Source: Candidatus Collierbacteria bacterium UBA2277
GTDB lineage: Bacteria > Patescibacteriota > Microgenomatia > UBA1400 > MFAQ01
Length of the DNA stretch: 64,000 bases
NCBI GenBank assembly: GCA_002347045.1
Contig: DDWV01000001.1
Span: 419,844 to 483,843 of the forward strand
Direction of reading: 5' to 3'
Each line of letters opens with the position of its first letter. The stretch's first letter is position 1. This document shows, piece after piece, positions 1 through 64,000 of the stretch. Both the position numbers and the translations under genes were made by a program. The notes beneath the pieces are model-generated. The model did no database searches. It was not told the DNA's origin and saw only the letters and a program-made list of their open reading frames with translations.

Positions 1-240
1 GCGTGGGCGGGCGCGCGGGCGACTACCACGAAAACGGGCGGGGAATCCCTTTCTGTTGTCTGTTATAACGAAATTCGAACTTATTTTCGGGACCATTACT
101 AATCTATTGGCTCACCGCTCCACACCTCGTGTCTCGCGGTTCGCCACCGACTCTGCCGTAACATCGGTTCGGACGATGGCTACCGCAGTAGCCATGACAG
201 AAAACGCAAAAATTAAAAAATTTCCTATAGTATTTTGATT
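1..240 (+). repeat. GC-rich structured mosaic repeat, copy 1 (modules A+B+C); extends upstream beyond window start
   Basis: Nucleotide identity of ~60-100 nt blocks with 2636-2830 (+) and 8860-8960 (minus strand); GC-rich and hairpin-rich in an AT-rich genome; ends in shared motif TGACAGAAAACGCAAAAAT...CCTATAG; spurious ORF 56..238 shares only nucleotide-level identity with ORF 8733..8954. Confidence 0.6.
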
Positions 241-387
241 TACACAAAAACCCTGAGAAACTAAGTCTATATATTTAACATTATTTAAATAATATCTTCT
301 CTAATATTGATATGTCTGTGGTGTTTTGCAGTACTTTCAAATAGTGTTTCTTTGACTATCTTCATCTTTTAAGTGCAAAAAGACATG

Positions 388-417
388 TTGACATGAGTAT
401 CAAGTTAGCGTTATATT
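388..417 (+). promoter_or_regulatory. sigma70-like promoter (TTGACA-N18-TATATT), probably giving a leaderless transcript for the 426 CDS
   Basis: TTGACA at 388-393, TATATT at 412-417, ATG at 426 only ~8 nt downstream, no SD. Confidence 0.4.
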
Positions 418-425
418 AGAATTAT

Positions 426-1232
426 ATGGAAGACAAAGAAAAACAACCAAAAGTTTCATCTGTAGTAGACGGAGACAAGAAAAAAAGAACGCTAAATACT
501 TTTCCAAGAATACCGATCAGTAAAGTGCTGGATTTGGCTAAAACTATTTACGAACTAGGTGAAGGAGATCCAGTTCCTAGACTAGTGGTGTTTGATAAAC
601 TTGGAAAGTCTCCAGAAAGCGGACCAAGTAGAATGTTGATTACCACATCAAATTCGTACGGACTTACTACTGGTAGTTATGTAGCAGAGAGACTTGGCAT
701 CACTGAATTAGGAAAGTCAATCGTTTCAAAAGATGGTAGTCAACGCCGAGATGAAATAGTTAGGGCACTTCTCACGAACGATTTATTTTCAAGGTTTCAC
801 GAAAAATACTCTGCTAAGGGAATACCAACCGAACCGATTGGAGAAGACTATTTAAAACAAGTGGGGAGTCTAAGCGGAGCTGATGCAAAAGTAGCCTTTT
901 CCGTCTTTATGGAGAACATGAAAGATCATGGTTTCATCCGTGAATTATCTGGTCGACCAACGATTCTACCAATTGGAATGATGGAATTGAAAGATGAAGT
1001 TAAAAAAAATGATGAGCAAACTCCAAAAGTTGAAATGGCATTCATTGCAGAAAACATAAAGAGCGAGAAAACACCAAAACCAGATCAGACAACGCCTCTT
1101 GTCTCACCGGCAATTGTTCCTCAATTTAATTTTAATATCCAAGTTCAAATACCAGACAATTCCACAGCTGAGACTTATGATGCAATTTTTAAAAGCATTG
1201 CAGATAATCTTCTGAAGATTAATAGTAAATAA
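426..1232 (+). CDS. hypothetical protein (268 aa), first gene of a coupled pair
   Basis: Long ORF; stop overlaps start of next ORF (TAATG); no recognisable motifs. Confidence 0.6.
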   Translation: MEDKEKQPKVSSVVDGDKKKRTLNTFPRIPISKVLDLAKTIYELGEGDPVPRLVVFDKLGKSPESGPSRMLITTSNSYGLTTGSYVAERLGITELGKSIVSKDGSQRRDEIVRALLTNDLFSRFHEKYSAKGIPTEPIGEDYLKQVGSLSGADAKVAFSVFMENMKDHGFIRELSGRPTILPIGMMELKDEVKKNDEQTPKVEMAFIAENIKSEKTPKPDQTTPLVSPAIVPQFNFNIQVQIPDNSTAETYDAIFKSIADNLLKINSK

Positions 1233-1819
1233 TGCCTGGTGATATATTAATACAGCTTTTGAGACAGGCTACAGAAAGTAGTCATCTGTCACGTCAAGGA
1301 GTGTCAAACCTGACATTGCAGCCTGAATCATCGAGTGGAAAAGAAAACCTCTCGACTAATTACTATCTCAATCAGCAAATCTATAGTGCATTGTGTGGAC
1401 TGTCTGACACCTTAGCAAATAGCTACAGACAGATCGTTAGAGATTTTGAAGACTCAGAGCGTACTGCATGGACTGGAACCGCCCACGATATTAGAGAACT
1501 TTTACGTCTTATTCTTGAAAAATTAGCACCAACAGATAAAGTCGTGAATATGTCATGGTACAAACAGGAAAAAGATAATACTGGTCCCACCCAGAAACAA
1601 AGGGTCAAATACATACTTTCCGAAATTAATGCTGACTCTAAAGAACAGGAAGTAGTACAAAATATCGACATCATTGAAGATAGGATTGGGAATTTGGTAA
1701 GGAAAGTATATGGAAGAGCTAGTGATTCGGCTCACAGGACAAAGGGCAAGACTGAAGCGTTCAAAATTCTACGATATTTTGAGGCTTTTGCGTATGACCT
1801 TTTAGACCTAAAACAATAG
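1232..1819 (+). CDS. hypothetical protein (195 aa) with C-terminal Rx5H (HEPN-like) motif RASDSAH
   Basis: ORF translationally coupled to upstream gene; Rx4-6H motif near C-terminus is only suggestive. Confidence 0.5.
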   Translation: MPGDILIQLLRQATESSHLSRQGVSNLTLQPESSSGKENLSTNYYLNQQIYSALCGLSDTLANSYRQIVRDFEDSERTAWTGTAHDIRELLRLILEKLAPTDKVVNMSWYKQEKDNTGPTQKQRVKYILSEINADSKEQEVVQNIDIIEDRIGNLVRKVYGRASDSAHRTKGKTEAFKILRYFEAFAYDLLDLKQ

Positions 1820-1834
1820 AGGTAGAATACTTTT

Positions 1835-1969
1835 ATGGCAGCAAATAAAAGACTAACCCAACTTCCTTCAACGTTCTTTTGGCTAACTATCGTCACTGCA
1901 GTTTTAGCTGGAGTTCAAGTACTAACAGCTATACTTCAAATTATTAAACCGATGTTAAGTTCCACTTAA
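1835..1969 (+). CDS. small hydrophobic peptide (44 aa, single predicted TM; holin- or toxin-like)
   Basis: Own translation MAANKRLTQLPSTFFWLTIVTAVLAGVQVLTAILQIIKPMLSST*; AGAGG ~12 nt upstream; fills the gap between flanking genes; below ORF-track cutoff. Confidence 0.3.
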   Translation: MAANKRLTQLPSTFFWLTIVTAVLAGVQVLTAILQIIKPMLSST

Positions 1970-1973
1970 TACT

Positions 1974-2630
1974 ATGAAATGGTCTGAAAATAAAGGGAAA
2001 ATTTCAGAATTGTATTCTTCTGGAGTTTCGATGAGTGAAATAAGGAAACAATTCCCCATGAGATACAGTAGAAAAATGCTGACTTATCTAAAAGACCGAA
2101 ATATTGCAAAAAAACTAAAAAATGGCGATATTGTAAGTGAAAATGAAATAGCTGATGTCAGAAACAAACGTTTAATGGATAGCGTGCTATTTGAACATAT
2201 TGAGAAAATCAAGAGCCTATATTCAGAAGGACTATCCGCAAGTGAAATAAAGGAGATAATTAGGGTGCCGATCTCCGTCCGAAGTATTCAAAGGTATATT
2301 GGATTACTTGGGATGTCGAGAACAGTAGGAGACGCATTTAGACTTGCAAATTCCAGAGGTAGGATTGACAGGAGCCACTTAATAAAGGAAAGGAAAGCTG
2401 GAGAATTTAGAAAATCCATAAGCACAAAAACAAGATATTTTGTGCTTAATAGAGATAACTTTAGCTGTGTTGATTGTGGATTTACAGCTAAGGACGGAAA
2501 ACTGCTAGACATGGATCATATTATTAGGCCTGAGGATGGTGGTGATAATTCTATTGATAATTTAGTTACCCGTTGTCGCGAGTGCAATATTGGCAGATAT
2601 CTGATTGAACAAAAACACAAAAAAGTATAA
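1974..2630 (+). CDS. HNH endonuclease with N-terminal tandem HTH-like (NUMOD-like) DNA-binding repeats; homing-endonuclease-like
   Basis: C-terminal CVDCG...DHIIRPEDGG...NLVTRCRECN HNH motif; two N-terminal repeats (ISELYSSGVSMSEIRK / IKSLYSEGLSASEIKE). Confidence 0.7.
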   Translation: MKWSENKGKISELYSSGVSMSEIRKQFPMRYSRKMLTYLKDRNIAKKLKNGDIVSENEIADVRNKRLMDSVLFEHIEKIKSLYSEGLSASEIKEIIRVPISVRSIQRYIGLLGMSRTVGDAFRLANSRGRIDRSHLIKERKAGEFRKSISTKTRYFVLNRDNFSCVDCGFTAKDGKLLDMDHIIRPEDGGDNSIDNLVTRCRECNIGRYLIEQKHKKV

Positions 2631-2635
2631 TCCTG

Positions 2636-2830
2636 TTGCCTGCGAAGCGAGCACTTTGGCCGGCAGACAGGTCAACACTTCGTGTCTCGCGGTTCGCCAC
2701 CGCCTGCTCCCGCCGCAGTGGGACCGGATCAACATCGGTTCGGACGATGGCTACTCAGTAGCCATGACAGAAAACGCAAAAATTTGTATATACCTATAGT
2801 AACAACTCAATAAGGTTGACTAGGTGTAAA
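2636..2830 (+). repeat. GC-rich structured mosaic repeat, copy 2 (modules D+B+C)
   Basis: Shares CGTGTCTCGCGGTTCGCCACCG and AACATCGGTTCGGACGATGGCTAC..CAGTAGCCATGACAGAAAACGCAAAAAT with copy 1; 5' part (GCCTGCGAAGCGAGCACTTTGGCCGGCAG) matches 8541-8575. Confidence 0.6.
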
Positions 2831-2839
2831 ATATAGATT

Positions 2840-3526
2840 ATGGAAATAATAGGTTGGATTTTATTTTTGGTCTTTGGAGGGTACATTTGGGACCGCTTAA
2901 TGTCAATGGCTTCAGACCAAATAAATATATCCCAACTAGGTAGTATCCGAGTACCTAAACTATTTTTGAAACTAGCGAATATTTCTAAATATGAGAAAGA
3001 GGAAATACTTTACAAAGATTTAGGAAAGTCTGAAATAAAAAAGATCGATGAGATCGTCGAGAAGTTTCATAAAGTATCAAACATAACGCTCACGTATTTA
3101 CGTCATCAGAATCTTATCCATGTTTCTTCAGGAACTAAATCATCCTTTTTTCAAACCGACAAGTGGTACAAAACATTGTATTCCGAAGAGATAATGAGAC
3201 AAGATGAGGACAATTATCTTGCGTTCGGAATTTACAGAAGAAAAGGTGGAATTTCCAAATCTCCTGTATTGGTGGGATACTTGAAAATGGAAAATGAAAT
3301 AGGTGTAAACGAAAAAAATGAATACGAGGTTGTTTTTGAGTTTCCAGAAAAACTAATTAACAAGGGGTTCTTAACAGGGACTTTAGAAAAGAAATTTGAT
3401 CTAAAAAAGGAGGTTATTGCCGATTATTGGGATAAAAATGAATTTGGTGACCCAGATGAAATTTACTACACTATTTATAACCAAGAAGGAAAATATCCTG
3501 TAAATTTCCAGTTTAGATTTATTTAA
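2840..3526 (+). CDS. hypothetical protein (228 aa), N-terminal TM helix
   Basis: ORF only. Confidence 0.5.
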   Translation: MEIIGWILFLVFGGYIWDRLMSMASDQINISQLGSIRVPKLFLKLANISKYEKEEILYKDLGKSEIKKIDEIVEKFHKVSNITLTYLRHQNLIHVSSGTKSSFFQTDKWYKTLYSEEIMRQDEDNYLAFGIYRRKGGISKSPVLVGYLKMENEIGVNEKNEYEVVFEFPEKLINKGFLTGTLEKKFDLKKEVIADYWDKNEFGDPDEIYYTIYNQEGKYPVNFQFRFI

Positions 3527-3539
3527 TCAGAAACCCAGA

Positions 3540-3893
3540 CTACTTTTTTATTAGATGTTTCGTGTTATTTTCGATAGAATCCATCTTCTCTACTAGCTCA
3601 TCAAACCTCTCAGAAAGATCCTCATTTTGGGATCGTAATCCATATATTAGCACCAAGCAAGAGACCATTACTGCGAAGAATACTACGAACAGTGAATCCA
3701 TACCCATCCATTCGGTCAGCACATACCACAGGATTGAAGACCCAATTAGTGGCCAAAATAGCGCATTGATAACCTCAAGCCCTTGATTTAGTGATTCTTT
3801 TATATTCATATTGGTATTATATATCCTCAAAAAAACCGATCTGCTTGTCCACATATTAAGTTTTCTACAGTGATCAAAACATGTTAATCCCAT
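3540..3893 (-). CDS. small membrane protein (117 aa)
   Basis: ORF with two hydrophobic segments; overlaps end of 3874..4719 by 20 nt. Confidence 0.4.
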   Translation of the reverse strand: MGLTCFDHCRKLNMWTSRSVFLRIYNTNMNIKESLNQGLEVINALFWPLIGSSILWYVLTEWMGMDSLFVVFFAVMVSCLVLIYGLRSQNEDLSERFDELVEKMDSIENNTKHLIKK

Positions 3894-4719
3894 ATTTTAA
3901 TATCGATATATTATTGATTCCACCAACGAAAGCTTTATGCAAGTTAAAACATAAAGTGTGGTAATTCAAATAATAAAGATAAAAATCGGATACATTGACT
4001 CCCGACTCTAGAAATTCCATGTCGCGGTAGTTAGCTTTTATTCGATACCAATATAAAAACTCCCACAGGTTTAAATCTGTACTCGTTAGGAAATTAGTAT
4101 TATTAGCTCCTGTGAGGCGTTTTATATTTCTTCTTCTCTTAAAATCGTCTTTTTTGTAATCCAAAATCTTTTTAATTACTTGCCTGTATCTGGTCCTTGG
4201 ATCGGGATTTCCGATTACGATATTACTTCCCGACGGTATCATCCAAGATGAAGTTCTGGTCGCTGGAATAATTGAATTAAAATATGGCTCATTAAAAATG
4301 ATTTCATTGTTTCTTATTAATTCTTTAAGCCTGTGGTTTACAGCTTCATGTGTATTACTTAACCAACTAATATCATCATCGATTAGCCATTCTAGAATAA
4401 GGAGAAGATTGAAGAAGAGGTAATAACTTTTAACAGGAATCCACGAACTACATATTTGTGCGTAGTCCCTAAACTGATTGATTTGATCCATTTCAGAATC
4501 AATATTTTTCATAACTAACTTTGTAAGTCCGACCTTTTTTGTGACTTGAACTGGGACAGTATTTGAAATAGCAGAAAAATGTGCGGGAATGTTAATTGTC
4601 AGACCTCCAGAAATACCACTAATAAAGTTAAGGTAATTGGAGTGTGTGGTAAATTCTGCGTTTACAACTGGGGTAGATCCCACTGTCCTCCAACCAGAAC
4701 CGAGGTATGTTGCCGGCAT
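3874..4719 (-). CDS. hypothetical protein (281 aa)
   Basis: ORF; start codon overlaps the peptidase stop (4719); same operon as the ATP-grasp genes. Confidence 0.55.
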   Translation of the reverse strand: MPATYLGSGWRTVGSTPVVNAEFTTHSNYLNFISGISGGLTINIPAHFSAISNTVPVQVTKKVGLTKLVMKNIDSEMDQINQFRDYAQICSSWIPVKSYYLFFNLLLILEWLIDDDISWLSNTHEAVNHRLKELIRNNEIIFNEPYFNSIIPATRTSSWMIPSGSNIVIGNPDPRTRYRQVIKKILDYKKDDFKRRRNIKRLTGANNTNFLTSTDLNLWEFLYWYRIKANYRDMEFLESGVNVSDFYLYYLNYHTLCFNLHKAFVGGINNISILKYGINMF

Positions 4720-5228
4720 TATTTATAAACCGCGATCATTTGGCGAATGACCATGTCTTCCCATTTTTCGATATGGTCTGAGGTGAAGTCAAACCAAACT
4801 CGGATAAAATCTTCTTTGAGAAGCTTTCTCATTCTGCCAACTTCTGGATCTTGGAGATATATATTTTCCTCGTCCAAACCAACTACCACAGAATAGTGGC
4901 CGTCTGCTAAGTCATCTTCGTCGTAATCAGCCCTGCCTCTCGTCATCCAGTTCACAATTACAGGTGCTTTTTTGCCCAAAGCAACTTGGATGTCCTCAAA
5001 AGATGCAAAATTCTTTATTTCAACTTTTAGTCCTTCTCCTTCTAGTGTCCTTTTTATATCTTCGTCGCCAATTCCCAGATCATCGTCCTTGTTGGAAAGA
5101 ATAGCCACTTCAGCCTCGGTTTTATCGATGCCATAAAAATCCAAGACCATTTTAATGACGGCTGGGCCACAAAAACTACCATGTAGTGTTTCTTGAAAAG
5201 GTTTGACGGGAAGTAAGTTAGTATCCAT
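4719..5228 (-). CDS. papain-like cysteine peptidase, C39-like (Peptidase_C39_2/BtrH-like)
   Basis: N-terminal SFCGPAV catalytic Cys context and later DGHYSVVVG His context, ~170 aa size typical of C39-like domains. Confidence 0.55.
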   Translation of the reverse strand: MDTNLLPVKPFQETLHGSFCGPAVIKMVLDFYGIDKTEAEVAILSNKDDDLGIGDEDIKRTLEGEGLKVEIKNFASFEDIQVALGKKAPVIVNWMTRGRADYDEDDLADGHYSVVVGLDEENIYLQDPEVGRMRKLLKEDFIRVWFDFTSDHIEKWEDMVIRQMIAVYK

Positions 5229-5240
5229 GCGTATATTGTA

Positions 5241-6533
5241 CTATGTTAAGAGATTTTTCAGTTCTTCAGCAATATTTGTGGCTATTCCCAGATCATTCCC
5301 TATTGCCACATAACCCAAGATATGGTCAGTTTCATTAATTAAAGTGATAATGATTCCCTTTTTACTATCTTTTGAGTATATAAGGGTTGATACCCGAGAT
5401 AATAGCTCCCCGATTGATTTAATATCATCAATGTATTCAAAATGGTCGTTTGAGATAAAAGAGTGGTTTTGAAAATCGGCACCAAAAAGTCTTTTAGCGA
5501 GATCGTAAACATGCGTGCCACCTGTTCTGCGCGCATTTGTTTCTACGGCAAATATTTCTCCTGTTTTGGAAATTACATAATCAATATCAAAAATACCTTG
5601 ATAGCCCAGAGACTGGAAATGTTTTCCTATTACCAGAGCGGATTCTTCTAGCTTCTTTGCAATATCAAGAGGAATAGATCCATTGCCGACAACTGTTCCC
5701 TGAAACTCACCATTGATGACAATCTGTCCACAGAGATAGGTGATTTTTACTTCTGATTCCGTAACAAACAATTCAGCTGAAGGTGTTCCACCACCCACTG
5801 TCGCATCAACATCAATAAGTTCCTCAATAATATACGGCCCATTTGACCAAATTGTCTCAATAGTAACTTGGTTAATAAGAGAATCTGTTGTAGTCTGAGG
5901 ATCGTCAACTAAAATTAAACCCCATCCTGATTCTCCTTGATCGGCTTTGAGGGCGAAAGGTCGCTTGTTTGTTTTGAACCAATCGATTTTATTTTCTAGT
6001 TCCTCTATGGTTTGACAAATATAACCTTCAGGACAGCTAACGTTTAACTTTTCAACTTCTTTTCTAAACCCTGACTTTGAGTCCAAATATCTAATGAGAT
6101 CATACCCACCTTTTGATGGTTCGCCATCGACAAAGACATCTATTCCAATTTCTCTGGCTTTCTCGACTAATTCAAGAAAGCTTGATGTGATAGCATAAGG
6201 AGAAATAACAACATCTTTTTCACCAACTAATTCTTTGAAATTATATAAATCTATTGAATTTGAGAGATTTAATCCCCCATTCCTTGGAGAATAATTGCTG
6301 GTGTTTGAAAATTTCAAAATATTTGAATTGAGATCGAGAAGTTCTTCGGGGATTGAGAATGGGGTAACCACAATTTTATTGTCATCCTCCCAAAAGAAGG
6401 CTCTCTGAGAAAGGGCTAGCTCATGCCTGATCCTCTTTTGTCCTTCATCAGAACCACCGCTGGATACCAATATATCCTCAAAAGCTTCTGCTGTATTGGC
6501 GAATACAATGTTTATTGATTTTTCTGTTTCCAT
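5241..6533 (-). CDS. ATP-grasp domain ligase (carboxylate-amine ligase, biotin-carboxylase-like clade)
   Basis: C-terminal half with AVETNARRTGGTH (ExN.R ATP-grasp motif), 430 aa. Confidence 0.55.
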   Translation of the reverse strand: METEKSINIVFANTAEAFEDILVSSGGSDEGQKRIRHELALSQRAFFWEDDNKIVVTPFSIPEELLDLNSNILKFSNTSNYSPRNGGLNLSNSIDLYNFKELVGEKDVVISPYAITSSFLELVEKAREIGIDVFVDGEPSKGGYDLIRYLDSKSGFRKEVEKLNVSCPEGYICQTIEELENKIDWFKTNKRPFALKADQGESGWGLILVDDPQTTTDSLINQVTIETIWSNGPYIIEELIDVDATVGGGTPSAELFVTESEVKITYLCGQIVINGEFQGTVVGNGSIPLDIAKKLEESALVIGKHFQSLGYQGIFDIDYVISKTGEIFAVETNARRTGGTHVYDLAKRLFGADFQNHSFISNDHFEYIDDIKSIGELLSRVSTLIYSKDSKKGIIITLINETDHILGYVAIGNDLGIATNIAEELKNLLT

Positions 6534-6588
6534 TATCTTGATTTTAAATATAAAATACCCCCGACGCTATGTGCATCAGGGGTATATC

Positions 6589-7593
6589 TTAAACTAACTT
6601 TTCGCGACTGGCCGCTATGAGAATAATTCCCTCAATCAGATCTTCAAATCCTCGACCAGTGAAACTTGCCATCTTGGTCAAGGTATTATTTAATCCGTGA
6701 GAGTTTGGACCAATTCCAGGATTGTAATTGACTTCGAGTAGATAAATTTCTCCATCTGGGGTAACTCGGAAGTCCATTCGGGCATAATCACGGCACTCTG
6801 TAGCTCGAAAAGCGGTTTTTGTGAAATCAACCAGTTTTTCAATCACCGAACTTGGAAGATCTGCTCTGACCATCTTTTCCGTTTGCCCTCCCCATTTGTA
6901 CTCAAACGATCTGATTTTCAACAAATCATCTTGAGTATCGGGGAATTGAAACTCGAGCGGAGGAAGAACGATCAAGTTTGTGCCATTCCCAATTACGCCA
7001 ACCGAAATTTCTCGACCAACAATGAAAGACTCGACAATGGCCTGCTGGAAATAGTTAGAAATGATGTGGGCAACTTTGGCTCTCAACTCTGTTTCGTTTT
7101 TCACAACACAGTCTGCGTAAATTCCGATACTGCCTTCTTGCCGGATAGGTTTAACGATCGCCGGAAAGGAAATATTGGATTGGAGAACTTCGTCTGGACT
7201 ATCAAATCTTTGATATGGTGTAACAGGTACTCCATACCCCTGACAAACTAGTTTGCTTTTCTCTTTGTCCAAAGTTAGTTGCATATTCAAAGATGAAGCT
7301 CCTGTGAAAGGAATCCTCAGAGCTTCGAGCATAGCAGGGACAAGGGGTTCGTCTGTGTTTCCACCACCGAATGATTCAGCCATATTTAGAACAAGATCGA
7401 AAGTGCCGATCCGGCGGACAAGATCATTCCAGAGATTTTGAGTGGTTTCGAGGGTTTCGACCTCGTAGCCACGAGCCAGAAGCAATTCTTCGACAAGAGG
7501 GACAATAATTTCGATTTCGTGCTCACAGATGATATCTGAGGCCACTCCGACTCCAAGATCTCTAGCGACATTGTAAAGTACAAGGATTTTCAT
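6589..7593 (-). CDS. ddl: D-alanine--D-alanine ligase family ATP-grasp enzyme
   Basis: FGGGNTDEPLVPAMLEALRIPFTGASSLNMQLTLDK (Ddl N-domain pattern), AIVKPIRQEGSIGI, RMDFRVTPDGEIYLLEVNYNPG. Confidence 0.6.
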   Translation of the reverse strand: MKILVLYNVARDLGVGVASDIICEHEIEIIVPLVEELLLARGYEVETLETTQNLWNDLVRRIGTFDLVLNMAESFGGGNTDEPLVPAMLEALRIPFTGASSLNMQLTLDKEKSKLVCQGYGVPVTPYQRFDSPDEVLQSNISFPAIVKPIRQEGSIGIYADCVVKNETELRAKVAHIISNYFQQAIVESFIVGREISVGVIGNGTNLIVLPPLEFQFPDTQDDLLKIRSFEYKWGGQTEKMVRADLPSSVIEKLVDFTKTAFRATECRDYARMDFRVTPDGEIYLLEVNYNPGIGPNSHGLNNTLTKMASFTGRGFEDLIEGIILIAASREKLV

Positions 7594-7648
7594 AAATCCT
7601 CCTTTTTTATATATAGGATGATGTATTCTACACTATTTCCACCATCTT

Positions 7649-8533
7649 GTGCCTAGAATGTTTTTTGAATTATATTATCCAAGATCTCGATTTTTAGCTA
7701 TAATGCTAGGCATGGAAATGATGCATGGAGTTTTAACCTCTCTTTTTAAAATTGACACGGAAAAAGGTAAGGAAATCGGCTCAGCGTTTACGCCACTGTG
7801 CCATGAATTTAATCAATTTTTAGATCTACCGGCAGACAAAAAAGACATGCTTTTAGATCCGATTCTTTCTGTTATGAAAAAACTTGGAAGGATAGCAGAA
7901 GCAGTAGACCGATACGAAATCCTAGAAGAAGAGAAGATGGAAAATTTGATTAAACGAGCACAAAAAGACCAGAGTAGTGTTATCTTAAAACACGAAGACA
8001 GCTCAACCCAACTCGAAGGTGCGGTTGAAGACGTGATTAACAGTTCAAAGGCGGCTCTTGATGCGGCGGTGAAAATATTGAAACCATTATGGGGAATAAA
8101 TCTAACGACTTACGGTGATGCGGGTGAAAAGGTTGTAAAGGCTTTAAAAAGAAATATTCCTGATAAATTCCAACCTAACATAATCACGCTAGCTGAGGTT
8201 ATTCAGGAATGCTCTCCGTGGATACGGCTAATAAGAAACTTAAGGACAAAAACTGAACACCTGGGTGTAAATATAGTATCTCCTCTATCGGTGAGTATTA
8301 CTGACAAATTAGCTACAAAAGAATACCCTCTTGTTGACAAAAGTATACCTGCCAAAGAATTTGTAAACATTACATACAATAATATTTTCGTTTTTTTACA
8401 AGAATTCATTGTCTTATCTCTAGGATCAAGACTTTTATCAGGAATGATACCAGTCGTCGTAAGTGGTGAGGGGAAAAATCGAAAATTTGGCATAGCAATC
8501 AAAACTGTCGAGGCTCAAGACCCAAAAATCTGA
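7649..8533 (+). CDS. hypothetical protein (294 aa; alternative start at 7712 after a TATAAT at ~7699)
   Basis: ORF only; no recognisable domain. Confidence 0.5.
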   Translation: MPRMFFELYYPRSRFLAIMLGMEMMHGVLTSLFKIDTEKGKEIGSAFTPLCHEFNQFLDLPADKKDMLLDPILSVMKKLGRIAEAVDRYEILEEEKMENLIKRAQKDQSSVILKHEDSSTQLEGAVEDVINSSKAALDAAVKILKPLWGINLTTYGDAGEKVVKALKRNIPDKFQPNIITLAEVIQECSPWIRLIRNLRTKTEHLGVNIVSPLSVSITDKLATKEYPLVDKSIPAKEFVNITYNNIFVFLQEFIVLSLGSRLLSGMIPVVVSGEGKNRKFGIAIKTVEAQDPKI

Positions 8534-8534
8534 C

Positions 8535-8995
8535 TTAGTGCCTGCGAAGCAGGCACTTTGGCCGACAGGCCAATGCTGTCTCAAGGATTTAATACCCACT
8601 GATAAAATTTTCTCTTAATCAGTGGGTATTTATGGCGAGGAGATGCAATCTATATAGATTGCTTCGTCATTTCATTCCTCGCAATGACGATGTTCTTCCG
8701 AGCCATATATTGAGAAAGCTTCGCCACAATCACTAGATGTGATCTTGTGGCGAACATATAAGTGCGACAGCGATAGCTGGCACTTGCTCGCAAGAGCAAT
8801 CATCCCGACCGCAGTCGGGATACAATATTGGTATCGCGCGCAAGGGGTTCCGCCGGCAGGCGGTGGCGAACCGCGAGACACGAAGTGTTGAGCGGTGAGC
8901 CAATAGATTAGTAGTGGTCCCGAAAATAAGTTCGAATTTCGTTATAACAGACAACAGAAAGTGACAGAAAACGTAAAAAATAGGTTATGACCTAT
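8535..8995 (-). repeat. GC-rich structured mosaic repeat, copy 3 (composite: module D on + strand at left, modules B+A on minus strand at right, ~250 nt hairpin-rich unique core)
   Basis: 8541-8575 matches copy-2 5' part; 8860-8955 is the reverse complement of copy-1 5' part; 8960-8995 on + strand carries TGACAGAAAACGTAAAAAAT...CCTATAA end motif; several perfect hairpins (e.g. 8591-8628). Confidence 0.55.
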
Positions 8996-8998
8996 AAC

Positions 8999-9027
8999 TT
9001 GACTTATCGAGTGTGTCGGGGTATAAT
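8999..9027 (+). promoter_or_regulatory. consensus sigma70 promoter TTGACT-N17-TATAAT
   Basis: Exact -35/-10 hexamers with 17-nt spacer; followed by AGGAGG RBS and ATG at 9076. Confidence 0.6.
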
Positions 9028-9075
9028 TTCTGAATTCAACTGTTCTTTTAGCAGCCAAGGAAAATAGGAGGAGTA

Positions 9076-9279
9076 ATGAGAGTAAAAGTACTATATGCAC
9101 TCCCCAGGGAGAGCATATCAGAGTATTGTGATAGGCTTGTTAAACAAGCAATACATCAAAACTCCACTGTATATGGAGTGTTTAATACAATTTCTTTTAT
9201 TGCTTGCCCGGACACAGCCCCAGAGTATCTAGAGGGGTACTATAGTGGTCGAATATATAGCCCGATGAATGAAAGGTAG
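9076..9279 (+). CDS. hypothetical small protein (67 aa)
   Basis: Strong promoter + AGGAGG SD 8 nt upstream of ATG. Confidence 0.5.
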   Translation: MRVKVLYALPRESISEYCDRLVKQAIHQNSTVYGVFNTISFIACPDTAPEYLEGYYSGRIYSPMNER

Positions 9280-9345
9280 TGTATATGTTCCCCATGAAGA
9301 TGGGGAATTTTTTTATGAAATATTTCTTTTGGATGAAGTTTGGCT

Positions 9346-10119
9346 TTATTTTTGAGACAGCTTGAAAACAAGAGACATGGAAAAGATGATAGCCTCTATA
9401 ACAATGATAGTTGGCCCTGCCGGAAGTCCCCAAGCTTGTGAAAAGAGTATTCCCAGAACTGTTCCAACGGCTCCTATTACGACCGCCCAAAATTTGTATT
9501 CAGGAAGTGATCGACTAATATTTCGTGACGCTCCGGCAGGTATCGCAATTAGGGCCACAGTAATCAGACCGCCAACCAGATAGACCCCAAGGGCGACAAC
9601 GACAGCAATTGAAAGAAGATAAACAAGATTGTAAAAAGAAACATTTATTTTCTTGGCGATAGCAATTTCTTCGTTGATATTTATGAGTATCATTTTTTTG
9701 TAAATGCGCTTGACACTGAGATATACAAGGACACTCAAAACCGTAACCATTGCTGTCTCCCATCCAGAGATCTTCATGATATTTCCGACTAGCGCCTCTT
9801 CGGCTTGGTCTATAGGTAAGAATAGTAGCGATGTCCCTACGCCAAAGGCGAATATTACGGCTGTTAGATTTTCCATTGGTAATTTTGTTTTTTTCTCTAG
9901 AAACCAGATTAGAATCGCTCCAAAAATTACAAAGGGGAAGACTCCAAGAGCAAAACTAAAATGATAAACGATTGCAAGTGCTACTCCCGGAAAAGCAAGG
10001 TGAGCTAGAGGCCCAGCGACAACAGACATTTTTTTTGAAAGCATTAAAGTGCCAAGATATGCCGCGGCACTACTTATTAATAGGCCACTAATTAGACTGA
10101 GGATTAGTTGTGTGTTCAT
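9346..10119 (-). CDS. znuB: metal (zinc/manganese) ABC transporter permease, ABC-3 family
   Basis: Polytopic membrane protein; operon context with ATPase and Fur-family regulator. Confidence 0.75.
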   Translation of the reverse strand: MNTQLILSLISGLLISSAAAYLGTLMLSKKMSVVAGPLAHLAFPGVALAIVYHFSFALGVFPFVIFGAILIWFLEKKTKLPMENLTAVIFAFGVGTSLLFLPIDQAEEALVGNIMKISGWETAMVTVLSVLVYLSVKRIYKKMILININEEIAIAKKINVSFYNLVYLLSIAVVVALGVYLVGGLITVALIAIPAGASRNISRSLPEYKFWAVVIGAVGTVLGILFSQAWGLPAGPTIIVIEAIIFSMSLVFKLSQK

Positions 10120-10838
10120 AGGTTTTTTGCTGGGTGATCATAAAGTTTAATTTCCATACCAAACACTTGTTCAAGCATGTTTGGAGTGAGAATTGATTTT
10201 GGCTCTCCAAAACACAGGTGTTTCTTTTGACTAAGACAAAGTACCTTTTTGGAGTATTTGTAAACAATGCTAACGTCATGAGTTACCAAAAAGATTGTTA
10301 GTTTTTGAGTTTGTTGAAGCTTGTGAAGAAGAGAGTAAAGATTTTCTCCTCCACCAATATCAATCCCTGATGTTGGTTCGTCCAAAAAAACTACCTGTGG
10401 ATTGTCGATGAGAACCCAGGCTATCAACATTCTCTGAAACTGACCTCCCGAAAGAGTATATGCGTTTTTAAATAGGAATTTTGCATCGAGACCTACTAGC
10501 TTTAGTGATTTAATAACCTCATCGGTTTTGTGGACAGGCTCTTTGAGATCGAAAATATCTTTAACTGTCAGAGGCATGCCTTTTATGGCTTGTTGGTTAA
10601 GATTTTGAGGTAGATATCCGATTGAGACTTTTTTGTTCCAGATTATTTCCCCATTAAACGGTAGTATTCCTAGAATGGCTTTGAGAAGAACGCTTTTTCC
10701 AGAGCCATTGGGGCCTAATATAGTAATAGTATCTCCTTCGTTTACCGAAAAGGATAAGTTGTTGTGAACAATGTGGCCATCTAAAACAACATTTAGATTT
10801 TTGATTTCAAGTAATTTGCTCATATACATTTTTGGCAC
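10116..10838 (-). CDS. znuC: metal ABC transporter ATP-binding protein
   Basis: Walker A GPNGSGKS, signature LSGGQFQR, Walker B VVFLDEP. Confidence 0.8.
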   Translation of the reverse strand: MPKMYMSKLLEIKNLNVVLDGHIVHNNLSFSVNEGDTITILGPNGSGKSVLLKAILGILPFNGEIIWNKKVSIGYLPQNLNQQAIKGMPLTVKDIFDLKEPVHKTDEVIKSLKLVGLDAKFLFKNAYTLSGGQFQRMLIAWVLIDNPQVVFLDEPTSGIDIGGGENLYSLLHKLQQTQKLTIFLVTHDVSIVYKYSKKVLCLSQKKHLCFGEPKSILTPNMLEQVFGMEIKLYDHPAKNL

Positions 10839-11224
10839 AAGCCAAAGAATTCAAGATCGTGTTTTTGAACATGAAAGTGATATTGGTTAGTAATAAACTT
10901 TTCTGTTTTTGAAAAACTGTGTTTCATTTTTATTGGAATGATCTTTTTGCATTTTGAACAAAACAAGTAATGATGGTGTGTGCTGGTAGATATCTCGAAG
11001 CGCCTTTGGCCATCGCCAAGTATCACCTCCGAAATGAACCCAGAAGATACAAGTTTTTTTGTTTCACGATAGATGGTGGTTTTGTTTGCCCTGACTTTAT
11101 ATATAAGATCTAAGGCTGTTTTTGGACAGCCTGATTCTGATAGTATTGACAATATTTTAAGTCTAATTGGAGTTTCTTTTAGGTTTAGCTCTCTGAGACG
11201 CAACTTTATATCATCGGTTGACAT
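10820..11224 (-). CDS. zur: Fur-family metalloregulator (likely Zur)
   Basis: wHTH N-terminus, HHHY...CSKC...CQKC metal sites; upstream of znuCB. Confidence 0.7.
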   Translation of the reverse strand: MSTDDIKLRLRELNLKETPIRLKILSILSESGCPKTALDLIYKVRANKTTIYRETKKLVSSGFISEVILGDGQRRFEISTSTHHHYLFCSKCKKIIPIKMKHSFSKTEKFITNQYHFHVQKHDLEFFGLCQKCI

Positions 11225-11236
11225 ACTTCAATGTAA

Positions 11237-11251
11237 TGCAACTAAGTTGCA
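11237..11251. promoter_or_regulatory. 7-1-7 palindrome TGCAACT-A-AGTTGCA in the zur promoter spacer (putative Zur/Fur-type operator)
   Basis: Perfect inverted repeat lying between TTGACA and TTACAT hexamers on the minus strand immediately upstream of zur ATG. Confidence 0.4.
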
Positions 11252-11272
11252 CTTGTCAAGAATTTTCTGTGT

Positions 11273-12238
11273 CTATAGACAGAGAGCGTCTTCACCCGTG
11301 ACTTCATCCCCATTTGATTCACCAATTCCAGGAATAGGATCATAGTCTTCCATAGGTTTGGCTGGGATTGGGGTAACGTATTTGACTTCGTTGTTTAAAG
11401 GAATTTTGGCGTTTGGCAGAGTGATTATCTTTTGACTCTTAAGCCAGTTATCAAAACCGACCCAGTAAAGATCTTTTAAACAGAGTACTTTCTCGTACTC
11501 TTGCCACCATTCGAGACGAGTACCCCCAAGATATGCGTGAGAAACAATTATCATGTTGTCTGGCTTCTTGGCGATACTTTCCTCAAGTATCTTGCCGAAC
11601 TCTATTGCGTCAGAACCTCTTGCCCAAAGACTGTAATCACAGAGTGATCCTCTACCCATAGGTTCTCCAACATCGACATTGGTAACAGAGATCACTTTTG
11701 CTTTGTATTCTTGTGGCTGATAAATAACAGCCTCAACGTCCTGAGTTCCGCGACCTAAGATAAATGGAATACCTAGAGCATCTGCTGCTTTGAGTGTTGT
11801 TTCATCGTAGGCGAAGTATCGACTGCCAAAAACTCTCATTTCCTTGCCGGTGATACTCTTTACCGTCTCTTTTGCTTCTTTGAGATATTTGTACTGGTCA
11901 TCGTAAGTCATGTCCCAAAAAGCAGCTTTGTCGTAGCCACCCGCTATTTCGTAACCTTTATCAGCTAGACGTTTGAAAACTTCTTGGTTTTCCTTTAGGA
12001 CATTGTCTTGAACTTTCACCAGAGCAGTAAGATTGCGTGCGTCTAGTTGTTTTTCCCATTGAAGAATACCGTCTATGCTTTCGAACTCAATAAGCATAAG
12101 CATGGTGTTGATTGGGCGATTGGAAATTTTGTTGAGTACTTTGGGGTTTATCAATAGAAGAGAGACTACAAATAGTATTACCAAACTGAGCAAAAACAGA
12201 GTGTATTTTTTATAAGAGCCGACCTTCTTTTTTTTCAT
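11273..12238 (-). CDS. secreted/membrane-anchored protein, possibly polysaccharide deacetylase-like
   Basis: N-terminal TM anchor; weak resemblance only. Confidence 0.3.
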   Translation of the reverse strand: MKKKKVGSYKKYTLFLLSLVILFVVSLLLINPKVLNKISNRPINTMLMLIEFESIDGILQWEKQLDARNLTALVKVQDNVLKENQEVFKRLADKGYEIAGGYDKAAFWDMTYDDQYKYLKEAKETVKSITGKEMRVFGSRYFAYDETTLKAADALGIPFILGRGTQDVEAVIYQPQEYKAKVISVTNVDVGEPMGRGSLCDYSLWARGSDAIEFGKILEESIAKKPDNMIIVSHAYLGGTRLEWWQEYEKVLCLKDLYWVGFDNWLKSQKIITLPNAKIPLNNEVKYVTPIPAKPMEDYDPIPGIGESNGDEVTGEDALCL

Positions 12239-12299
12239 AATTTTTATGTAATTTATATTACTATAAATAATAGTACACTATATGTCATATGACTGCGAC

Positions 12300-13481
12300 T
12301 TAGCCAAAGAGCAGCCACTCTGGTTTAAAGATCAGCAAAAACCCAATAACAATCATTAAGATTCCACCAACTAAGTGTGACGTGCGAGAGTACTTACTTT
12401 GGATACCGGTAAGACGTAGTGTGAACATAGCCGTAAAAAAGATAAAAAGATCGTCGAGCATAAAAACAAAAATGTACAAGAGCAAATAAAGGTAATACTG
12501 TAGTGGAGGAAGATTGTAATTGCTTAGTAATTGAGTGTAGATAGCCGGCAATCCTGCAGAGCACACTAGTTCAACCAAATTAACAGCAAAGGCTAATAGA
12601 ACAATACCGGCTAAAGCTACTATCAGTTGTTTTCTTTGGGTGATGTCTTTTAGTTTTTCAAAAATTCTTTGTCTTTTGGTATCGCCCATGACTTTACAGC
12701 CTCCGTCTTTGTTGATGAAGTAGTCTTTGAGATAGAAGCTTCCAGAAGTTAGGGCAAGAATACCGATGATAAGCCTTATCCAGATGACAAAACCGAGGAA
12801 TAAAAAGAGATTCAACCAAGCAGAGAGGAATAAGAAATAGGCAAAAGCGGAAACCACAATAAAAGTGGTTCCTAAAAGCCACATTCTTTTTTGATCTTTC
12901 ATACCCAGAAGCAGACTTATTAGAAATAGAAGTGTCCACATAGCACAAGGATTGAAACCGTCTATCATGGCTACTGCTACTGTTAAAAGAGGTAGTGAAA
13001 GTTTATTTATATCTAAGTTTCCAAGTAGAGGAATTTTTAGTGCTTCAGGAGTTTCGTTTGGAGTTTTGTCATTGGGTATATTGCTGTCGACCACTTTCGG
13101 AGCAAATATATCTTCATAATTGCCACTTATTGCTTTGACTATGGATTCTTCAATCTTTTTCCCAGTTAATTCATCGTTGTAGTAACCAGAAAAAAAATCT
13201 GTACCTACTACAGTAAAGGGTACTCCGCGGATTTCAGTATTTAACCTTGTTCCGGCTATCTGAAGAAGGTCTCTATTGACCTGACTGTTTGTAATTTCAT
13301 AGTTCTTAACTGTTAAGTCTGGATATTTTGCTTCTAATTTATCGAGAAAAAGTTTTTCTTTAGAGCAGTGAGGACATCCTGATCCCCAGAAAAAATGTAG
13401 AGTAATTTCGCTGGCAAAAACTGGTATAACCGAGAAGAAGAACAGTGATGTGGTCAAGAAGAATAGAAACAGCTTTTTCAT
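12300..13481 (-). CDS. thiol:disulfide oxidoreductase fusion: thioredoxin-fold (WGSGCPHC) + CcdA/DsbD-like membrane domain
   Basis: Signal peptide, CxxC, then polytopic domain with conserved Cys in TM segments (NPCAMW, VCSAGLP). Confidence 0.5.
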   Translation of the reverse strand: MKKLFLFFLTTSLFFFSVIPVFASEITLHFFWGSGCPHCSKEKLFLDKLEAKYPDLTVKNYEITNSQVNRDLLQIAGTRLNTEIRGVPFTVVGTDFFSGYYNDELTGKKIEESIVKAISGNYEDIFAPKVVDSNIPNDKTPNETPEALKIPLLGNLDINKLSLPLLTVAVAMIDGFNPCAMWTLLFLISLLLGMKDQKRMWLLGTTFIVVSAFAYFLFLSAWLNLFLFLGFVIWIRLIIGILALTSGSFYLKDYFINKDGGCKVMGDTKRQRIFEKLKDITQRKQLIVALAGIVLLAFAVNLVELVCSAGLPAIYTQLLSNYNLPPLQYYLYLLLYIFVFMLDDLFIFFTAMFTLRLTGIQSKYSRTSHLVGGILMIVIGFLLIFKPEWLLFG

Positions 13482-13754
13482 TTATCTATCTTTGTACTCT
13501 TTTATTAATTGAATTAGCTTTTCCTTTTCCACTTCCCCCGTGAGCCTTTGTATTTCTTTACCTTGGTTATCTTCAAAGATAAATACCGGTAGTACGCCGG
13601 AATTTACTTTGTATTTCTCAATGGTTTCTTTATCTATATCAAAGTCGTAGTACTCGGTGACTAAGTTTGGATCTTCTTTTTCTATCTCTTGCCATCGAGG
13701 TTTCATAACTAGACAACCATTGCACCAGACGGCTCCGATTTTTATTACTTTCAT
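13482..13754 (-). CDS. thioredoxin-like protein
   Basis: WCNGC active-site motif, 90 aa. Confidence 0.6.
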   Translation of the reverse strand: MKVIKIGAVWCNGCLVMKPRWQEIEKEDPNLVTEYYDFDIDKETIEKYKVNSGVLPVFIFEDNQGKEIQRLTGEVEKEKLIQLIKEYKDR

Positions 13755-14920
13755 ATTTTTTTTGAATAATTACTAATTGAGTATGAGGCAATGAAAGTTG
13801 TTATTGGAACAGCCATAACCAAGCCAATACTGCCTACCAGAGTTCGTACGATTTCATCAGCAATAATTTCGTAGTTTATCAGTTCTGTAAATGGCTTTGG
13901 ATTGTCTACAAATAGTAAAAGTAAAGGGAGAGCGGCTCCTGTATAAACTAGTATCAGAGTGTTTACCATGGAGGCAATGTGATCTTTGCCTACTGACATG
14001 GCTTTAGAATATAACTCTTTGGATTTTAACTGCGGATTTGCTAGTTTTAATTCTTGAACTATGGCTGATTGTGAGATAGTAATGTCATCAAGAACTCCTA
14101 GAACACCAATTATCATTCCTGCAAGGAGCAGTCCTTTGATGTTTATGGTCCCCTCTTTGAATACATTTAAAAAACCGGCCTCTTCGGAAGCGAAACCTGT
14201 AAGTTTTGTCGCCTCAACAAATATGGTTGCAAGAATACCAGTAGCAATAAGAGAGATAAGAGTACCGAGAACGGCAACAAACGTCTTTCTATTTACTCCG
14301 TGAGATAAGAAAAACGTAACAGGTATTATGGCAAGAGAACCAAGGATGGCGACAGTAACAGGATCGCTTCCTTGATAGATACTAGGCAGTATAAATTTTA
14401 TAATCACTACAAAAGAGACACCCATGCCCAAGATTGAGCTTAGTCCTTTCCATTTTCCAATAATGACAGTGATCAAAACGAATATCAGAAATAAAACTAA
14501 GAGCGGTGTGCGTCGAACATAATCTGAGATAAAATATGTTTCACTTCCTGCTGAGTCAACAGCATATGAGATTACTATTTCGTCTCCTACTTTATATAAA
14601 GTATTGCTTCCTTGATAAATATCGCCACTTTCTAAGTTAATTACTTTTCCTTTTTGTGACCCTTTTGTAATTTGGATCTCAAGTTGCTGATATAACTGTT
14701 CCTTTGTCTGGTTTGAAGTAGTGATACGTCTTTGACCTGTTAAGCTGACTATTTTCCCTTCTAATGTTTCTTCTTGGTATCCGGTTGAAGCATACTCTTC
14801 TCCGATAGCCAGGGTTATTTCTTCTGTGCTTGATTGGGCAAGCACTGGAAACTTAACGATAGAAAGACAAAATAACAACGATAAGCAGGCAAAAATTATG
14901 GAGATAAATGTATTTTTCAT
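13751..14920 (-). CDS. YibE/F family membrane protein
   Basis: Signal/anchor, extracellular domain then 6-7 TM with GVLDDITISQ-type motif. Confidence 0.5.
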   Translation of the reverse strand: MKNTFISIIFACLSLLFCLSIVKFPVLAQSSTEEITLAIGEEYASTGYQEETLEGKIVSLTGQRRITTSNQTKEQLYQQLEIQITKGSQKGKVINLESGDIYQGSNTLYKVGDEIVISYAVDSAGSETYFISDYVRRTPLLVLFLIFVLITVIIGKWKGLSSILGMGVSFVVIIKFILPSIYQGSDPVTVAILGSLAIIPVTFFLSHGVNRKTFVAVLGTLISLIATGILATIFVEATKLTGFASEEAGFLNVFKEGTINIKGLLLAGMIIGVLGVLDDITISQSAIVQELKLANPQLKSKELYSKAMSVGKDHIASMVNTLILVYTGAALPLLLLFVDNPKPFTELINYEIIADEIVRTLVGSIGLVMAVPITTFIASYSISNYSKKI

Positions 14921-14994
14921 AAACAGATGACTTCTATAGTTTAATCTTCCACTTATTATAGCGGTGATGAATCTTATGTATTAGCAATCCAACT

Positions 14995-15195
14995 TTATTT
15001 CTTTTTTGTATTTACCGATGATTTGCTGGATATGGATTGCTGGCTTAAACCTAATCCAAGGCCTCTTCTTCCTCGACAACCACTTCTACGACCCCCAACT
15101 GCTCTTGAGGACGAAGATGCTGGATTACACTGACCTAAACCTCTTCCTGTATTTGCCCCTGTCCCCCTTGGACCTGTTTTGTCTAAATTTGGCAT
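14995..15195 (-). CDS. small Gly/Arg-rich protein (DUF5320-like, MPxxDxTGPxGxGxxTGRGxGxC)
   Basis: N-terminal MPNLDKTGPRGTGANTGRGLGQC pattern recalled from small conserved hypothetical proteins; opposite-strand ORF 15006..15203 rejected. Confidence 0.35.
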   Translation of the reverse strand: MPNLDKTGPRGTGANTGRGLGQCNPASSSSRAVGGRRSGCRGRRGLGLGLSQQSISSKSSVNTKKK

Positions 15196-15559
15196 TTTTG
15201 TAATTTATAATGGATAATTATTCATTATAATATAATACTTTTTATTTTTCATTTGCGTAAAATGGACTCAGTGTCTTGTTGACTTGATGAATTCTTGTAC
15301 TTTGTACTATGATTGATATATGAAAAAAGAAGAGAATGATTGTTGTTCGAAGAAAGTATTTATAAAGAGAGGTAATGGTAGCCATGGTAGCTCTGACGCA
15401 ATATACGGCCTGGGGGTAGTAGGAGCACTGTTTTATTTTCTTGAGGGGGCAAGTAGTTTTGGGATGGTACTTATCGGAATTGGAAAATCTATTTTTTGGC
15501 CAGCGATACTGATGTTTAAGTTGCTGAGCTATCTTCAAATCTGATGTAGAATCAGGTGA

Positions 15560-16147
15560 GTGAAAAATGGACGATATTTTTGGATCATCTTGATTTTTGT
15601 GATTGTATTTTGTGTGTCTTTTTTGTACAAAACATTGAGTAGTAGCAAAACACCCCTTGTCTCTCCTGAAATGGAGATCGTAATACCTGATATATCTACA
15701 ATTGAAGAGGCTTCGGAATCAGTAAAATTGATCGCTTCTCCTAGCTCTGTTTTAGCTTATACAGATTCGGTAGATATTTCTTTAACTGGGGTAGAGATTG
15801 CATCGTCTACTCCAACAATGGCTCCAAATAAAATAATTGTTACTCCATCCCCTGCGACATCTGAAGAAGTCAATGGATATATAGAAAGATTTTCATCTCA
15901 GTTTGCGGTGGATCCAGATGTTCTGAGATATGTGGCTATATGTGAGTCTGGTTTTAGGTCAAATGCTGTCAACGGACCTTATGTCGGTTTGTACCAGTTT
16001 GGTTCGGTAACTTGGAAAAATATACGAAAAGAAATCGGCGAAAATTCTGATCCAGACCTACGATTTGAGGCAAAAGACTCTGTTCAAACAGCTGCTTATG
16101 CAATATCTAAAGGGAAGGGTGGAATGTGGCCAAACTGTATGCCCTAA
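15560..16147 (+). CDS. membrane-anchored transglycosylase-like (Rpf/Tgl-like) domain protein
   Basis: C-terminal ...ICESGFRSNAVNGPYVGLYQFGSVTW... resembles CESGG..GLYQF transglycosylase-like domain. Confidence 0.5.
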   Translation: MKNGRYFWIILIFVIVFCVSFLYKTLSSSKTPLVSPEMEIVIPDISTIEEASESVKLIASPSSVLAYTDSVDISLTGVEIASSTPTMAPNKIIVTPSPATSEEVNGYIERFSSQFAVDPDVLRYVAICESGFRSNAVNGPYVGLYQFGSVTWKNIRKEIGENSDPDLRFEAKDSVQTAAYAISKGKGGMWPNCMP

Positions 16148-16294
16148 TGTAAAGATTACTTTCCTTTTGGTGAAGACACTAGAAGTATTCCAGAGGTTGA
16201 TTAATTTCTAATCTGACTTTGCGTTTGTCGATTATTAATGACCAGTATCTTCACAGCGAGCCTGAAAAATACATGAATGGTTGGCATGAAGTAA

Positions 16295-17290
16295 TTATTG
16301 ATCAGTGAAGAGTTTATCAATTTCCCTGACTGCTTTTCTTTGACGTATTTTTGGAGAGCCTGAAACAGTAATGAACTTTAGATTGTGTTTTGTAAGTTCA
16401 TCCTTAAAACGTTGGTGCATTTTATGTCTTATCTTTTCTCCGTCTCTTGTACCATCTTGAACAAAGGGAATCTCATCTTCAGTAAGAATATATAGACTTT
16501 TATTTTCTGTGTTTGCAACCGTATCAAGAGTGGGAAGAAGAAAGCCAATGTATCTTTCGTGCCATAGCCTAGTTGCAAAAGCGTCTGTGTCGCAGACTAG
16601 AAGCTTGTTAGCCTTTCTGGCGAAAAAGTTTTCTAGAGTATTTTGAGTCTTGGCAATATGAACAAATTCATCTGAGGTCCATTTTTCTTGATCTACCAAA
16701 GAAGCTCTTCCTTCGGAGTAGGTTCGGCCATATTCTGGGACCCAGGAAGTGTGATAATAATTCGCTAGCGACTTTGCTAGTGTTGTGGTTCCTGTTGATT
16801 CAGCCCCAAGAATTACCACCCTTTTGGCATAATAGGCCCGGACAGGTTCGCTTATAAACTCCCAGTACTTGAAAGGGTTGGATCGAACTAGTGAGCCTGA
16901 GATTGGAATGATTTTTCTATCGATATCTACCAATACATGTTTACTTCCCATACATTTTGCATATTTAATTCCATATTTTTCTGAAGAAAACACAGCTTCA
17001 GGAACAAACCCAAGCAATCTTTGAGTAATATCAGCCCATTCTTGCGAAATATCAGTTGAGATTGAGTCGAGCCGGTCGTTGTGGATACATATCTTTACGT
17101 CGACCTGTGGGTATAGCTCTTTTATCCAATTTTCACGAACATTTGGATCGAAAGAATTTTTGCTGTTTTGGCAAATAATAACGGATACTTTTTCTGACCT
17201 ATTTATAGCTGTCTCTAGTAAAAACTGATGACCTTTGTGAAAAGGTTGAAACTTTCCAATTATTAAGCCAGTTTTAAATAACTTTTTCAT
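16295..17290 (-). CDS. nadR: NadR-type bifunctional NMN adenylyltransferase / ribosylnicotinamide kinase
   Basis: GKFQPFHKGH (HxGH nucleotidyltransferase), second P-loop ILGAESTGTTTLA; adjacent pnuC; start taken at internal MKKLF (ORF track begins 17335). Confidence 0.7.
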   Translation of the reverse strand: MKKLFKTGLIIGKFQPFHKGHQFLLETAINRSEKVSVIICQNSKNSFDPNVRENWIKELYPQVDVKICIHNDRLDSISTDISQEWADITQRLLGFVPEAVFSSEKYGIKYAKCMGSKHVLVDIDRKIIPISGSLVRSNPFKYWEFISEPVRAYYAKRVVILGAESTGTTTLAKSLANYYHTSWVPEYGRTYSEGRASLVDQEKWTSDEFVHIAKTQNTLENFFARKANKLLVCDTDAFATRLWHERYIGFLLPTLDTVANTENKSLYILTEDEIPFVQDGTRDGEKIRHKMHQRFKDELTKHNLKFITVSGSPKIRQRKAVREIDKLFTDQ

Positions 17291-17945
17291 ATGTTCTATT
17301 GGTCTTATACCAGTCGATGAGGCCTTTGATTGCATTTATTAGGAAGGCAAAATATAGAAGTGAAAGGAAGATAACTCCTTTTTGGTAGTAGAGGAAAACA
17401 CCAATAATGTCGACTATTATCCATAGATACCAGTTTTCAATTTTTCTTTTTGCAAGATAGATATTGGCCACGAAACTCATGGCTGTTGTGAAAGCATCCA
17501 TAAATGGAAAAGAAGCGGCTACAGGAAATAGAACTGGAAATATTAGATGGATATTTGACATAAAGTAACTCAAAAAAATGGTAAGGATAACGATAGAGAG
17601 TATACCAATCAGATTAAATTTCTTGGTACCAAAGCTGACTTTGAGTTCGTTGTTGGAATCCTTTTCATCCTTTTTGGGGTGTGTCCATAACCACCATCCC
17701 CAAAAGCCGGTGAGAAGATAGTATATTTGTTCAAAAAGATCAGAGTAAAGTTGAATTTGATAAAACAAGAAACCAAAAAGGACTACACCGACAAGACCAA
17801 TTGGCCATGATAGTGTCTTGTTTTTTGCAGAAAGATATACTGACCAGCCGGTAAACATTGTTCCGAAAAACTCTAGATAACTCATAGGATAGTTTAATAA
17901 AGTAAAGAAGGTGGTATTTATATCGAACAGTGTTTGTAAGGTCAT
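17274..17945 (-). CDS. pnuC: nicotinamide riboside transporter
   Basis: ~7 TM with Trp-rich segments (TGFWGWWLW); pnuC-nadR synteny. Confidence 0.7.
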   Translation of the reverse strand: MTLQTLFDINTTFFTLLNYPMSYLEFFGTMFTGWSVYLSAKNKTLSWPIGLVGVVLFGFLFYQIQLYSDLFEQIYYLLTGFWGWWLWTHPKKDEKDSNNELKVSFGTKKFNLIGILSIVILTIFLSYFMSNIHLIFPVLFPVAASFPFMDAFTTAMSFVANIYLAKRKIENWYLWIIVDIIGVFLYYQKGVIFLSLLYFAFLINAIKGLIDWYKTNRTYEKVI

Positions 17946-18064
17946 ATTTCTTTTTTTGTAATAACAGAATATTCTATAACGACTCAGCGTGTTGTCAACA
18001 CTATTAGAGCATGTCTTAGAGTGATATAATTTGATATATTCTAGCTCATTAAAAAAGGAGAGAT

Positions 18065-18334
18065 ATGTCTAATATTGATAACTTTGAGATATCGGAAAGA
18101 ATTTTTATAAGAATGACCGTAGATGACTCCTCTATTCCTGCAATTGTAAACGTCCTAAAAGAAGTAAATCCTAACGCAAGCAACGAGGATTTGATTCTTT
18201 TTATGGCAGAGTGTGTGGAAAGATCTCATAAGCCTAAAGATGAATCTTTTATGAATGCTTCCATACAGCCATCAAACCAAAGGCGTATGACTTCAAGTTC
18301 CTGCACTGGAAGTAGCACAAGTTCCTGTTGCTAG
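18065..18334 (+). CDS. candidate RiPP precursor peptide (89 aa) with C-terminal Cys/Ser/Thr-rich tail MTSSSCTGSSTSSCC
   Basis: Strong SD AAAGGAGAG; stops 10 nt before radical-SAM gene; Cys-rich C-terminus. Confidence 0.45.
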   Translation: MSNIDNFEISERIFIRMTVDDSSIPAIVNVLKEVNPNASNEDLILFMAECVERSHKPKDESFMNASIQPSNQRRMTSSSCTGSSTSSCC

Positions 18335-18344
18335 AGGAAACAAT

Positions 18345-19274
18345 ATGAATACTGTTTCTGTGGAGTTGCTTGGAACAAGGGTAAATTGTAGGGGCTATTG
18401 GTGTAGTCATAGCTTAGAAAATGGGGGTGATCCTTTGAGTAACCCTCAGTTTATCTTTTACCTGATGGCTACAGATCAATGCAATGGTCTTTGTAGTTTT
18501 TGTGATATTCAGCGGAAATTTTTCAATAAACACGAACTCGATCCAGATACGGAAAAACTTCGGATAATTCTGACTGACCTTTTTGGACGAAATTTGATAA
18601 GCAAAATTTCCATTACTGGCGGAGAGCCGCTTCTTGATCCAAATAAAACTAACAAGCTAATAAATGTTATTTTTGAAGCCAATCCAGAAGCAATAGTGGA
18701 CATAACAACTAATGGCAGCTTGCTAAAAAACCTGCTGCTTTTGGAACAGGTAGACAAGATATCTACTATTCATATAAGTAGGCATCACTTTGAAACAGTG
18801 AGAAATAATGAGATCTTTAGCCTTAGAACGGCGAGTTTTGAAAAGATCCAACAGTATGCAGACAGATTTTTTGGAAAAATAAGCTTAAATTGTTGTTTGG
18901 TTCCTGGCTATGTTGATTCGCCTCAAATGGTGGAGCAGTATTTGGACTGGGCCGCAACTATTAGGGGATTGAAAAGCGCTGGATTGATAAGTTTAATCAA
19001 AAAAAATGTGTTTTGTGAAAACAGCCAAGTAAATGAAAAAATTATTTTAGAGTGGATAGATAACGATCCAAATAATATTGCTCATAACTACAACTATGAC
19101 ACTGATATCTGTGAGTGTAGATCTTGGCAAAGGATACCGAGTACCTATCTACCAATTACTTGCTTTTGGTGGAAAGTAAAAAGACTGAGTATTCCTTACT
19201 GTAGACAAATGGTATTTACAGCAGACAATAGGCTTACAGTGAACTTCAAAGAGATCGGTGAAATTCAAGTATAG
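18345..19274 (+). CDS. radical SAM enzyme, putative peptide-modifying maturase with C-terminal extra-Cys (SPASM/twitch-like) region
   Basis: CNGLCSFC (Cx3Cx2C), ITGGEPLL SAM motif, later CC/CxC/C residues (NCCLVPG, DICECRSW, ITCFWW, PYCRQ). Confidence 0.6.
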   Translation: MNTVSVELLGTRVNCRGYWCSHSLENGGDPLSNPQFIFYLMATDQCNGLCSFCDIQRKFFNKHELDPDTEKLRIILTDLFGRNLISKISITGGEPLLDPNKTNKLINVIFEANPEAIVDITTNGSLLKNLLLLEQVDKISTIHISRHHFETVRNNEIFSLRTASFEKIQQYADRFFGKISLNCCLVPGYVDSPQMVEQYLDWAATIRGLKSAGLISLIKKNVFCENSQVNEKIILEWIDNDPNNIAHNYNYDTDICECRSWQRIPSTYLPITCFWWKVKRLSIPYCRQMVFTADNRLTVNFKEIGEIQV

Positions 19275-19280
19275 TTAATA

Positions 19281-19308
19281 GCCAACGAGAAATCGTTGGC
19301 CTTTTTTT
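19281..19308 (+). terminator. rho-independent terminator (GCCAACGAgaaaTCGTTGGC + T8)
   Basis: Perfect 8-bp stem then TTTTTTT. Confidence 0.7.
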
Positions 19309-19310
19309 GA

Positions 19311-19838
19311 TCAAAAAATGTCTTCAGGCGGCAGAAACTCTTCTCCGTTTGGAGCACTTTTGTACTCGACTTTTAACCACTCTATGTAGTCGCAGCCGGT
19401 AGCTTGTTTGGCCTCTCTATCCCAACCTGAGGTGGAGCACTTTTTCATTTTTTTACCATTTGCCGTGGTATAGAGAACTAGAGGTTCTCCACACTTGGGG
19501 CACTTTTCGTCGAGTTTTTCTGTTGTGCCGTTTATCCATTCAACATAGTCGCAACCTGTAGCTTTTTTCTCTTCCTTATCCCAGCCTCCGGCACTACATT
19601 TTTTCATCTTTTTGCCAAAGCGGGTGACTTGAAGAACTAGAGGTTCTCCACACTTTGGGCACTTTTCGTCGAGCACCTCAGGCTCTATTTCTAGCCATTT
19701 TACGTAATCACAGCCCTCTGTTTTGTGGGTTTCGGTGTTCCATACGCCCTTTGAACAGCGTTGGAGCTTACGACCAGTAGGTGTTTCAATTACTTCTGAT
19801 AAAGTTGATCCGCATTTGGGACATTTTTCTTCTTCCAT
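19311..19838 (-). CDS. protein composed of three tandem topoisomerase-type C4 zinc-ribbon modules
   Basis: Three repeats of CPKCGxxL(x11)GKKMKKCSxxGWDxExKxATGCDYxxW, similar to Topo I C-terminal Zn fingers; ~174-bp DNA repeats. Confidence 0.55.
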   Translation of the reverse strand: MEEEKCPKCGSTLSEVIETPTGRKLQRCSKGVWNTETHKTEGCDYVKWLEIEPEVLDEKCPKCGEPLVLQVTRFGKKMKKCSAGGWDKEEKKATGCDYVEWINGTTEKLDEKCPKCGEPLVLYTTANGKKMKKCSTSGWDREAKQATGCDYIEWLKVEYKSAPNGEEFLPPEDIF

Positions 19839-19856
19839 ATACTAAAGGTTATCACA

Positions 19857-20174
19857 CTAACTAAGATCTTTTAAGACCTTCTTTATCATTTTTTCTGCAG
19901 CAAGGCGTATTTCGTTCTCAATATCTGGACCAATGTTTTCTTTTAGATAAGAAAGCAACTCTGGGTCATAAGGTCTATCGTGAACTTGAGATAGAAAATT
20001 ATCATGATGTCTAGGATTTAGTTTTTGAAGGATGTGTTCGATAATTCCTTCATAAATAATGTCATCTACCAACTGAAGAGCCTTGCCCTTTTGGTTTTCC
20101 TCCTCTGACTTCCTAGTAATAATCTCGATTATTTGAGTTTTGATTACTAGGTGATCGAAAAATAATGGTGCCAT
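19857..20174 (-). CDS. hypothetical protein (105 aa)
   Basis: ORF only. Confidence 0.4.
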   Translation of the reverse strand: MAPLFFDHLVIKTQIIEIITRKSEEENQKGKALQLVDDIIYEGIIEHILQKLNPRHHDNFLSQVHDRPYDPELLSYLKENIGPDIENEIRLAAEKMIKKVLKDLS

Positions 20175-20180
20175 AAGTTT

Positions 20181-21050
20181 TTAATAATTAACGGGTCCTA
20201 AAGGTACTTTGTTTTCTGGGTCATCAATAAATAACATTAGTATCAAGCCTTTTCTTGGACCTCTGTTTAGATCGAGATACTGCATCGTTTCAGGAGATCC
20301 GCCAAATTGTTTACCCGTCCATTCTGCCGGACCAGCGTCTCCTATAGCACAAACGATGGCCTGACCATTGACCGGGTTAACTACTAACATCTTTCGAAAT
20401 GAGTACCAGTCCTTTAATTGACGATAATCTGTATTCCAATTTTCTAAATAAAGAGTTTGAACAACGCAGTAGTATTTTTCTCTTTGATAGTCTCTTGTAG
20501 TAAAGTCTTTGGAGTCTGAAGCAAAATAGCCAAAAGCGCCAAGCCCAGGAGCCATTCCCGCTTCTTGAATCTCGTCATGATTGGCCAGGGTATCTCCCGG
20601 GTAACGCTTGAGATGCTGTTCAAAACCAATGTATCCTAGATGGTGATTTAGAGACTGACCTTCATAGTAAGCTTTGACTGGAATGTTTGTGTTTTCGGTA
20701 ATTATTTCTTCAATCTTTACAGCTTCTTCTGGAGTGAGCTTTGTGGGAGAGTGCGGAAGAAGTTCTTGAAGATTCCCAAGTAGTTTTTGGTGATTTGTTA
20801 AAGTTGCTCTGACAGGCTGTGAGACCTCAGTAGAAAAAGTCGCTGTCTCGGGCATGGGCATTACTAAAAGGCTACCTACAAGGCCAGCTCCTGCTAACAG
20901 CCGGCTCGAGCGCTGACGGAGATCGTAGGCTATAAGTGTTGACTTCGAGAAGAACTTTTTTGCGGCTGGGTTTTTTAGAATTTGTTTACGTAAAGAGTTT
21001 GACCTTTTTTCAAGTCTGGCAATGGAATTTTGTAGATTGCTTTCCGACAT
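20181..21050 (-). CDS. hypothetical membrane-anchored/secreted protein, possible 3D/double-psi-barrel-like C-terminus
   Basis: N-terminal anchor; ...VCAIGDAGPAEWTGKQFGG... motif; weak. Confidence 0.35.
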   Translation of the reverse strand: MSESNLQNSIARLEKRSNSLRKQILKNPAAKKFFSKSTLIAYDLRQRSSRLLAGAGLVGSLLVMPMPETATFSTEVSQPVRATLTNHQKLLGNLQELLPHSPTKLTPEEAVKIEEIITENTNIPVKAYYEGQSLNHHLGYIGFEQHLKRYPGDTLANHDEIQEAGMAPGLGAFGYFASDSKDFTTRDYQREKYYCVVQTLYLENWNTDYRQLKDWYSFRKMLVVNPVNGQAIVCAIGDAGPAEWTGKQFGGSPETMQYLDLNRGPRKGLILMLFIDDPENKVPLGPVNY

Positions 21051-21054
21051 GTTT

Positions 21055-22482
21055 TTAGGAGAAAACTGAACTTAAGCGCTTTAGCGTTTCCTCTTTTCCT
21101 AAGATAACGAAGCAGTCAAAAAGCGGTGGAGTGATAGTGCGGCCTGATACAGCTACCCTGAGTGACATAAAGGCCTCTTTAGGAGACAAACCCGAGTCTT
21201 TTTGAGCTTTGGCAAACTCTTGATGAAGAATCTCAGAGGAATAGTCTTTGTTGTTCTGGATTAAATCAATAGACTTTTGAAACCAAGTCTTTGTGTCGTC
21301 TTCGGAGTGAGCTGATTGTTCTAGAACTAGTTGCTTGTCTACATTTGGAGTTGTGAAAAAATACTCGGCAGCTGGGGCAAAATCTTTGAGTGTATACATT
21401 CTTTCTTTGGCGAGATTGATGATGGAAATTACTTTATCTTTTTCTCCGAGCCATTCTTTGGGAATAAAGCAATTTAGTTTGGTAAAGAGTTCTTCTGAGG
21501 AAAAATTTTTGATCCATTGGCTGTTGAGATAATCGAGTTTTTGAATGTCAAATATGGCATTTTGTCTTTGAATTTTTGTTTCGTCAAAGATGTCTACCAT
21601 TTCGCTTAGTGTGAGAAGAGCGGAGTTGTCTTTGTAGGAAAAACCTAGATAGAAAAGGAAGTTGTTGATGGCTTCGGGAAGATAACCATCTTCGAGATAC
21701 TCGAGAACTGATTTTGCACCATGACGTTTGGAGAGTTTACTTTTGTCGGGACCTAATAAAAGTGGAACATGAGCAAGAGTGGGTGGTTCCCAACCTAGTG
21801 ATTCGTAAAGGAAAAGATGTACCGGAGTGGACATCATCCATTCAACGCCACGAAGAACATGGCTTATCTTCATAAGATGATCATCAACAACTGAAGCGAG
21901 GTGATATGTTGGAATGCCGTTTGATTTCATTAGAACTTTGTCATCGCACTCTGTATTTGGAAGACTTAGCTTTCCTTGAACGAGATCGTGCCAGACACTG
22001 AAACCCGTTTCCGGAAGCTTGACTCTAATGACGTAAGGTGATCCCGAGTCCAGTTTATCTTGAACTTCTTCGGGGGATAAGTTGCGGCAGTGACGATCGT
22101 ATTTGGCAAATTGGTTGTCTTTGTGAAGATCTTTGAGTCTCTCCTCATTACAAAAGCAGTAGTATGCCGCCCCGGTATTGACAAGTTCTTGGGCATATTT
22201 TTGATATAAATCTAAACGCTGAGTTTGGATATATGGACCATAATCTCCGCCGATGATGGGATCTTCGTCTCGTTTTAAACCTAGAAGGTCGTGAATTTTG
22301 TATATTTTTTCGGTAGCTCCTTCAACTAAGCGTTCTTGATCGGTGTCTTCGATGCGCAAAATAAACTCACCGTGATATTTTTTGGCGAGTAAATAATCAA
22401 ATAGGGATGTTCGGGTATTGCCGATGTGTGGAATACCAGTAGGTGAGGGAGCAATTCGAGTTCTTACGTGCGTATCGGCCAT
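21055..22482 (-). CDS. gltX: glutamyl-tRNA synthetase
   Basis: PSPTGIPHIGN (HIGH), KLSKR (KMSKS), 475 aa. Confidence 0.85.
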   Translation of the reverse strand: MADTHVRTRIAPSPTGIPHIGNTRTSLFDYLLAKKYHGEFILRIEDTDQERLVEGATEKIYKIHDLLGLKRDEDPIIGGDYGPYIQTQRLDLYQKYAQELVNTGAAYYCFCNEERLKDLHKDNQFAKYDRHCRNLSPEEVQDKLDSGSPYVIRVKLPETGFSVWHDLVQGKLSLPNTECDDKVLMKSNGIPTYHLASVVDDHLMKISHVLRGVEWMMSTPVHLFLYESLGWEPPTLAHVPLLLGPDKSKLSKRHGAKSVLEYLEDGYLPEAINNFLFYLGFSYKDNSALLTLSEMVDIFDETKIQRQNAIFDIQKLDYLNSQWIKNFSSEELFTKLNCFIPKEWLGEKDKVISIINLAKERMYTLKDFAPAAEYFFTTPNVDKQLVLEQSAHSEDDTKTWFQKSIDLIQNNKDYSSEILHQEFAKAQKDSGLSPKEAFMSLRVAVSGRTITPPLFDCFVILGKEETLKRLSSVFS

Positions 22483-22507
22483 AGTGATAGTATACTTTAT
22501 TTAGTCT

Positions 22508-23587
22508 ATGGCAACACTAACTGAGGCATCGGTAACGGCAAGAAAAGCAATTAAGTATGGAGCAATTGGCTTCGTAGCTATTACTATTTTGTGGTATCTA
22601 GGCGTTGCTCTTGTTAAGTACTATCAGGCGCTAAATCCACCCCCGCTCCCAAACCCAACGGTAGATTTTGGTGTCTTACCAAAGGTAAATTTTCCTGAAA
22701 GTGCAGACCGACCAAAAATGGTGTTGGAACTACCAACTGGTGGAATTCAATCTTTTGTTGACCGCATGACAGTGTACTCAGAACCAGTAAAAAAGAGTTC
22801 CTTTACTGACGCAGAGAAAGGGATAGAAACTGCTGCAGCTCTTGGATTTTTGTTTAAACCTGAGATCCGAAATGAGTCTAATTATATTTGGACAGTACAA
22901 GACCAACTAAACTCAAAACTTGAAATGAATATTGTGACTGGTCACTTTGTGCTTACTCGCCAGTGGCAAAATAATCCAGCTTTAGCTGCGATGGCCAGTT
23001 TTTCTTCGGACAAGACCGTAATTACTGAAACTGAAAACTACCTAAGTAAAGTGGGACTTCTGAACTCAGATATTGTCGGAGTAGAGAAACTGACATATCT
23101 TAAGGATGATGGCGGAAAATTTGGAACAGCTTTGTCTTTGTCTGACTCTGATTTTGTGCAGATAGATTTGTTTAGAAAAAATATTGATGAGATCGATCCT
23201 GAAAGTAAAGCAAAAGAAATTAAAGCTAGTTATCCATTTTATCGACCTAATCCAAACAAAGGTTTGGTTCGTGTGGTGGTTTCAGGTTCAAAAAATGTAA
23301 ACGATAAAGTTATAAGTATGGATTATGAGTACAACACAATTAATTACAAAAAGAATGGAACTTATCCTATCAAAACTGGAGAAGAAGCTTGGGCTGAGCT
23401 TGAAAGTGGTGGAGGATTTGTTTTCCGAGGTGACTCCATCGCAAATGAAATGAAAATAAGGAGAGTGTTTTTAGGCTACTATGATCCAGAGATTAGTCTG
23501 GGATACACAATGCCAATTTACATTTTCCTCGGGGACCAAAACTTTACAGCTTATGTATCAGCAGTGGCTGATAAGTGGGTTGAGTAG
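22508..23587 (+). CDS. hypothetical membrane-anchored protein (359 aa)
   Basis: ORF with N-terminal TM; no motif. Confidence 0.5.
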   Translation: MATLTEASVTARKAIKYGAIGFVAITILWYLGVALVKYYQALNPPPLPNPTVDFGVLPKVNFPESADRPKMVLELPTGGIQSFVDRMTVYSEPVKKSSFTDAEKGIETAAALGFLFKPEIRNESNYIWTVQDQLNSKLEMNIVTGHFVLTRQWQNNPALAAMASFSSDKTVITETENYLSKVGLLNSDIVGVEKLTYLKDDGGKFGTALSLSDSDFVQIDLFRKNIDEIDPESKAKEIKASYPFYRPNPNKGLVRVVVSGSKNVNDKVISMDYEYNTINYKKNGTYPIKTGEEAWAELESGGGFVFRGDSIANEMKIRRVFLGYYDPEISLGYTMPIYIFLGDQNFTAYVSAVADKWVE

Positions 23588-23588
23588 A

Positions 23589-24500
23589 TTATTCCCAGGA
23601 GAAATTTTTGTAGACCCAGTTAAACAACTTTTGAGCTTCACCAAATCTATCTTTACTGTTTAAGATACTTATCAAAACTGGGTGATTGTCTTTTTCTGCC
23701 AAGATAACCAGACACTCTCCCGCCTCCGGTGTCCAGCCTGTTTTTACTCCAAATATGCCAGGATTACCAAGAAGGATGTTTGTTGTTTCTAAAGGATAGA
23801 TATTACCTTTGAGACTTTTTAATGTAATCTTTTGAGTAGAAACAATTTGAGCGAACTTTGGTCTTTTTAGAGCAGACTTGGCCAGCATAGCTATGTCGTA
23901 GGCAGAAGTATAATGATTTTGGCTTTCAACACCCGATACATTTACAAAGTGAGTGTCCTGTAACCCCATATCAAGTACTTTGGAGTTCATTTTATCGACA
24001 AAGGCGGAATATCCTCCCGGATAGTTTTCAGCTAGAGTAACGGCGGCATCATTTCCGGAAGGAACAAGGAGGGCAAATAACATGTCGTCTGCTATGATTT
24101 GATCTCCTTTTCTAAGGTTTATAGTGTTACCCGTTGAGTTTTGACCATTTTTAACTGAGAGAATTGAGTCGTCGTTGTAGTAATCAAGGGCAACGAGAGA
24201 AGTGACAATCTTTGTGAGGGAGGCAGGTTTGTGTCTTTGGTGAGGATTTTTATCATAGAGAACAACTCCACTTTCCATATCAGTAATATATATCCCGGTA
24301 GCAGTAAGGCTCGGTGCTGGTATTTCTCGGGAAACTGGTAGGGGGGGCTCAACAGTAAAAGCAGCTTTGACAAGAGGCTTGTTGGAAGAAGAGATGCCTA
24401 TTGCTGGTGAAAAAATTAAAAATCCAGATAGGCCAGTAAGTGAGGCAATGTTTAGTGCTTGTCGAAAAAAGGAGGGGGTGGACTTTGTGGTCTTTTTCAT
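23589..24500 (-). CDS. dacA: D-alanyl-D-alanine carboxypeptidase (serine-type, PBP5 family)
   Basis: ASLTK (SxxK), PSGN (SxN), KTGWT (KTG). Confidence 0.75.
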   Translation of the reverse strand: MKKTTKSTPSFFRQALNIASLTGLSGFLIFSPAIGISSSNKPLVKAAFTVEPPLPVSREIPAPSLTATGIYITDMESGVVLYDKNPHQRHKPASLTKIVTSLVALDYYNDDSILSVKNGQNSTGNTINLRKGDQIIADDMLFALLVPSGNDAAVTLAENYPGGYSAFVDKMNSKVLDMGLQDTHFVNVSGVESQNHYTSAYDIAMLAKSALKRPKFAQIVSTQKITLKSLKGNIYPLETTNILLGNPGIFGVKTGWTPEAGECLVILAEKDNHPVLISILNSKDRFGEAQKLFNWVYKNFSWE

Positions 24501-24518
24501 ATTGATAGAATCATTATA

Positions 24519-26006
24519 CTAATGAGAGCTCAATTGTAGTTCTTTGCGAATCCCTTCTTTGGCCTTGTGTGTCTTTATGAATCTAAGCCAATCTCTGTTT
24601 GGTTTTTTGGGGTTTTTTGATTTTTGAATCTCAACGATGTCGCCACTTTTTAGTTCGTGGTCGAGGGATACAATGTGTCCGTTTACAATGGCCGTTTGGA
24701 TGTATGAACCCAAGCCAGAGTGAACTTCAAAAGCAAAGTCTACTGGTGTAGAGTTTTCTGGCAGATCGTATACATCACCCAAAGGTGAAAATACATAGAT
24801 ACGGTGAGATAGGGCGTCTATCTTGAACTCTTCATAAGAATCTGACGGAGAACTTACTTGTTGTTGCCAACTAGCAAGCTGTTTGACCCAAGACATTTTT
24901 TCTGTAATTATGAAGGCGGTACCCCCTTTAAGATCAGAGTCAGAGGCTCCGTGACTCTTAGCATTAGAGTAGGCAAAGTGAGCGGCAGCCCCATACTCTG
25001 CCTGAGCGTGCATCTCTTCTGATCTAATTTGTATCTCAACGATATTTCCTTTACTGTCGAATACTTTTGTGTGAATAGACTGATATCCATTTGGTTTTGG
25101 CTGAGCAATAAAATCGGAAAGGCCATATTGAGGAACTGGCTTCCAGTATTGATGTATTACGCCTAGAGCAGAGTAGCAACTTGATGTGTCTGGGGCAATT
25201 ACTCGAACTGCCATGAGATCATATATTTTTGTGATATCTCTACCCATTTCCGGACGCAGTAGTTTTTTATAAAGGCTATATTTTCTTTTGGGACGACCTT
25301 CAACTTTGGCTTTAACCTTGTGTTTTACTAACTGTTGACGAATTTTGTTCATGATTCCTGAGACGTTATTTTCGGAGTACTTAAAGTGTGGCTTGGCTAT
25401 GTCAAGCAACCAGGCGTATTCTTCAGGGTATATAAAGGGGAAGGCCATGTCTTCGAGGTCACCTTTTAACTTACCCATACCAAGTCTTTCGGCCAAAGGG
25501 GCATATATCTCAAGCGTTTCCATAGCAATTCTTTTTTGTTTTGAAAAGGGAACGGCGTCAAGTGTTTCCATGTTGTGAAATCTATCTGTAAGACGAATCA
25601 AGACGACTCGGATATCTTGAGCCATAGCAACAAACATTCTTCTTAAGTTTTCAAGAAACTCTGTGTTTTGACTCCCGCGAAGTTGTACTTTTCCGACGCG
25701 ATCTACTCCTTCGACAAGTGAAGAAACTTCATCTCCAAAGAGTTCTTTTATTTCGTCAATTGAGACACCGGACATCTCTGGCAAGTCGTGAAGAAGAGCA
25801 GCTTCAATGGTTGTTTGATCAAGACCCCAACTGGCTAGGGTTGTTGCAACGGCTAGAGGATGAGTGATGTACTCGTCTCCTGTTTGACGATCTTGACCTC
25901 GATGTTTTTCAGACGCAAAATCATAGACTTTTACAAGCCTGTCTTTATCAAGATCGTTTCTTTTTGCCTCAACTTGCTCAATAAGATCAGCAAGGCGTTT
26001 TTCCAT
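24519..26006 (-). CDS. rel: (p)ppGpp synthetase/hydrolase RelA/SpoT family
   Basis: HD domain (HPLAV...LHDLPE), synthetase domain, TGS-like C-terminus. Confidence 0.8.
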   Translation of the reverse strand: MEKRLADLIEQVEAKRNDLDKDRLVKVYDFASEKHRGQDRQTGDEYITHPLAVATTLASWGLDQTTIEAALLHDLPEMSGVSIDEIKELFGDEVSSLVEGVDRVGKVQLRGSQNTEFLENLRRMFVAMAQDIRVVLIRLTDRFHNMETLDAVPFSKQKRIAMETLEIYAPLAERLGMGKLKGDLEDMAFPFIYPEEYAWLLDIAKPHFKYSENNVSGIMNKIRQQLVKHKVKAKVEGRPKRKYSLYKKLLRPEMGRDITKIYDLMAVRVIAPDTSSCYSALGVIHQYWKPVPQYGLSDFIAQPKPNGYQSIHTKVFDSKGNIVEIQIRSEEMHAQAEYGAAAHFAYSNAKSHGASDSDLKGGTAFIITEKMSWVKQLASWQQQVSSPSDSYEEFKIDALSHRIYVFSPLGDVYDLPENSTPVDFAFEVHSGLGSYIQTAIVNGHIVSLDHELKSGDIVEIQKSKNPKKPNRDWLRFIKTHKAKEGIRKELQLSSH

Positions 26007-26045
26007 ACTTGTATTCTACATTGTTATGCGTGATAAAATTTATGC

Positions 26046-27506
26046 GTGTATAGAAGGTTTTTGTTACCAGATGAGGTGGCTTTGATTCCAAAAGAGTTAA
26101 AAGAGGTGATGTCTCTATTTATGGAATTCGGTTTTGATATCTATTTGGTAGGAGGAGGTGTTCGAAATATTCTATTGGAAAAAGCTCCTGTGAATTGTGA
26201 CCTGGCGACGAATGCAACCCCTGAACAGAGTTTGGAAGTGTTGAAAGAGTACGAGCCTTTTTATAACAATGACTTCGGAACCGTGTCGTATGACATTGAA
26301 GTAAATGGAAATAAAGAACTTTATGAAGTAACTACTTATCGGTCTGAAAAAGAATACTCTGACTTCCGAAGACCTGACAATGTATCGTGGGGGAAAACTT
26401 TAGAAGAGGATGTAACCAGGAGAGACTTTACGATTAATGCAATGGTGGTTGGAGAAAAAGAGGGAAAGTTTGAGCTTATTGATTTAGTTGGTGGAATTGA
26501 AGACTTCGAAAAGGGGTTAATCAGGGCTGTAGGAGACCCCGAGAGGAGGTTTGGAGAGGATCCTTTACGAATGATGAGAGCTATAAGGATTGCAGCGATT
26601 TTGGGTTTTTCTGTCGAAGAAGAAACAATGAAAGCTATAAGCGTAAAATCTCCATTGCTGGAGAAAATAAGCAAAGAAAGAGTACGTGACGAGCTGATGA
26701 AAATAATTGGGTCATCTTACCCTGCTGATGGAGTCCAGTTGCTAATATCGACCGGACTAATGAAGCATATAATGCCGGAAGTGCTTGAAGGAAAAGGGGT
26801 TATTCAGAGTGGTCACCACAAACTAACGGTGCTTGATCATATGCTTGAGGGTTTACGATATAGTTCTTCACCAGATCCAGTGGTTCGGTTTGCAACATTT
26901 ATTCACGATGTCGGAAAGCCAAGATCTCAGAGGTTTAAATGTAGAAAATGCGGCAAGATGTTCCGAGACATTTCTGACGAGATTACGATGTGTGCAAACT
27001 GTGGATTCTCGCAACCCACAAAGGGGATGGTTACTTTTTATGGTCATGAAGTGATTGGGGCCAGAATGGCAAAAGAAATTTGCGAAAGACTTAGATTCAC
27101 AAACAAAGATACAGAAAAAATAGTTACCTTAGTTCGCATGCATATGTTTGCATATCAACCAGAAATGACTGACTCCGCTATTCGAAGACTAATTAGAAAA
27201 GTAGGAAAAGAAAATATTGCAGACATGATTCTTTTACGCATTGCCGACAGAAAAGGCAGTGGAAGCAATACTACCAGCTGGAGATTTATGGAACTCCAAA
27301 AGCGCATTGGTGAACAGCTATTTGAACCTATGGAGATCAATGATATGGTAGTAAATGGACGAGACGTAATTGAAGTACTCAAAGTAGAGCCAGGACCAGT
27401 GGTTGGTCGTGTTTTGAGAGAACTGTTTGATGAAGTTCTAGAGGATACAAGTAAAAATATTAAAGAGTATTTACTTGCAAGAATTGCAGAGATTGGATCT
27501 AAATAA
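26046..27506 (+). CDS. cca: CCA-adding tRNA nucleotidyltransferase with HD domain and an inserted CxxC...CxxC zinc ribbon
   Basis: LVGGGVRN head motif, HD motif FIHDVGKP...YGHEV, insertion CRKCGKMF...CANCGF. Confidence 0.7.
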   Translation: MYRRFLLPDEVALIPKELKEVMSLFMEFGFDIYLVGGGVRNILLEKAPVNCDLATNATPEQSLEVLKEYEPFYNNDFGTVSYDIEVNGNKELYEVTTYRSEKEYSDFRRPDNVSWGKTLEEDVTRRDFTINAMVVGEKEGKFELIDLVGGIEDFEKGLIRAVGDPERRFGEDPLRMMRAIRIAAILGFSVEEETMKAISVKSPLLEKISKERVRDELMKIIGSSYPADGVQLLISTGLMKHIMPEVLEGKGVIQSGHHKLTVLDHMLEGLRYSSSPDPVVRFATFIHDVGKPRSQRFKCRKCGKMFRDISDEITMCANCGFSQPTKGMVTFYGHEVIGARMAKEICERLRFTNKDTEKIVTLVRMHMFAYQPEMTDSAIRRLIRKVGKENIADMILLRIADRKGSGSNTTSWRFMELQKRIGEQLFEPMEINDMVVNGRDVIEVLKVEPGPVVGRVLRELFDEVLEDTSKNIKEYLLARIAEIGSK

Positions 27507-28932
27507 GATCTTTTTCAAGCTGTAGATTATTGTATCTTGCCGTGAAAGACTCTTGTGTCTCTTGAAGAGTGTTTAATACTCCTATGTGTCCATCCTTAAC
27601 ACGGACTGAATACGATTTCGAAGGGAGCGGATTTCCATTTTTGTCGGCTTTTAGTGTTGAGTCTAGAAAATGAAGAGTAATTGGATTACCATTTTTATTT
27701 TTCAATGGTGTCTCAATGTGGTCCTCGTGGTGTGTGTGCCCACCAACTACACAAACAACGTTGCTTCTCTGAAAAATATCGTTTTCTACTCCGAATGAGT
27801 TGATGATTCTAGATGGATGATGACCAATAACAACAATCTCTCCAGGGAAATCTATCATCCTTTTAAGTACTATATCTTGATATTTTCTTTTCAATTCAAG
27901 CATTGTTTTGCCGTTTTCATCAGCTCTTTTCAGAAAATCACTCACCCATACAGGATTCTCTATGTTGGTGTCAACGGCTATAACTAAAGCATCGCCTATC
28001 TCTTGATAAAATATTTTCTGCCCTAGTAGTTCTGATAGCATACTTATAGATTCGGGAATACGAGAGTCTTGATCGTGATTCCCATAGACAGAGAACATTT
28101 TGGCGTCAATCTCATGTTTGTCAGTTAGTTCAGTTAACATCCGAAGATAATCACCCTCAACTCCGAGTTGATCTATGAAGGTAGCACCGTCGGTAACTTG
28201 ATCACCTGTTCTTACAATAATTGATGTTGAGCTATCATTAGACTCTTTGTCTTGCTGACTTTTCTTTACAAGATATTTACTCAACCAACTATTGAATAAA
28301 AACCTCGCCTCTGTTCTTACGATGTGTTTATAGGTTACAGAGGAAGAAGGGATTTTTTCATCAGAGTTATATTCAGGAGTTTGAAAATCAGGCTGGTATT
28401 TGTTCTGAGGTGTTTTAAGATTTTTTATGGTCTCAACTACTGAACCGACGATGCGTTCTGGAGCATAACGTTTAAAAGCTAATGAGCGTGTTCCTGCTGA
28501 GATATCGCTTGGAGTTTCGTGTTCGTCTGATATAAAAAATAATGTTACATCTGAAATCTCACCCAAAGGATTGATCACGTCTTCAACGTTCCTGACAACT
28601 ACTATTTTTGCTTCTTTCTTTAATGAAGATATCATGTCAGAAATTTCTTGAAGCTTTTCTTGTTCTTGATTTTTTGACTGAATCTCTTTTGATGATTCTT
28701 CCGAATCTGATATTGCCTTTTTGATGTCATCAGTTCTTAAGCTTGAGTATTCTATTGGAAGACTTCCGCCTCTCTCTGGACCCTCAATGTGTGTTATGCA
28801 TATTTTAAGAAATTTTTCTTCGATTGAAAGTAGTCTTCTGACTGGAGTTAGCGATGACTTCCTAAGTGGTTTAACGGTTTCTGTGGTGTCATTAGTATAT
28901 CTATCTGCCTCATTACTTCTTATCTGTTCCAT
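27499..28932 (-). CDS. calcineurin-like metallophosphoesterase with long N-terminal extension
   Basis: TGDQVTDG, VYGNHDQ, VVGGHTHHED motifs. Confidence 0.6.
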   Translation of the reverse strand: MEQIRSNEADRYTNDTTETVKPLRKSSLTPVRRLLSIEEKFLKICITHIEGPERGGSLPIEYSSLRTDDIKKAISDSEESSKEIQSKNQEQEKLQEISDMISSLKKEAKIVVVRNVEDVINPLGEISDVTLFFISDEHETPSDISAGTRSLAFKRYAPERIVGSVVETIKNLKTPQNKYQPDFQTPEYNSDEKIPSSSVTYKHIVRTEARFLFNSWLSKYLVKKSQQDKESNDSSTSIIVRTGDQVTDGATFIDQLGVEGDYLRMLTELTDKHEIDAKMFSVYGNHDQDSRIPESISMLSELLGQKIFYQEIGDALVIAVDTNIENPVWVSDFLKRADENGKTMLELKRKYQDIVLKRMIDFPGEIVVIGHHPSRIINSFGVENDIFQRSNVVCVVGGHTHHEDHIETPLKNKNGNPITLHFLDSTLKADKNGNPLPSKSYSVRVKDGHIGVLNTLQETQESFTARYNNLQLEKDLI

Positions 28933-28955
28933 ATAGTGATTTTTTTAATAGTATT

Positions 28956-29804
28956 TTATTTCTCAAATGTTTTATTCCAAACCAGAAGTAGAGGGGCTGC
29001 CGTGAAAGTGGATGAGTAAGTGCCGGTGATTGTTCCTATTAGTAGTGCCAGAGAAAAATATCTGGTGGTTTCTCCTCCAATTAAAAAGAGCGCAACTAAC
29101 ATAAAGATTATTGTTAGTGAGTTGTTGAGAGATCTAACCATAGTCTCGGTGACTGCTTGATTGATAAGACTGAGAGAGTCAGTTTTTTTATTTTTGTGAG
29201 ATAGTTCTCGAATACGATCATAAACAACAATAGTGTCGTGAACTGAAAATGAAAGTATTGTGAGAACAGCAGTTACAAAAAGAAGATCAATTTCGACACC
29301 GTAAAAATGCCCAATAATTGAAAAACTGCCTAGTAAGACAACTGTGTCATGAAATGTAGCGAGCAGCGCACAGACTCCATACTTTAGCTGCTTGAAAACA
29401 AAGCTTATATACGCAAGAAGCATAGCGCTGGCTATGACTAAAGCTGAGATCGTTTTTTTTATTGTCTCCTGACCAAGAGCTGGACCAATACTTTCAAAAC
29501 TAGTTATTTTTATTTCAGGACTGTCTTCTTTGAGTGGATCGAGCGCTGCCTGAGCTGTTTCTTGAGATATGTTTTTTAGTTTTAAAGTAATGGAGATAGA
29601 GTCTTGGTCTTCCAAAATGGGAGAGTACTCCTGAAAAGATTGAGTGACCATGTCTGAAGAACTGAAATCTACTACAGTAAGTCTGGTTCCACCCGTAAAC
29701 TCTATTGAGGGTTTTAGCCCGAAGCGAACAAGAGAAAAAATCCCTGGCACGATGACGAGCGCTGAAATCAAAAAGTAAACCCAAACATGTTTCATCCAGT
29801 TCAT
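28956..29804 (-). CDS. secF: protein translocase subunit SecF
   Basis: Membrane protein, IEFTGGT motif, follows secD. Confidence 0.75.
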   Translation of the reverse strand: MNWMKHVWVYFLISALVIVPGIFSLVRFGLKPSIEFTGGTRLTVVDFSSSDMVTQSFQEYSPILEDQDSISITLKLKNISQETAQAALDPLKEDSPEIKITSFESIGPALGQETIKKTISALVIASAMLLAYISFVFKQLKYGVCALLATFHDTVVLLGSFSIIGHFYGVEIDLLFVTAVLTILSFSVHDTIVVYDRIRELSHKNKKTDSLSLINQAVTETMVRSLNNSLTIIFMLVALFLIGGETTRYFSLALLIGTITGTYSSTFTAAPLLLVWNKTFEK

Positions 29805-31153
29805 ATTATTTTTGATTTTTTGATTTCTAATGTTTTGCTTTTGTAGAAAAGACGGAGAAGATTTCGTGTGACAATGATGCCAGTGAATAGAGATATGAAA
29901 ATTCCAAGAATTAATGTGAGGGCAAATCCCCTAACAGCACCTGATGTGTTTAGAAAATCCCAGTCTAAAGGATTAAAAAGGATAAAACCCGTGATAATTG
30001 TGGCGGTGTTAGCGTCTTTAATGCTGTCCCAAGCTCTACCAAAAGCTAGCTCTAGAGCAACTGTCCAAGTGCGACCTGATCTGATCTCCTCTTTGTATCG
30101 TTCAAAAATTAATATGTTTGAGTCGACGGCCATTCCGACAGATAACAAAAACCCTGCAATTCCAGGAAGACTTAAGACAACCGGAATTAATTTGTATAGA
30201 GTTAAAGTAAATAAGCCATAGAGAACAAGACCTATTGAAGCAATGAATCCCATTTTACCGTAGTTACCAATCATAAAAAATATAACCATGACCAGACCGA
30301 CAGCCCCGGCAGTAACACTTTTGTGGATTGAGTCGGCCCCGAGTGTGGCCGGAATATTTTTTTGACTCAGGACTTTTACTGGGGCAGGTAGAGCCCCAGC
30401 ATTGAGCTGAACTGCCAACTCTTTTGCTTCGAGAGTGGAAAAGCTACCGGTGATCTGAGCGTTACCATCAGTAATTTCCACCTGAACAGTAGGCATTGTA
30501 ACTGGATATCCATCGAGTAAAATGGCTATTGGTTTCCCGATATTTTCTCTGGTTAGCTTTGAAAATTTTTCTCTTCCGGAGTCTTTGAAGGTAATTGCGA
30601 CAGCTGGCTGACGATCTTGTGTTTCAAAAGTAACCTGAGCTCTTTTTAGGTCTGCTCCAGTAAGATCCGTGGGAGTAAATCCAGTTAGCGAAGCAGACTC
30701 TGTAGCTGTCTCTGCTGGAGTAAATTCCGGTAGAGCAAATTCCATTTTGGCTGTTTGACCAATGAGATCAAGTGCTTGTTGAGGGTCTGTGACTCCAGGT
30801 AGTTCTAGGATTAAACGATATTCATTACCTGATACTGCGGTTTTTATACCTGATTCCGATACACCAAACATGTCTATGCGGCGACCAATGATTGTTTTGG
30901 ATGACTCTAAGGCAGTAATCCTGTCTTCTTGAGCAATGTCTTTCATGTCGGCAACTAAGGTTACTTGAAGGCCTCCTTTGATGTCTAGACCTTGCTTGAG
31001 CTCAACTTCTTTTGAAAGGTCAAGGTTTCCAATTTTGAGATTTATCCTTGGAATTTCCCAATTTAATATTTTTGTGGGAAGAACCACATACAAAGATAAA
31101 AGGGTTATTATGCATATAAAAATAAAGACTTTATGTTGTTTTGAAAGATTCAT
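29801..31153 (-). CDS. secD: protein translocase subunit SecD
   Basis: GLDIKGGLQV motif, 12-TM RND-like; secDF pair. Confidence 0.75.
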   Translation of the reverse strand: MNLSKQHKVFIFICIITLLSLYVVLPTKILNWEIPRINLKIGNLDLSKEVELKQGLDIKGGLQVTLVADMKDIAQEDRITALESSKTIIGRRIDMFGVSESGIKTAVSGNEYRLILELPGVTDPQQALDLIGQTAKMEFALPEFTPAETATESASLTGFTPTDLTGADLKRAQVTFETQDRQPAVAITFKDSGREKFSKLTRENIGKPIAILLDGYPVTMPTVQVEITDGNAQITGSFSTLEAKELAVQLNAGALPAPVKVLSQKNIPATLGADSIHKSVTAGAVGLVMVIFFMIGNYGKMGFIASIGLVLYGLFTLTLYKLIPVVLSLPGIAGFLLSVGMAVDSNILIFERYKEEIRSGRTWTVALELAFGRAWDSIKDANTATIITGFILFNPLDWDFLNTSGAVRGFALTLILGIFISLFTGIIVTRNLLRLFYKSKTLEIKKSKII

Positions 31154-31174
31154 GAATATGAATTATATATGCTT

Positions 31175-31366
31175 TTACTGCCTTCTTTTGGGAGTAAGTC
31201 CAAGGCTGAGCTGATGGCTGTCAACAAAGCTAACTGTAAGCGAACTGTTGAGTTCTCTTTGTACTTGTACATTGTCGCCAGGTTTTAAAGAAAGATCTTT
31301 TACTAGATTTGAAGGCAGTGTAATTCCAAGAGAGTTGCCGACTTTGAGAATTTTTTGAGTAGACAT
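31175..31366 (-). CDS. AbrB/MazE/SpoVT family swapped-hairpin DNA-binding protein (antitoxin-like)
   Basis: ILKVGNSLGITLP...LKPGDNV typical of AbrB/MazE fold. Confidence 0.5.
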   Translation of the reverse strand: MSTQKILKVGNSLGITLPSNLVKDLSLKPGDNVQVQRELNSSLTVSFVDSHQLSLGLTPKRRQ

Positions 31367-31977
31367 TAACTTAGAAGCTGTACCTCATCTCCTAGTAAGG
31401 TTACCCGAGGCTGGAGAAGAACCTTGATAATAAAAGGATCCTGGTGATTTTTTCGATAGTTAAACTCATCTTCTGTCATGCAAGAGTAGTTAATCTCTGT
31501 GCCAAGCATTTTTTCGGCTGACTTAACGAGAATTGCCACTTGAGGCATGATTATTCTACCTATTAACATTAGGTCTACTTCTTCAGGATCTCTATCTAGT
31601 CCACGAGTAAGCTTTTGAGAAACAAAGGCAAATTTTACAAAACCAAGTTTACTTTTATTTTTTAGAACCAGTTTTCCAAGACCAGATGACTTGGAGATTA
31701 GATTTGAAAGCTCAGAGTATAAAGTGTAAGAAGTTTTCACCGAGTAGTACAGGCGATTGCCTCTTTTTTCACTTTTTAGAAGACCAGCTTTTTTAAGATG
31801 TTCCAGCTCTCTACGAACAGCATTAATCTCTTCCTTGGTAATTCGTGTCAGCTCACGAACATAGAACATGTTTTTTGAGTCTGAAAGAAAAATCCTAAGT
31901 AGCTTTACTCTTACTTTTGATATTATTAAGTCTGATAGTTTGGCCATATTTTTGGGGCCGCGTCGCAAGCTATGCAT
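31366..31977 (-). CDS. putative winged-helix transcriptional regulator (203 aa; alternative start MAKLSD at 31947)
   Basis: N-terminal HTH-like (FYVRELTRITKEEINAVRRELEHLKKAGLL). Confidence 0.45.
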   Translation of the reverse strand: MHSLRRGPKNMAKLSDLIISKVRVKLLRIFLSDSKNMFYVRELTRITKEEINAVRRELEHLKKAGLLKSEKRGNRLYYSVKTSYTLYSELSNLISKSSGLGKLVLKNKSKLGFVKFAFVSQKLTRGLDRDPEEVDLMLIGRIIMPQVAILVKSAEKMLGTEINYSCMTEDEFNYRKNHQDPFIIKVLLQPRVTLLGDEVQLLS

Positions 31978-32010
31978 GCAGGCGGACAGGCAGGCCTAAC
32001 TGATAATAGC

Positions 32011-33228
32011 TTAATTGTACTCGACTTTGTTCCCAATGGGTAATATTTCTACCCAGATCTTTCCAGGAGTGAATATAAATTCTTTACCTGATTTGTCAGA
32101 GAAAATAGTGCGAGATTTCTGAGTGGCTTTTTTCCAAGTTACTTCTTGAGCTGTGCCATTTTGAAAAACGTACCCTGTACCGGAACCTATGACATCATAA
32201 TAAAGATGTTTACCGTAATCATTGAGGCTAGTCTCTTTGGCAAACTGAACGACAATATTGGATGCTGCCAGCTGTTGTTTTGTGTCAAAGTCCATGTGAG
32301 GTTTTCCGCCATTAAAACGAAGGTATGTTTTACTTGCTTGGTCGTATTTCCACTCGACAGTAAAGTCAGCATAATTTTTCCAAAAATCGAATTTTATGTC
32401 TGTGGCAGGAATGCTTGAGGCAACTGTGTCTTTGCTTGTTTTCCATGTGGTAAAACCAGAAAGCCAAGTTGTGTTGTCTGGCATTTTTGAGGTGTAGCCA
32501 CGTTTTTCAGCTTGCTTCCAGGCTGCCGGTAGAGATCCAATCATGGTATGTTCTGTGACGTCTGGAGTAGGGTTACCCCGTCGATTAGCGTCTCTAAATA
32601 GCACTGGAACACCTGTGTCTCCAGTAGTATCAAAGTCATTACCACCTGGTTTTCTCCAGCCGAGCTTAGCTAACTCTTCTATGGCAAAAGACTTGGGGTG
32701 AGACACACATTGTCCAGTAGCTTCGTCACGTCCACAGTTGGCGCCTCCGACGTGCATATAGACTGGTGTGTTGTATTCGGCGGCAATATTTACATAGTAA
32801 ATACGAGCAGACCTAACTGGTGCTACTCTGGCGACATCTGACTGAGCTCCACAGTAGAATACACCCATAAAACGAGTGATCCCACCCTCGGCGACAGCTT
32901 CGTATACAACGTCAGCAAGCGATAAACCAGATTGAGGTCTGGTTGAAACATCGTTTTCTATCATAGCGAGAATTGGACGACGAGTTTCCCAAAGATCCTT
33001 TTCTGATTTGCTGTAGAGCATGCCATTTATGGGACAGGCTTCTGTCTTAGGTTCGTTCGCAAATTGACCAAAACCTGAAGACTTGACTTCTTCGGTTTCA
33101 ACTACTTTTGGAGAAATAAGAATACCTCCGGATGGGGGAACAACTGCGTAGGCAATACCGCCAGAAACAAAAAAGGTAAGAATTAAGGCTAGTATTGTTT
33201 TAATTGAAAAGAATTTGAAAGAAGACAT
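32011..33228 (-). CDS. DUF3048 (YerB-like) secreted lipoprotein-type protein
   Basis: Signal peptide; RPILAMIEN...AEGGITRFMGVF motif recalled for DUF3048. Confidence 0.45.
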   Translation of the reverse strand: MSSFKFFSIKTILALILTFFVSGGIAYAVVPPSGGILISPKVVETEEVKSSGFGQFANEPKTEACPINGMLYSKSEKDLWETRRPILAMIENDVSTRPQSGLSLADVVYEAVAEGGITRFMGVFYCGAQSDVARVAPVRSARIYYVNIAAEYNTPVYMHVGGANCGRDEATGQCVSHPKSFAIEELAKLGWRKPGGNDFDTTGDTGVPVLFRDANRRGNPTPDVTEHTMIGSLPAAWKQAEKRGYTSKMPDNTTWLSGFTTWKTSKDTVASSIPATDIKFDFWKNYADFTVEWKYDQASKTYLRFNGGKPHMDFDTKQQLAASNIVVQFAKETSLNDYGKHLYYDVIGSGTGYVFQNGTAQEVTWKKATQKSRTIFSDKSGKEFIFTPGKIWVEILPIGNKVEYN

Positions 33229-33231
33229 AAA

Positions 33232-33684
33232 TTATTTTTGTGCTTGTTTGATAACTTCTTGTTCTTCGCTACTTAAGGCCTGACCAACAACTTTGCCGCC
33301 GTCAATTTTTTTGGCATAAAGGCGTGTGTTTTCGCGACTATGTAATGAGCTTATCATAATTCCATCCCCAAAATCATCTATCAAAACAACGGAAAAACTC
33401 TGATCACCACCAGTATCAGTAAAGGGGTTGTATCTTTTGAAGCCTAGGTGTTGAAAATGTCTTTTGTTTTCCTCTGTCTCCTTGTTCAGTTTTTCACTTA
33501 GATTTTTTAGGTCTTCAGAGTTTCTTTCAGAAACTGAGATGAGTTGATTAAGTGAAGAGATTAAGTCTTTTTTGGAAACATCAGCGGTAAGTCGACGGTA
33601 GTGAAGCAACATCCGCACGAGAAGAATAGTAATAATCACTAACCATAGAGCAAAAATGCCGTATATGTAAATTGTTGGTATCAT
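33232..33684 (-). CDS. small membrane-anchored protein (DUF4446-like)
   Basis: N-terminal TM, C-terminal YNPFTDTGGDQSF...; weak recall. Confidence 0.35.
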   Translation of the reverse strand: MIPTIYIYGIFALWLVIITILLVRMLLHYRRLTADVSKKDLISSLNQLISVSERNSEDLKNLSEKLNKETEENKRHFQHLGFKRYNPFTDTGGDQSFSVVLIDDFGDGIMISSLHSRENTRLYAKKIDGGKVVGQALSSEEQEVIKQAQK

Positions 33685-33686
33685 AG

Positions 33687-33956
33687 ATGATAATTAGTTT
33701 ACTATACCCAAAGATGCAAAAAAAGAAAAAGACTCGAAAAGATAAAGTTAGGAGTCAAGCTCGAAGGAGGCAAAACGAATTGTTCCAGGTTAGCCCTGAA
33801 TGGCTGAAAACAGGCACAAAATCAACCGTAACAGCTAATAATTTGGATGAGTCAGGCTTGAAATATCTACGACTAGACTTGACAAAGACTTTTCTACTAT
33901 CTATGCTTGTCCTAGCCTTGGAGTTGGGTTTGTGGCAATATTTATCAAGGCGTTAA
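33687..33956 (+). CDS. hypothetical small basic protein (89 aa)
   Basis: ORF only, Lys/Arg-rich N-terminus. Confidence 0.25.
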   Translation: MIISLLYPKMQKKKKTRKDKVRSQARRRQNELFQVSPEWLKTGTKSTVTANNLDESGLKYLRLDLTKTFLLSMLVLALELGLWQYLSRR

Positions 33957-33983
33957 CAACAAGAAAGGGGGTGAACCAATTAA

Positions 33984-34124
33984 ATGCAGATCTATTGTGT
34001 AAAATGTAGAGCCAAAAAAGAAGTCGCGGAATTCGAAAGAGTTACCATGAAGAATGGTAAACCAGCCGTTAAAGCTGTTTGTCCAGACTGTGGCACAAAA
34101 ATGTTCAAAATCGGAGCTAAATAA
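33984..34124 (+). CDS. small zinc-ribbon protein (46 aa; CxxC...CxxC)
   Basis: Own translation MQIYCVKCRAKKEVAEFERVTMKNGKPAVKAVCPDCGTKMFKIGAK*; SD AGAAAGGGGGTGA; followed by terminator; not in ORF track. Confidence 0.5.
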   Translation: MQIYCVKCRAKKEVAEFERVTMKNGKPAVKAVCPDCGTKMFKIGAK

Positions 34125-34133
34125 AGTCCGTCA

Positions 34134-34172
34134 AAAAAACCCAAGTGAGAGTAATCTACCTTGGGTTTTTTG
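34134..34172. terminator. bidirectional rho-independent terminator (A6-CCCAAG...CTTGGG-T6)
   Basis: Hairpin flanked by A-run and T-run between convergent genes. Confidence 0.65.
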
Positions 34173-34182
34173 TGAATAGAAA

Positions 34183-34875
34183 CTAGTTCTTTTTTAGATT
34201 TTTGTACCAGCCTTCAAGTAGGGTCTTGACTAGGTCTTTTGATCCAAGACCAAGGCTAATACCAATACCAATTGAGAGAGCGGCAATAAAGCCAGTGAAA
34301 GTGGTTTCGATAAAGTATCTGGCGATGCCAAGCTGTGATATGGCCGCGAGAATAAAGAGAGTCATTGTGGCATAACTGACAATTTTCCCGACCAGGCGAG
34401 AAAAAGCAGGATCTTTTGAGCCGAGAGACCCCTTGACCATCTTCTCTAGAAAACCGGATACTACAATACCAACAACTAGGATAATTACCGAGGCTATTAA
34501 CGTAGGTACTCCGAGAATGATGTTGTTCAAAAATTCACTAACTGAAGAAAGACCAAGAATGTTCACACTAGCAATAAAGAACATAGCAACCGTAAGCCAA
34601 CGAACTACTTCTCCAATAATAATCTCTATTTTGCCGGTAATTTGGGCATTCTTAAGGAACTCTTTTATAGCGGCGTTTTTTACTAGTCCACCCAATTTTG
34701 TAAGATTAACGAGTTTTATGGTTAAAGTTTTAAGCCATCCTGCAATTATCAGGCCAAGTAGAAATAAGACGATTGCACCAAGAAGACTGGGCAAAAAGTT
34801 GATTATCCCAAATAGGATTTGATTAAAAGCGAGAGAAAGAGAGTTTTCGAATGAATAAACTAGATTTGTTTGCAT
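34183..34875 (-). CDS. membrane protein with conserved TM-helix repeats (MscS-associated type)
   Basis: Multiple TM segments, repetitive architecture. Confidence 0.35.
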   Translation of the reverse strand: MQTNLVYSFENSLSLAFNQILFGIINFLPSLLGAIVLFLLGLIIAGWLKTLTIKLVNLTKLGGLVKNAAIKEFLKNAQITGKIEIIIGEVVRWLTVAMFFIASVNILGLSSVSEFLNNIILGVPTLIASVIILVVGIVVSGFLEKMVKGSLGSKDPAFSRLVGKIVSYATMTLFILAAISQLGIARYFIETTFTGFIAALSIGIGISLGLGSKDLVKTLLEGWYKNLKKN

Positions 34876-34947
34876 ACCCCTATCTTATAGAGAAGTATTG
34901 TTTTAGTCAATAAATAGCCATGCAGTATTATGGGGTTTGAGATATAA

Positions 34948-35290
34948 TAGGGGTACTCCCGGGTGCTGGTGAGGAACGCTCCTTCGAGTAATCGAAGGGG
35001 AGGAAAGTCCGGACAGCTAAAAGATAAGGTGACCAGGGAAACCTGGTTTTCCGCCAAGTGATTGGTGGAACGCGATAGGGCCACAGAGACGAATAAAGGT
35101 GAAACGCTCTTGGATACAAGAGATTTCTTAAGAGTAATTTTAAGAAAGTGGTAACCCGCCCTGCTGCAATCGACGAATTGGGATTAAGGTATCTTTTCCG
35201 CCCCAAAAGTCTCGAGCATTAGACAGATGTTCCTCCTTGACAGAATCCGGCTTACTATGACCTGGGAGTCCCGAAAGGGTTTCCGCCAAA
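34948..35290 (+). ncRNA. rnpB: RNase P RNA (bacterial type)
   Basis: GAGGAAAGTCCGGAC, GGTGAAACG, ACAGAATCCGGCTTA conserved blocks; P1 pairing GGTACTCCCGGG / CCTGGGAGTCC; TATAAT just upstream; ORFs 34860..35084 and 34928..35206 are spurious. Confidence 0.8.
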
Positions 35291-35300
35291 GGCGGACTAG

Positions 35301-36296
35301 CTAGTGTATTTCAGGGATGTTGGTTGTCTTGTTCAACTTGACGTGTGCCAATATAACCCTGGCTGAAAGAACAACAGGCAATGAGAGAACAGCTAGTAGA
35401 GGTCCGCCGAGTTTTAGCCCAATCATGATTGCAAGAAGGGTGACAATTGGATTTAATCCGGTAGTTTTTTGCATTACTTTGGGAACAATAACGTTGTTTT
35501 CGAGCTGTTGGACAATGATTGATACAGCAAGGGCTCCAAATCCATGAGCAGTGGAGATTGAAAAGCCTACAAGAACGGCTGGAATGGTAGCTATGGTAGG
35601 CCCGACGTTGGGTACCAGTTCAAGCAGACCAGCAATAACACCAAGAGCAATCGAGTAAGGAAGTCCGACGATTACGTAACCTAGATAACTCAAAACACCA
35701 ACTATCAACATCAAAAAGACTTGTCCTCGGATCCAGTGACCGACCTCGATTTCAAGCTTTTCGGTAATTTGGTAGTATCTGTCCCCTTTTTCACCCCACC
35801 AAAAAGTGAAGTAGTCTTTTAGGTGATGCATCTCTTGGATCATGTAGTAACTAAGAACGATTACAGCAAATACGGTTATAAATCCTGAGAAAGTGCCAAT
35901 AGCTAGTTTGAAAACTTGATTTGGGACTTGAGATATCTGAGGAGTAAAGGAGTTGACATCAATCTTGATTGGGCTTACTGTCTCGATAAGAACAGGTAGT
36001 TTCTGAATAAACTGCTGAGTCTGAGAGAATAATGGGGAGGCAACTGATACAGCAAGGGTAATGATTAGTCCAAAAAAAGTAAGGAGAATTAGAATTGCTG
36101 AGATGCCCCTTTTTATCTTGAACTTTTCTAGCCAGTCGACAAGAGGAACTGTTGCCAGAGTAATAAGAATTGAACAAAAAATTAGGGCAAGAATGTCTAA
36201 AAGCTGAATAATGCTAAAAACAATAGCGAGAGAAAACAATACCCAGAAGATGCTTCCAATGGAGATGTCAAGAGTAATACGTTTTTTATTTAACAT
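35301..36296 (-). CDS. AI-2E family transporter (PerM/YhhT-like)
   Basis: 8-TM architecture and size typical. Confidence 0.55.
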   Translation of the reverse strand: MLNKKRITLDISIGSIFWVLFSLAIVFSIIQLLDILALIFCSILITLATVPLVDWLEKFKIKRGISAILILLTFFGLIITLAVSVASPLFSQTQQFIQKLPVLIETVSPIKIDVNSFTPQISQVPNQVFKLAIGTFSGFITVFAVIVLSYYMIQEMHHLKDYFTFWWGEKGDRYYQITEKLEIEVGHWIRGQVFLMLIVGVLSYLGYVIVGLPYSIALGVIAGLLELVPNVGPTIATIPAVLVGFSISTAHGFGALAVSIIVQQLENNVIVPKVMQKTTGLNPIVTLLAIMIGLKLGGPLLAVLSLPVVLSARVILAHVKLNKTTNIPEIH

Positions 36297-37209
36297 TTAT
36301 GTAATATTTTTTCAATTCTTCGACAAGTTTTTTCTTATCGGTATCTTTATCATACCAAATAATGCCTGGTTGTTTTTTGAACCAGACTACCTGACGACGA
36401 GCATAATCAACTTCGTCGCCGGTCCAGAGAGATATAAGCTCTGGCAAGGAGATTTTCTTATTGAGAAACTCGATTATGCGCGATAAGCCAAGGCTCGACA
36501 GGAGAGGAGAGTTATGGTTGCTTATTTTTTTTGTCAACGCTTTTACTTCTTCAAGAGCCCCTTGATCTATTCGAGAAATAACTCTGTCTCTGATGTTTTT
36601 GCGAAGCGTGTCTTTATCGGGCATTAGTCCTATCCATATGTACTCAACATCTTGCTTTTTTAAACCACCTTCAGGCCTGACATCTTTAGATTGTGAAACT
36701 TCAATTGCCCGAATGAGTCGTCTTGGATTCATAAAGTCTGATCTGTTAAGGGACGAGAATTTTTCTGGATTAACTTGCTTTAGTTTTTCTTGAAGCTTAG
36801 AGAGAGGTAATTTATCCAGTGTTTTTCTTAGTTTTTGATTTGGCGGAATTATTATGTCTGATAAATTCTCTGTAATAGCTTTTAGATATAAACCAGTTCC
36901 TCCTACGACGATTAGTGGAGTGTTTGAGTTTATCGAGCTATCGATAACTTCATTTGCATATCTTTCAAATTCTGCCAGATTTGTTACCTTGTCTGGAGAA
37001 ATAATTCCTTGTCCAAAAATTTTTATATTTTTGGGAAGATTTTTGGGGGTGTCTTTTCCTGTTACGATATCTAGTCCTTGATATACCTGCCTTGAGTCAA
37101 CGGATAATACATTTGCTTCATTTAGCTCTTTGGCAAGTTGAAGTGCTACGCCAGTTTTCCCGGATGATGTTGGACCACAGATGATAACTACCTTTCGTTT
37201 GTTTGACAC
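36286..37209 (-). CDS. miaA: tRNA dimethylallyltransferase
   Basis: GPTSSGKT P-loop, SVDSRQVY, 307 aa. Confidence 0.8.
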   Translation of the reverse strand: MSNKRKVVIICGPTSSGKTGVALQLAKELNEANVLSVDSRQVYQGLDIVTGKDTPKNLPKNIKIFGQGIISPDKVTNLAEFERYANEVIDSSINSNTPLIVVGGTGLYLKAITENLSDIIIPPNQKLRKTLDKLPLSKLQEKLKQVNPEKFSSLNRSDFMNPRRLIRAIEVSQSKDVRPEGGLKKQDVEYIWIGLMPDKDTLRKNIRDRVISRIDQGALEEVKALTKKISNHNSPLLSSLGLSRIIEFLNKKISLPELISLWTGDEVDYARRQVVWFKKQPGIIWYDKDTDKKKLVEELKKYYINVK

Positions 37210-37213
37210 TTTT

Positions 37214-38371
37214 TTAAGGAATCAATGGTCGATTTGAGAGATTGTCTTTGTTAGCGATCTTATCAAGTATCTCCCATCTCTCTTTTTTAACTTTGGCTGA
37301 AATGTCATCTGGATATAACCTAAAAGAGGCTGTACCTGGACGAGGAGAGTAGCGAGCGACAAATGCAACCTTAAAACCAACTTCCTTAACTAGCTCTAGA
37401 GTGTCATTGAAGTCTTTGTCTGTTTCTCCAGGAAATCCAACTATAATGTCTGTTCCAAAAATTACGTCTGGGACCTTTGCTCTAATTTTGTTTATTACTG
37501 ACAAATAAGATTCGCGAGTATAGCCACGATTCATTCTTTTAAGGATGTCATTGCTTCCAGACTGAACGGGAAGATGTATGAATCTATCTATTTTTTTGTT
37601 AGTGGAGATTTCGTCTATTAGTTCGTCCCAAAAATCCCATGGATTGCTGGTAAAAAAAGTAATTTTTTCTATTTCTGGAATATCACTGATTTTTTTTAGT
37701 AGTGTCACGAATGGTGGAGTGTCTTGAGGTTTTTGATACTGTGATTGATTTGAAGGAATTACCGATGGGTTAAAGTTGTCTTTGTCCATGTATAACTTTC
37801 GAAGAGCTATACCAGACTTCTCTAAGCCAAAAGAGTTTACGTTTTGCCCTAATAGAGTAACGCTTTTATAACCCTCTCTGGCAAGGCTATGTACTTCTGA
37901 AACAATCTCCTCAAGGGGCCTTGATCTCTCTCTTCCTCTTGAAAATGGAACTATGCAGTAGGTGCAAAAAGAGTTACAACCGGTTGATATGGGAACAAGT
38001 GCGTTTTTCTTGTCTTTTCTAATTGCCACTTGATTGAAGCCAACTTCCGAGATAGGAAGGATCTCATCTATTTCGGGAAGTAAGGTTCTTAACTCGTTTT
38101 CGTTAAAGTGAAGCATGCAACCAGTTAGAATTACTTTTGGTTTTTTCTTACCTGTCTCTTTGACGTATTTATCTAAGTTTATAAGAAAACCGCGAACTCT
38201 ATCTTCTGCTGATTGTCTTACAGAACAAGTGTTTAGCACTATTTCGTCGGCCTCTCTCCAGTTTTGAGTTTCGAAAAATCCTCTAGCTAAGTAATCACCA
38301 AGTAATCTTTCGGAGTCTGATTTGTTTGCCTGACAACCGAATGTCTTGATAAATACTGCAGGCATTACCAA
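37214..38371 (-). CDS. miaB: tRNA methylthiotransferase (MiaB/RimO family radical SAM)
   Basis: N-terminal KTFGCQAN...TCSVR, radical SAM CNSFCTYC, adjacency to miaA. Confidence 0.7.
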   Translation of the reverse strand: MVMPAVFIKTFGCQANKSDSERLLGDYLARGFFETQNWREADEIVLNTCSVRQSAEDRVRGFLINLDKYVKETGKKKPKVILTGCMLHFNENELRTLLPEIDEILPISEVGFNQVAIRKDKKNALVPISTGCNSFCTYCIVPFSRGRERSRPLEEIVSEVHSLAREGYKSVTLLGQNVNSFGLEKSGIALRKLYMDKDNFNPSVIPSNQSQYQKPQDTPPFVTLLKKISDIPEIEKITFFTSNPWDFWDELIDEISTNKKIDRFIHLPVQSGSNDILKRMNRGYTRESYLSVINKIRAKVPDVIFGTDIIVGFPGETDKDFNDTLELVKEVGFKVAFVARYSPRPGTASFRLYPDDISAKVKKERWEILDKIANKDNLSNRPLIP

Positions 38372-38640
38372 ACCTTCTTTTTTAATGGTTTTCCTACATG
38401 AAAGTTGATGACTTTATGTCCCTTGACCACTTGCCTCTTTCCTTCGTTTCCAAAGGGGACTACTTGCTTGTCGTCAACTTTACCCACGTAGAATGTTCCA
38501 AATCCTGAGATAACAACTTTCTCTCCCTTTGCGAGTGCTGTGACAGACTCCTCAAAAAATGCGTCTACGGTTTCTTTGACTGCTTTTTTTGTTAGGTGTA
38601 CCTTTTTGGACACTATGCCAATAAGTGTTTGTTTTGTCAT
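38365..38640 (-). CDS. hup: DNA-binding protein HU
   Basis: 91 aa, GFGTF arm motif. Confidence 0.8.
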   Translation of the reverse strand: MTKQTLIGIVSKKVHLTKKAVKETVDAFFEESVTALAKGEKVVISGFGTFYVGKVDDKQVVPFGNEGKRQVVKGHKVINFHVGKPLKKKVW

Positions 38641-38727
38641 ATTTTCACCGCCTTTACGGTGTTTGGGCAGAGTAAGTAGTAATTAATTTAGCTGATGTTA
38701 CCATCAAAAGATATTTTTTTGCAAGTG

Positions 38728-40293
38728 TTAACTGGCAATTTCGGCTGCGCGTGTTTCTCTGATGACGTTTACCTTGACCGTGCCAGGGAATGTCATAGTA
38801 GAGCGGATTTCGTCTCGAATGGCTTGAGCTAGTATTGGTAATTGGTCATCACCAGCCTTACCAGGATTAACAATTACTCGAATTTCTCTTCCTGCGGAGA
38901 TTGCAAATGCATCCTCGACTTCAGGGTGTTTTCTTGCGATTTCTTCTAGCTGTCTAATTCTCTTGCCATACTCTTCTGTGTTTTCATGGCGAGCTCCTGG
39001 ACGAGACCCAGAGATTGCGTCTGCTATGTATACAAGCATTGATTCTACAGAACTAAACTCTTCGTCCTCGTGATGTTGTGCTACACAGTCAAGGGCTGCT
39101 TGTGGAATATTAAATTTTTTCAAGAAAGTTACACCAAGCTCGACATGGTTTGAGTCCCCTTCAAGAACTTTGCCAATGTCGTGGAGGAGACAGCCTAGAC
39201 GAACAATGTCTACATTTGCACCTACTTCGTTTGCAAGCTTGATACCAATTCTAGTTTCTTCTAAAGTGTGACTAATCATGTTTTGACCGTACGAAGTTCT
39301 AAACTTAAACCTACCTAGAACGGCAATTACCTCTCGAGGCATGTTGTAAACACCTACGGCGTGACAAAGCTTGGTACCTTCTTGGAACATGACTTGTTCT
39401 ACGTCTTTTTTGGCTCTATCAAAGTACTCTTCAATTCTTGCGGGATGAATACGACCGTCTTTAATTAATCGAATTAGTGTTACTCTAGCTATTTCCCGAC
39501 GAACTGAGTCAAAACTACTTAGTTTTACTTCATCCGGGGCGTCATCCATGGAAACGTCACAGCCAGAAACTTTTTCAAATATTCGAATGTTTCGGCCGTC
39601 TTTTCCAATAATTCTTCCTTTTGTCTCTTCGTCAGGGATTGGGACAGTAGAAACAGTGTATTCAGCGACATAGTCTGTGGCCCCAGCGCGCATAGAATCA
39701 ACAAGGATTTCTCTTGCTAAGTCATCTGCTTCAATCCTGGCTTTTTCTTCTGTTTCTTTGATAATTCTGGCAATTTCTTGAGAGGATCCTTTTTCAACTT
39801 GAGCTAAAAGTTCTTTTTTGGCTTGTTCTGTGGTGAGTGAAGCAATCTTTTCAAGCTTTTTGGCCATAGCTGTTTCTTGATCGGTAATCTTGAGCTTGAT
39901 AGCTTCAATCTTTTTTTCTTCTTGGTCAAGAGAAAGTTTCTGTTTTTTTACCTTGTCTTCTTCGGCTATTAGATTGCGTTGCTTTTCAGCTACATTTTTT
40001 GAGCGTACCTCGATCTCTTCAAGCTGGATGCGGGCATCTTTTATTGCCTGATCTTTTAATTTAAAGGCTTCGTCTTTGGCTGTGAGGATAATTTCACGAG
40101 CCTGAGACTGGGCTTGAGTCTTTGCCTCGGCGATAATTGCATCAGTGTCAACGGTAGAAACAACCGGAGTGGCTACTGTTTTTTCTTCTTTTGGGGCTAC
40201 AGATGGCTTCAGCGAACTGATCTTTTTGGCTGAACTAGCTGTTGAAGAGCCAGATTTGAAGATATTGGTTTTGAAAATTGAGAGTAATGACAT
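38728..40293 (-). CDS. rny: ribonuclease Y
   Basis: N-terminal anchor/coiled coil, KH (IGKDGRNIR), HD domain (LLHDIGK). Confidence 0.85.
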   Translation of the reverse strand: MSLLSIFKTNIFKSGSSTASSAKKISSLKPSVAPKEEKTVATPVVSTVDTDAIIAEAKTQAQSQAREIILTAKDEAFKLKDQAIKDARIQLEEIEVRSKNVAEKQRNLIAEEDKVKKQKLSLDQEEKKIEAIKLKITDQETAMAKKLEKIASLTTEQAKKELLAQVEKGSSQEIARIIKETEEKARIEADDLAREILVDSMRAGATDYVAEYTVSTVPIPDEETKGRIIGKDGRNIRIFEKVSGCDVSMDDAPDEVKLSSFDSVRREIARVTLIRLIKDGRIHPARIEEYFDRAKKDVEQVMFQEGTKLCHAVGVYNMPREVIAVLGRFKFRTSYGQNMISHTLEETRIGIKLANEVGANVDIVRLGCLLHDIGKVLEGDSNHVELGVTFLKKFNIPQAALDCVAQHHEDEEFSSVESMLVYIADAISGSRPGARHENTEEYGKRIRQLEEIARKHPEVEDAFAISAGREIRVIVNPGKAGDDQLPILAQAIRDEIRSTMTFPGTVKVNVIRETRAAEIAS

Positions 40294-40441
40294 GGTTTAA
40301 GTAACTATTAAACCTAGTCTAAAAAAGCCAGAAAGTACGCAAAAATCAGCCGCGAGGCGGTTGAATTAAAAAAATGTTTGTGTTATTAAGTTCCAACATT
40401 GCGTATTTTAAGAATGACTATCTTAGATTAGTAAGCATATT

Positions 40442-40918
40442 TTAGTCTTCAAAAGCTCCCACGTCAAATGCTTTGTTGATTATGGAAGAGCTGAAACCAC
40501 GACCATAGAGCTTTGCTGTCAGTTTGTATCTGTCGTATTTCGAGTATTTTGCTTTTAATTTGGAAATTGTTTCTAGCTGTGCTTCTGGAGTAGCTTCTTC
40601 TTCTATGGCTAGAGAAATCTTGTCTTTTTCGAGGTTAAGTCTAAGAAGTTTGAGGAATATGATTTTGGGTCCATAGCCTTTGGAAAGCTGCCTTCTTACA
40701 TAGCCATTTGCAAGGACTTGATCATTTAGATAGCCACTTTTTGACAGGTCAAACAATATCTCATCGATAGTATCGTAAGCGTCACAAAAACTAAGCTTTT
40801 TAGCCCTTTGGATAAGCTTGTCTCGGAGTCTGTTTCTAAAGTAAGGCTGACGATTTAAACAAACAGTTGCATACTTTAGAAGACTTGAGCGAGTGTCATT
40901 TAGTGGGGATTGGCCCAT
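40442..40918 (-). CDS. recX: RecA regulator RecX
   Basis: Follows recA, helical repeat protein ~158 aa. Confidence 0.6.
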
Positions 40919-41951
40919 CGTTGACTTTTTTGATGACTTGTCTCTTTATTTTTTCGAGTAGCTCAGGCTTTTCTGCAAGAATGGCTTTGGCTGACTCACG
41001 ACCTTGAGCAATAGTTTCTCCCTCGTACTTTAGGAAGGAACCTGATTTTTCGACGATTTCATAAAGAATGGCTGTGTCCAAGATGTCTCCGATTTTACTT
41101 ATACCGCCAATATTTAACACATCGAACTCTGCTGACCTAAAAGGTGAGGCTACTTTGTTTTTTACTATTTTGGCTCTGTGTCTGGAGCCAACAATCTCAT
41201 CCCCTTCTTGGATATTTCCAATCTTGCGCATGTCGATGCGGATAGAAGAGTAGAATTTTAGAGCTTTTCCTCCTGTGGTAACTTCCGGATTTCCAAACAT
41301 AACGCCGATTTTTTCACGGAGCTGGTTTGTAAAAATTACAATGCACTTACTCTTTGAGATGGAACCGGTGATCTTTCTAAGAGCCTGGCTCATAAGTCGG
41401 GCCTGCATACCCATAGCAGCGTCTCCCATCTCCCCCTCTATTTCAGCTTTGGGAACTAGAGCGGCGACCGAGTCTATGACGACCACGTCAACTCCTCCAG
41501 AGCGAATTAATGTTTCTGCTATTTCTAGAGCTTGCTCTCCATTGTCTGGCTGAGATAGTAGTAGACTTTCAAGATCGACTCCAATTGATTTTGCTCTGGA
41601 TGGGTCAACTGCGTGCTCTGCATCGATAAAAGCTGCAACACCTCCTGTTTTTTGAGCTTCGGCGATCACATGGAGAGCAAGTGTAGTTTTTCCTGAAGCC
41701 TCTGGACCATAGATCTCAACAATTCGACCTCGGGGGAAGCCACCGATACCAAGGGCTAGATCTAAGCTAATGGATCCGGTAGAGATAACTGGAATTTTTT
41801 CACCAATTTTGTCTGAACCCATGCGCATAATTGCACCTTCTCCAAACTGTTTGGTAATTTGTTGCATGGCAATCTTGACGGCAGTTAGACGAGCTTCATT
41901 GTCTTTTGCTTGAACTACTTTAGGGGTTTCTACTTTTGGTTTTCTGGCCAT
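40896..41951 (-). CDS. recA: recombinase RecA (start at MARKPK; ORF-track N-terminal extension to 42158 is spurious and overlaps tRNA)
   Basis: Walker [11 protein letters not shown]1/L2 loops, 351 aa from ATG at 41951. Confidence 0.9.
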
Positions 41952-42084
41952 ATTATTTAGTGTTTTTATAACTCTGAAAATCATTATATGCTTTCGGGTT
42001 ATTTTTGCAATATTTAGCTGAGATTGTTTTTTGATATCTTTAGAAGAGACGCCTTGATACATGATAAAATAGGCATGTTTGATT

Positions 42085-42155
42085 CGGGGTGTAGTATAAC
42101 GGTAGTATTTGCGCATGGGGTGCGCAAGGCTGGAGTTCAATTCTCCACACCCCGA
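42085..42155 (+). tRNA. tRNA-Pro (anticodon GGG), no encoded CCA
   Basis: Acceptor CGGGGTG/CACCCCG, D-arm GTAT/GTAT (two G-U wobble pairs) with GG loop, anticodon stem TGCGC/GCGCA loop ATGGGGT, T-arm TGGAG-TTCAATT-CTCCA. Confidence 0.6.
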
Positions 42156-42222
42156 CAATATAAATAGGCTAGTTTCAGGGATGTGCCCTTCGCTTGTGAT
42201 ATTTGTTGTGATAAGTTCTCCA

Positions 42223-42230
42223 CCCCCCCC
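42223..42230. repeat. homopolymeric C8 (G8) tract upstream of LPXTG surface-protein gene
   Basis: CACCCCCCCC ~50 nt upstream of ATG 42278. Confidence 0.8.
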
Positions 42231-42277
42231 AAATAGGAAAATTGGTTACTTAGATTGAGATTAGTGTTACAATTATT

Positions 42278-43561
42278 TTGTTATATTTATTACATATATT
42301 AATGACGGGAAAAGAATATATTAATTTTTATCACGCTCAAAACCGAAATGTACTATTATCTTATATTCTGATATTGTTCTTAGTTTTTTTTCCTCTTGTG
42401 GTTTTAACTCCAAATACTTTTTTATCTCCAACAAATGTATATGCAGCAACCTCTCCAAGCTTGGGAATGGCTGACACTTTTGGTATCTTGTCTAGCACGT
42501 ACACGAACACTGTCTCCGGAACATCGATTACGGGAGATCTTGGTTATACTACTGGACCAACCGTTGCACCAACGGTAAGTGGTACTACTTATGTTGCAGA
42601 TGGAACATACAATACCGCCGGAGCAGATCAGAGCAGTGCTTTGGCAAATCTAAATGGCCAAACATGTACACATACCTTTCCTGATGGAGCGATTGATCTT
42701 GCTACTGACACTACACATGGAACGGTAGGAGTGTATCTACCGGGCGTGTACTGCACAGGTGCCGCAAGCGCAGCATCTATCGGAGTTGGAGGTATTACTT
42801 TATCCGGAAGCGGAACATATATTTTTAAAATAACGGGGGCACTAACAACCGTCGATAACTCAGCGGTTTCATTAGATAATGGTGCGTCATCTTGTGATGT
42901 GTTTTGGGCTCCTGTAGGAGCAACTACATTGGGGGCGAACTCGACGTTTGTGGGAACAAATATTGATGATGCTGGAATAACAATTGGAAGTACTGTGACC
43001 TGGAATGGAAGAGCTTTGGCTTTTGGAGGAACAGTGACGACAGATGTCGATACAATTTCAACTACATGTGTAGTGGCACCAACCCCGACACCCACTCCGA
43101 CTACAACACCTACTCCTACTGTAGCCCCAACAGCCTCAACGACGACGACTACTTCCTCGACAGAGAGCAAAACAAGTAGCACACCCTGTCCGCCTCTGGA
43201 TGAAGGGATAGTAACACCTGACATTATTGAGTCAAGAAGAGTCGATGAAAACAGTATTTACATAAGCTGGGGACCATATTCCGGAACGGATGAATATATT
43301 GTATCTTTTGGTCCGACAGATGGAGACTGGCTTTATAGTACTGATGTTACAGGATTTTCAACAACTCTTAGTTCACTTCCTACTAATCAGTCAATGTGGG
43401 TTAGGGTGGCAGCCAGAAATTATTGCCAGATCGGTGAATATGGACCTTCAAAGCAAATTGGTGTGGTTGCGAGACAGAGTTCTCCTGGTTTACCAGATAC
43501 TGGAAGTCCGCGCTTGCCGGATACTGGATTTGGGACACGACCAAGACTAAATATTTTGTAA
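42278..43561 (+). CDS. surface protein: signal peptide, ice-binding-like (DUF3494) domain, Thr/Pro-rich linker, FN3-like domain, tandem LPDTG motifs, truncated C-terminal tail
   Basis: Paralog of next gene; PTPTPTPTTTPTPT linker; ...GLPDTGSPRLPDTGFGTRPRLNIL* lacks hydrophobic/charged anchor. Confidence 0.7.
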   Translation: MLYLLHILMTGKEYINFYHAQNRNVLLSYILILFLVFFPLVVLTPNTFLSPTNVYAATSPSLGMADTFGILSSTYTNTVSGTSITGDLGYTTGPTVAPTVSGTTYVADGTYNTAGADQSSALANLNGQTCTHTFPDGAIDLATDTTHGTVGVYLPGVYCTGAASAASIGVGGITLSGSGTYIFKITGALTTVDNSAVSLDNGASSCDVFWAPVGATTLGANSTFVGTNIDDAGITIGSTVTWNGRALAFGGTVTTDVDTISTTCVVAPTPTPTPTTTPTPTVAPTASTTTTTSSTESKTSSTPCPPLDEGIVTPDIIESRRVDENSIYISWGPYSGTDEYIVSFGPTDGDWLYSTDVTGFSTTLSSLPTNQSMWVRVAARNYCQIGEYGPSKQIGVVARQSSPGLPDTGSPRLPDTGFGTRPRLNIL

Positions 43562-43576
43562 TTTATTTTACTGCCT

Positions 43577-43610
43577 AGGTTTGACATTTGGAATTTTGTT
43601 GTATAAATTG
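43577..43610 (+). promoter_or_regulatory. sigma70-like promoter TTGACA-N15/16-TATAAAT for second LPXTG gene
   Basis: Hexamers in intergenic gap. Confidence 0.35.
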
Positions 43611-43634
43611 GATGTAGTTAGTAAGAAAAATATT

Positions 43635-44891
43635 ATGAACATCAGAAATATTGCTTTTCTATTGGTCGCACCATTACTTACTTTTTTTTCTGTTACTTTT
43701 TGGATGACGACACCGGTGTATGCAGCAACAGCAGTTGACCTTTTGTCGACTAAGAACTTTGCTGTGTTTGCAAAAACGGCAGTTACTGATGTTCCAACTT
43801 CAGAAATAACAGGAGATGTTGGTTTGTCGGACGGTGCCAGTATCACTGGACTTACTTGTTCAGAGGTAACGGGCACGATTTACGATGGAGATGGTGGTTA
43901 TACGGGCGGAGGAACTTGTTATGTCACTGATGCAGCTAAACTTACCACGGCAGAAACAGACTTGGTAACCGCATCAAATGATGCTTCAGGAAGAACGCCA
44001 ACAACCACCTTTGTTGCAGCGGATAACCAGCTTGGTGGAAAAACATTAACTCCTGGAGTGTATGCGTTTGGAGGCGCTACAACTGCACACCTAACCGGAA
44101 CTTTGGTGCTTGATGGGCAAGGAGACCCGAATGCGGTTTGGATTTTCCAGGCCTCATCGGATTTGATTACTGCTTCAAACAGTGTGATGTCTCTCATTAA
44201 CGCCGCACAGGCATGTAATGTTTTTTGGGTGGTATCAACACAGACAACTCTTGGTTCGGATTCAACATTTATTGGAACAATAATGAGCGGATCTTCTGTG
44301 GTACTGGAAACTGATGCAGTCTTGTATGGAGCTGCAATGTCAAGAACAGCGGCGGTAACTTTGGATAGTAACACAATTTCAGTACAGTACTGTGCGGCAG
44401 TCACAACAACAGCAACAACGACTTCGGTTGGATCATCAATTGGTGATAACAGTACTCCGGTTTCGTATTGTCCCCCCATAGAACCGGGAGTTGTTGCTCC
44501 AAGCATAATTGATTCAGAAAGAATTGATGCCGATAGTATATATATAAGTTGGGGACCTTACTCAGGAACGAATGATTTTATAGTCGAGTATGGAACAACC
44601 AAAGATAATTTAATTTACAACGTAAATGTTACTGGGTTTTCTACGACACTAAATGGATTACCGGCAAACCAACCAATCTGGGTAAGAGTAGCTGCTAGAA
44701 ATGAGTGTATGGTTGGGACTTTTGAAGCAGCAGTACTAGTTGGGAGAATAACTCTTGTGGGTGCACCTAGACTACCAGATACAGGATTTGGAGGAGACAG
44801 TAGTAGACTTTGGATGATATTTACAGGCTTGCTCTCAGGTTATGGAGTGTTTCAGTTCATCTTGAGAATACGTAAAAACAGTTCGGAGTAA
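43635..44891 (+). CDS. LPXTG cell-wall-anchored surface protein with ice-binding-like (DUF3494) and FN3-like domains
   Basis: Signal peptide ...TTPVYA, DUF3494-like body, LPDTG + hydrophobic stretch + RIRK tail; start moved to MNIRN (ORF track 43581). Confidence 0.75.
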   Translation: MNIRNIAFLLVAPLLTFFSVTFWMTTPVYAATAVDLLSTKNFAVFAKTAVTDVPTSEITGDVGLSDGASITGLTCSEVTGTIYDGDGGYTGGGTCYVTDAAKLTTAETDLVTASNDASGRTPTTTFVAADNQLGGKTLTPGVYAFGGATTAHLTGTLVLDGQGDPNAVWIFQASSDLITASNSVMSLINAAQACNVFWVVSTQTTLGSDSTFIGTIMSGSSVVLETDAVLYGAAMSRTAAVTLDSNTISVQYCAAVTTTATTTSVGSSIGDNSTPVSYCPPIEPGVVAPSIIDSERIDADSIYISWGPYSGTNDFIVEYGTTKDNLIYNVNVTGFSTTLNGLPANQPIWVRVAARNECMVGTFEAAVLVGRITLVGAPRLPDTGFGGDSSRLWMIFTGLLSGYGVFQFILRIRKNSSE

Positions 44892-45724
44892 TGAATCCTA
44901 AAATATATTTAATTTCGCTATTTGTTGTAATGTTTTTGGTGGGTGGTGTGATAATGACTAGAAATCAGTTGTTTTTACCCAGAAGAAACCTAACAAATGA
45001 CACCTTAGGCGATAGTTCTTTTGGCTGGAAATTTCCAATTGAAAAATTTCCTTCTGGACAAGTAACGGAGTCTGGAGCTTATTCTGAGCTTAGAAAAACT
45101 GGAGGTTCTCCACGAGGACTTCCAGTCCGTTTACTGATACCTATCATCGGAGTGGACTCAGTAATTGAAGATGCATATATTACTCCAGATGGAAGAATGG
45201 ATGTTCCTGCAGGTTCCAAAAATGTTGCTTGGTTTGCAATTGGTACTATTCCCGGACAGAAGGGCAGTGCAGTGATTGGAGGGCATTTTGGCATTGATAA
45301 CGGAGAGCCGAAGGTTTTCTATGATTTAAATAAGCTTGTAGCGGGAGATAAAATTTTTATTATTGATGACTTTGATAACACTTTGGCATTTATCGTACGA
45401 TCAATCAGGTTATTTGACAGAAATGCTGATGCAACTTCTGTTTTTTATTCAAATGATGGTCTAGCTCATTTGAACGTTATTACTTGTGAAGGAGAGTGGA
45501 ACAGGGTTGAAGATAGTTATCCTGATAGAAGAGTTGTGTTTACTGATTCTATACCTTGGGAAGAGCCTGTAAGAGATGTAAAAACTAAGCCTATTGAAAC
45601 TAAAATAAATCCATCATTGCCTCAAACAGATGACACTATTGACCCAAAGACGCAAGAAGAACAAACATTTTTTCAAAAAATTGTATTCATGCTAATAAAT
45701 TCTATTAAGAACCTCAGAAAATAA
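44891..45724 (+). CDS. sortase (transpeptidase)
   Basis: N-terminal TM, GGHFG His, LNVITCEG (TLxTC), RRVVFTD Arg. Confidence 0.7.
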   Translation: MNPKIYLISLFVVMFLVGGVIMTRNQLFLPRRNLTNDTLGDSSFGWKFPIEKFPSGQVTESGAYSELRKTGGSPRGLPVRLLIPIIGVDSVIEDAYITPDGRMDVPAGSKNVAWFAIGTIPGQKGSAVIGGHFGIDNGEPKVFYDLNKLVAGDKIFIIDDFDNTLAFIVRSIRLFDRNADATSVFYSNDGLAHLNVITCEGEWNRVEDSYPDRRVVFTDSIPWEEPVRDVKTKPIETKINPSLPQTDDTIDPKTQEEQTFFQKIVFMLINSIKNLRK

Positions 45725-46335
45725 TGTTTATTCACTGGAATGGATCAAGAAAAAAGTCTGTGTTATTGGTGTCTTCTGTTATCTTATATTCGGTCTCTTC
45801 GTTTGGCCTTTACAAGTTTCAAGTCGAGGAAAAAGAAGCCCCCTTTAGTAGTAATATTCAAACAGAGGCATCTGAAAATGAGACTGTATATCCAGGTATT
45901 CCTGTAAGTTTATTGATACCTGAAATTGATGTTAGAGCTGACATCCAACTATTAGGTGTAGATGCAAATGGAAAAATGGAAGTCCCAACAAATGCTTATG
46001 ATGTTGGATGGTTTGAACTTGGGTCTCGCCCTGGGGAAGTTGGCAGTGCAGTTATTGCTGGACACATGGACTCCAGAAGTGGAACGATGGGAGTATTTGC
46101 AAATTTACATAAGCTAAAAGAAAAAAACATCTTGTATGTTCAAGATAATCTGGGAACAATGCATATCTTTATTGTTCGTGAAATCCGCATTCTTGGTTCA
46201 GGATTTGCTAATGAAGTCTTTAGTAATAACGATGGCTCTCATCTAAACTTGGTTACTTGTGACGGAGTATGGGATAACAAGAATAAAAGTTATGATAAGC
46301 GATTGGTAGTATTCACCGACAAACTAAATATATAA
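45724..46335 (+). CDS. sortase (transpeptidase), second paralog
   Basis: AGHMD His, LNLVTCDG (TLxTC), KRLVVFTD. Confidence 0.7.
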   Translation: MFIHWNGSRKKSVLLVSSVILYSVSSFGLYKFQVEEKEAPFSSNIQTEASENETVYPGIPVSLLIPEIDVRADIQLLGVDANGKMEVPTNAYDVGWFELGSRPGEVGSAVIAGHMDSRSGTMGVFANLHKLKEKNILYVQDNLGTMHIFIVREIRILGSGFANEVFSNNDGSHLNLVTCDGVWDNKNKSYDKRLVVFTDKLNI

Positions 46336-46637
46336 TTCTTAAATACTAGCTGCTTATCTTTTAGTAATGATAGGTCGGCAAAATCTTTACCTATCCCCGT
46401 AGCTTACTTTTTATCACAAAGAGTATTTATTGAATTCATATTTACGCCATTGTTCCACAATATCTTTTTTATACTGATTTAAATTCTAGTGAACCTGGTG
46501 AAAATAATATTTTTCCAAAGACGAAACATATTTTTTGGTTACTTTAATGTTTTAAAGAAAGTAAGAAAGAACATGCCTGACAAAAAAAGCGTTTATGCCC
46601 TGGTAATTTATATTATTGAGTGATATATTTCACCTAA

Positions 46638-47042
46638 ATGACAAAATCAAAGAAAGAGGAGTTCTTCCCCCCTTGTGAAGCTCCGATTCATTGTGATGAG
46701 TGTGACGGCGTTGGCAGAACCAAAGATCACTTTACGCCAAAGTGCATTGCAAAACTTTGGGGGTGGAGCGGAAAACAAATAGGTGCTGAGGAAAATCTTC
46801 AGTATTTGTCAGAACCGTGCCATATCGCAAAGGATATAAGTACTCCTGCAAGATATGAGCTGGCAAAAGAACAGATGGACGGTGCTTATATTGCTTTTGG
46901 AGAACACCAAATGGTAGATGACCCGGAAAAGTACAGAGAACACTTAAGAAAAATTAAGCTTGAACCAAAGGAAATCAGAAGAGTTGCCCTAAGAAAGTAC
47001 AAAAGGGGAAAGCATCATAAAACAAAATTTAAGGCGCTTTAG
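46638..47042 (+). CDS. small HNH nuclease (134 aa)
   Basis: CDECDG...DHFTPK...ENLQYLSEPCHIAKD His-Me finger pattern. Confidence 0.5.
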   Translation: MTKSKKEEFFPPCEAPIHCDECDGVGRTKDHFTPKCIAKLWGWSGKQIGAEENLQYLSEPCHIAKDISTPARYELAKEQMDGAYIAFGEHQMVDDPEKYREHLRKIKLEPKEIRRVALRKYKRGKHHKTKFKAL

Positions 47043-48193
47043 TTTGATTTGGGTACCATAGTAATTAGAGAAGCTCCAAGGCCTACACAAAAAGAGAAAA
47101 AGGCGATTGTCCAGCCAATTACGGGAATTGAAGAGACTAGTCCGAGGAGAGTAATTCCTAATGCGATTTGAGTATTGAGCGTTCCTTTTTTGTGGAATAG
47201 TTTTGTCATAACAACTTTTCCGAAGACAACGGACGTGTAAAGAGACGAAGTGATAAGAGTTAAGATGTAGAACAAGATAAAAACGAAAGCTACCGGAACT
47301 CCAACAATGGTAAACATTAAGATGAAGAAAACAATTGGGGCAATAATTAAAGCGGTAAGGCCAATAAGCCCTGAGACAAAAGGCCTGGACATTATTTGCT
47401 CTACTCTTTTCTTAGTTCCTTTTGAGTCAAAGTAAACAATTGTTAACCCTAAAATTATTGACGAGATAATTCCAAAAACTATTTTTGCAGCCAAACCTAC
47501 TTTAGAAACGTCAGCTATTTTCTTTTCGGAGACTGGCTTTGTTTTTGGTTCTATGTCGTACTTCGTAATTGATCCTTTGACATTTTTTTGAGCTATTGAA
47601 GCCGTACTTTCTTTAGCAATGTAGTAATCAATATTTCCACCAATTTTTCCTGTGTCTGCTAAAGATATATTTGTCCCAGTGATAGTAGCATTTCGAAGAA
47701 GAGAGCCAGAGATCGTGATAGAGTCCCCTGCTCCGGTGAGATCTCTGCCTATCTGACCATTAAAATCTACGTTTTGGACACCGAATATTACATCTCCGCC
47801 AACTGATGACTTGGGACCTAGAACTAGCTTTTGGGAAGCTGTCATGAGATTTCGAGTAACTTTTCCAAACACTTCAATGGTTTGTGCAACTGACCTAACG
47901 TTGCCATCGACTGAACCGTTAATTTTTATATTTTGAGCAACGCAGAGAATATCACCCTTGATATTTCCATTGATTACAACACTTTGACCAGCACACAATA
48001 AATCTCCGTCTATGTCGGAGTTAATAGTGATAGACGATCCCGAAATAAAAGCCGTTTCTGAGATTTTTTCATCTTCTTGAAAAACTAGGTTGGTTCCCGA
48101 CTTCATAAATACAGCGTTTACGGGAGCAGCTGAGGCAAGCAACAGTATAAATGCGGGGATAAATACGGCAAAAAGTTTAGTTAGTTTTCTCAT
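47039..48193 (-). CDS. membrane-anchored beta-helix repeat protein (bactofilin/polymer-forming-like repeats + C-terminal TM domain)
   Basis: Signal peptide, repeated GxxxxxG(D/N)xxxxAQ units, 4-5 C-terminal TM helices. Confidence 0.35.
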   Translation of the reverse strand: MRKLTKLFAVFIPAFILLLASAAPVNAVFMKSGTNLVFQEDEKISETAFISGSSITINSDIDGDLLCAGQSVVINGNIKGDILCVAQNIKINGSVDGNVRSVAQTIEVFGKVTRNLMTASQKLVLGPKSSVGGDVIFGVQNVDFNGQIGRDLTGAGDSITISGSLLRNATITGTNISLADTGKIGGNIDYYIAKESTASIAQKNVKGSITKYDIEPKTKPVSEKKIADVSKVGLAAKIVFGIISSIILGLTIVYFDSKGTKKRVEQIMSRPFVSGLIGLTALIIAPIVFFILMFTIVGVPVAFVFILFYILTLITSSLYTSVVFGKVVMTKLFHKKGTLNTQIALGITLLGLVSSIPVIGWTIAFFSFCVGLGASLITMVPKSN

Positions 48194-48246
48194 ATATTAA
48201 TCTATAACTCGTTATATAAAAAAATGCAAATGGGATAAGATAATAT

Positions 48247-49188
48247 ATGAAAATTTTAGTAACTGGAGGTGCAGGTTTTTTGGGGTCGAATCTATGTAAC
48301 AAGCTATTGAAAGAAGGGAATGATGTTATTTGTGTTGATAATTTTTATACAGGAAGAAAAAAAAATATCGAAAACTTGAAAGGTAGTAATTTTAAGGTGA
48401 TTAGACATGACATTACAAAACCGCTAACCATTCAAGGTATAGATAAGATCTATAACCTAGCCTGCCCTGCTTCACCCCCGGCTTATCAAAAAGACCCAAT
48501 ATTTACATGGAAGACTTCAGTGTTGGGAGTGCTTAACGTGCTTGAGCTGTCGCGAATGAACAGAAACTGCCCTGTTCTTCAGTCGTCTACCTCAGAAGTG
48601 TATGGCGACCCATTAGAACACCCTCAAAAAGAAAGTTATTGGGGGAACGTAAACCCTATCGGAATACGATCATGTTATGACGAAGGAAAAAGAGCTGCCG
48701 AGACAGTTCTGATGGACTATCATCGTCAGTATGAGATACCTGTCCGAGTAATAAGGATATTTAATACCTATGGACCAAATATGGATCCAAAGGACGGAAG
48801 AGTTGTGTCTAACTTTATAGTTCAAGCACTTACAGACAAAGATATTACGATATACGGAGACGGCTCCCAAACAAGAAGTTTCCAGTATGTCGACGATCTT
48901 GTAGAAGGAATGAGTCTTATGATGGACAACGAAGTTGATTTTGTTGGACCAGTGAACATTGGTAATCCGATAGAGTTTACGATTAAGGATCTAGCGGATA
49001 TGATTTTGAAAATGATTCCCCTATCAAAATCAATAATTATCTACAAAGATATTCCAAAAGATGACCCAAAGATTCGAAAGCCAGATATATCATTGGCGAA
49101 GAAAAATCTTGCCTGGGAACCAAAAATTCCACTGAAAAAGGGCCTCGTCGCAACAATAGATTATTTTAGATCTGAGATACTTGGTTGA
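48247..49188 (+). CDS. uxs: UDP-glucuronate decarboxylase (UDP-xylose synthase), SDR family
   Basis: [10 protein letters not shown], YxxxK region, near colinear similarity to UXS1 ([31 protein letters not shown]). Confidence 0.8.
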
Positions 49189-50096
49189 CCATAGTCGTAA
49201 ATCTTAGTGAAAATAATTTCTTTCCCTACAAGCAGGCTTCCTTGATAGGTAAATTTTACTACCTGCCCAAGGCGAGTTTCCTCTGACCACATCTGGTCAA
49301 AGACTAAGTTTCCTAATGAGTAGAAGATTGGCTTTCCTCGATACATTTCTTCTGGTTGAATCCAGTGAGGATGATGACCTACAACTAAGTCTGAACCGTT
49401 GTCTATTGCCAAATGAGCCAAATATTTTTGACGAGAACTTGGTGTGCTTTGATACTCGTTCCCCCAGTGAAAGGTGGTGATAACAAGTTCAGCTGACTCA
49501 GTGGCATCTAAGATTTGTCTAACCATTTCTTTTTCATCCATCTGAGGAAGATCAGAGAACGAAAGAATTGCTAATTTGGTATTGTTTACTGTATTAAAGT
49601 ATTGATTTTTTAAACCAACTGGAGCTATGTTGTTGTTTTTAAGAATTGAGATCGTCTCAGAAATCCCTTTTTGACCCTGATTGTTGATGTGGTTATTGTC
49701 AATAGAGGCGATATCGACGCCTGCCTCAACTAGACCCAAAACGTTTCTAGGGTCAGCGCAGAAAACCATACCAGTGTCTGTTGGCTCACAACCGGTGATG
49801 AAAGGTGACTCAAGATTTATAACTGTGAGATCTGCATTTTTTAGAAAAGAACTAACATTTTTGAATGGCCAGGCTGGGTCGTCATATTTTATAATCCTGG
49901 AGTTTACTGATCGACCGAGCATTACATCGCCGGTAAAAATCAAGGTGAGAGTGGAGATACTTTCTCGGTAAGTCGATAGATCGGGAAGGTGACTAGATAC
50001 TGGAAGTACTTTTGAGTATTTTTTTGGTGTGACGAGAAATATTCCAGCCAAAAGGCCTATCTCAAAAAGAAGAAGAGTCTTTACAGTACGATTCAT
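49161..50096 (-). CDS. capA: CapA/PgsA family metallophosphoesterase (poly-gamma-glutamate synthesis-like)
   Basis: GDVMLGR motif, N-terminal anchor, metallophosphatase His/Asp blocks. Confidence 0.6.
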
Positions 50097-50126
50097 TTAT
50101 TTTTATCTTACTCTAGATAAAAACAA

Positions 50127-50155
50127 AGACCCCGGAACACCGAGGTCTTTGCTAT
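50127..50155 (-). terminator. rho-independent terminator after rpsI
   Basis: AAAGACCTCGG-tgtt-CCGGGGTCTTT hairpin followed by TTTTT on minus strand. Confidence 0.65.
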
Positions 50156-50169
50156 TATCAATAATAATA

Positions 50170-50649
50170 TTAACGTTTTGGACTTTGTTTCTTTGATCTT
50201 GCACGACCACCCTGTCCAGCTTTTCTAGTTTCTTTCATTCTAGAGTCACGAGTAAGGAATCCATTGTCTCGCATAAGTTTCTTGAACTTATCTGAGTCTA
50301 CTTTGACCAGAGCTCTGGCTATACCGTGAACTATAGCTCCTGCTTGACTCATAGTACCGGAACCAAGAACTTTTATACTACCAGTGAACTGGTTAACAGA
50401 GTCTGAGACAACAAAAGGTTCAAGAATTATTTTTTTGTAAATGTCCCCTTTGAAATAGTCTGACATCGATTTGCCATTAACAGTAAGCTCCTGTTTTCCT
50501 GGCCAAATACGAACTCGAGCAACGGCAGTTTTTCGACGACCTACAGATGAAAAATACTCTTTAGGCATAGCCAAGGCGCCTTTTTTGACGGGTGTGGTCT
50601 TGACGGGCTTAATTGCAATCTTTGATTTTTTGGTGAGTTTTTGTGCCAT
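50170..50649 (-). CDS. rpsI: 30S ribosomal protein S9 (N-terminal extension)
   Basis: C-terminal GGGRARSKKQSPKR and S9 core. Confidence 0.85.
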   Translation of the reverse strand: MAQKLTKKSKIAIKPVKTTPVKKGALAMPKEYFSSVGRRKTAVARVRIWPGKQELTVNGKSMSDYFKGDIYKKIILEPFVVSDSVNQFTGSIKVLGSGTMSQAGAIVHGIARALVKVDSDKFKKLMRDNGFLTRDSRMKETRKAGQGGRARSKKQSPKR

Positions 50650-50652
50650 ATT

Positions 50653-51087
50653 CTATTTTTCTGTTTTTTTATTAAGACCTAGTTCAGTTGCGTATGGGTG
50701 TTTGTCGTCAACAAAAATCTTTAATCGTCTTTGTCTTGGCTGCTGGTGTTTGTTTTTTGGGAGCATGCCTTTTACAGCTTTCTCAATAACTTTTCTTGAG
50801 TCTCTTTCCATCAAACGTTCGAGCGATATTTCTTTTAAGCCACCTGGGAATCCAGAGTGTGAGTAATAAATTTTGTCTGAAAGTTTATTGCCTGTAACTT
50901 TTATTTTGTCTGAGTTTATAGCAACGACATAGTCTCCGTTGTCTAGGTGGGTTCCGGTTAGGGCTTTACCTTTGCCCATGAGGTAGACAGCAATCTGTGA
51001 GGCTGCTCGTCCTAGAATCATGCCATCTAGATCAACTAGGTACCAGTTTCTTTTTATGTCTGTTGGTTTGAGAGTAGTAGTTTTCAT
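50653..51087 (-). CDS. rplM: 50S ribosomal protein L13
   Basis: WYLVDLDGMILGR start typical of L13. Confidence 0.9.
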   Translation of the reverse strand: MKTTTLKPTDIKRNWYLVDLDGMILGRAASQIAVYLMGKGKALTGTHLDNGDYVVAINSDKIKVTGNKLSDKIYYSHSGFPGGLKEISLERLMERDSRKVIEKAVKGMLPKNKHQQPRQRRLKIFVDDKHPYATELGLNKKTEK

Positions 51088-51092
51088 AGAAA

Positions 51093-51542
51093 TTATTTAG
51101 TTTTTTTGACTTTGGAAACTTCCTTTTTAGGCACCTTTAGCTTTTTGTCTTTTTTGGCTGGTACTACCTCAGGAACAACGGGAAGAGCTATTAAACTGAG
51201 TGTGGCGAGAGTAGTTGCGTCTCCTTTTCTTACAGACACTTTTTGAATAGTAGTAAAACCACTTTTTCTACCTCCCATAACTGGAATGATCGCATCGACT
51301 AGTCTGTTGGCTGTTTTTGGAGAACTAAGTGTAGCGGCGACATTGCGTCTAGAAGCAAGAGTCCCTTGAGAAGCTTTGGCGGCAAGTTTGTCGAATAGAC
51401 GTTTTATAACCTTAGCCTTTGTAACCGTAGTAGTTATTTTCCCATTCTCAATCAATGCCCTAAGTTGAATCTTGAACAATGACTTTCGTGAGTTTGAGTC
51501 ACGATTGAGTTTTGGAAGTTTTGATTGATGACGACGTCCCAT
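51093..51542 (-). CDS. rplQ: 50S ribosomal protein L17
   Basis: MGRRHQSKLPKLNRDSNSRKSLF ~ L17 N-terminus; follows rpoA. Confidence 0.85.
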   Translation of the reverse strand: MGRRHQSKLPKLNRDSNSRKSLFKIQLRALIENGKITTTVTKAKVIKRLFDKLAAKASQGTLASRRNVAATLSSPKTANRLVDAIIPVMGGRKSGFTTIQKVSVRKGDATTLATLSLIALPVVPEVVPAKKDKKLKVPKKEVSKVKKTK

Positions 51543-51544
51543 AT

Positions 51545-52447
51545 TTATTCGATTGTTATACCTTTCTCTTGAGCCTTTTCGATGACCTGCGTGGCAGATT
51601 TTTCACCGAGATTTTTGACTTTTTTAAGGTCAGAAGAAGAGAGAGATTTTAGGTCTGATAACTTAACAATTCCAGCCTTTTTGAGAGCATTTAGGACACG
51701 AGTTGGGATATCAAGGTCATCTACAAAACCGGCTGTCTCGATGACAGACTTTGGTTTTTCGTCTTGAATATATGCTTCAGCAGAGTTTATATAATCGAAA
51801 AATCCTGTAAGGATTCTGGCTGCATTTTTGACTGCATCCTCAGGAGCGATGGTTCCGTTTGTAACTAGAGCAAGGCGAACCTTATCAAAGTTTGAAGAAC
51901 GACCAACACGGGCTGCTTCTATCGTGTAGTTTGCTTTTACTACTGGAGAAAATGAAGCATCTAGAGGGATTACTCCAATCTCACCGACTGCATTTTCTTC
52001 GGCAGGAACATAACCTGTGCCGTTGGCGACAGTGATAGTGGCTGAGAGTTTTGCTTTGGCTGAGGTTAGGTTACAGAGAACAGTCTCTGGATTTGAAAGA
52101 GTAACGTTTGCAGGAAGATCTAGATCAGAAGCTTTGACTACAGTTTTTCCGGAGACTTTTAGTTTTATGTCTACTGGCTCGTCGGAGTCAACTGAAAAAT
52201 TTAGAGTTTTTAAGTTTAGTATCAACTCAAGAACGTCTTCTTTCATTCCGGCGAGTGTGGAGAACTGATGAGATACGCCATCTATTTTGACACGAATGGC
52301 TGCTCCGCCTTCTAGAGAAGAAAGCAGGACACGACGAAGGGCGTTTCCAATGGTGTGACCAAAGTTTTGTGGAAGAGGCTCAATAATAACTTCGGAAGTG
52401 TTTACGGAGATATTCTTAACTGAAACTTTGAAATTTGGTTCTAACAT
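51545..52447 (-). CDS. rpoA: DNA-directed RNA polymerase alpha subunit
   Basis: GHTIGNALRRVLLSS motif, 300 aa, position after rpsD. Confidence 0.9.
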   Translation of the reverse strand: MLEPNFKVSVKNISVNTSEVIIEPLPQNFGHTIGNALRRVLLSSLEGGAAIRVKIDGVSHQFSTLAGMKEDVLELILNLKTLNFSVDSDEPVDIKLKVSGKTVVKASDLDLPANVTLSNPETVLCNLTSAKAKLSATITVANGTGYVPAEENAVGEIGVIPLDASFSPVVKANYTIEAARVGRSSNFDKVRLALVTNGTIAPEDAVKNAARILTGFFDYINSAEAYIQDEKPKSVIETAGFVDDLDIPTRVLNALKKAGIVKLSDLKSLSSSDLKKVKNLGEKSATQVIEKAQEKGITIE

Positions 52448-52473
52448 TTTCTTTTGTTTAATTGCTAAATAAT

Positions 52474-53097
52474 TTACCTTGAGTAATACTCGATAATGAG
52501 ATTTTCTTTGATGTCACTACCTATCTCTTCGCGAGTTGGGAGACGATCGATTGTGCCCTCAGAACCTTTTCGAGAAAGCCATTTTGCTGGGACACTTTTT
52601 TCAGTGAGGTTTGGAGCGACAAAAACAAATTTTGTTGCTTTTTCAAAGATTGAGATTTTCTGACCAGGTTTGGTGATGTATGAAGCAATGTCGACTCTTT
52701 TTCCGTCAACTTTTATGTTACCGTGAGTGACCAGCTGTCTGGCGAGGGAACGAGAGATGACAAAACCGAGTCTGAAAACTATATTGTCAAGTCTGGACTC
52801 GAGAAGCTGCATCAGTACTTCACCTGTATTTTGAGATGATTTGATAGCTGTTTCGTAGTATCCATGGAACTGACCTTCAAGAACTCCGTAAGTTCGCTTT
52901 GCCTTCTGCTTTTCGCGAAGCTGAGTTCCGTAACCAGAAATACGACCGTGAGTTCTTTTTTTACCGTGTTGGCCAGGAATCTGGGCACCTTTTTTCTCGA
53001 TAGAACATTTTGGAGAGAAACAACGCTCACCTTTGAGGTAAAGTTTTACGCCTTCTCGACGACATAGTCTGCATTTTGGATCGATGTATTTTGCCAT
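52474..53097 (-). CDS. rpsD: 30S ribosomal protein S4
   Basis: N-terminal CRLCRREG...C Zn motif, S4 domain. Confidence 0.9.
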   Translation of the reverse strand: MAKYIDPKCRLCRREGVKLYLKGERCFSPKCSIEKKGAQIPGQHGKKRTHGRISGYGTQLREKQKAKRTYGVLEGQFHGYYETAIKSSQNTGEVLMQLLESRLDNIVFRLGFVISRSLARQLVTHGNIKVDGKRVDIASYITKPGQKISIFEKATKFVFVAPNLTEKSVPAKWLSRKGSEGTIDRLPTREEIGSDIKENLIIEYYSR

Positions 53098-53117
53098 AGT
53101 TTATTTTTTGTTTGTTA

Positions 53118-53525
53118 TTAGACTCTTCTAGTTTTTTTTGGTCGACATCCGTTGTGGGGAATTGGTGTTGTGTCGGCAAGTAGATTTATTTCTATACTTG
53201 ATGTTTTTAGAATACGAAGGGCAGCATCTTTTCCAGGGCCAGGTCCTTTTAAGAAAACGTCTACTGTTGTAAGTCCGAGTGACTTTGCCTTCCTAGTACC
53301 CTCTTCAATGATAGTGGTTGCGGCAAAGGGAGTGGATCTCTTGGCGCCTTTAAAACCACAAGTACCAGCTGAACTCCAACAAACAACATCTCCATTCATG
53401 TTTGTAAAGGAGACATGAGTGGTGTTGAAGGTAGATTTAACGTACATACATCCATGGCCGCTTTTGAAATGAACGGATCGAGCCTTTTTGGATTTTGTAG
53501 TGACTTTGTTTTTTGTTTCTGACAT
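53118..53525 (-). CDS. rpsK: 30S ribosomal protein S11
   Basis: S11 core ...GFKGAKRSTPFAA... Confidence 0.9.
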   Translation of the reverse strand: MSETKNKVTTKSKKARSVHFKSGHGCMYVKSTFNTTHVSFTNMNGDVVCWSSAGTCGFKGAKRSTPFAATTIIEEGTRKAKSLGLTTVDVFLKGPGPGKDAALRILKTSSIEINLLADTTPIPHNGCRPKKTRRV

Positions 53526-53534
53526 GGTATTAGT

Positions 53535-53936
53535 TTATTTCTTTGTGGATGCGGCAGCCTTTGTAGCAGCTTCCTTTGATATAGCACCGATTGTTTTTCT
53601 CTTTCCTTTTCGAGTTCGAGAGTTAGTTTTGGTTCTCTGACCACGAACAGGGAGACCCATTGAGTGACGAAGACCACGATACGCCTGAATTCTTTTTAGA
53701 GTTTCGATGTTGTCACGAACGTTTTTTCTTAGCTCTCCTTCTGTCTGGATAGACTCGATCATGGTCTGAATGCTTTTGATTTCTTCAGGATTTAAGTTTT
53801 TGGTACGGGTACTTGGTTCGATTTTGGCTTGTTTGAGGATATCTAAGGCCACTTTATCACCTATTCCGTAGATATACGTTAGAGCTACGTCTATTCTTTT
53901 TTCGTTGGGGATATCAATACCTGCTATTCTTGGCAT
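53535..53936 (-). CDS. rpsM: 30S ribosomal protein S13
   Basis: MPRIAGIDIP... start. Confidence 0.9.
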   Translation of the reverse strand: MPRIAGIDIPNEKRIDVALTYIYGIGDKVALDILKQAKIEPSTRTKNLNPEEIKSIQTMIESIQTEGELRKNVRDNIETLKRIQAYRGLRHSMGLPVRGQRTKTNSRTRKGKRKTIGAISKEAATKAAASTKK

Positions 53937-53951
53937 ATTTTTTATTTTTTA

Positions 53952-54065
53952 TTATCCTTGACGCTGCTTATGGCGTGGGTTGGTACAAATAATTAACACC
54001 TTCCCATGGCGTTTTATAATTTTGCAATTTTTGCATCTGGGTCTGACGGACGATTGAACGCGCAT
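53952..54065 (-). CDS. rpmJ: 50S ribosomal protein L36 (Zn-ribbon form)
   Basis: Own translation [37 protein letters not shown]; canonical position infA-rpmJ-rpsM; missing from ORF track (37 aa). Confidence 0.85.
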
Positions 54066-54123
54066 GCGTGTTTATATTTAGATTAATAAATGTTTTGTTA
54101 TTATAAAGCAAACGGAGAAAAGG

Positions 54124-54342
54124 TCAACCTTGCCTGTAGGTGATTCTGCCTTTGTCGGTGTCGTAAGGGCTCATTTCGAGCTTTACTTTGTCGCCGGGCA
54201 TAACACGGATGCGATATAGTCGCATCTTACCTGCAAGATGAGCCAAGATTTCTCTGCCGTCTTCGAGAGTCACCCGAAATTGTGTGTTGGGTAAGGCCTC
54301 GGAAACGACTCCGTTTACCTCAGTCATCTGGTTTTTAGCCAT
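54124..54342 (-). CDS. infA: translation initiation factor IF-1
   Basis: 72 aa S1-like; GVV.E.LPN..F.V.L..G pattern. Confidence 0.9.
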
Positions 54343-54487
54343 ATTTAAGTTGTACGAGCGTTATTGTATCAAATTTAGGCATATTTTGCTAGTGTCTTTT
54401 TGATACCACTCAATAAGTTTGATTTTACAGTAAAAAGTATGCAAACGAAAGTTTTCGGGTAATGAATTACAGTCCTGACAGCTCCCA

Positions 54488-54512
54488 AGAAGAAATCTCC
54501 TCGCAAAGGGGA
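54488..54512 (-). terminator. rho-independent terminator after map
   Basis: CTCCCCTTTGCGAGGAG hairpin then T-rich run on minus strand. Confidence 0.45.
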
Positions 54513-54518
54513 GCTTTT

Positions 54519-55253
54519 CTAATTTATGGCCGTAAGAATGATGGGGCCACGGGATGCCACATATACTGTCTCCTCAAAATAACCAGCGGTAGAGCCGTCT
54601 TGAGTGGAAAGGGTCCAGCCATCGGAATCCTCAACTAAACGACTATCGCCCATGGCGTACATTGCTTCAATAGCTATCGTCTGATCTTCTGAGAGAATGT
54701 CTTTTTTGTTGTGCTTGTCTGCAAAACAAGGAATGAATGGGTCCATGTGGAGTTTGCGGCCAATTCCATGCCCCGTGAGGTCACGAATTACACTGTAACC
54801 GTCTCCTTCAATGACTTGTTGCATAGCGAAGCTGATATCAAAAACAGAGTTACCTGGAAGGGCCACAGAGATTGCCGCAGTAAGTGCCTTTTGACCTGTT
54901 CTGAGAAATGAGGTGATCTTGTCGTCGTGGGGTGGAATTTGAACAGTAATAGCGGTGTCGAGGTGATACCCATGATTAAACAAGCCCATGTCGACTTTAA
55001 CGACGTCTCCAGGATAAAAGGGAGTGTTATTGGGAATACCGTGAACCATGCCAGAGTTAACGTTTATGCAGGTTGCGTGATCATACCCAGGCTCCATTTT
55101 GAATGAAGCTTTGTTGCCTCCTTCTGTAATTAACTTATTTGCAAGAAACTCAATATCAAGGGGAGTAACTCCAGCTTTAATTGCTTTTACGAGCTGTCCC
55201 TTGATCCAACCCAACCTTTTGCCTCCCTCTGTCATTGCTTGAAGTTTAGTCAT
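54519..55253 (-). CDS. map: methionine aminopeptidase type I
   Basis: Metal ligands D..D..H..E..E pattern, GHGIG. Confidence 0.85.
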   Translation of the reverse strand: MTKLQAMTEGGKRLGWIKGQLVKAIKAGVTPLDIEFLANKLITEGGNKASFKMEPGYDHATCINVNSGMVHGIPNNTPFYPGDVVKVDMGLFNHGYHLDTAITVQIPPHDDKITSFLRTGQKALTAAISVALPGNSVFDISFAMQQVIEGDGYSVIRDLTGHGIGRKLHMDPFIPCFADKHNKKDILSEDQTIAIEAMYAMGDSRLVEDSDGWTLSTQDGSTAGYFEETVYVASRGPIILTAIN

Positions 55254-55812
55254 TTTTTAGTGATAGTTTCTTTATTATGTCTTGGTGGATCGTATCTATA
55301 TCAGGAGTGCCATCAACCACAATTAATTTGCCTTGGTTTTGATATTTTTCGATGATTTGAGGAGTGTGTTCGTTATAGAGAGCCAGCCTTTCTTCTATAG
55401 CTTTTCTGTTGTCATCTGTTCTATGCTCCACCTCAAATCTCTTTCTTAGTCTCTCTATACTCGTAGCTTTAGGGATATCAATAAGGATGACGTAATCTAT
55501 GACTATATTATTTTCATCAAAGAATAAGTCTAGGTAATCTGCCTGTCTTGCGTTTCGTGGAGTACCATCAAGGATAAAGCCAGACTCCGAGTTTTTTAAC
55601 TCTGGCTCAAGCACTTCAACTATGGTCTCAAAAGGCATTAATACACCAGTTTTTAGGATTCTTGCGATAATATTTCCTTTTTTACTACCACTTTGAGCTA
55701 CGTCTCGAAGAAGCTGTCCTGTTGAGATATGTTTTAAACCTAATTTTTTAGCCAAAAGCTTTGCCTGGGTACCTTTTCCTGAGCCTTGTGGACCTAAAAT
55801 TATAATGTTCAT
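55246..55812 (-). CDS. adk: adenylate kinase (short-LID form, no Zn)
   Basis: GPQGSGKGTQA P-loop, 188 aa. Confidence 0.9.
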   Translation of the reverse strand: MNIIILGPQGSGKGTQAKLLAKKLGLKHISTGQLLRDVAQSGSKKGNIIARILKTGVLMPFETIVEVLEPELKNSESGFILDGTPRNARQADYLDLFFDENNIVIDYVILIDIPKATSIERLRKRFEVEHRTDDNRKAIEERLALYNEHTPQIIEKYQNQGKLIVVDGTPDIDTIHQDIIKKLSLKND

Positions 55813-57095
55813 TAATCTAAAAACTTGTCGTAACTATGCATGTATAACTGAGAGTTGATAGTTTTAAGAATTTCTAAAACAACCGAAACAACGATTAAAA
55901 CACTTGTGCCGCCGATAGCTAATGAAGAAACTCCTGTAAACCCTGAGATTATTGAAGGTAAAACTGCAACCAAACCGAGGAAACTGGCGCCGGCGAGAGT
56001 AATACGATTCAAAACAAGATTCAGATAATCCACGGTGTTTGGACCGGGACGAATTCCTGGAATAAACGACCCTGATGATCGAAGGTCCTTAGCTATTTTC
56101 TCGGGATTAAATACAACGGCAGTGTAAAAATATGTAAAAGCAACCACTAAAATAAAATAGAAAACATTATAAAAAATGGTACTTGGGGTGAAGTAATTAC
56201 TAATCTTTGTGGCAAAACTGGCAAGAGCAGGCTGGTTAACCCCAGAGAGAACACGGCTTAGCATGTTTGGGACTAACATAAAAGAAACTGCGAAAATGAT
56301 AGGGATAACACCAGCTTGGTTTAGCCTGAGAGGAAGATGACTGCTAGATACCGCTCCGTAAGATGAAGTTCCTCGACGCGCAGACTGGATAGGAATTTCT
56401 CGAACGGCTTCGCCAACTCGAACAATGGCATACACAGAAGCGAGAGCGAAAGCGAGAAAAAATATATAGGTAAATATCTTTGTCTGATCTAGAGTAGAGA
56501 TAGTCTGCAAAACATTTATTGGAATTCGTGTAACGATACCGACAAAAATAATCATACTAATACCATTTCCTAGACCATAGTCGTTGAGTTGTTCACCGAT
56601 CCAGATAAGAAGAGATGTGCCAGCGGCTAAGGTGAAAATGATTGAAGCTAGCTGGAGCGGATCAGCTGTAGTAGTAAGGCCTTGACGTTGAAGTAGAAGT
56701 ATTAGAGCAATACCTTGGAGAAAACAGAGAGGTATAGTGAGGAGTCTTGTGTACTGATTAATTTTTTGTCGACCGTAGTCTCCTTCTTTCTGCAATGCTT
56801 CAAGTTTGGGAATGGCCATGCCGAGCATTTGAAAAATAATCGAGGCGTTGATGTAAGGGTTTAGGCCTAGGGCCATGATAGAAAAATTTCCGAGCGTGCC
56901 ACCCGAAAAGACGTCTAATAGAGACAAGAAAGCAGAGGAGTTGAACATATCTCTTAGGGCAGAAAGATTTATACCTGGTGCGGGAACGTGGGCTACAAAA
57001 CGGAAAATAGCTATCACAATAGCTGTAAAGACAAAGCGACGACGGAGGTCTTTTATCTTGACGAGTGCGCGTAGAGGAGCTAACAGATTGTTCAT
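55812..57095 (-). CDS. secY: preprotein translocase subunit SecY
   Basis: 10-TM, 427 aa, position upstream of adk. Confidence 0.9.
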   Translation of the reverse strand: MNNLLAPLRALVKIKDLRRRFVFTAIVIAIFRFVAHVPAPGINLSALRDMFNSSAFLSLLDVFSGGTLGNFSIMALGLNPYINASIIFQMLGMAIPKLEALQKEGDYGRQKINQYTRLLTIPLCFLQGIALILLLQRQGLTTTADPLQLASIIFTLAAGTSLLIWIGEQLNDYGLGNGISMIIFVGIVTRIPINVLQTISTLDQTKIFTYIFFLAFALASVYAIVRVGEAVREIPIQSARRGTSSYGAVSSSHLPLRLNQAGVIPIIFAVSFMLVPNMLSRVLSGVNQPALASFATKISNYFTPSTIFYNVFYFILVVAFTYFYTAVVFNPEKIAKDLRSSGSFIPGIRPGPNTVDYLNLVLNRITLAGASFLGLVAVLPSIISGFTGVSSLAIGGTSVLIVVSVVLEILKTINSQLYMHSYDKFLD

Positions 57096-57113
57096 TGGTT
57101 TTATTTTATCAGG

Positions 57114-57632
57114 TTAAGGGTTGATTTCGGCCAACCTGTTTGCGATTAACACTACTTGATAGACAAATTTTTGAGGAGTTTGTTCGAGCTGTATTCCTAC
57201 CTTCTTGCAGGTGGCAAATAGATTTACACCTAAAGCTTCAGGATTGGTTAGGATTTCTCCATTTATCTCAGGGTGATTGGATAAATAATCAAAAAGGAAC
57301 TGTCGCATCTCACTTCTGACGTGACCTTGCCAGTGACGAGGATTTCTTATGGCTCTTTCGGTCCAGTCCGGGTGAGTTTGACGACGAGAAAATAAGTATT
57401 CTTCAAAGTTAAATTTTACTGCCCCGATATACACATCTTTGGAGTAAACATCTGAGAAAAAAGGAGCTTCTGGAGGACAACCTATTTTAACCCCCCAGTT
57501 TGGACAGCCTTTTGGATGCTTGTAGTAAGGGTCAAGACAGTGAGCTTTGATTCGGTGGTCACAGACAGCATCAACTGGACCTAAAAAAAATTGTTCACGT
57601 TCAATTCTACTGATTTCTTTTTCGACGGTCAT
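57114..57632 (-). CDS. hypothetical Cys/His-rich protein (172 aa) inserted between rplO and secY
   Basis: CDHRIKAHC...GCPNWGVKIGCPP possible metal site; no family recognised. Confidence 0.45.
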   Translation of the reverse strand: MTVEKEISRIEREQFFLGPVDAVCDHRIKAHCLDPYYKHPKGCPNWGVKIGCPPEAPFFSDVYSKDVYIGAVKFNFEEYLFSRRQTHPDWTERAIRNPRHWQGHVRSEMRQFLFDYLSNHPEINGEILTNPEALGVNLFATCKKVGIQLEQTPQKFVYQVVLIANRLAEINP

Positions 57633-57770
57633 AATTTATGACGTATTTTACACCTTACCTCTCTATACTTACTTTTCATCCTCTTGTTCTATCCGAACGC
57701 AACTCAAAGAGCTTTATTCGGGGGGTTGATGAATACATTAAAAACCACCTCTTCCGAGGTGGTATCAAAA

Positions 57771-58133
57771 CTAAGCTAAAATGTTTATTGCCATTAGAAG
57801 CTCTCTGGCAGCGGTGGAGTCCATAACAACAGGACTGTTATCATAGCCTGTATCTTTTGCTCTTATTGGAAAGATACAAAGGAAACCTGCTTGTTGAACG
57901 ACTTTTATCAATTTATCCTCGAAAATGATACTGTGGTTTACGTTTACATCACGTTTTTTTAGGTTGAGGAGTTCTTGATACAAAGAACCTGCGCTTCTTG
58001 ACAGGACTGTAAACAAAAATTCACCGGACCTATCAAAAAAAGAGATTAATGGAAACCAACTGGAACAAGTCTCGTCTTTTTCTGAAACAATTGCATAACC
58101 TTCAGTCAGTTTTACCTTGAGGTATTTATTCAC
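57771..58133 (-). CDS. hypothetical protein (120 aa) inserted between rplO and secY
   Basis: ORF only. Confidence 0.4.
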   Translation of the reverse strand: MNKYLKVKLTEGYAIVSEKDETCSSWFPLISFFDRSGEFLFTVLSRSAGSLYQELLNLKKRDVNVNHSIIFEDKLIKVVQQAGFLCIFPIRAKDTGYDNSPVVMDSTAARELLMAINILA

Positions 58134-58226
58134 TTTTCCTCCGAAATTCCAGATTTTAAACTGCTTGGCCTGTATTATATATGATTATGTTTGCCTAGAC
58201 ATAAAAAAATATATTTAAGAAAATAC

Positions 58227-58252
58227 CAAAAAAGCCCTTATAGGGCTTTTTT
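58227..58252. terminator. bidirectional rho-independent terminator immediately after rplO (A6-AGCCCTtataGGGCT-T6)
   Basis: Perfect hairpin with flanking A and T runs. Confidence 0.65.
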
Positions 58253-58272
58253 GAAGAAAATTAAAATTTAAG

Positions 58273-58722
58273 TTACTTAGAAAAAATGTATTTCCCTCCA
58301 GCTTTTTCGATAGCCTTAATAGCTCCAGCTGAAGCTGGAACATTGATATCTAGAGCTTTTTCGAGTTTTCCGGTAGAGATAACTTTGAAACCACGCTTGG
58401 CTTCCTTATCACTTATCTTTAGAGTTTTGATCAGAGTAGCACTGTCTATAGTGTCCTTATCAGTAAAATGCTTGGTAAGGATGTCAAAGTTAACAGTGAT
58501 TGGTTGTAGTTTTATCACTTGGAAGCGGTGCTTACCTTTGACGAAAGGAGTGCGACGAATGATAGGAAGCTGACCACCTTCAAACCATAAAGGGATTTTG
58601 TTTCGAGTCTTTTGACCTTTTTGTCCACGACCAACTGTGTGACCGCCAACTCCTGAGCCATAGCCTCGGCCTAAACGCTTTTTACGAGTAAGGACTGTTT
58701 TTGGAAGAGTAGATAAAATCAT
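58273..58722 (-). CDS. rplO: 50S ribosomal protein L15
   Basis: GRGxGSGxGxTxGRGxKGQ N-terminal motif. Confidence 0.9.
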   Translation of the reverse strand: MILSTLPKTVLTRKKRLGRGYGSGVGGHTVGRGQKGQKTRNKIPLWFEGGQLPIIRRTPFVKGKHRFQVIKLQPITVNFDILTKHFTDKDTIDSATLIKTLKISDKEAKRGFKVISTGKLEKALDINVPASAGAIKAIEKAGGKYIFSK

Positions 58723-58727
58723 AGTTG

Positions 58728-59246
58728 TTAGGATTTAAGGGCCTTGAGGAGCTGATATTTTTTAGATAGGGTTTCAACTTGTTTTAAAGCTTTGAAAGTG
58801 GCTCTGGCATTACTGGTTTTATTGTTTGAACCAAGAGCTTTACAAACGATGTCTGTGATTCCTGCGGCTTCAACAACTGCACGAATTGAGGACCCGGCAA
58901 TAATACCTGTTCCTTTTGGTGCTGGGCGGAAAAGTACTTTTGAGGCACCATATTTGGAAATTGTTTCATAAGGAATAGAACCATTTACTAGAGGTACCTG
59001 AACAAGGTCTCTGTTACTAAGGCGGATAGCTTTTTTAATTGCATCAGCAACGTTTGGTGCTTTTGCAAGACCTAGCCCTACCTTGCCTTTCTTGTCACCA
59101 GTGACTACTAAAGCAGAAAAGGACACGTTTGTGCCACCTTTGGTCTTTTTACTAACACGGCGGATTTGAAGTACTTGCTCAAAGCCATCTGGCTGCTGGT
59201 GGTCTCCTCTACCTCGATTGCTGTTTGATTTGTTTGAAGGATTCAT
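58728..59246 (-). CDS. rpsE: 30S ribosomal protein S5
   Basis: S5 dsRBD + C-domain, 172 aa. Confidence 0.9.
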   Translation of the reverse strand: MNPSNKSNSNRGRGDHQQPDGFEQVLQIRRVSKKTKGGTNVSFSALVVTGDKKGKVGLGLAKAPNVADAIKKAIRLSNRDLVQVPLVNGSIPYETISKYGASKVLFRPAPKGTGIIAGSSIRAVVEAAGITDIVCKALGSNNKTSNARATFKALKQVETLSKKYQLLKALKS

Positions 59247-59251
59247 ATGAT

Positions 59252-59599
59252 TTAGAATTTAATTCCTGATTGCCTAACTGCCTCGGCCAAAGCTTTTACT
59301 CGGCCATGAAAACGATAACCTCCGCGATCAAAGACGATGGCTTCAATTTTATTGGTTATTGCGTTTTTCCCAAGGATTGTGCCAACTTCAGAAGCTTGGT
59401 CAAGTTTTGTTCCTTTAAACTTCTTTAGTGACTTGGAAGAGGCAATTGCAAGAACTTTGCCCGTTTTATCAATAATCTGAGCTGAGATGTGCTGGTTTGA
59501 GCGCAAGACAGTCAGTCTTGGAAGTGTGTTTCCGGCTAAAAGCTTGGCACGAACTCTGTGCTGTCTCTTGGCCTTGGGAGTTGAGATGTTTTGAATCAT
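59252..59599 (-). CDS. rplR: 50S ribosomal protein L18
   Basis: 115 aa, ...RPRLSVFRSN-like RLTVLRSNQHI. Confidence 0.9.
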   Translation of the reverse strand: MIQNISTPKAKRQHRVRAKLLAGNTLPRLTVLRSNQHISAQIIDKTGKVLAIASSKSLKKFKGTKLDQASEVGTILGKNAITNKIEAIVFDRGGYRFHGRVKALAEAVRQSGIKF

Positions 59600-59627
59600 T
59601 TTTGTTAATTATTTAATGACAGATAAA

Positions 59628-60176
59628 TTAAGCAGCGGTTTTAGTAGCGGTCTTACCTTGTTTTCTAATAACGACTTCGTCTGAGTAACGGACACCTTTA
59701 CCTTTGTAGGGTTCTGGTTTTCTAAGCTCACGAATGTTTGCGGCAACCTGACCAACAAGTTGTTTGTCAATTCCGGTAATGTGGATTTTGTCTTGACCTT
59801 CGACAACAATGTCTACACCAGAAACTTTCTTGAAAAGAATAGGGTGAGAGTATCCCAAAGAGAGAGTGAGCCCATCTGGGGTGCTTGCTACGCGGTATCC
59901 TGTACCTACAAGCTGAAGATGTTTTTCGAAACCTTCGGTAACACCAGCAACGCAGTTTTGGGCTAAGCGTCTTGAAAGACCGTGAAGAGCTCTAACTGAA
60001 GGAATATCACTTTCTCTGGTAAAGTTTAAGATGTTATCTTTTTGTTCGACGGTGATGCCTTTAGGAACAACTGATTCCAAAGTGCCTTTGGGGCCAGTGA
60101 ATCTGAGAAATCCGTCTAGTTTTTCGACTTTTACGTTCTCAGGGACATATAGTGGTTTGCGGCCAATGCGACTCAT
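59628..60176 (-). CDS. rplF: 50S ribosomal protein L6
   Basis: MSRIGRKP start, two-domain 182 aa. Confidence 0.9.
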   Translation of the reverse strand: MSRIGRKPLYVPENVKVEKLDGFLRFTGPKGTLESVVPKGITVEQKDNILNFTRESDIPSVRALHGLSRRLAQNCVAGVTEGFEKHLQLVGTGYRVASTPDGLTLSLGYSHPILFKKVSGVDIVVEGQDKIHITGIDKQLVGQVAANIRELRKPEPYKGKGVRYSDEVVIRKQGKTATKTAA

Positions 60177-60182
60177 ATTTTT

Positions 60183-60572
60183 TTACCAAACTTGACAGAT
60201 AACTTCACCACCAAGATGTTTTTCTCGGGCGGCTTTTCCAGTCAGTAGACCAGATGATGTAGAAACGATAGTAGTACCAGCACCTGAAAGGGCTGTGGGG
60301 ATTTTGTTGTGACTGGCGTAGATTCGAACGCTGCCTTTGCTGATTCTTTTGATTCCTGTGACAGCGGCGAGATCTTTATCAAAATAACGAAGAGACATAG
60401 TAATTTTTTTGGAAGGCTTACCTTCTATTACAGAGTAGTCTACAAGAAAACCTTCGGCTTTTAGAATCTTTGCGATAGCCTCACAGATCTTGGTGTGTTT
60501 AGCTTCGACTGTTTCTTTTTTTGCAAGATAGCCGTTTCGAATAATTGTGATGAAGTCTGCGATTGTATCCAT
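60183..60572 (-). CDS. rpsH: 30S ribosomal protein S8
   Basis: DxIADxxTxIRN N-terminus, C-terminal GGEIICxVW. Confidence 0.9.
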   Translation of the reverse strand: MDTIADFITIIRNGYLAKKETVEAKHTKICEAIAKILKAEGFLVDYSVIEGKPSKKITMSLRYFDKDLAAVTGIKRISKGSVRIYASHNKIPTALSGAGTTIVSTSSGLLTGKAAREKHLGGEVICQVW

Positions 60573-60573
60573 A

Positions 60574-60759
60574 TTATTTTGACATTTTGTAGACGCCTGG
60601 TAACTCGCCTTTGTGAGCTAGTTCTCTAAAACAGAGACGGCAAAGTCCGAAGATACGGATAACGCCACGAGGTCTGCCACAAAGCTGACATCGACGGTGA
60701 TCACGTGTGTTGTGACCTGCGAGTTTTTTTGTTTTAGCGATTTTACTTTTTTTGGCCAT
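60574..60759 (-). CDS. rpsZ: 30S ribosomal protein S14 type Z (zinc-binding)
   Basis: 61 aa, CQLCGRP...CRLCFRE. Confidence 0.9.
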
Positions 60760-60771
60760 GTTTTAACTGTT

Positions 60772-61320
60772 TTATGCTTCTTTGGTAAAAGGCATGCCAA
60801 GAGCGGTAAGAAGCATAAGCGATGTCTCTGCGTCTTTGGCACTTGTGGATATTGTAATCTCTAAGCCTTGAATCCTGCCTATTTTATCATACTCAACCTC
60901 AGGAAACACGATTTGTTCTGAGAAGCCTAGAGTATAGTTTCCTCTTTTATCAATGGTTTTCTGAGAAACACCCTGAAAATCTTTGATTCGAGGGAGAACA
61001 ATTGAGGTTAGTTTTTGAAAAAAGTCGTACATTCTGTCGCCTCTTAGAGTAACCTTCAAGCCAACCACTTCACCCTCACGAAGATTGAAGGCGGCGATAC
61101 TAAGCTTGGCTTTTGTTTCAAGAGGTGTCTGGCCTGTGATTAGACCCATCCAAGTTTTTGTCTTTTCTAGGAACTCTTTGTCTGTTTTAAAGTCACGTGA
61201 TGATGTATTAACAGTGATTTTTTCTAGCTTTGGAACGGCCTCAATAGAAGGAAGACCCAACTCCTTTTGAAGAGAAGGACGAATTTTTTTTAGATAGTTT
61301 TCTTTCAGTGTTTGTGTCAT
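60772..61320 (-). CDS. rplE: 50S ribosomal protein L5 (start at MTQTLKENY; ORF-track extension spurious)
   Basis: L5 core VTLRGDRMYDF, PRIKDFQG. Confidence 0.9.
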   Translation of the reverse strand: MTQTLKENYLKKIRPSLQKELGLPSIEAVPKLEKITVNTSSRDFKTDKEFLEKTKTWMGLITGQTPLETKAKLSIAAFNLREGEVVGLKVTLRGDRMYDFFQKLTSIVLPRIKDFQGVSQKTIDKRGNYTLGFSEQIVFPEVEYDKIGRIQGLEITISTSAKDAETSLMLLTALGMPFTKEA

Positions 61321-61640
61321 TTTTTCTTTTCGCTTGTGATAACTTGTCGACAGAGATGGCAAACACGAACCTTGGGAGTCTGAGATGCGTCAAAACCGAC
61401 TCTGGTTGCTTTTCCACAACTTGGACAAACTAGCGCAACTGAGGCGGTAGAGATGGCTCGAGGAAGGATAGCGATTGATCCAGGTTCGTTGCCTTTTGGC
61501 TTAATGTGTTTTTTGTAAACATTTAAACCTTCAATAAGGACTTTTTGATCTTGAGGGAAGACTTTTAGAATCTTTCCTGTTCGACCTTTGTCTTTACCAG
61601 CGGTTATTTTTAGTGTGTCTCCGATTTTGAATTTAAACAT
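61317..61640 (-). CDS. rplX: 50S ribosomal protein L24 with C-terminal Cys4 zinc ribbon
   Basis: KOW motif TGKDKGRTGKI; CPSC...CHLC replaces non-Cys residues of E. coli L24. Confidence 0.85.
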   Translation of the reverse strand: MFKFKIGDTLKITAGKDKGRTGKILKVFPQDQKVLIEGLNVYKKHIKPKGNEPGSIAILPRAISTASVALVCPSCGKATRVGFDASQTPKVRVCHLCRQVITSEKKK

Positions 61641-61645
61641 ATGCT

Positions 61646-62020
61646 TTATACAACTTCTGGTGCTAATGAAGCAATCTTTGCAAAGCCAGCATCTTTGACT
61701 TCTCTGGCGATAGGTCCGAATACGCGAGTACCTAAAGGCTGCTTACCGGCGATTGAGTCAATTATTACTACGGCATTATCATCAAAGCGAACGTAAGTAC
61801 CATCGTCTCGACGGGTCTCTTTTCGACAACGAACAACTACGGCTTTAACAACTTGCTTATTTTTAACTGCACCGTTGGCGTCAGCTCCTTCAACCGCGGC
61901 AGTAACAACATCGCCAATGTAGCCAAAGCGACGGCGAGAACCACCATGGACAAGGATAACTTTTACTAGTTTTGCGCCGGAGTTATCGGCAACATTAAGA
62001 ACAGATCTTAGTTGAATCAT
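61646..62020 (-). CDS. rplN: 50S ribosomal protein L14
   Basis: [17 protein letters not shown] start. Confidence 0.95.
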
Positions 62021-62244
62021 AGAACTTTAGTTATTAGCCAGTGCTTATTTTTACTAATGGGACGAGTCTCTTCAATGCGAACCCTATCTCCTTCTTTGGC
62101 TCCAATCTCGTTGTGAACATTGTAGGATTTACTAACCTTGATACGCTTAAGGTATTTTGGGTGAACTTTAAAGTGCACGACACTAACAATGGCACTTTTA
62201 ACCATTTTGGCGCTCTTGACGGTTCCTGTTAGATGTTTGGTCAT
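62017..62244 (-). CDS. rpsQ: 30S ribosomal protein S17 (start at MTKHLTG)
   Basis: S17 OB-fold, 75 aa. Confidence 0.85.
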
Positions 62245-62245
62245 A

Positions 62246-62437
62246 TTATTTTGTATTTTCCTTTGAAACAACCTGGTTGTTTTTTGCGGTTAGTAACTGA
62301 GCAATTTGGACTTTAATTTTTTTGTGAGCATTGGTGTTTTTTTCCTGTCCAGCTTTAATTTTTAGCCGAGTATCGGCAAGCTTGATTTTTAGCTCATCTA
62401 AGGTATCTAGTGGTGTTTCTATCTTTGTTTTAGGCAT
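62246..62437 (-). CDS. rpmC: 50S ribosomal protein L29
   Basis: 63 aa helical, operon position. Confidence 0.8.
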   Translation of the reverse strand: MPKTKIETPLDTLDELKIKLADTRLKIKAGQEKNTNAHKKIKVQIAQLLTAKNNQVVSKENTK

Positions 62438-62843
62438 TTTCTTTTTCTACAAATTTTGTTTTAACTGAAAGTTTGTGACCGGCGAGACGAATAGCTTCAG
62501 CTGCAACTTCACGACTTACTCCCGAGAGCTCCATGAGAACTTGACCGGGCTTAACGACAGAAACATAGGCAGAAACATCGGATTTTCCTGAACCCATACG
62601 GGCGCCAGGGGTTTTCCATCCGATTGGTTTGTGAGGGAAAACTCTCAAGAAAAATTTACCGACACGTTTTGTGTGATGAGTAATTGTACGACGTGCAGAC
62701 TCAATTTCGGCAGCTGAAACCCAACCACACTCAAGAGCTTTTATACCGTACTCTCCAAAAGCAATAAAATTACTTCTAGTGGCAACTCCACCCATTGAGC
62801 CTCGGAATTCTTTTCTATATTTTCGTCTTGATGGTTGTAGCAT
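62430..62843 (-). CDS. rplP: 50S ribosomal protein L16
   Basis: MLQPSRRKYRK start. Confidence 0.95.
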   Translation of the reverse strand: MLQPSRRKYRKEFRGSMGGVATRSNFIAFGEYGIKALECGWVSAAEIESARRTITHHTKRVGKFFLRVFPHKPIGWKTPGARMGSGKSDVSAYVSVVKPGQVLMELSGVSREVAAEAIRLAGHKLSVKTKFVEKENA

Positions 62844-62855
62844 AGTCTTTGTTTT

Positions 62856-63509
62856 TTAGATGTTGATATCTCCTGTATAAATCCAGACCTTAATTCCGAC
62901 GTATCCAGAACGAGTAAGTGCTGGTTTTTCGACGTAATCAATGTTGGCACGTAGAGTTTGAGTTGGGACACGACCTTGCTTGAACTTTTCTGTTCTAGCA
63001 ATTTCGGCTCCGTTTATACGACCAGCAAAAACAATTTTTATACCTTTGGCACCGGCAGCCATCACTTTTTCGATAGCTTGATTGGCGGCACGACGGAAAG
63101 GATAACGGTGTTCAAGTTGATTTACAAGTCGGTCGACAATTATACCAGCTGAGAGCTCAGGATTCTTAATTTCCATTGGATGAAGATTAACTTTTAGAGA
63201 ATTTTTGGCTTTTGGATTGATTTTTAGAAGTTTTTCGACATCTTTTTTAAGAAGTTCGAGGGAAGATCCGCCGCGCCCGATAACGACACCAGGACGAGAA
63301 ACGTACATAAAGATATCGATGGTATTAATGCTTCGTTTTATCTCGATAGTAGTGATTCCGGCAAGCTTGAGCTTTTCTTCAAGATATCGACGAATAGAGT
63401 TGTCTTCTAAAACATACTTTGAGTAGTTTTTGAAGTTACTGAACCATACTGACTTAGTAGGAAAGATATAGCCGGTTCTAAAGATAGTTGGATTGACTTT
63501 TTTTCCCAT
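62856..63509 (-). CDS. rpsC: 30S ribosomal protein S3
   Basis: MGKKVNP start, KH domain GRGGSSLE. Confidence 0.95.
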   Translation of the reverse strand: MGKKVNPTIFRTGYIFPTKSVWFSNFKNYSKYVLEDNSIRRYLEEKLKLAGITTIEIKRSINTIDIFMYVSRPGVVIGRGGSSLELLKKDVEKLLKINPKAKNSLKVNLHPMEIKNPELSAGIIVDRLVNQLEHRYPFRRAANQAIEKVMAAGAKGIKIVFAGRINGAEIARTEKFKQGRVPTQTLRANIDYVEKPALTRSGYVGIKVWIYTGDINI

Positions 63510-63511
63510 AG

Positions 63512-63955
63512 TTATTTAGTTTTTTTTGTTGTGACAACTTTTGTTTTTTTAACCTCTTCCTTTTGAACTTTAGCCTTTGGAGGAGTGTTTTTTGGAGGGG
63601 CTACTCTTAAGTTTAAGGTTAGATGAGAAGAGATGCGCTCGTAAGGTTTTGTACGACCACGGCCACCGATATGGGCACGCTTGATGGTTCTTCCTTTTGT
63701 AGCAAAAGCCGAGTCTATGACAAGTGAGTCTGGAGATAACTGTTTTTGAGAAACTGCATTTCCAATTGCCTGTTTTATAAGTTTGGAGATTGGATCTGAA
63801 GCTCTTTTTTGAATTACGGCTAGCTGTTTTATAGCGAGCAACGCGGGACGACCAACCAAAGCCTTGAGAACAAGATTGGTTTTGCGTGGCGAAGAAAGTA
63901 CGTGACTTGCCCTGGCGGTAATAATAGTAGAGTTTTCTTTGTTTACAGTAGCCAT
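63512..63955 (-). CDS. rplV: 50S ribosomal protein L22 (Lys-rich C-terminal extension)
   Basis: ARASHVLSSPRKTNLV ~ L22 N-terminus. Confidence 0.9.
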   Translation of the reverse strand: MATVNKENSTIITARASHVLSSPRKTNLVLKALVGRPALLAIKQLAVIQKRASDPISKLIKQAIGNAVSQKQLSPDSLVIDSAFATKGRTIKRAHIGGRGRTKPYERISSHLTLNLRVAPPKNTPPKAKVQKEEVKKTKVVTTKKTK

Positions 63956-63960
63956 ATATT

Positions 63961-64000
63961 TTATGTTTTAGCTAAGATTCTCTTAACGATACGTCCATGA
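63961..64000 (-). CDS. rpsS: 3' end of upstream ribosomal protein gene, probably S19 (partial, runs off window)
   Basis: ...HGRIVKRILAKT* then L22; canonical order S19-L22. Confidence 0.35.
   Translation of the reverse strand, partial: HGRIVKRILAKT

Follow-up and report, generated by a model that had tools for sequence, protein, structure and literature searches.

Organisation of the locus

The DNA analysed here, a 64-kb stretch referred to as the window, carries a two-gene unit in which a small ORF (hereafter the partner) is followed by a gene for a radical SAM (rSAM) enzyme, and two genes of NAD salvage lie divergently upstream. The features of the locus are as follows:

16295-17335, minus strand: HTH-less NadR-type bifunctional NMN adenylyltransferase/ribosylnicotinamide kinase (true start probably 17290), with AAA_28 and CTP_transf_like domains
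17274-17945, minus strand: nicotinamide riboside transporter PnuC, transcribed away from the pair (98.5 bits with TIGR01528, cut-off 42.45; Pfam NMN_transporter, E 1.9e-50)
17998-17971: pnuC promoter
17985-18003, no strand assigned: inverted repeat resembling an operator (TAGTGT-N7-ACACTA as consensus), located in the divergent pnuC/partner intergenic region and overlapping the pnuC -35 element
18022-18030, plus strand: putative extended -10 element TGATATAAT of the partner-rSAM unit, as read from the sequence
18065-18334, plus strand: partner ORF, 89 aa, with the Shine-Dalgarno sequence AGGAG at 18056-18060 and the C-terminus MTSSSCTGSSTSSCC (i.e., ...SSCC)
18345-19274, plus strand: rSAM ORF, 309 aa, with CNGLCSFC (CX3CX2C) at residues 46-53 and GGEP at residues 92-95
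19281-19308, plus strand: intrinsic terminator of the unit, consisting of a hairpin (19281-19300; 8-bp stem with five GC pairs, 4-nt loop) and a T-run

The two genes are separated by 10 nt, with GAGGAA at 18334-18339. The coordinates, Shine-Dalgarno sequence, gap, both motifs and the terminator were all located where the earlier note on this DNA had placed them. The partner has cysteines at C80, C88 and Cys89, the last being its final residue; the enzyme has further cysteines at positions 20, 183, 224, 256, 258, 270 and 284 and ends in ...GEIQV. The candidate extended -10 element is kept as GTGATATAATCTGAT at the related loci L001, L003 and L050 and occurs in variant forms at L005 and L052. 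The operator-like repeat recurs once or twice in the corresponding intergenic region at L001, L003, L005, L047, L050 and L052, and its copy at 17985-18003 is the sole good one within the 64-kb window. No riboswitch matched the pnuC/partner intergenic region at E ≤ 1. RNase P was the sole Rfam match in the window.

A radical SAM family outside the curated classes

The enzyme matched Pfam Radical_SAM (PF04055) with 42.7 bits (gathering score 29.5; E 8.6e-11) and carries both the CX3CX2C motif and the GGEP SAM-binding motif, which bears out its earlier identification as a member of this superfamily. Beyond this level, it reached no curated family cut-off in NCBIfam. Its scores fell far below those of known RiPP-maturase equivalogs (PapB, 24.9 bits vs. 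340; WgkB, 23.6 vs. 650; ryptide, 20.7 vs. 600), and no SCIFF model in NCBIfam matched either the enzyme or the partner. Membership of MoaA (TIGR02666) was likewise rejected, with 50.4 bits against 284 and neither CX2CX13C nor a C-terminal GG, as was membership of the viperins (NF038283/TIGR04278; 40.5 vs. 180 and 17.3 vs. 450). Assignment to a non-RiPP family such as the anaerobic sulfatase maturases (anSME) or the QueE/NrdG-type activases, together with lack of conservation of the small ORF, had been named in advance as grounds for abandoning a RiPP reading. The enzyme belongs to none of these families (no anSME match in NCBIfam; QueE, 34.7 bits vs. 260; NrdG, 18-22 vs. 126-131; PFLA, 20.7 vs. 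231), and the small ORF is conserved alongside it.

The earlier note had also called the C-terminal third SPASM/twitch-like. This label did not hold, as no SPASM or twitch model in Pfam or NCBIfam matched at E ≤ 1. The conserved cysteines C20, C183, C224 and C256xC258 also do not fit the SPASM pattern (PF13186/TIGR04085; CX9-15GX4C ... CX2CX5CX3C), and no RRE/PqqD domain was matched by Pfam.

At E ≤ 1e-30, the family comprises 191 clusters (approximately 190 clusters at 50% identity), none of them curated. All 128 full-length representatives (128/128) retain CX3CX2C, the N-terminal Cys and the C-terminal CxC. In alignment A1, C20, C183 and C256xC258 are invariant and C224 is near-invariant; an SRHH motif at 145-148 is also described as invariant, the residues listed as such in A1 being H143, S145, R146 and H147. 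The AF2 model (pLDDT 92.5) is a partial TIM barrel with an N-terminal extension of short beta-strands (E3-8, E11-16) and no winged helix. The best Foldseek matches were MoaA and viperin (TM 0.5-0.6); Foldseek and profile searching of the PDB together returned only generic rSAM cores in the same TM range. The nearest cores are those of MoaA, viperin and YydG, each weakly; RiPP maturases of the YydG/EpeE, SuiB, SkfB and CteB types are also found among the fold or sequence neighbours.

The Cys-ended partner protein

Homologous peptide-rSAM pairs were sought in 76 loci representing 44 rSAM clusters, 42 of which were assessable for the partner. In 41 of these 42 (also given as 39/40), an ORF with a C-terminal Cys lies next to the enzyme gene on the same strand, against a background rate of 5.7% for Cys-terminal ORFs; the partner of the single exception ends in Cys-Ser. 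An independent profile search yielded 75 further partner clusters from a Bacillota clade, with a terminal Cys in 71. The last residue of the partner is therefore almost always Cys, and this terminal Cys is functionally important. The partner adjoins the enzyme in every relative assessed and has an overall dN/dS of 0.22, which marks the small ORF as a genuine gene. The pair is a real, uncharacterised two-gene unit.

The Cys/Ser/Thr-rich core proposed from the window sequence is not the conserved feature of the family. What is conserved is the single terminal Cys, which is the sole Cys in 12 of 40 partners and in 49 of the 75 Bacillota-clade partners. The Ser/Thr-rich two-Cys tail is confined to the clade of the window, and a second Cys placed 8-15 residues ahead of the terminal one, within a Ser/Gly-rich tail, occurs in that clade and in many phage partners. 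Partner lengths range from 76 to 211 aa across the family and are fixed at 95-96 aa in the Bacillota clade, where the protein is conserved throughout.

At short range, the expected pattern of a conserved tail behind a variable leader was reversed, with the strongest constraint within the partner falling on the N-terminal three-helix domain (dN/dS 0.087, compared with 0.077 for the enzyme). As a whole, the partner diverges faster than the enzyme (23%-38% vs. 60%-65% identity), and at L041 partner genes are duplicated in tandem. An AF2 model, built from a two-sequence alignment, places three helices at residues 7-54 (pLDDT ~90), followed by a disordered linker and a tail with pLDDT < 50. The fold had no match in the PDB, and no NCBIfam precursor model matched the partner. 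The constrained helical domain, disordered tail, fast evolution and tandem duplication together suggest a substrate or carrier, although the partner could instead be a cofactor or donor.

The claim of a RiPP-like pair therefore stands in part. The architecture is RiPP-like because a dedicated, co-conserved small ORF with an important Cys precedes an rSAM enzyme; the proposed assignment to sactipeptides, ranthipeptides or SCIFF peptides was not supported by the domain and family searches.

Linkage to NAD-salvage genes

The flanking pnuC and nadR genes had been taken as unrelated to the pair, but they proved to be its conserved partners. PnuC is a neighbour of the pair in 18 clusters, NadR/NMNAT in 16, and at least eight gene orders occur; pnuC/nadR is the most conserved neighbour across relatives of approximately 30% identity. 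The window NadR scored 218 bits against TIGR01526 and 156.6 bits against NF005988, below the cut-off of 201; it is considered to lack the HTH because the latter alignment begins at position 58 (58-403 of 411). At other loci, NadR of L073 exceeded this cut-off (222.5) and PnuC of L014 scored 103.4 bits against TIGR01528. If the window NadR starts at 17290, pnuC and nadR overlap by 17 nt; no other NAD genes were found in the 64-kb window. The gene order is pnuC-partner-rSAM-nadR with overlapping stops and starts at L073, and pnuC-nadR-partner-rSAM-prs-cinA at L019; at L064, an NMNAT-type gene lies immediately upstream.

The family is found in a small-genome uncultured bacterium, in Bacillota (gut and rumen MAGs) and in giant phages of 150-735 kb. 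Several phage loci have NAD genes nearby, namely Nampt (L039, L041), Prs (L038), NMNAT (L039) and Tpt1 (L041), and most have none within approximately 6 kb. The cellular clusters L011, L021 and L023 are without PnuC or NadR; the context of L011, with a flavin reductase, a HemN-like rSAM enzyme and a DegT aminotransferase, resembles a small biosynthetic cluster, and P0043 is a HemN-like-rSAM fusion. In phage loci, the pair adjoins a split RlmN-like methylase. A 43-aa phage ORF considered as a second RiPP precursor was ruled out as such, being the detached C-terminal Cys loop of this split RlmN/Cfr-like enzyme. Unbiased clustering of the neighbours of the 44 clusters revealed no recurrent protease, ABC transporter/exporter or immunity gene.

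The pair is thus usually coupled to genes of vitamin-B3 (NAD) salvage, which suggests a functional tie to pyridine nucleotides. The window has the two elements of the NARP3 module, by which phages rebuild NAD+, namely a PnuC-type nicotinamide riboside (NR) transporter and an adjacent HTH-less NMNAT + RNK NadR. The published module consists of two genes, without an rSAM enzyme or a Cys-ended protein (PMC13464706), whereas the loci of this family have two extra genes beside or between pnuC and nadR. The hosts also differ, since NARP3 is known from enterobacterial phages and the present family from the small-genome bacterium, Bacillota MAGs and giant phages. As PnuC and NadR form a module that is itself mobile (PMC13464706), part of the linkage could reflect shared mobility and not shared biochemistry.

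Proposed function and alternative explanations

We tentatively favour a new two-component rSAM system that works alongside PnuC-NadR salvage of NR to NAD+ and acts on the C-terminal Cys of a carrier, and not a secreted bacteriocin; this reading is plausible, though far from assured. The usual link to NAD-salvage genes makes a secreted antibiotic-like peptide improbable. The partner would be a small carrier-like protein whose three-helix domain docks on the enzyme, and its flexible tail of approximately 35 residues would bring the C-terminal Cys, with its thiol and free alpha-carboxylate, into the active site. The enzyme would combine a MoaA/viperin/YydG-like core with N- and C-terminal extensions bearing four to five conserved extra cysteines, which, judging from their conservation, may bind an auxiliary Fe-S cluster. 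This cluster might be ligated by the thiolate of the terminal Cys while SRHH binds the Cys carboxylate, and the 5'-deoxyadenosyl radical would abstract a hydrogen. The terminal Cys would then be the substrate, transformed most likely through a new C-S bond, and the modified product would presumably remain intracellular.

A different assignment of roles, unlikely in our view, would make a nucleotide (NR, NMN, NAD+ or one related to these) the substrate of the enzyme, by analogy with MoaA and viperin, whose substrates are GTP and CTP. In that case, the partner would be an in-trans co-substrate or cofactor, with its terminal Cys as a sulfur donor, H-atom donor, methyl or persulfide carrier or auxiliary-cluster ligand. 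By profile (50-58 bits) and fold (TM ~0.6), the nearest cores are indeed those of the nucleotide-modifying MoaA and viperins, which are of similar size (approximately 300 aa), and MoaA has its own C-terminal auxiliary cluster and uses its C-terminal tail in catalysis. The pair is also tightly embedded among NR/NMN/NAD genes. Furthermore, the Cys loop of the RlmN-like phage neighbour is a separate 43-aa polypeptide, so that a catalytic Cys acting in trans does occur in the neighbourhood of the pair. Accessory enzymes, where found, are RlmN-like or HemN-like, and both kinds methylate aromatic sp2 carbons. However, the likeness to MoaA and viperins extends no further than a generic core (40-58 bits, with cut-offs at 180-284; TM ~0.6), and the window enzyme differs from them in lacking CX2CX13C and the GG tail and in having an obligatory, separate Cys-ended partner. 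Fast evolution, the length spread of 76-211 aa and tandem duplication fit a substrate better than a catalytic subunit, and the use of a protein as a stoichiometric co-substrate is expensive, even though it has precedents in THI4 and LarE.

A classical RiPP pathway, which we consider improbable, would treat the small ORF as a leader-core precursor in which the enzyme installs a Cys thioether (sactionine- or ranthionine-like) or other crosslinks. The mature peptide would be released to act extracellularly or as a signal, and the NAD genes would hitch-hike on the same mobile DNA. As with AlbA, SkfB, CteB, PapB and Tte1186, the rSAM gene directly follows a small gene (here with a strong Shine-Dalgarno sequence) whose Cys is likely reactive, and in those systems too an auxiliary cluster may be ligated by the thiolate of the substrate Cys. 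The second Cys in the Ser/Gly-rich tails, the maturases among the neighbours of the enzyme and the duplicated partners of L041 are also in keeping with a precursor. YydG/EpeE is among the best sequence matches (53 bits) and is a peptide-modifying rSAM enzyme of similar size, without SPASM, that has both a catalytic Cys and an auxiliary cluster; nevertheless, the window enzyme scores 17 bits against 300 for TIGR04078, and YydF-type substrates need no terminal Cys. In contrast to the known maturases, the present enzyme has no SPASM, twitch or RRE and reaches no curated maturase family. Its partner of 76-211 aa has only one universal Cys, at the C-terminus, whereas a SCIFF precursor has six Cys in 45 residues. 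Single-Cys Bacillota partners of fixed length, conserved over the entire protein, are hard to reconcile with a leader-core peptide, and no protease, exporter or immunity gene recurs. Hitch-hiking, moreover, poorly explains linkage in at least eight gene orders. The placement of the pair within pnuC...nadR operons with overlapping codons also speaks against a classical RiPP.

Carrier-scaffolded biosynthesis of the kind known for pearlins, PQQ or mycofactocin, in which the terminal Cys is elaborated by the enzyme and, where present, HemN-/RlmN-like methylases and DegT, and is then split off to give a diffusible metabolite, for instance a pyridine-nucleotide-related cofactor or antimetabolite, would suit the gene content of L011, the P0043 fusion and the globular domain with its C-terminal extension, but is very unlikely given that most loci hold only the pair and NAD-salvage genes and that no locus has a PEARL ligase, MNIO enzyme or releasing protease. 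These three are the defining genes of pearlin pathways (PMC9303977), and none recurs among the neighbours of the 44 clusters; without a PEARL ligase to reload the carrier, such a pathway would be single-turnover. The likeness to pearlins (TglA/TmoA; PMC9303977) and to amino-group carrier proteins (LysW) lies in a recognition domain with a C-terminal extension as carrier and, for pearlins, in the C-terminal Cys, which in the partner is a putative site of chemistry, and an rSAM step in the tmo pathway. The pearlin Cys is added by PEARL, whereas that of the partner is gene-encoded, and the present system has no MNIO (TglH, DUF692), no protease and an rSAM enzyme that is not B12-dependent.

One further outcome can be envisaged, although we regard it as unlikely. 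Radical chemistry might join the terminal Cys of the carrier, or its sulfur, to a nicotinamide nucleotide supplied by PnuC-NadR or Nampt-NMNAT, as an unrecognised pyridine-nucleotide arm common to small-genome bacteria, gut and rumen Bacillota and giant phages. If so, the reaction would yield either an NAD-derived cofactor tethered to a protein or an altered form of NAD/NMN, which the split RlmN-like enzyme of phages would then methylate. The product could serve, for example, as an NADase-resistant private NAD pool or as a NARP-type counter-defence accessory.

Novelty and distribution

The rSAM family has no curated model and no solved relative, and no paper on it was found. Literature on PnuC/NadR with rSAM, C-terminal Cys with rSAM, phage NAD with rSAM and CPR RiPPs did not describe the rSAM-partner pairing. 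We found no described precedent for a dedicated carrier protein that must end in Cys, or for an rSAM pair inserted in the PnuC-NadR or Nampt-NMNAT modules that rebuild NAD. Pairs of an rSAM enzyme and a small substrate protein are a major source of new cofactors, such as PQQ and mycofactocin, and of new chemistry, and NAD-rebuilding modules (NARP1-3) lie at the heart of the conflict between phages and bacterial immunity. An rSAM accessory to such modules would imply that NAD biology includes a step or product not yet recognised. In phages, the family appears in four megaphage records only, all unannotated, and PHROGs assigns its members to generic "radical SAM" families. The nearest named relative is a MAG labelled "Spirochaetia bacterium", a label that is perhaps mis-assigned.

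Two-gene unit and class of the radical SAM enzyme

The partner ORF and the radical SAM (rSAM) gene form a real feature. The ORFs, Shine-Dalgarno sequence, motifs and terminator described in the earlier note were all present, and minus-strand ORFs over the region were short and without support.

Features of the pair
18065–18334, +: partner ORF, 89 aa; AGGAG upstream; C-terminal end MTSSSCTGSSTSSCC
18345–19274, +: rSAM ORF, 309 aa; starts 10 nt past the partner ORF, with GAGGAA in between
19281–19300: hairpin, then a T-run, closing the unit

The rSAM carries CNGLCSFC (residues 46–53), GGEP (92–95) and additional Cys at residues 20, 183, 224, 256, 258, 270 and 284, and matched Pfam Radical_SAM (42.7 bits; gathering score 29.5) and also Fer4_12. 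No SPASM/twitch model matched it at E ≤ 1, and it approached no curated NCBIfam family (top scores/cut-offs: MoaA 50/284, HxsC 47/268, prokaryotic viperin 40/180, QueE 35/260, PapB 25/340, NrdG about 20/130, YydG 17/300); PHROGs returned generic rSAM families only. A confident AF2 model (pLDDT 92.5, built from 14 homologues) had its best PDB fold matches at TM 0.5–0.6 to MoaA, viperins, SuiB, BlsE, EpeE, SkfB and AbmM, all generic cores, in agreement with the PDB profile search (viperin-like 58 bits, YydG 53, MoaA 52). Since curated matches were lacking and the folds were generic, the enzyme does not cluster firmly with anSME, QueE or NrdG, nor does it qualify as one of the sactipeptide, ranthipeptide or SCIFF maturases among which it had been placed.

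By word-indexed search the enzyme had about 10 relatives at 60%–65% identity and about seven at 28%–32%, and an exhaustive profile search yielded 191 clusters (50% identity) at E ≤ 1e-30, mostly of 285–330 aa. The CX3CX2C triad, C20, C183, C256xC258, TNG at 122–124, H143, S145, R146 and H147 were invariant in a 14-sequence alignment, S145–H147 lying within an SRHH motif (145–148), and C224 was nearly so. The triad, the N-terminal Cys and the C-terminal CxC were kept in 128/128 full-length representatives. Conservation of four to five of the additional Cys points to an auxiliary Fe-S cluster. One protein (P0043, 737 aa) joins the family rSAM to a HemN-like rSAM domain (STM4012/HemN-type, below cut-offs) in a single chain.

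The Cys-ended partner protein

Searched by sequence, the 89-aa ORF had one homologue only; its conservation was established decisively by position. Among 102 loci fetched from genomes, viral contigs and metagenomes, 76 contained the family rSAM and formed 44 clusters at 80% identity, 42 of which could be assessed once start-codon artefacts and cases at contig edges had been corrected. In 41 of the 42, the rSAM has an adjacent ORF on its own strand, 76–211 aa long, that ends in Cys, against a background of 5.7% among ORFs ≥ 60 aa in the same loci; the exception was L073 (973–1230). The partner gene follows the rSAM gene in L023 and L072, and in L017 another gene separates the two. The 216-kb viral contig L041 has two tandem, diverged copies upstream of a single rSAM (5386–5631, ending ...NSNGRC, and 5603–5851, ending ...FRSTTC), followed by NT5C, Tpt1/KptA and Nampt.

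Cys ended 39 of the 40 collected partners, 12 of which had no second Cys, and H, R, S or G predominated at position −2. Another 75 partner clusters came from a profile built on the Bacillota “...PHC” clade, nearly all of 95–96 aa, none named and none fused; 71 ended in Cys, 49 were single-Cys and one ended ...HCS. Because the terminal Cys is near-universal and many partners have a single Cys, a tail that is rich in Ser/Thr and has a second Cys 8–9 residues upstream is specific to the window's clade; it resembles the two-Cys tails of many phage partners. Two partners end in Cys-Ser (L073, ...GGCS; protein P0216, ...PHCS), so that the Cys is either acceptable one residue short of the end or exposed when the Ser is trimmed off.

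The AF2 model of the window partner, which has no fold match in the PDB, comprises a three-helix domain (residues 7–54, pLDDT about 90) and then a disordered tail. Between L001 and L050, dN/dS was 0.087 for the partner N-domain, 0.46 for linker plus tail and 0.077 for the rSAM. The partner gene is thus real, its constrained part being the “leader”, and this constrained N-domain is compatible with a docking or carrier domain.

Linkage to NAD salvage

The flanking pnuC and nadR, dismissed in the earlier note as unrelated, are the most conserved neighbours. Within about 2.4 kb of the pair, 18 clusters encoded PnuC and 16 NadR/NMNAT; PnuC/NadR linkage covered 17 of the 20 assessable cellular-branch clusters, in at least eight gene orders.

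Gene orders of the pair and NAD genes
Window clade: divergent
L006: convergent
L014, L058, L077: pnuC-NMNAT-partner-rSAM
L057: NMNAT-pnuC-partner-rSAM
L020, L024: partner-rSAM-NMNAT-pnuC
L022: pnuC-nadR-partner-rSAM; L019 likewise, then prs and cinA/pncC
L017: pnuC-nadR-partner-LRR-rSAM
L073: pnuC-partner-rSAM-nadR, overlapping codons

An NMNAT/NadD-type gene lies directly upstream in L064. PnuC scored past the curated nicotinamide riboside (NR) transporter equivalog, and NadR is of the HTH-less NMNAT plus ribosylnicotinamide kinase (RNK) type. The PnuC–NadR pair was recently shown to be a phage NAD+ reconstitution pathway, NARP3, in a study that mentions neither an rSAM nor a cysteine-ended protein (PMC13464706). 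Linkage of the pair to NR/NAD salvage appears to be under selection.

Most members of the Bacillota “...PHC” clade (L014, L020, L024, L057, L058, L077) have a linked NadR-like gene for a 168-aa NMNAT-only protein without the RNK domain; L022 has a full NadR, as do the other clades (window, L006, L017, L019, L073). The surroundings of the L014 operon, on a Bacillota contig, look like a defence or mobile-element island: the flanking genes encode an ADP-ribosylglycohydrolase, a HIRAN-domain protein, DUF6361 and a large ResIII/DUF4268 helicase (624–1430, 2366–2662, 6485–11943). A conserved 109-aa ORF follows the rSAM of L014. Cellular exceptions encode a HemN-like rSAM next to the family rSAM (L011, 6905–8218; L021, 87–806), and L011 has genes for a flavin reductase and a DegT aminotransferase as well; such surroundings, without PnuC/NadR, look more like a small biosynthetic cluster. 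The only neighbour of note in L023 is an LRR protein. When all neighbouring ORFs were clustered without bias, proteases, ABC exporters and immunity genes did not recur.

The giant-phage branch

Relatives at 25%–30% identity occurred in viral contigs of 155–306 kb and in megaphages of 630–735 kb, in every case with a Cys-ended partner. Fourteen clusters additionally encode a 260-aa RlmN/Cfr-like rSAM (RlmN 78 bits; cut-off 290) and a conserved ORF of 43 aa (43–47 aa across loci) whose “...AACGQL...” loop is the counterpart, in alignment, of RlmN's catalytic-Cys loop. When joined in silico, the two were collinear with E. coli RlmN through “...DIDAACGQLAGDV”, the loop in which RlmN has its methyl-carrying Cys355. 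This collinearity indicates a split RlmN-like methylase without the RNA-binding N-domain, and the small ORF was rejected as a second precursor.

Split RlmN-like halves
L038: 4894–5679 and 6897–7028
L039: 4545–5327 and 7227–7370

The split methylase likewise occurs in L041, L042, L044, L046, L067, L070, L075, L079, L082, L084 and L086, and the partner and family rSAM usually sit between its halves. Nampt adjoins the 43-aa piece in L039 and L041; nearby genes include Prs and a nucleoside deoxyribosyltransferase (L038), NMNAT (L039), and Tpt1/KptA and a 5'-nucleotidase (L041).

Possible mechanism and alternatives

The rSAM and its partner, with a (near-)universal terminal Cys, form an obligatory pair without SPASM or RRE domains and without export machinery. 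We file the pair under rSAM enzymes with a dedicated small protein substrate, a known kind. Two of its hallmarks are undescribed: the Cys has to stand at the C terminus, and the genes are embedded in modules of the NAD-salvage or NARP type across a small-genome bacterium, Bacillota and giant phages. The RiPP-like architecture recognised in the earlier note stands, although its class assignment was wrong and the key context was missed.

The partner is favoured as the substrate because it evolves faster, varies in length and occurs in tandem duplicates. The flexible tail might deliver the terminal Cys into the active site, where its thiolate would bind an auxiliary cluster, on lines proposed for sactisynthases, while the SRHH motif might hold the free carboxylate, which would account for the Cys having to be terminal. 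5'-dA radical chemistry would then transform the Cys, most simply via C–S bond formation. No acceptor residue within the partner was conserved across clades; together with the MoaA/viperin-like core and NAD context, this keeps open a nucleotide acceptor, or a nucleotide substrate to which the partner would supply the Cys. A pearlin-like metabolite released from a carrier (cf. PMC9303977) would call for that pathway's defining ligase, MNIO enzyme and protease, which are missing. Least consistent is a secreted sacti- or ranthipeptide, given single-Cys partners, conserved proteins of fixed length and missing export genes. The chemistry of the pair is directly testable.

Regulation and other features of the window

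The intergenic region that separates the divergent pnuC and partner genes holds two elements conserved in the window clade, an inverted repeat (TAGTGT-N7-ACACTA) and an extended −10 element, which suggests shared regulation of the two units. The repeat (17985–18003), a candidate operator, overlaps the pnuC −35 element, is without a second good copy in the window, and occurs in one or two copies in the same intergenic region of L001, L003, L005, L047, L050 and L052.

Other features
19311–19838, −: 175-aa protein with three tandem topoisomerase-type C4 zinc-ribbon repeats (CPKCG...GCDY), convergent with the rSAM gene
34959–35269, +: Bacterial RNase P RNA class A, 112.9 bits

The zinc-ribbon gene is syntenic in all close relatives and missing from distant family loci; its product is therefore probably unrelated to the pair. 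No rRNA was found in the 64-kb window, where the RNase P RNA was the sole Rfam family at the gathering threshold and the GC content was 39.4%.
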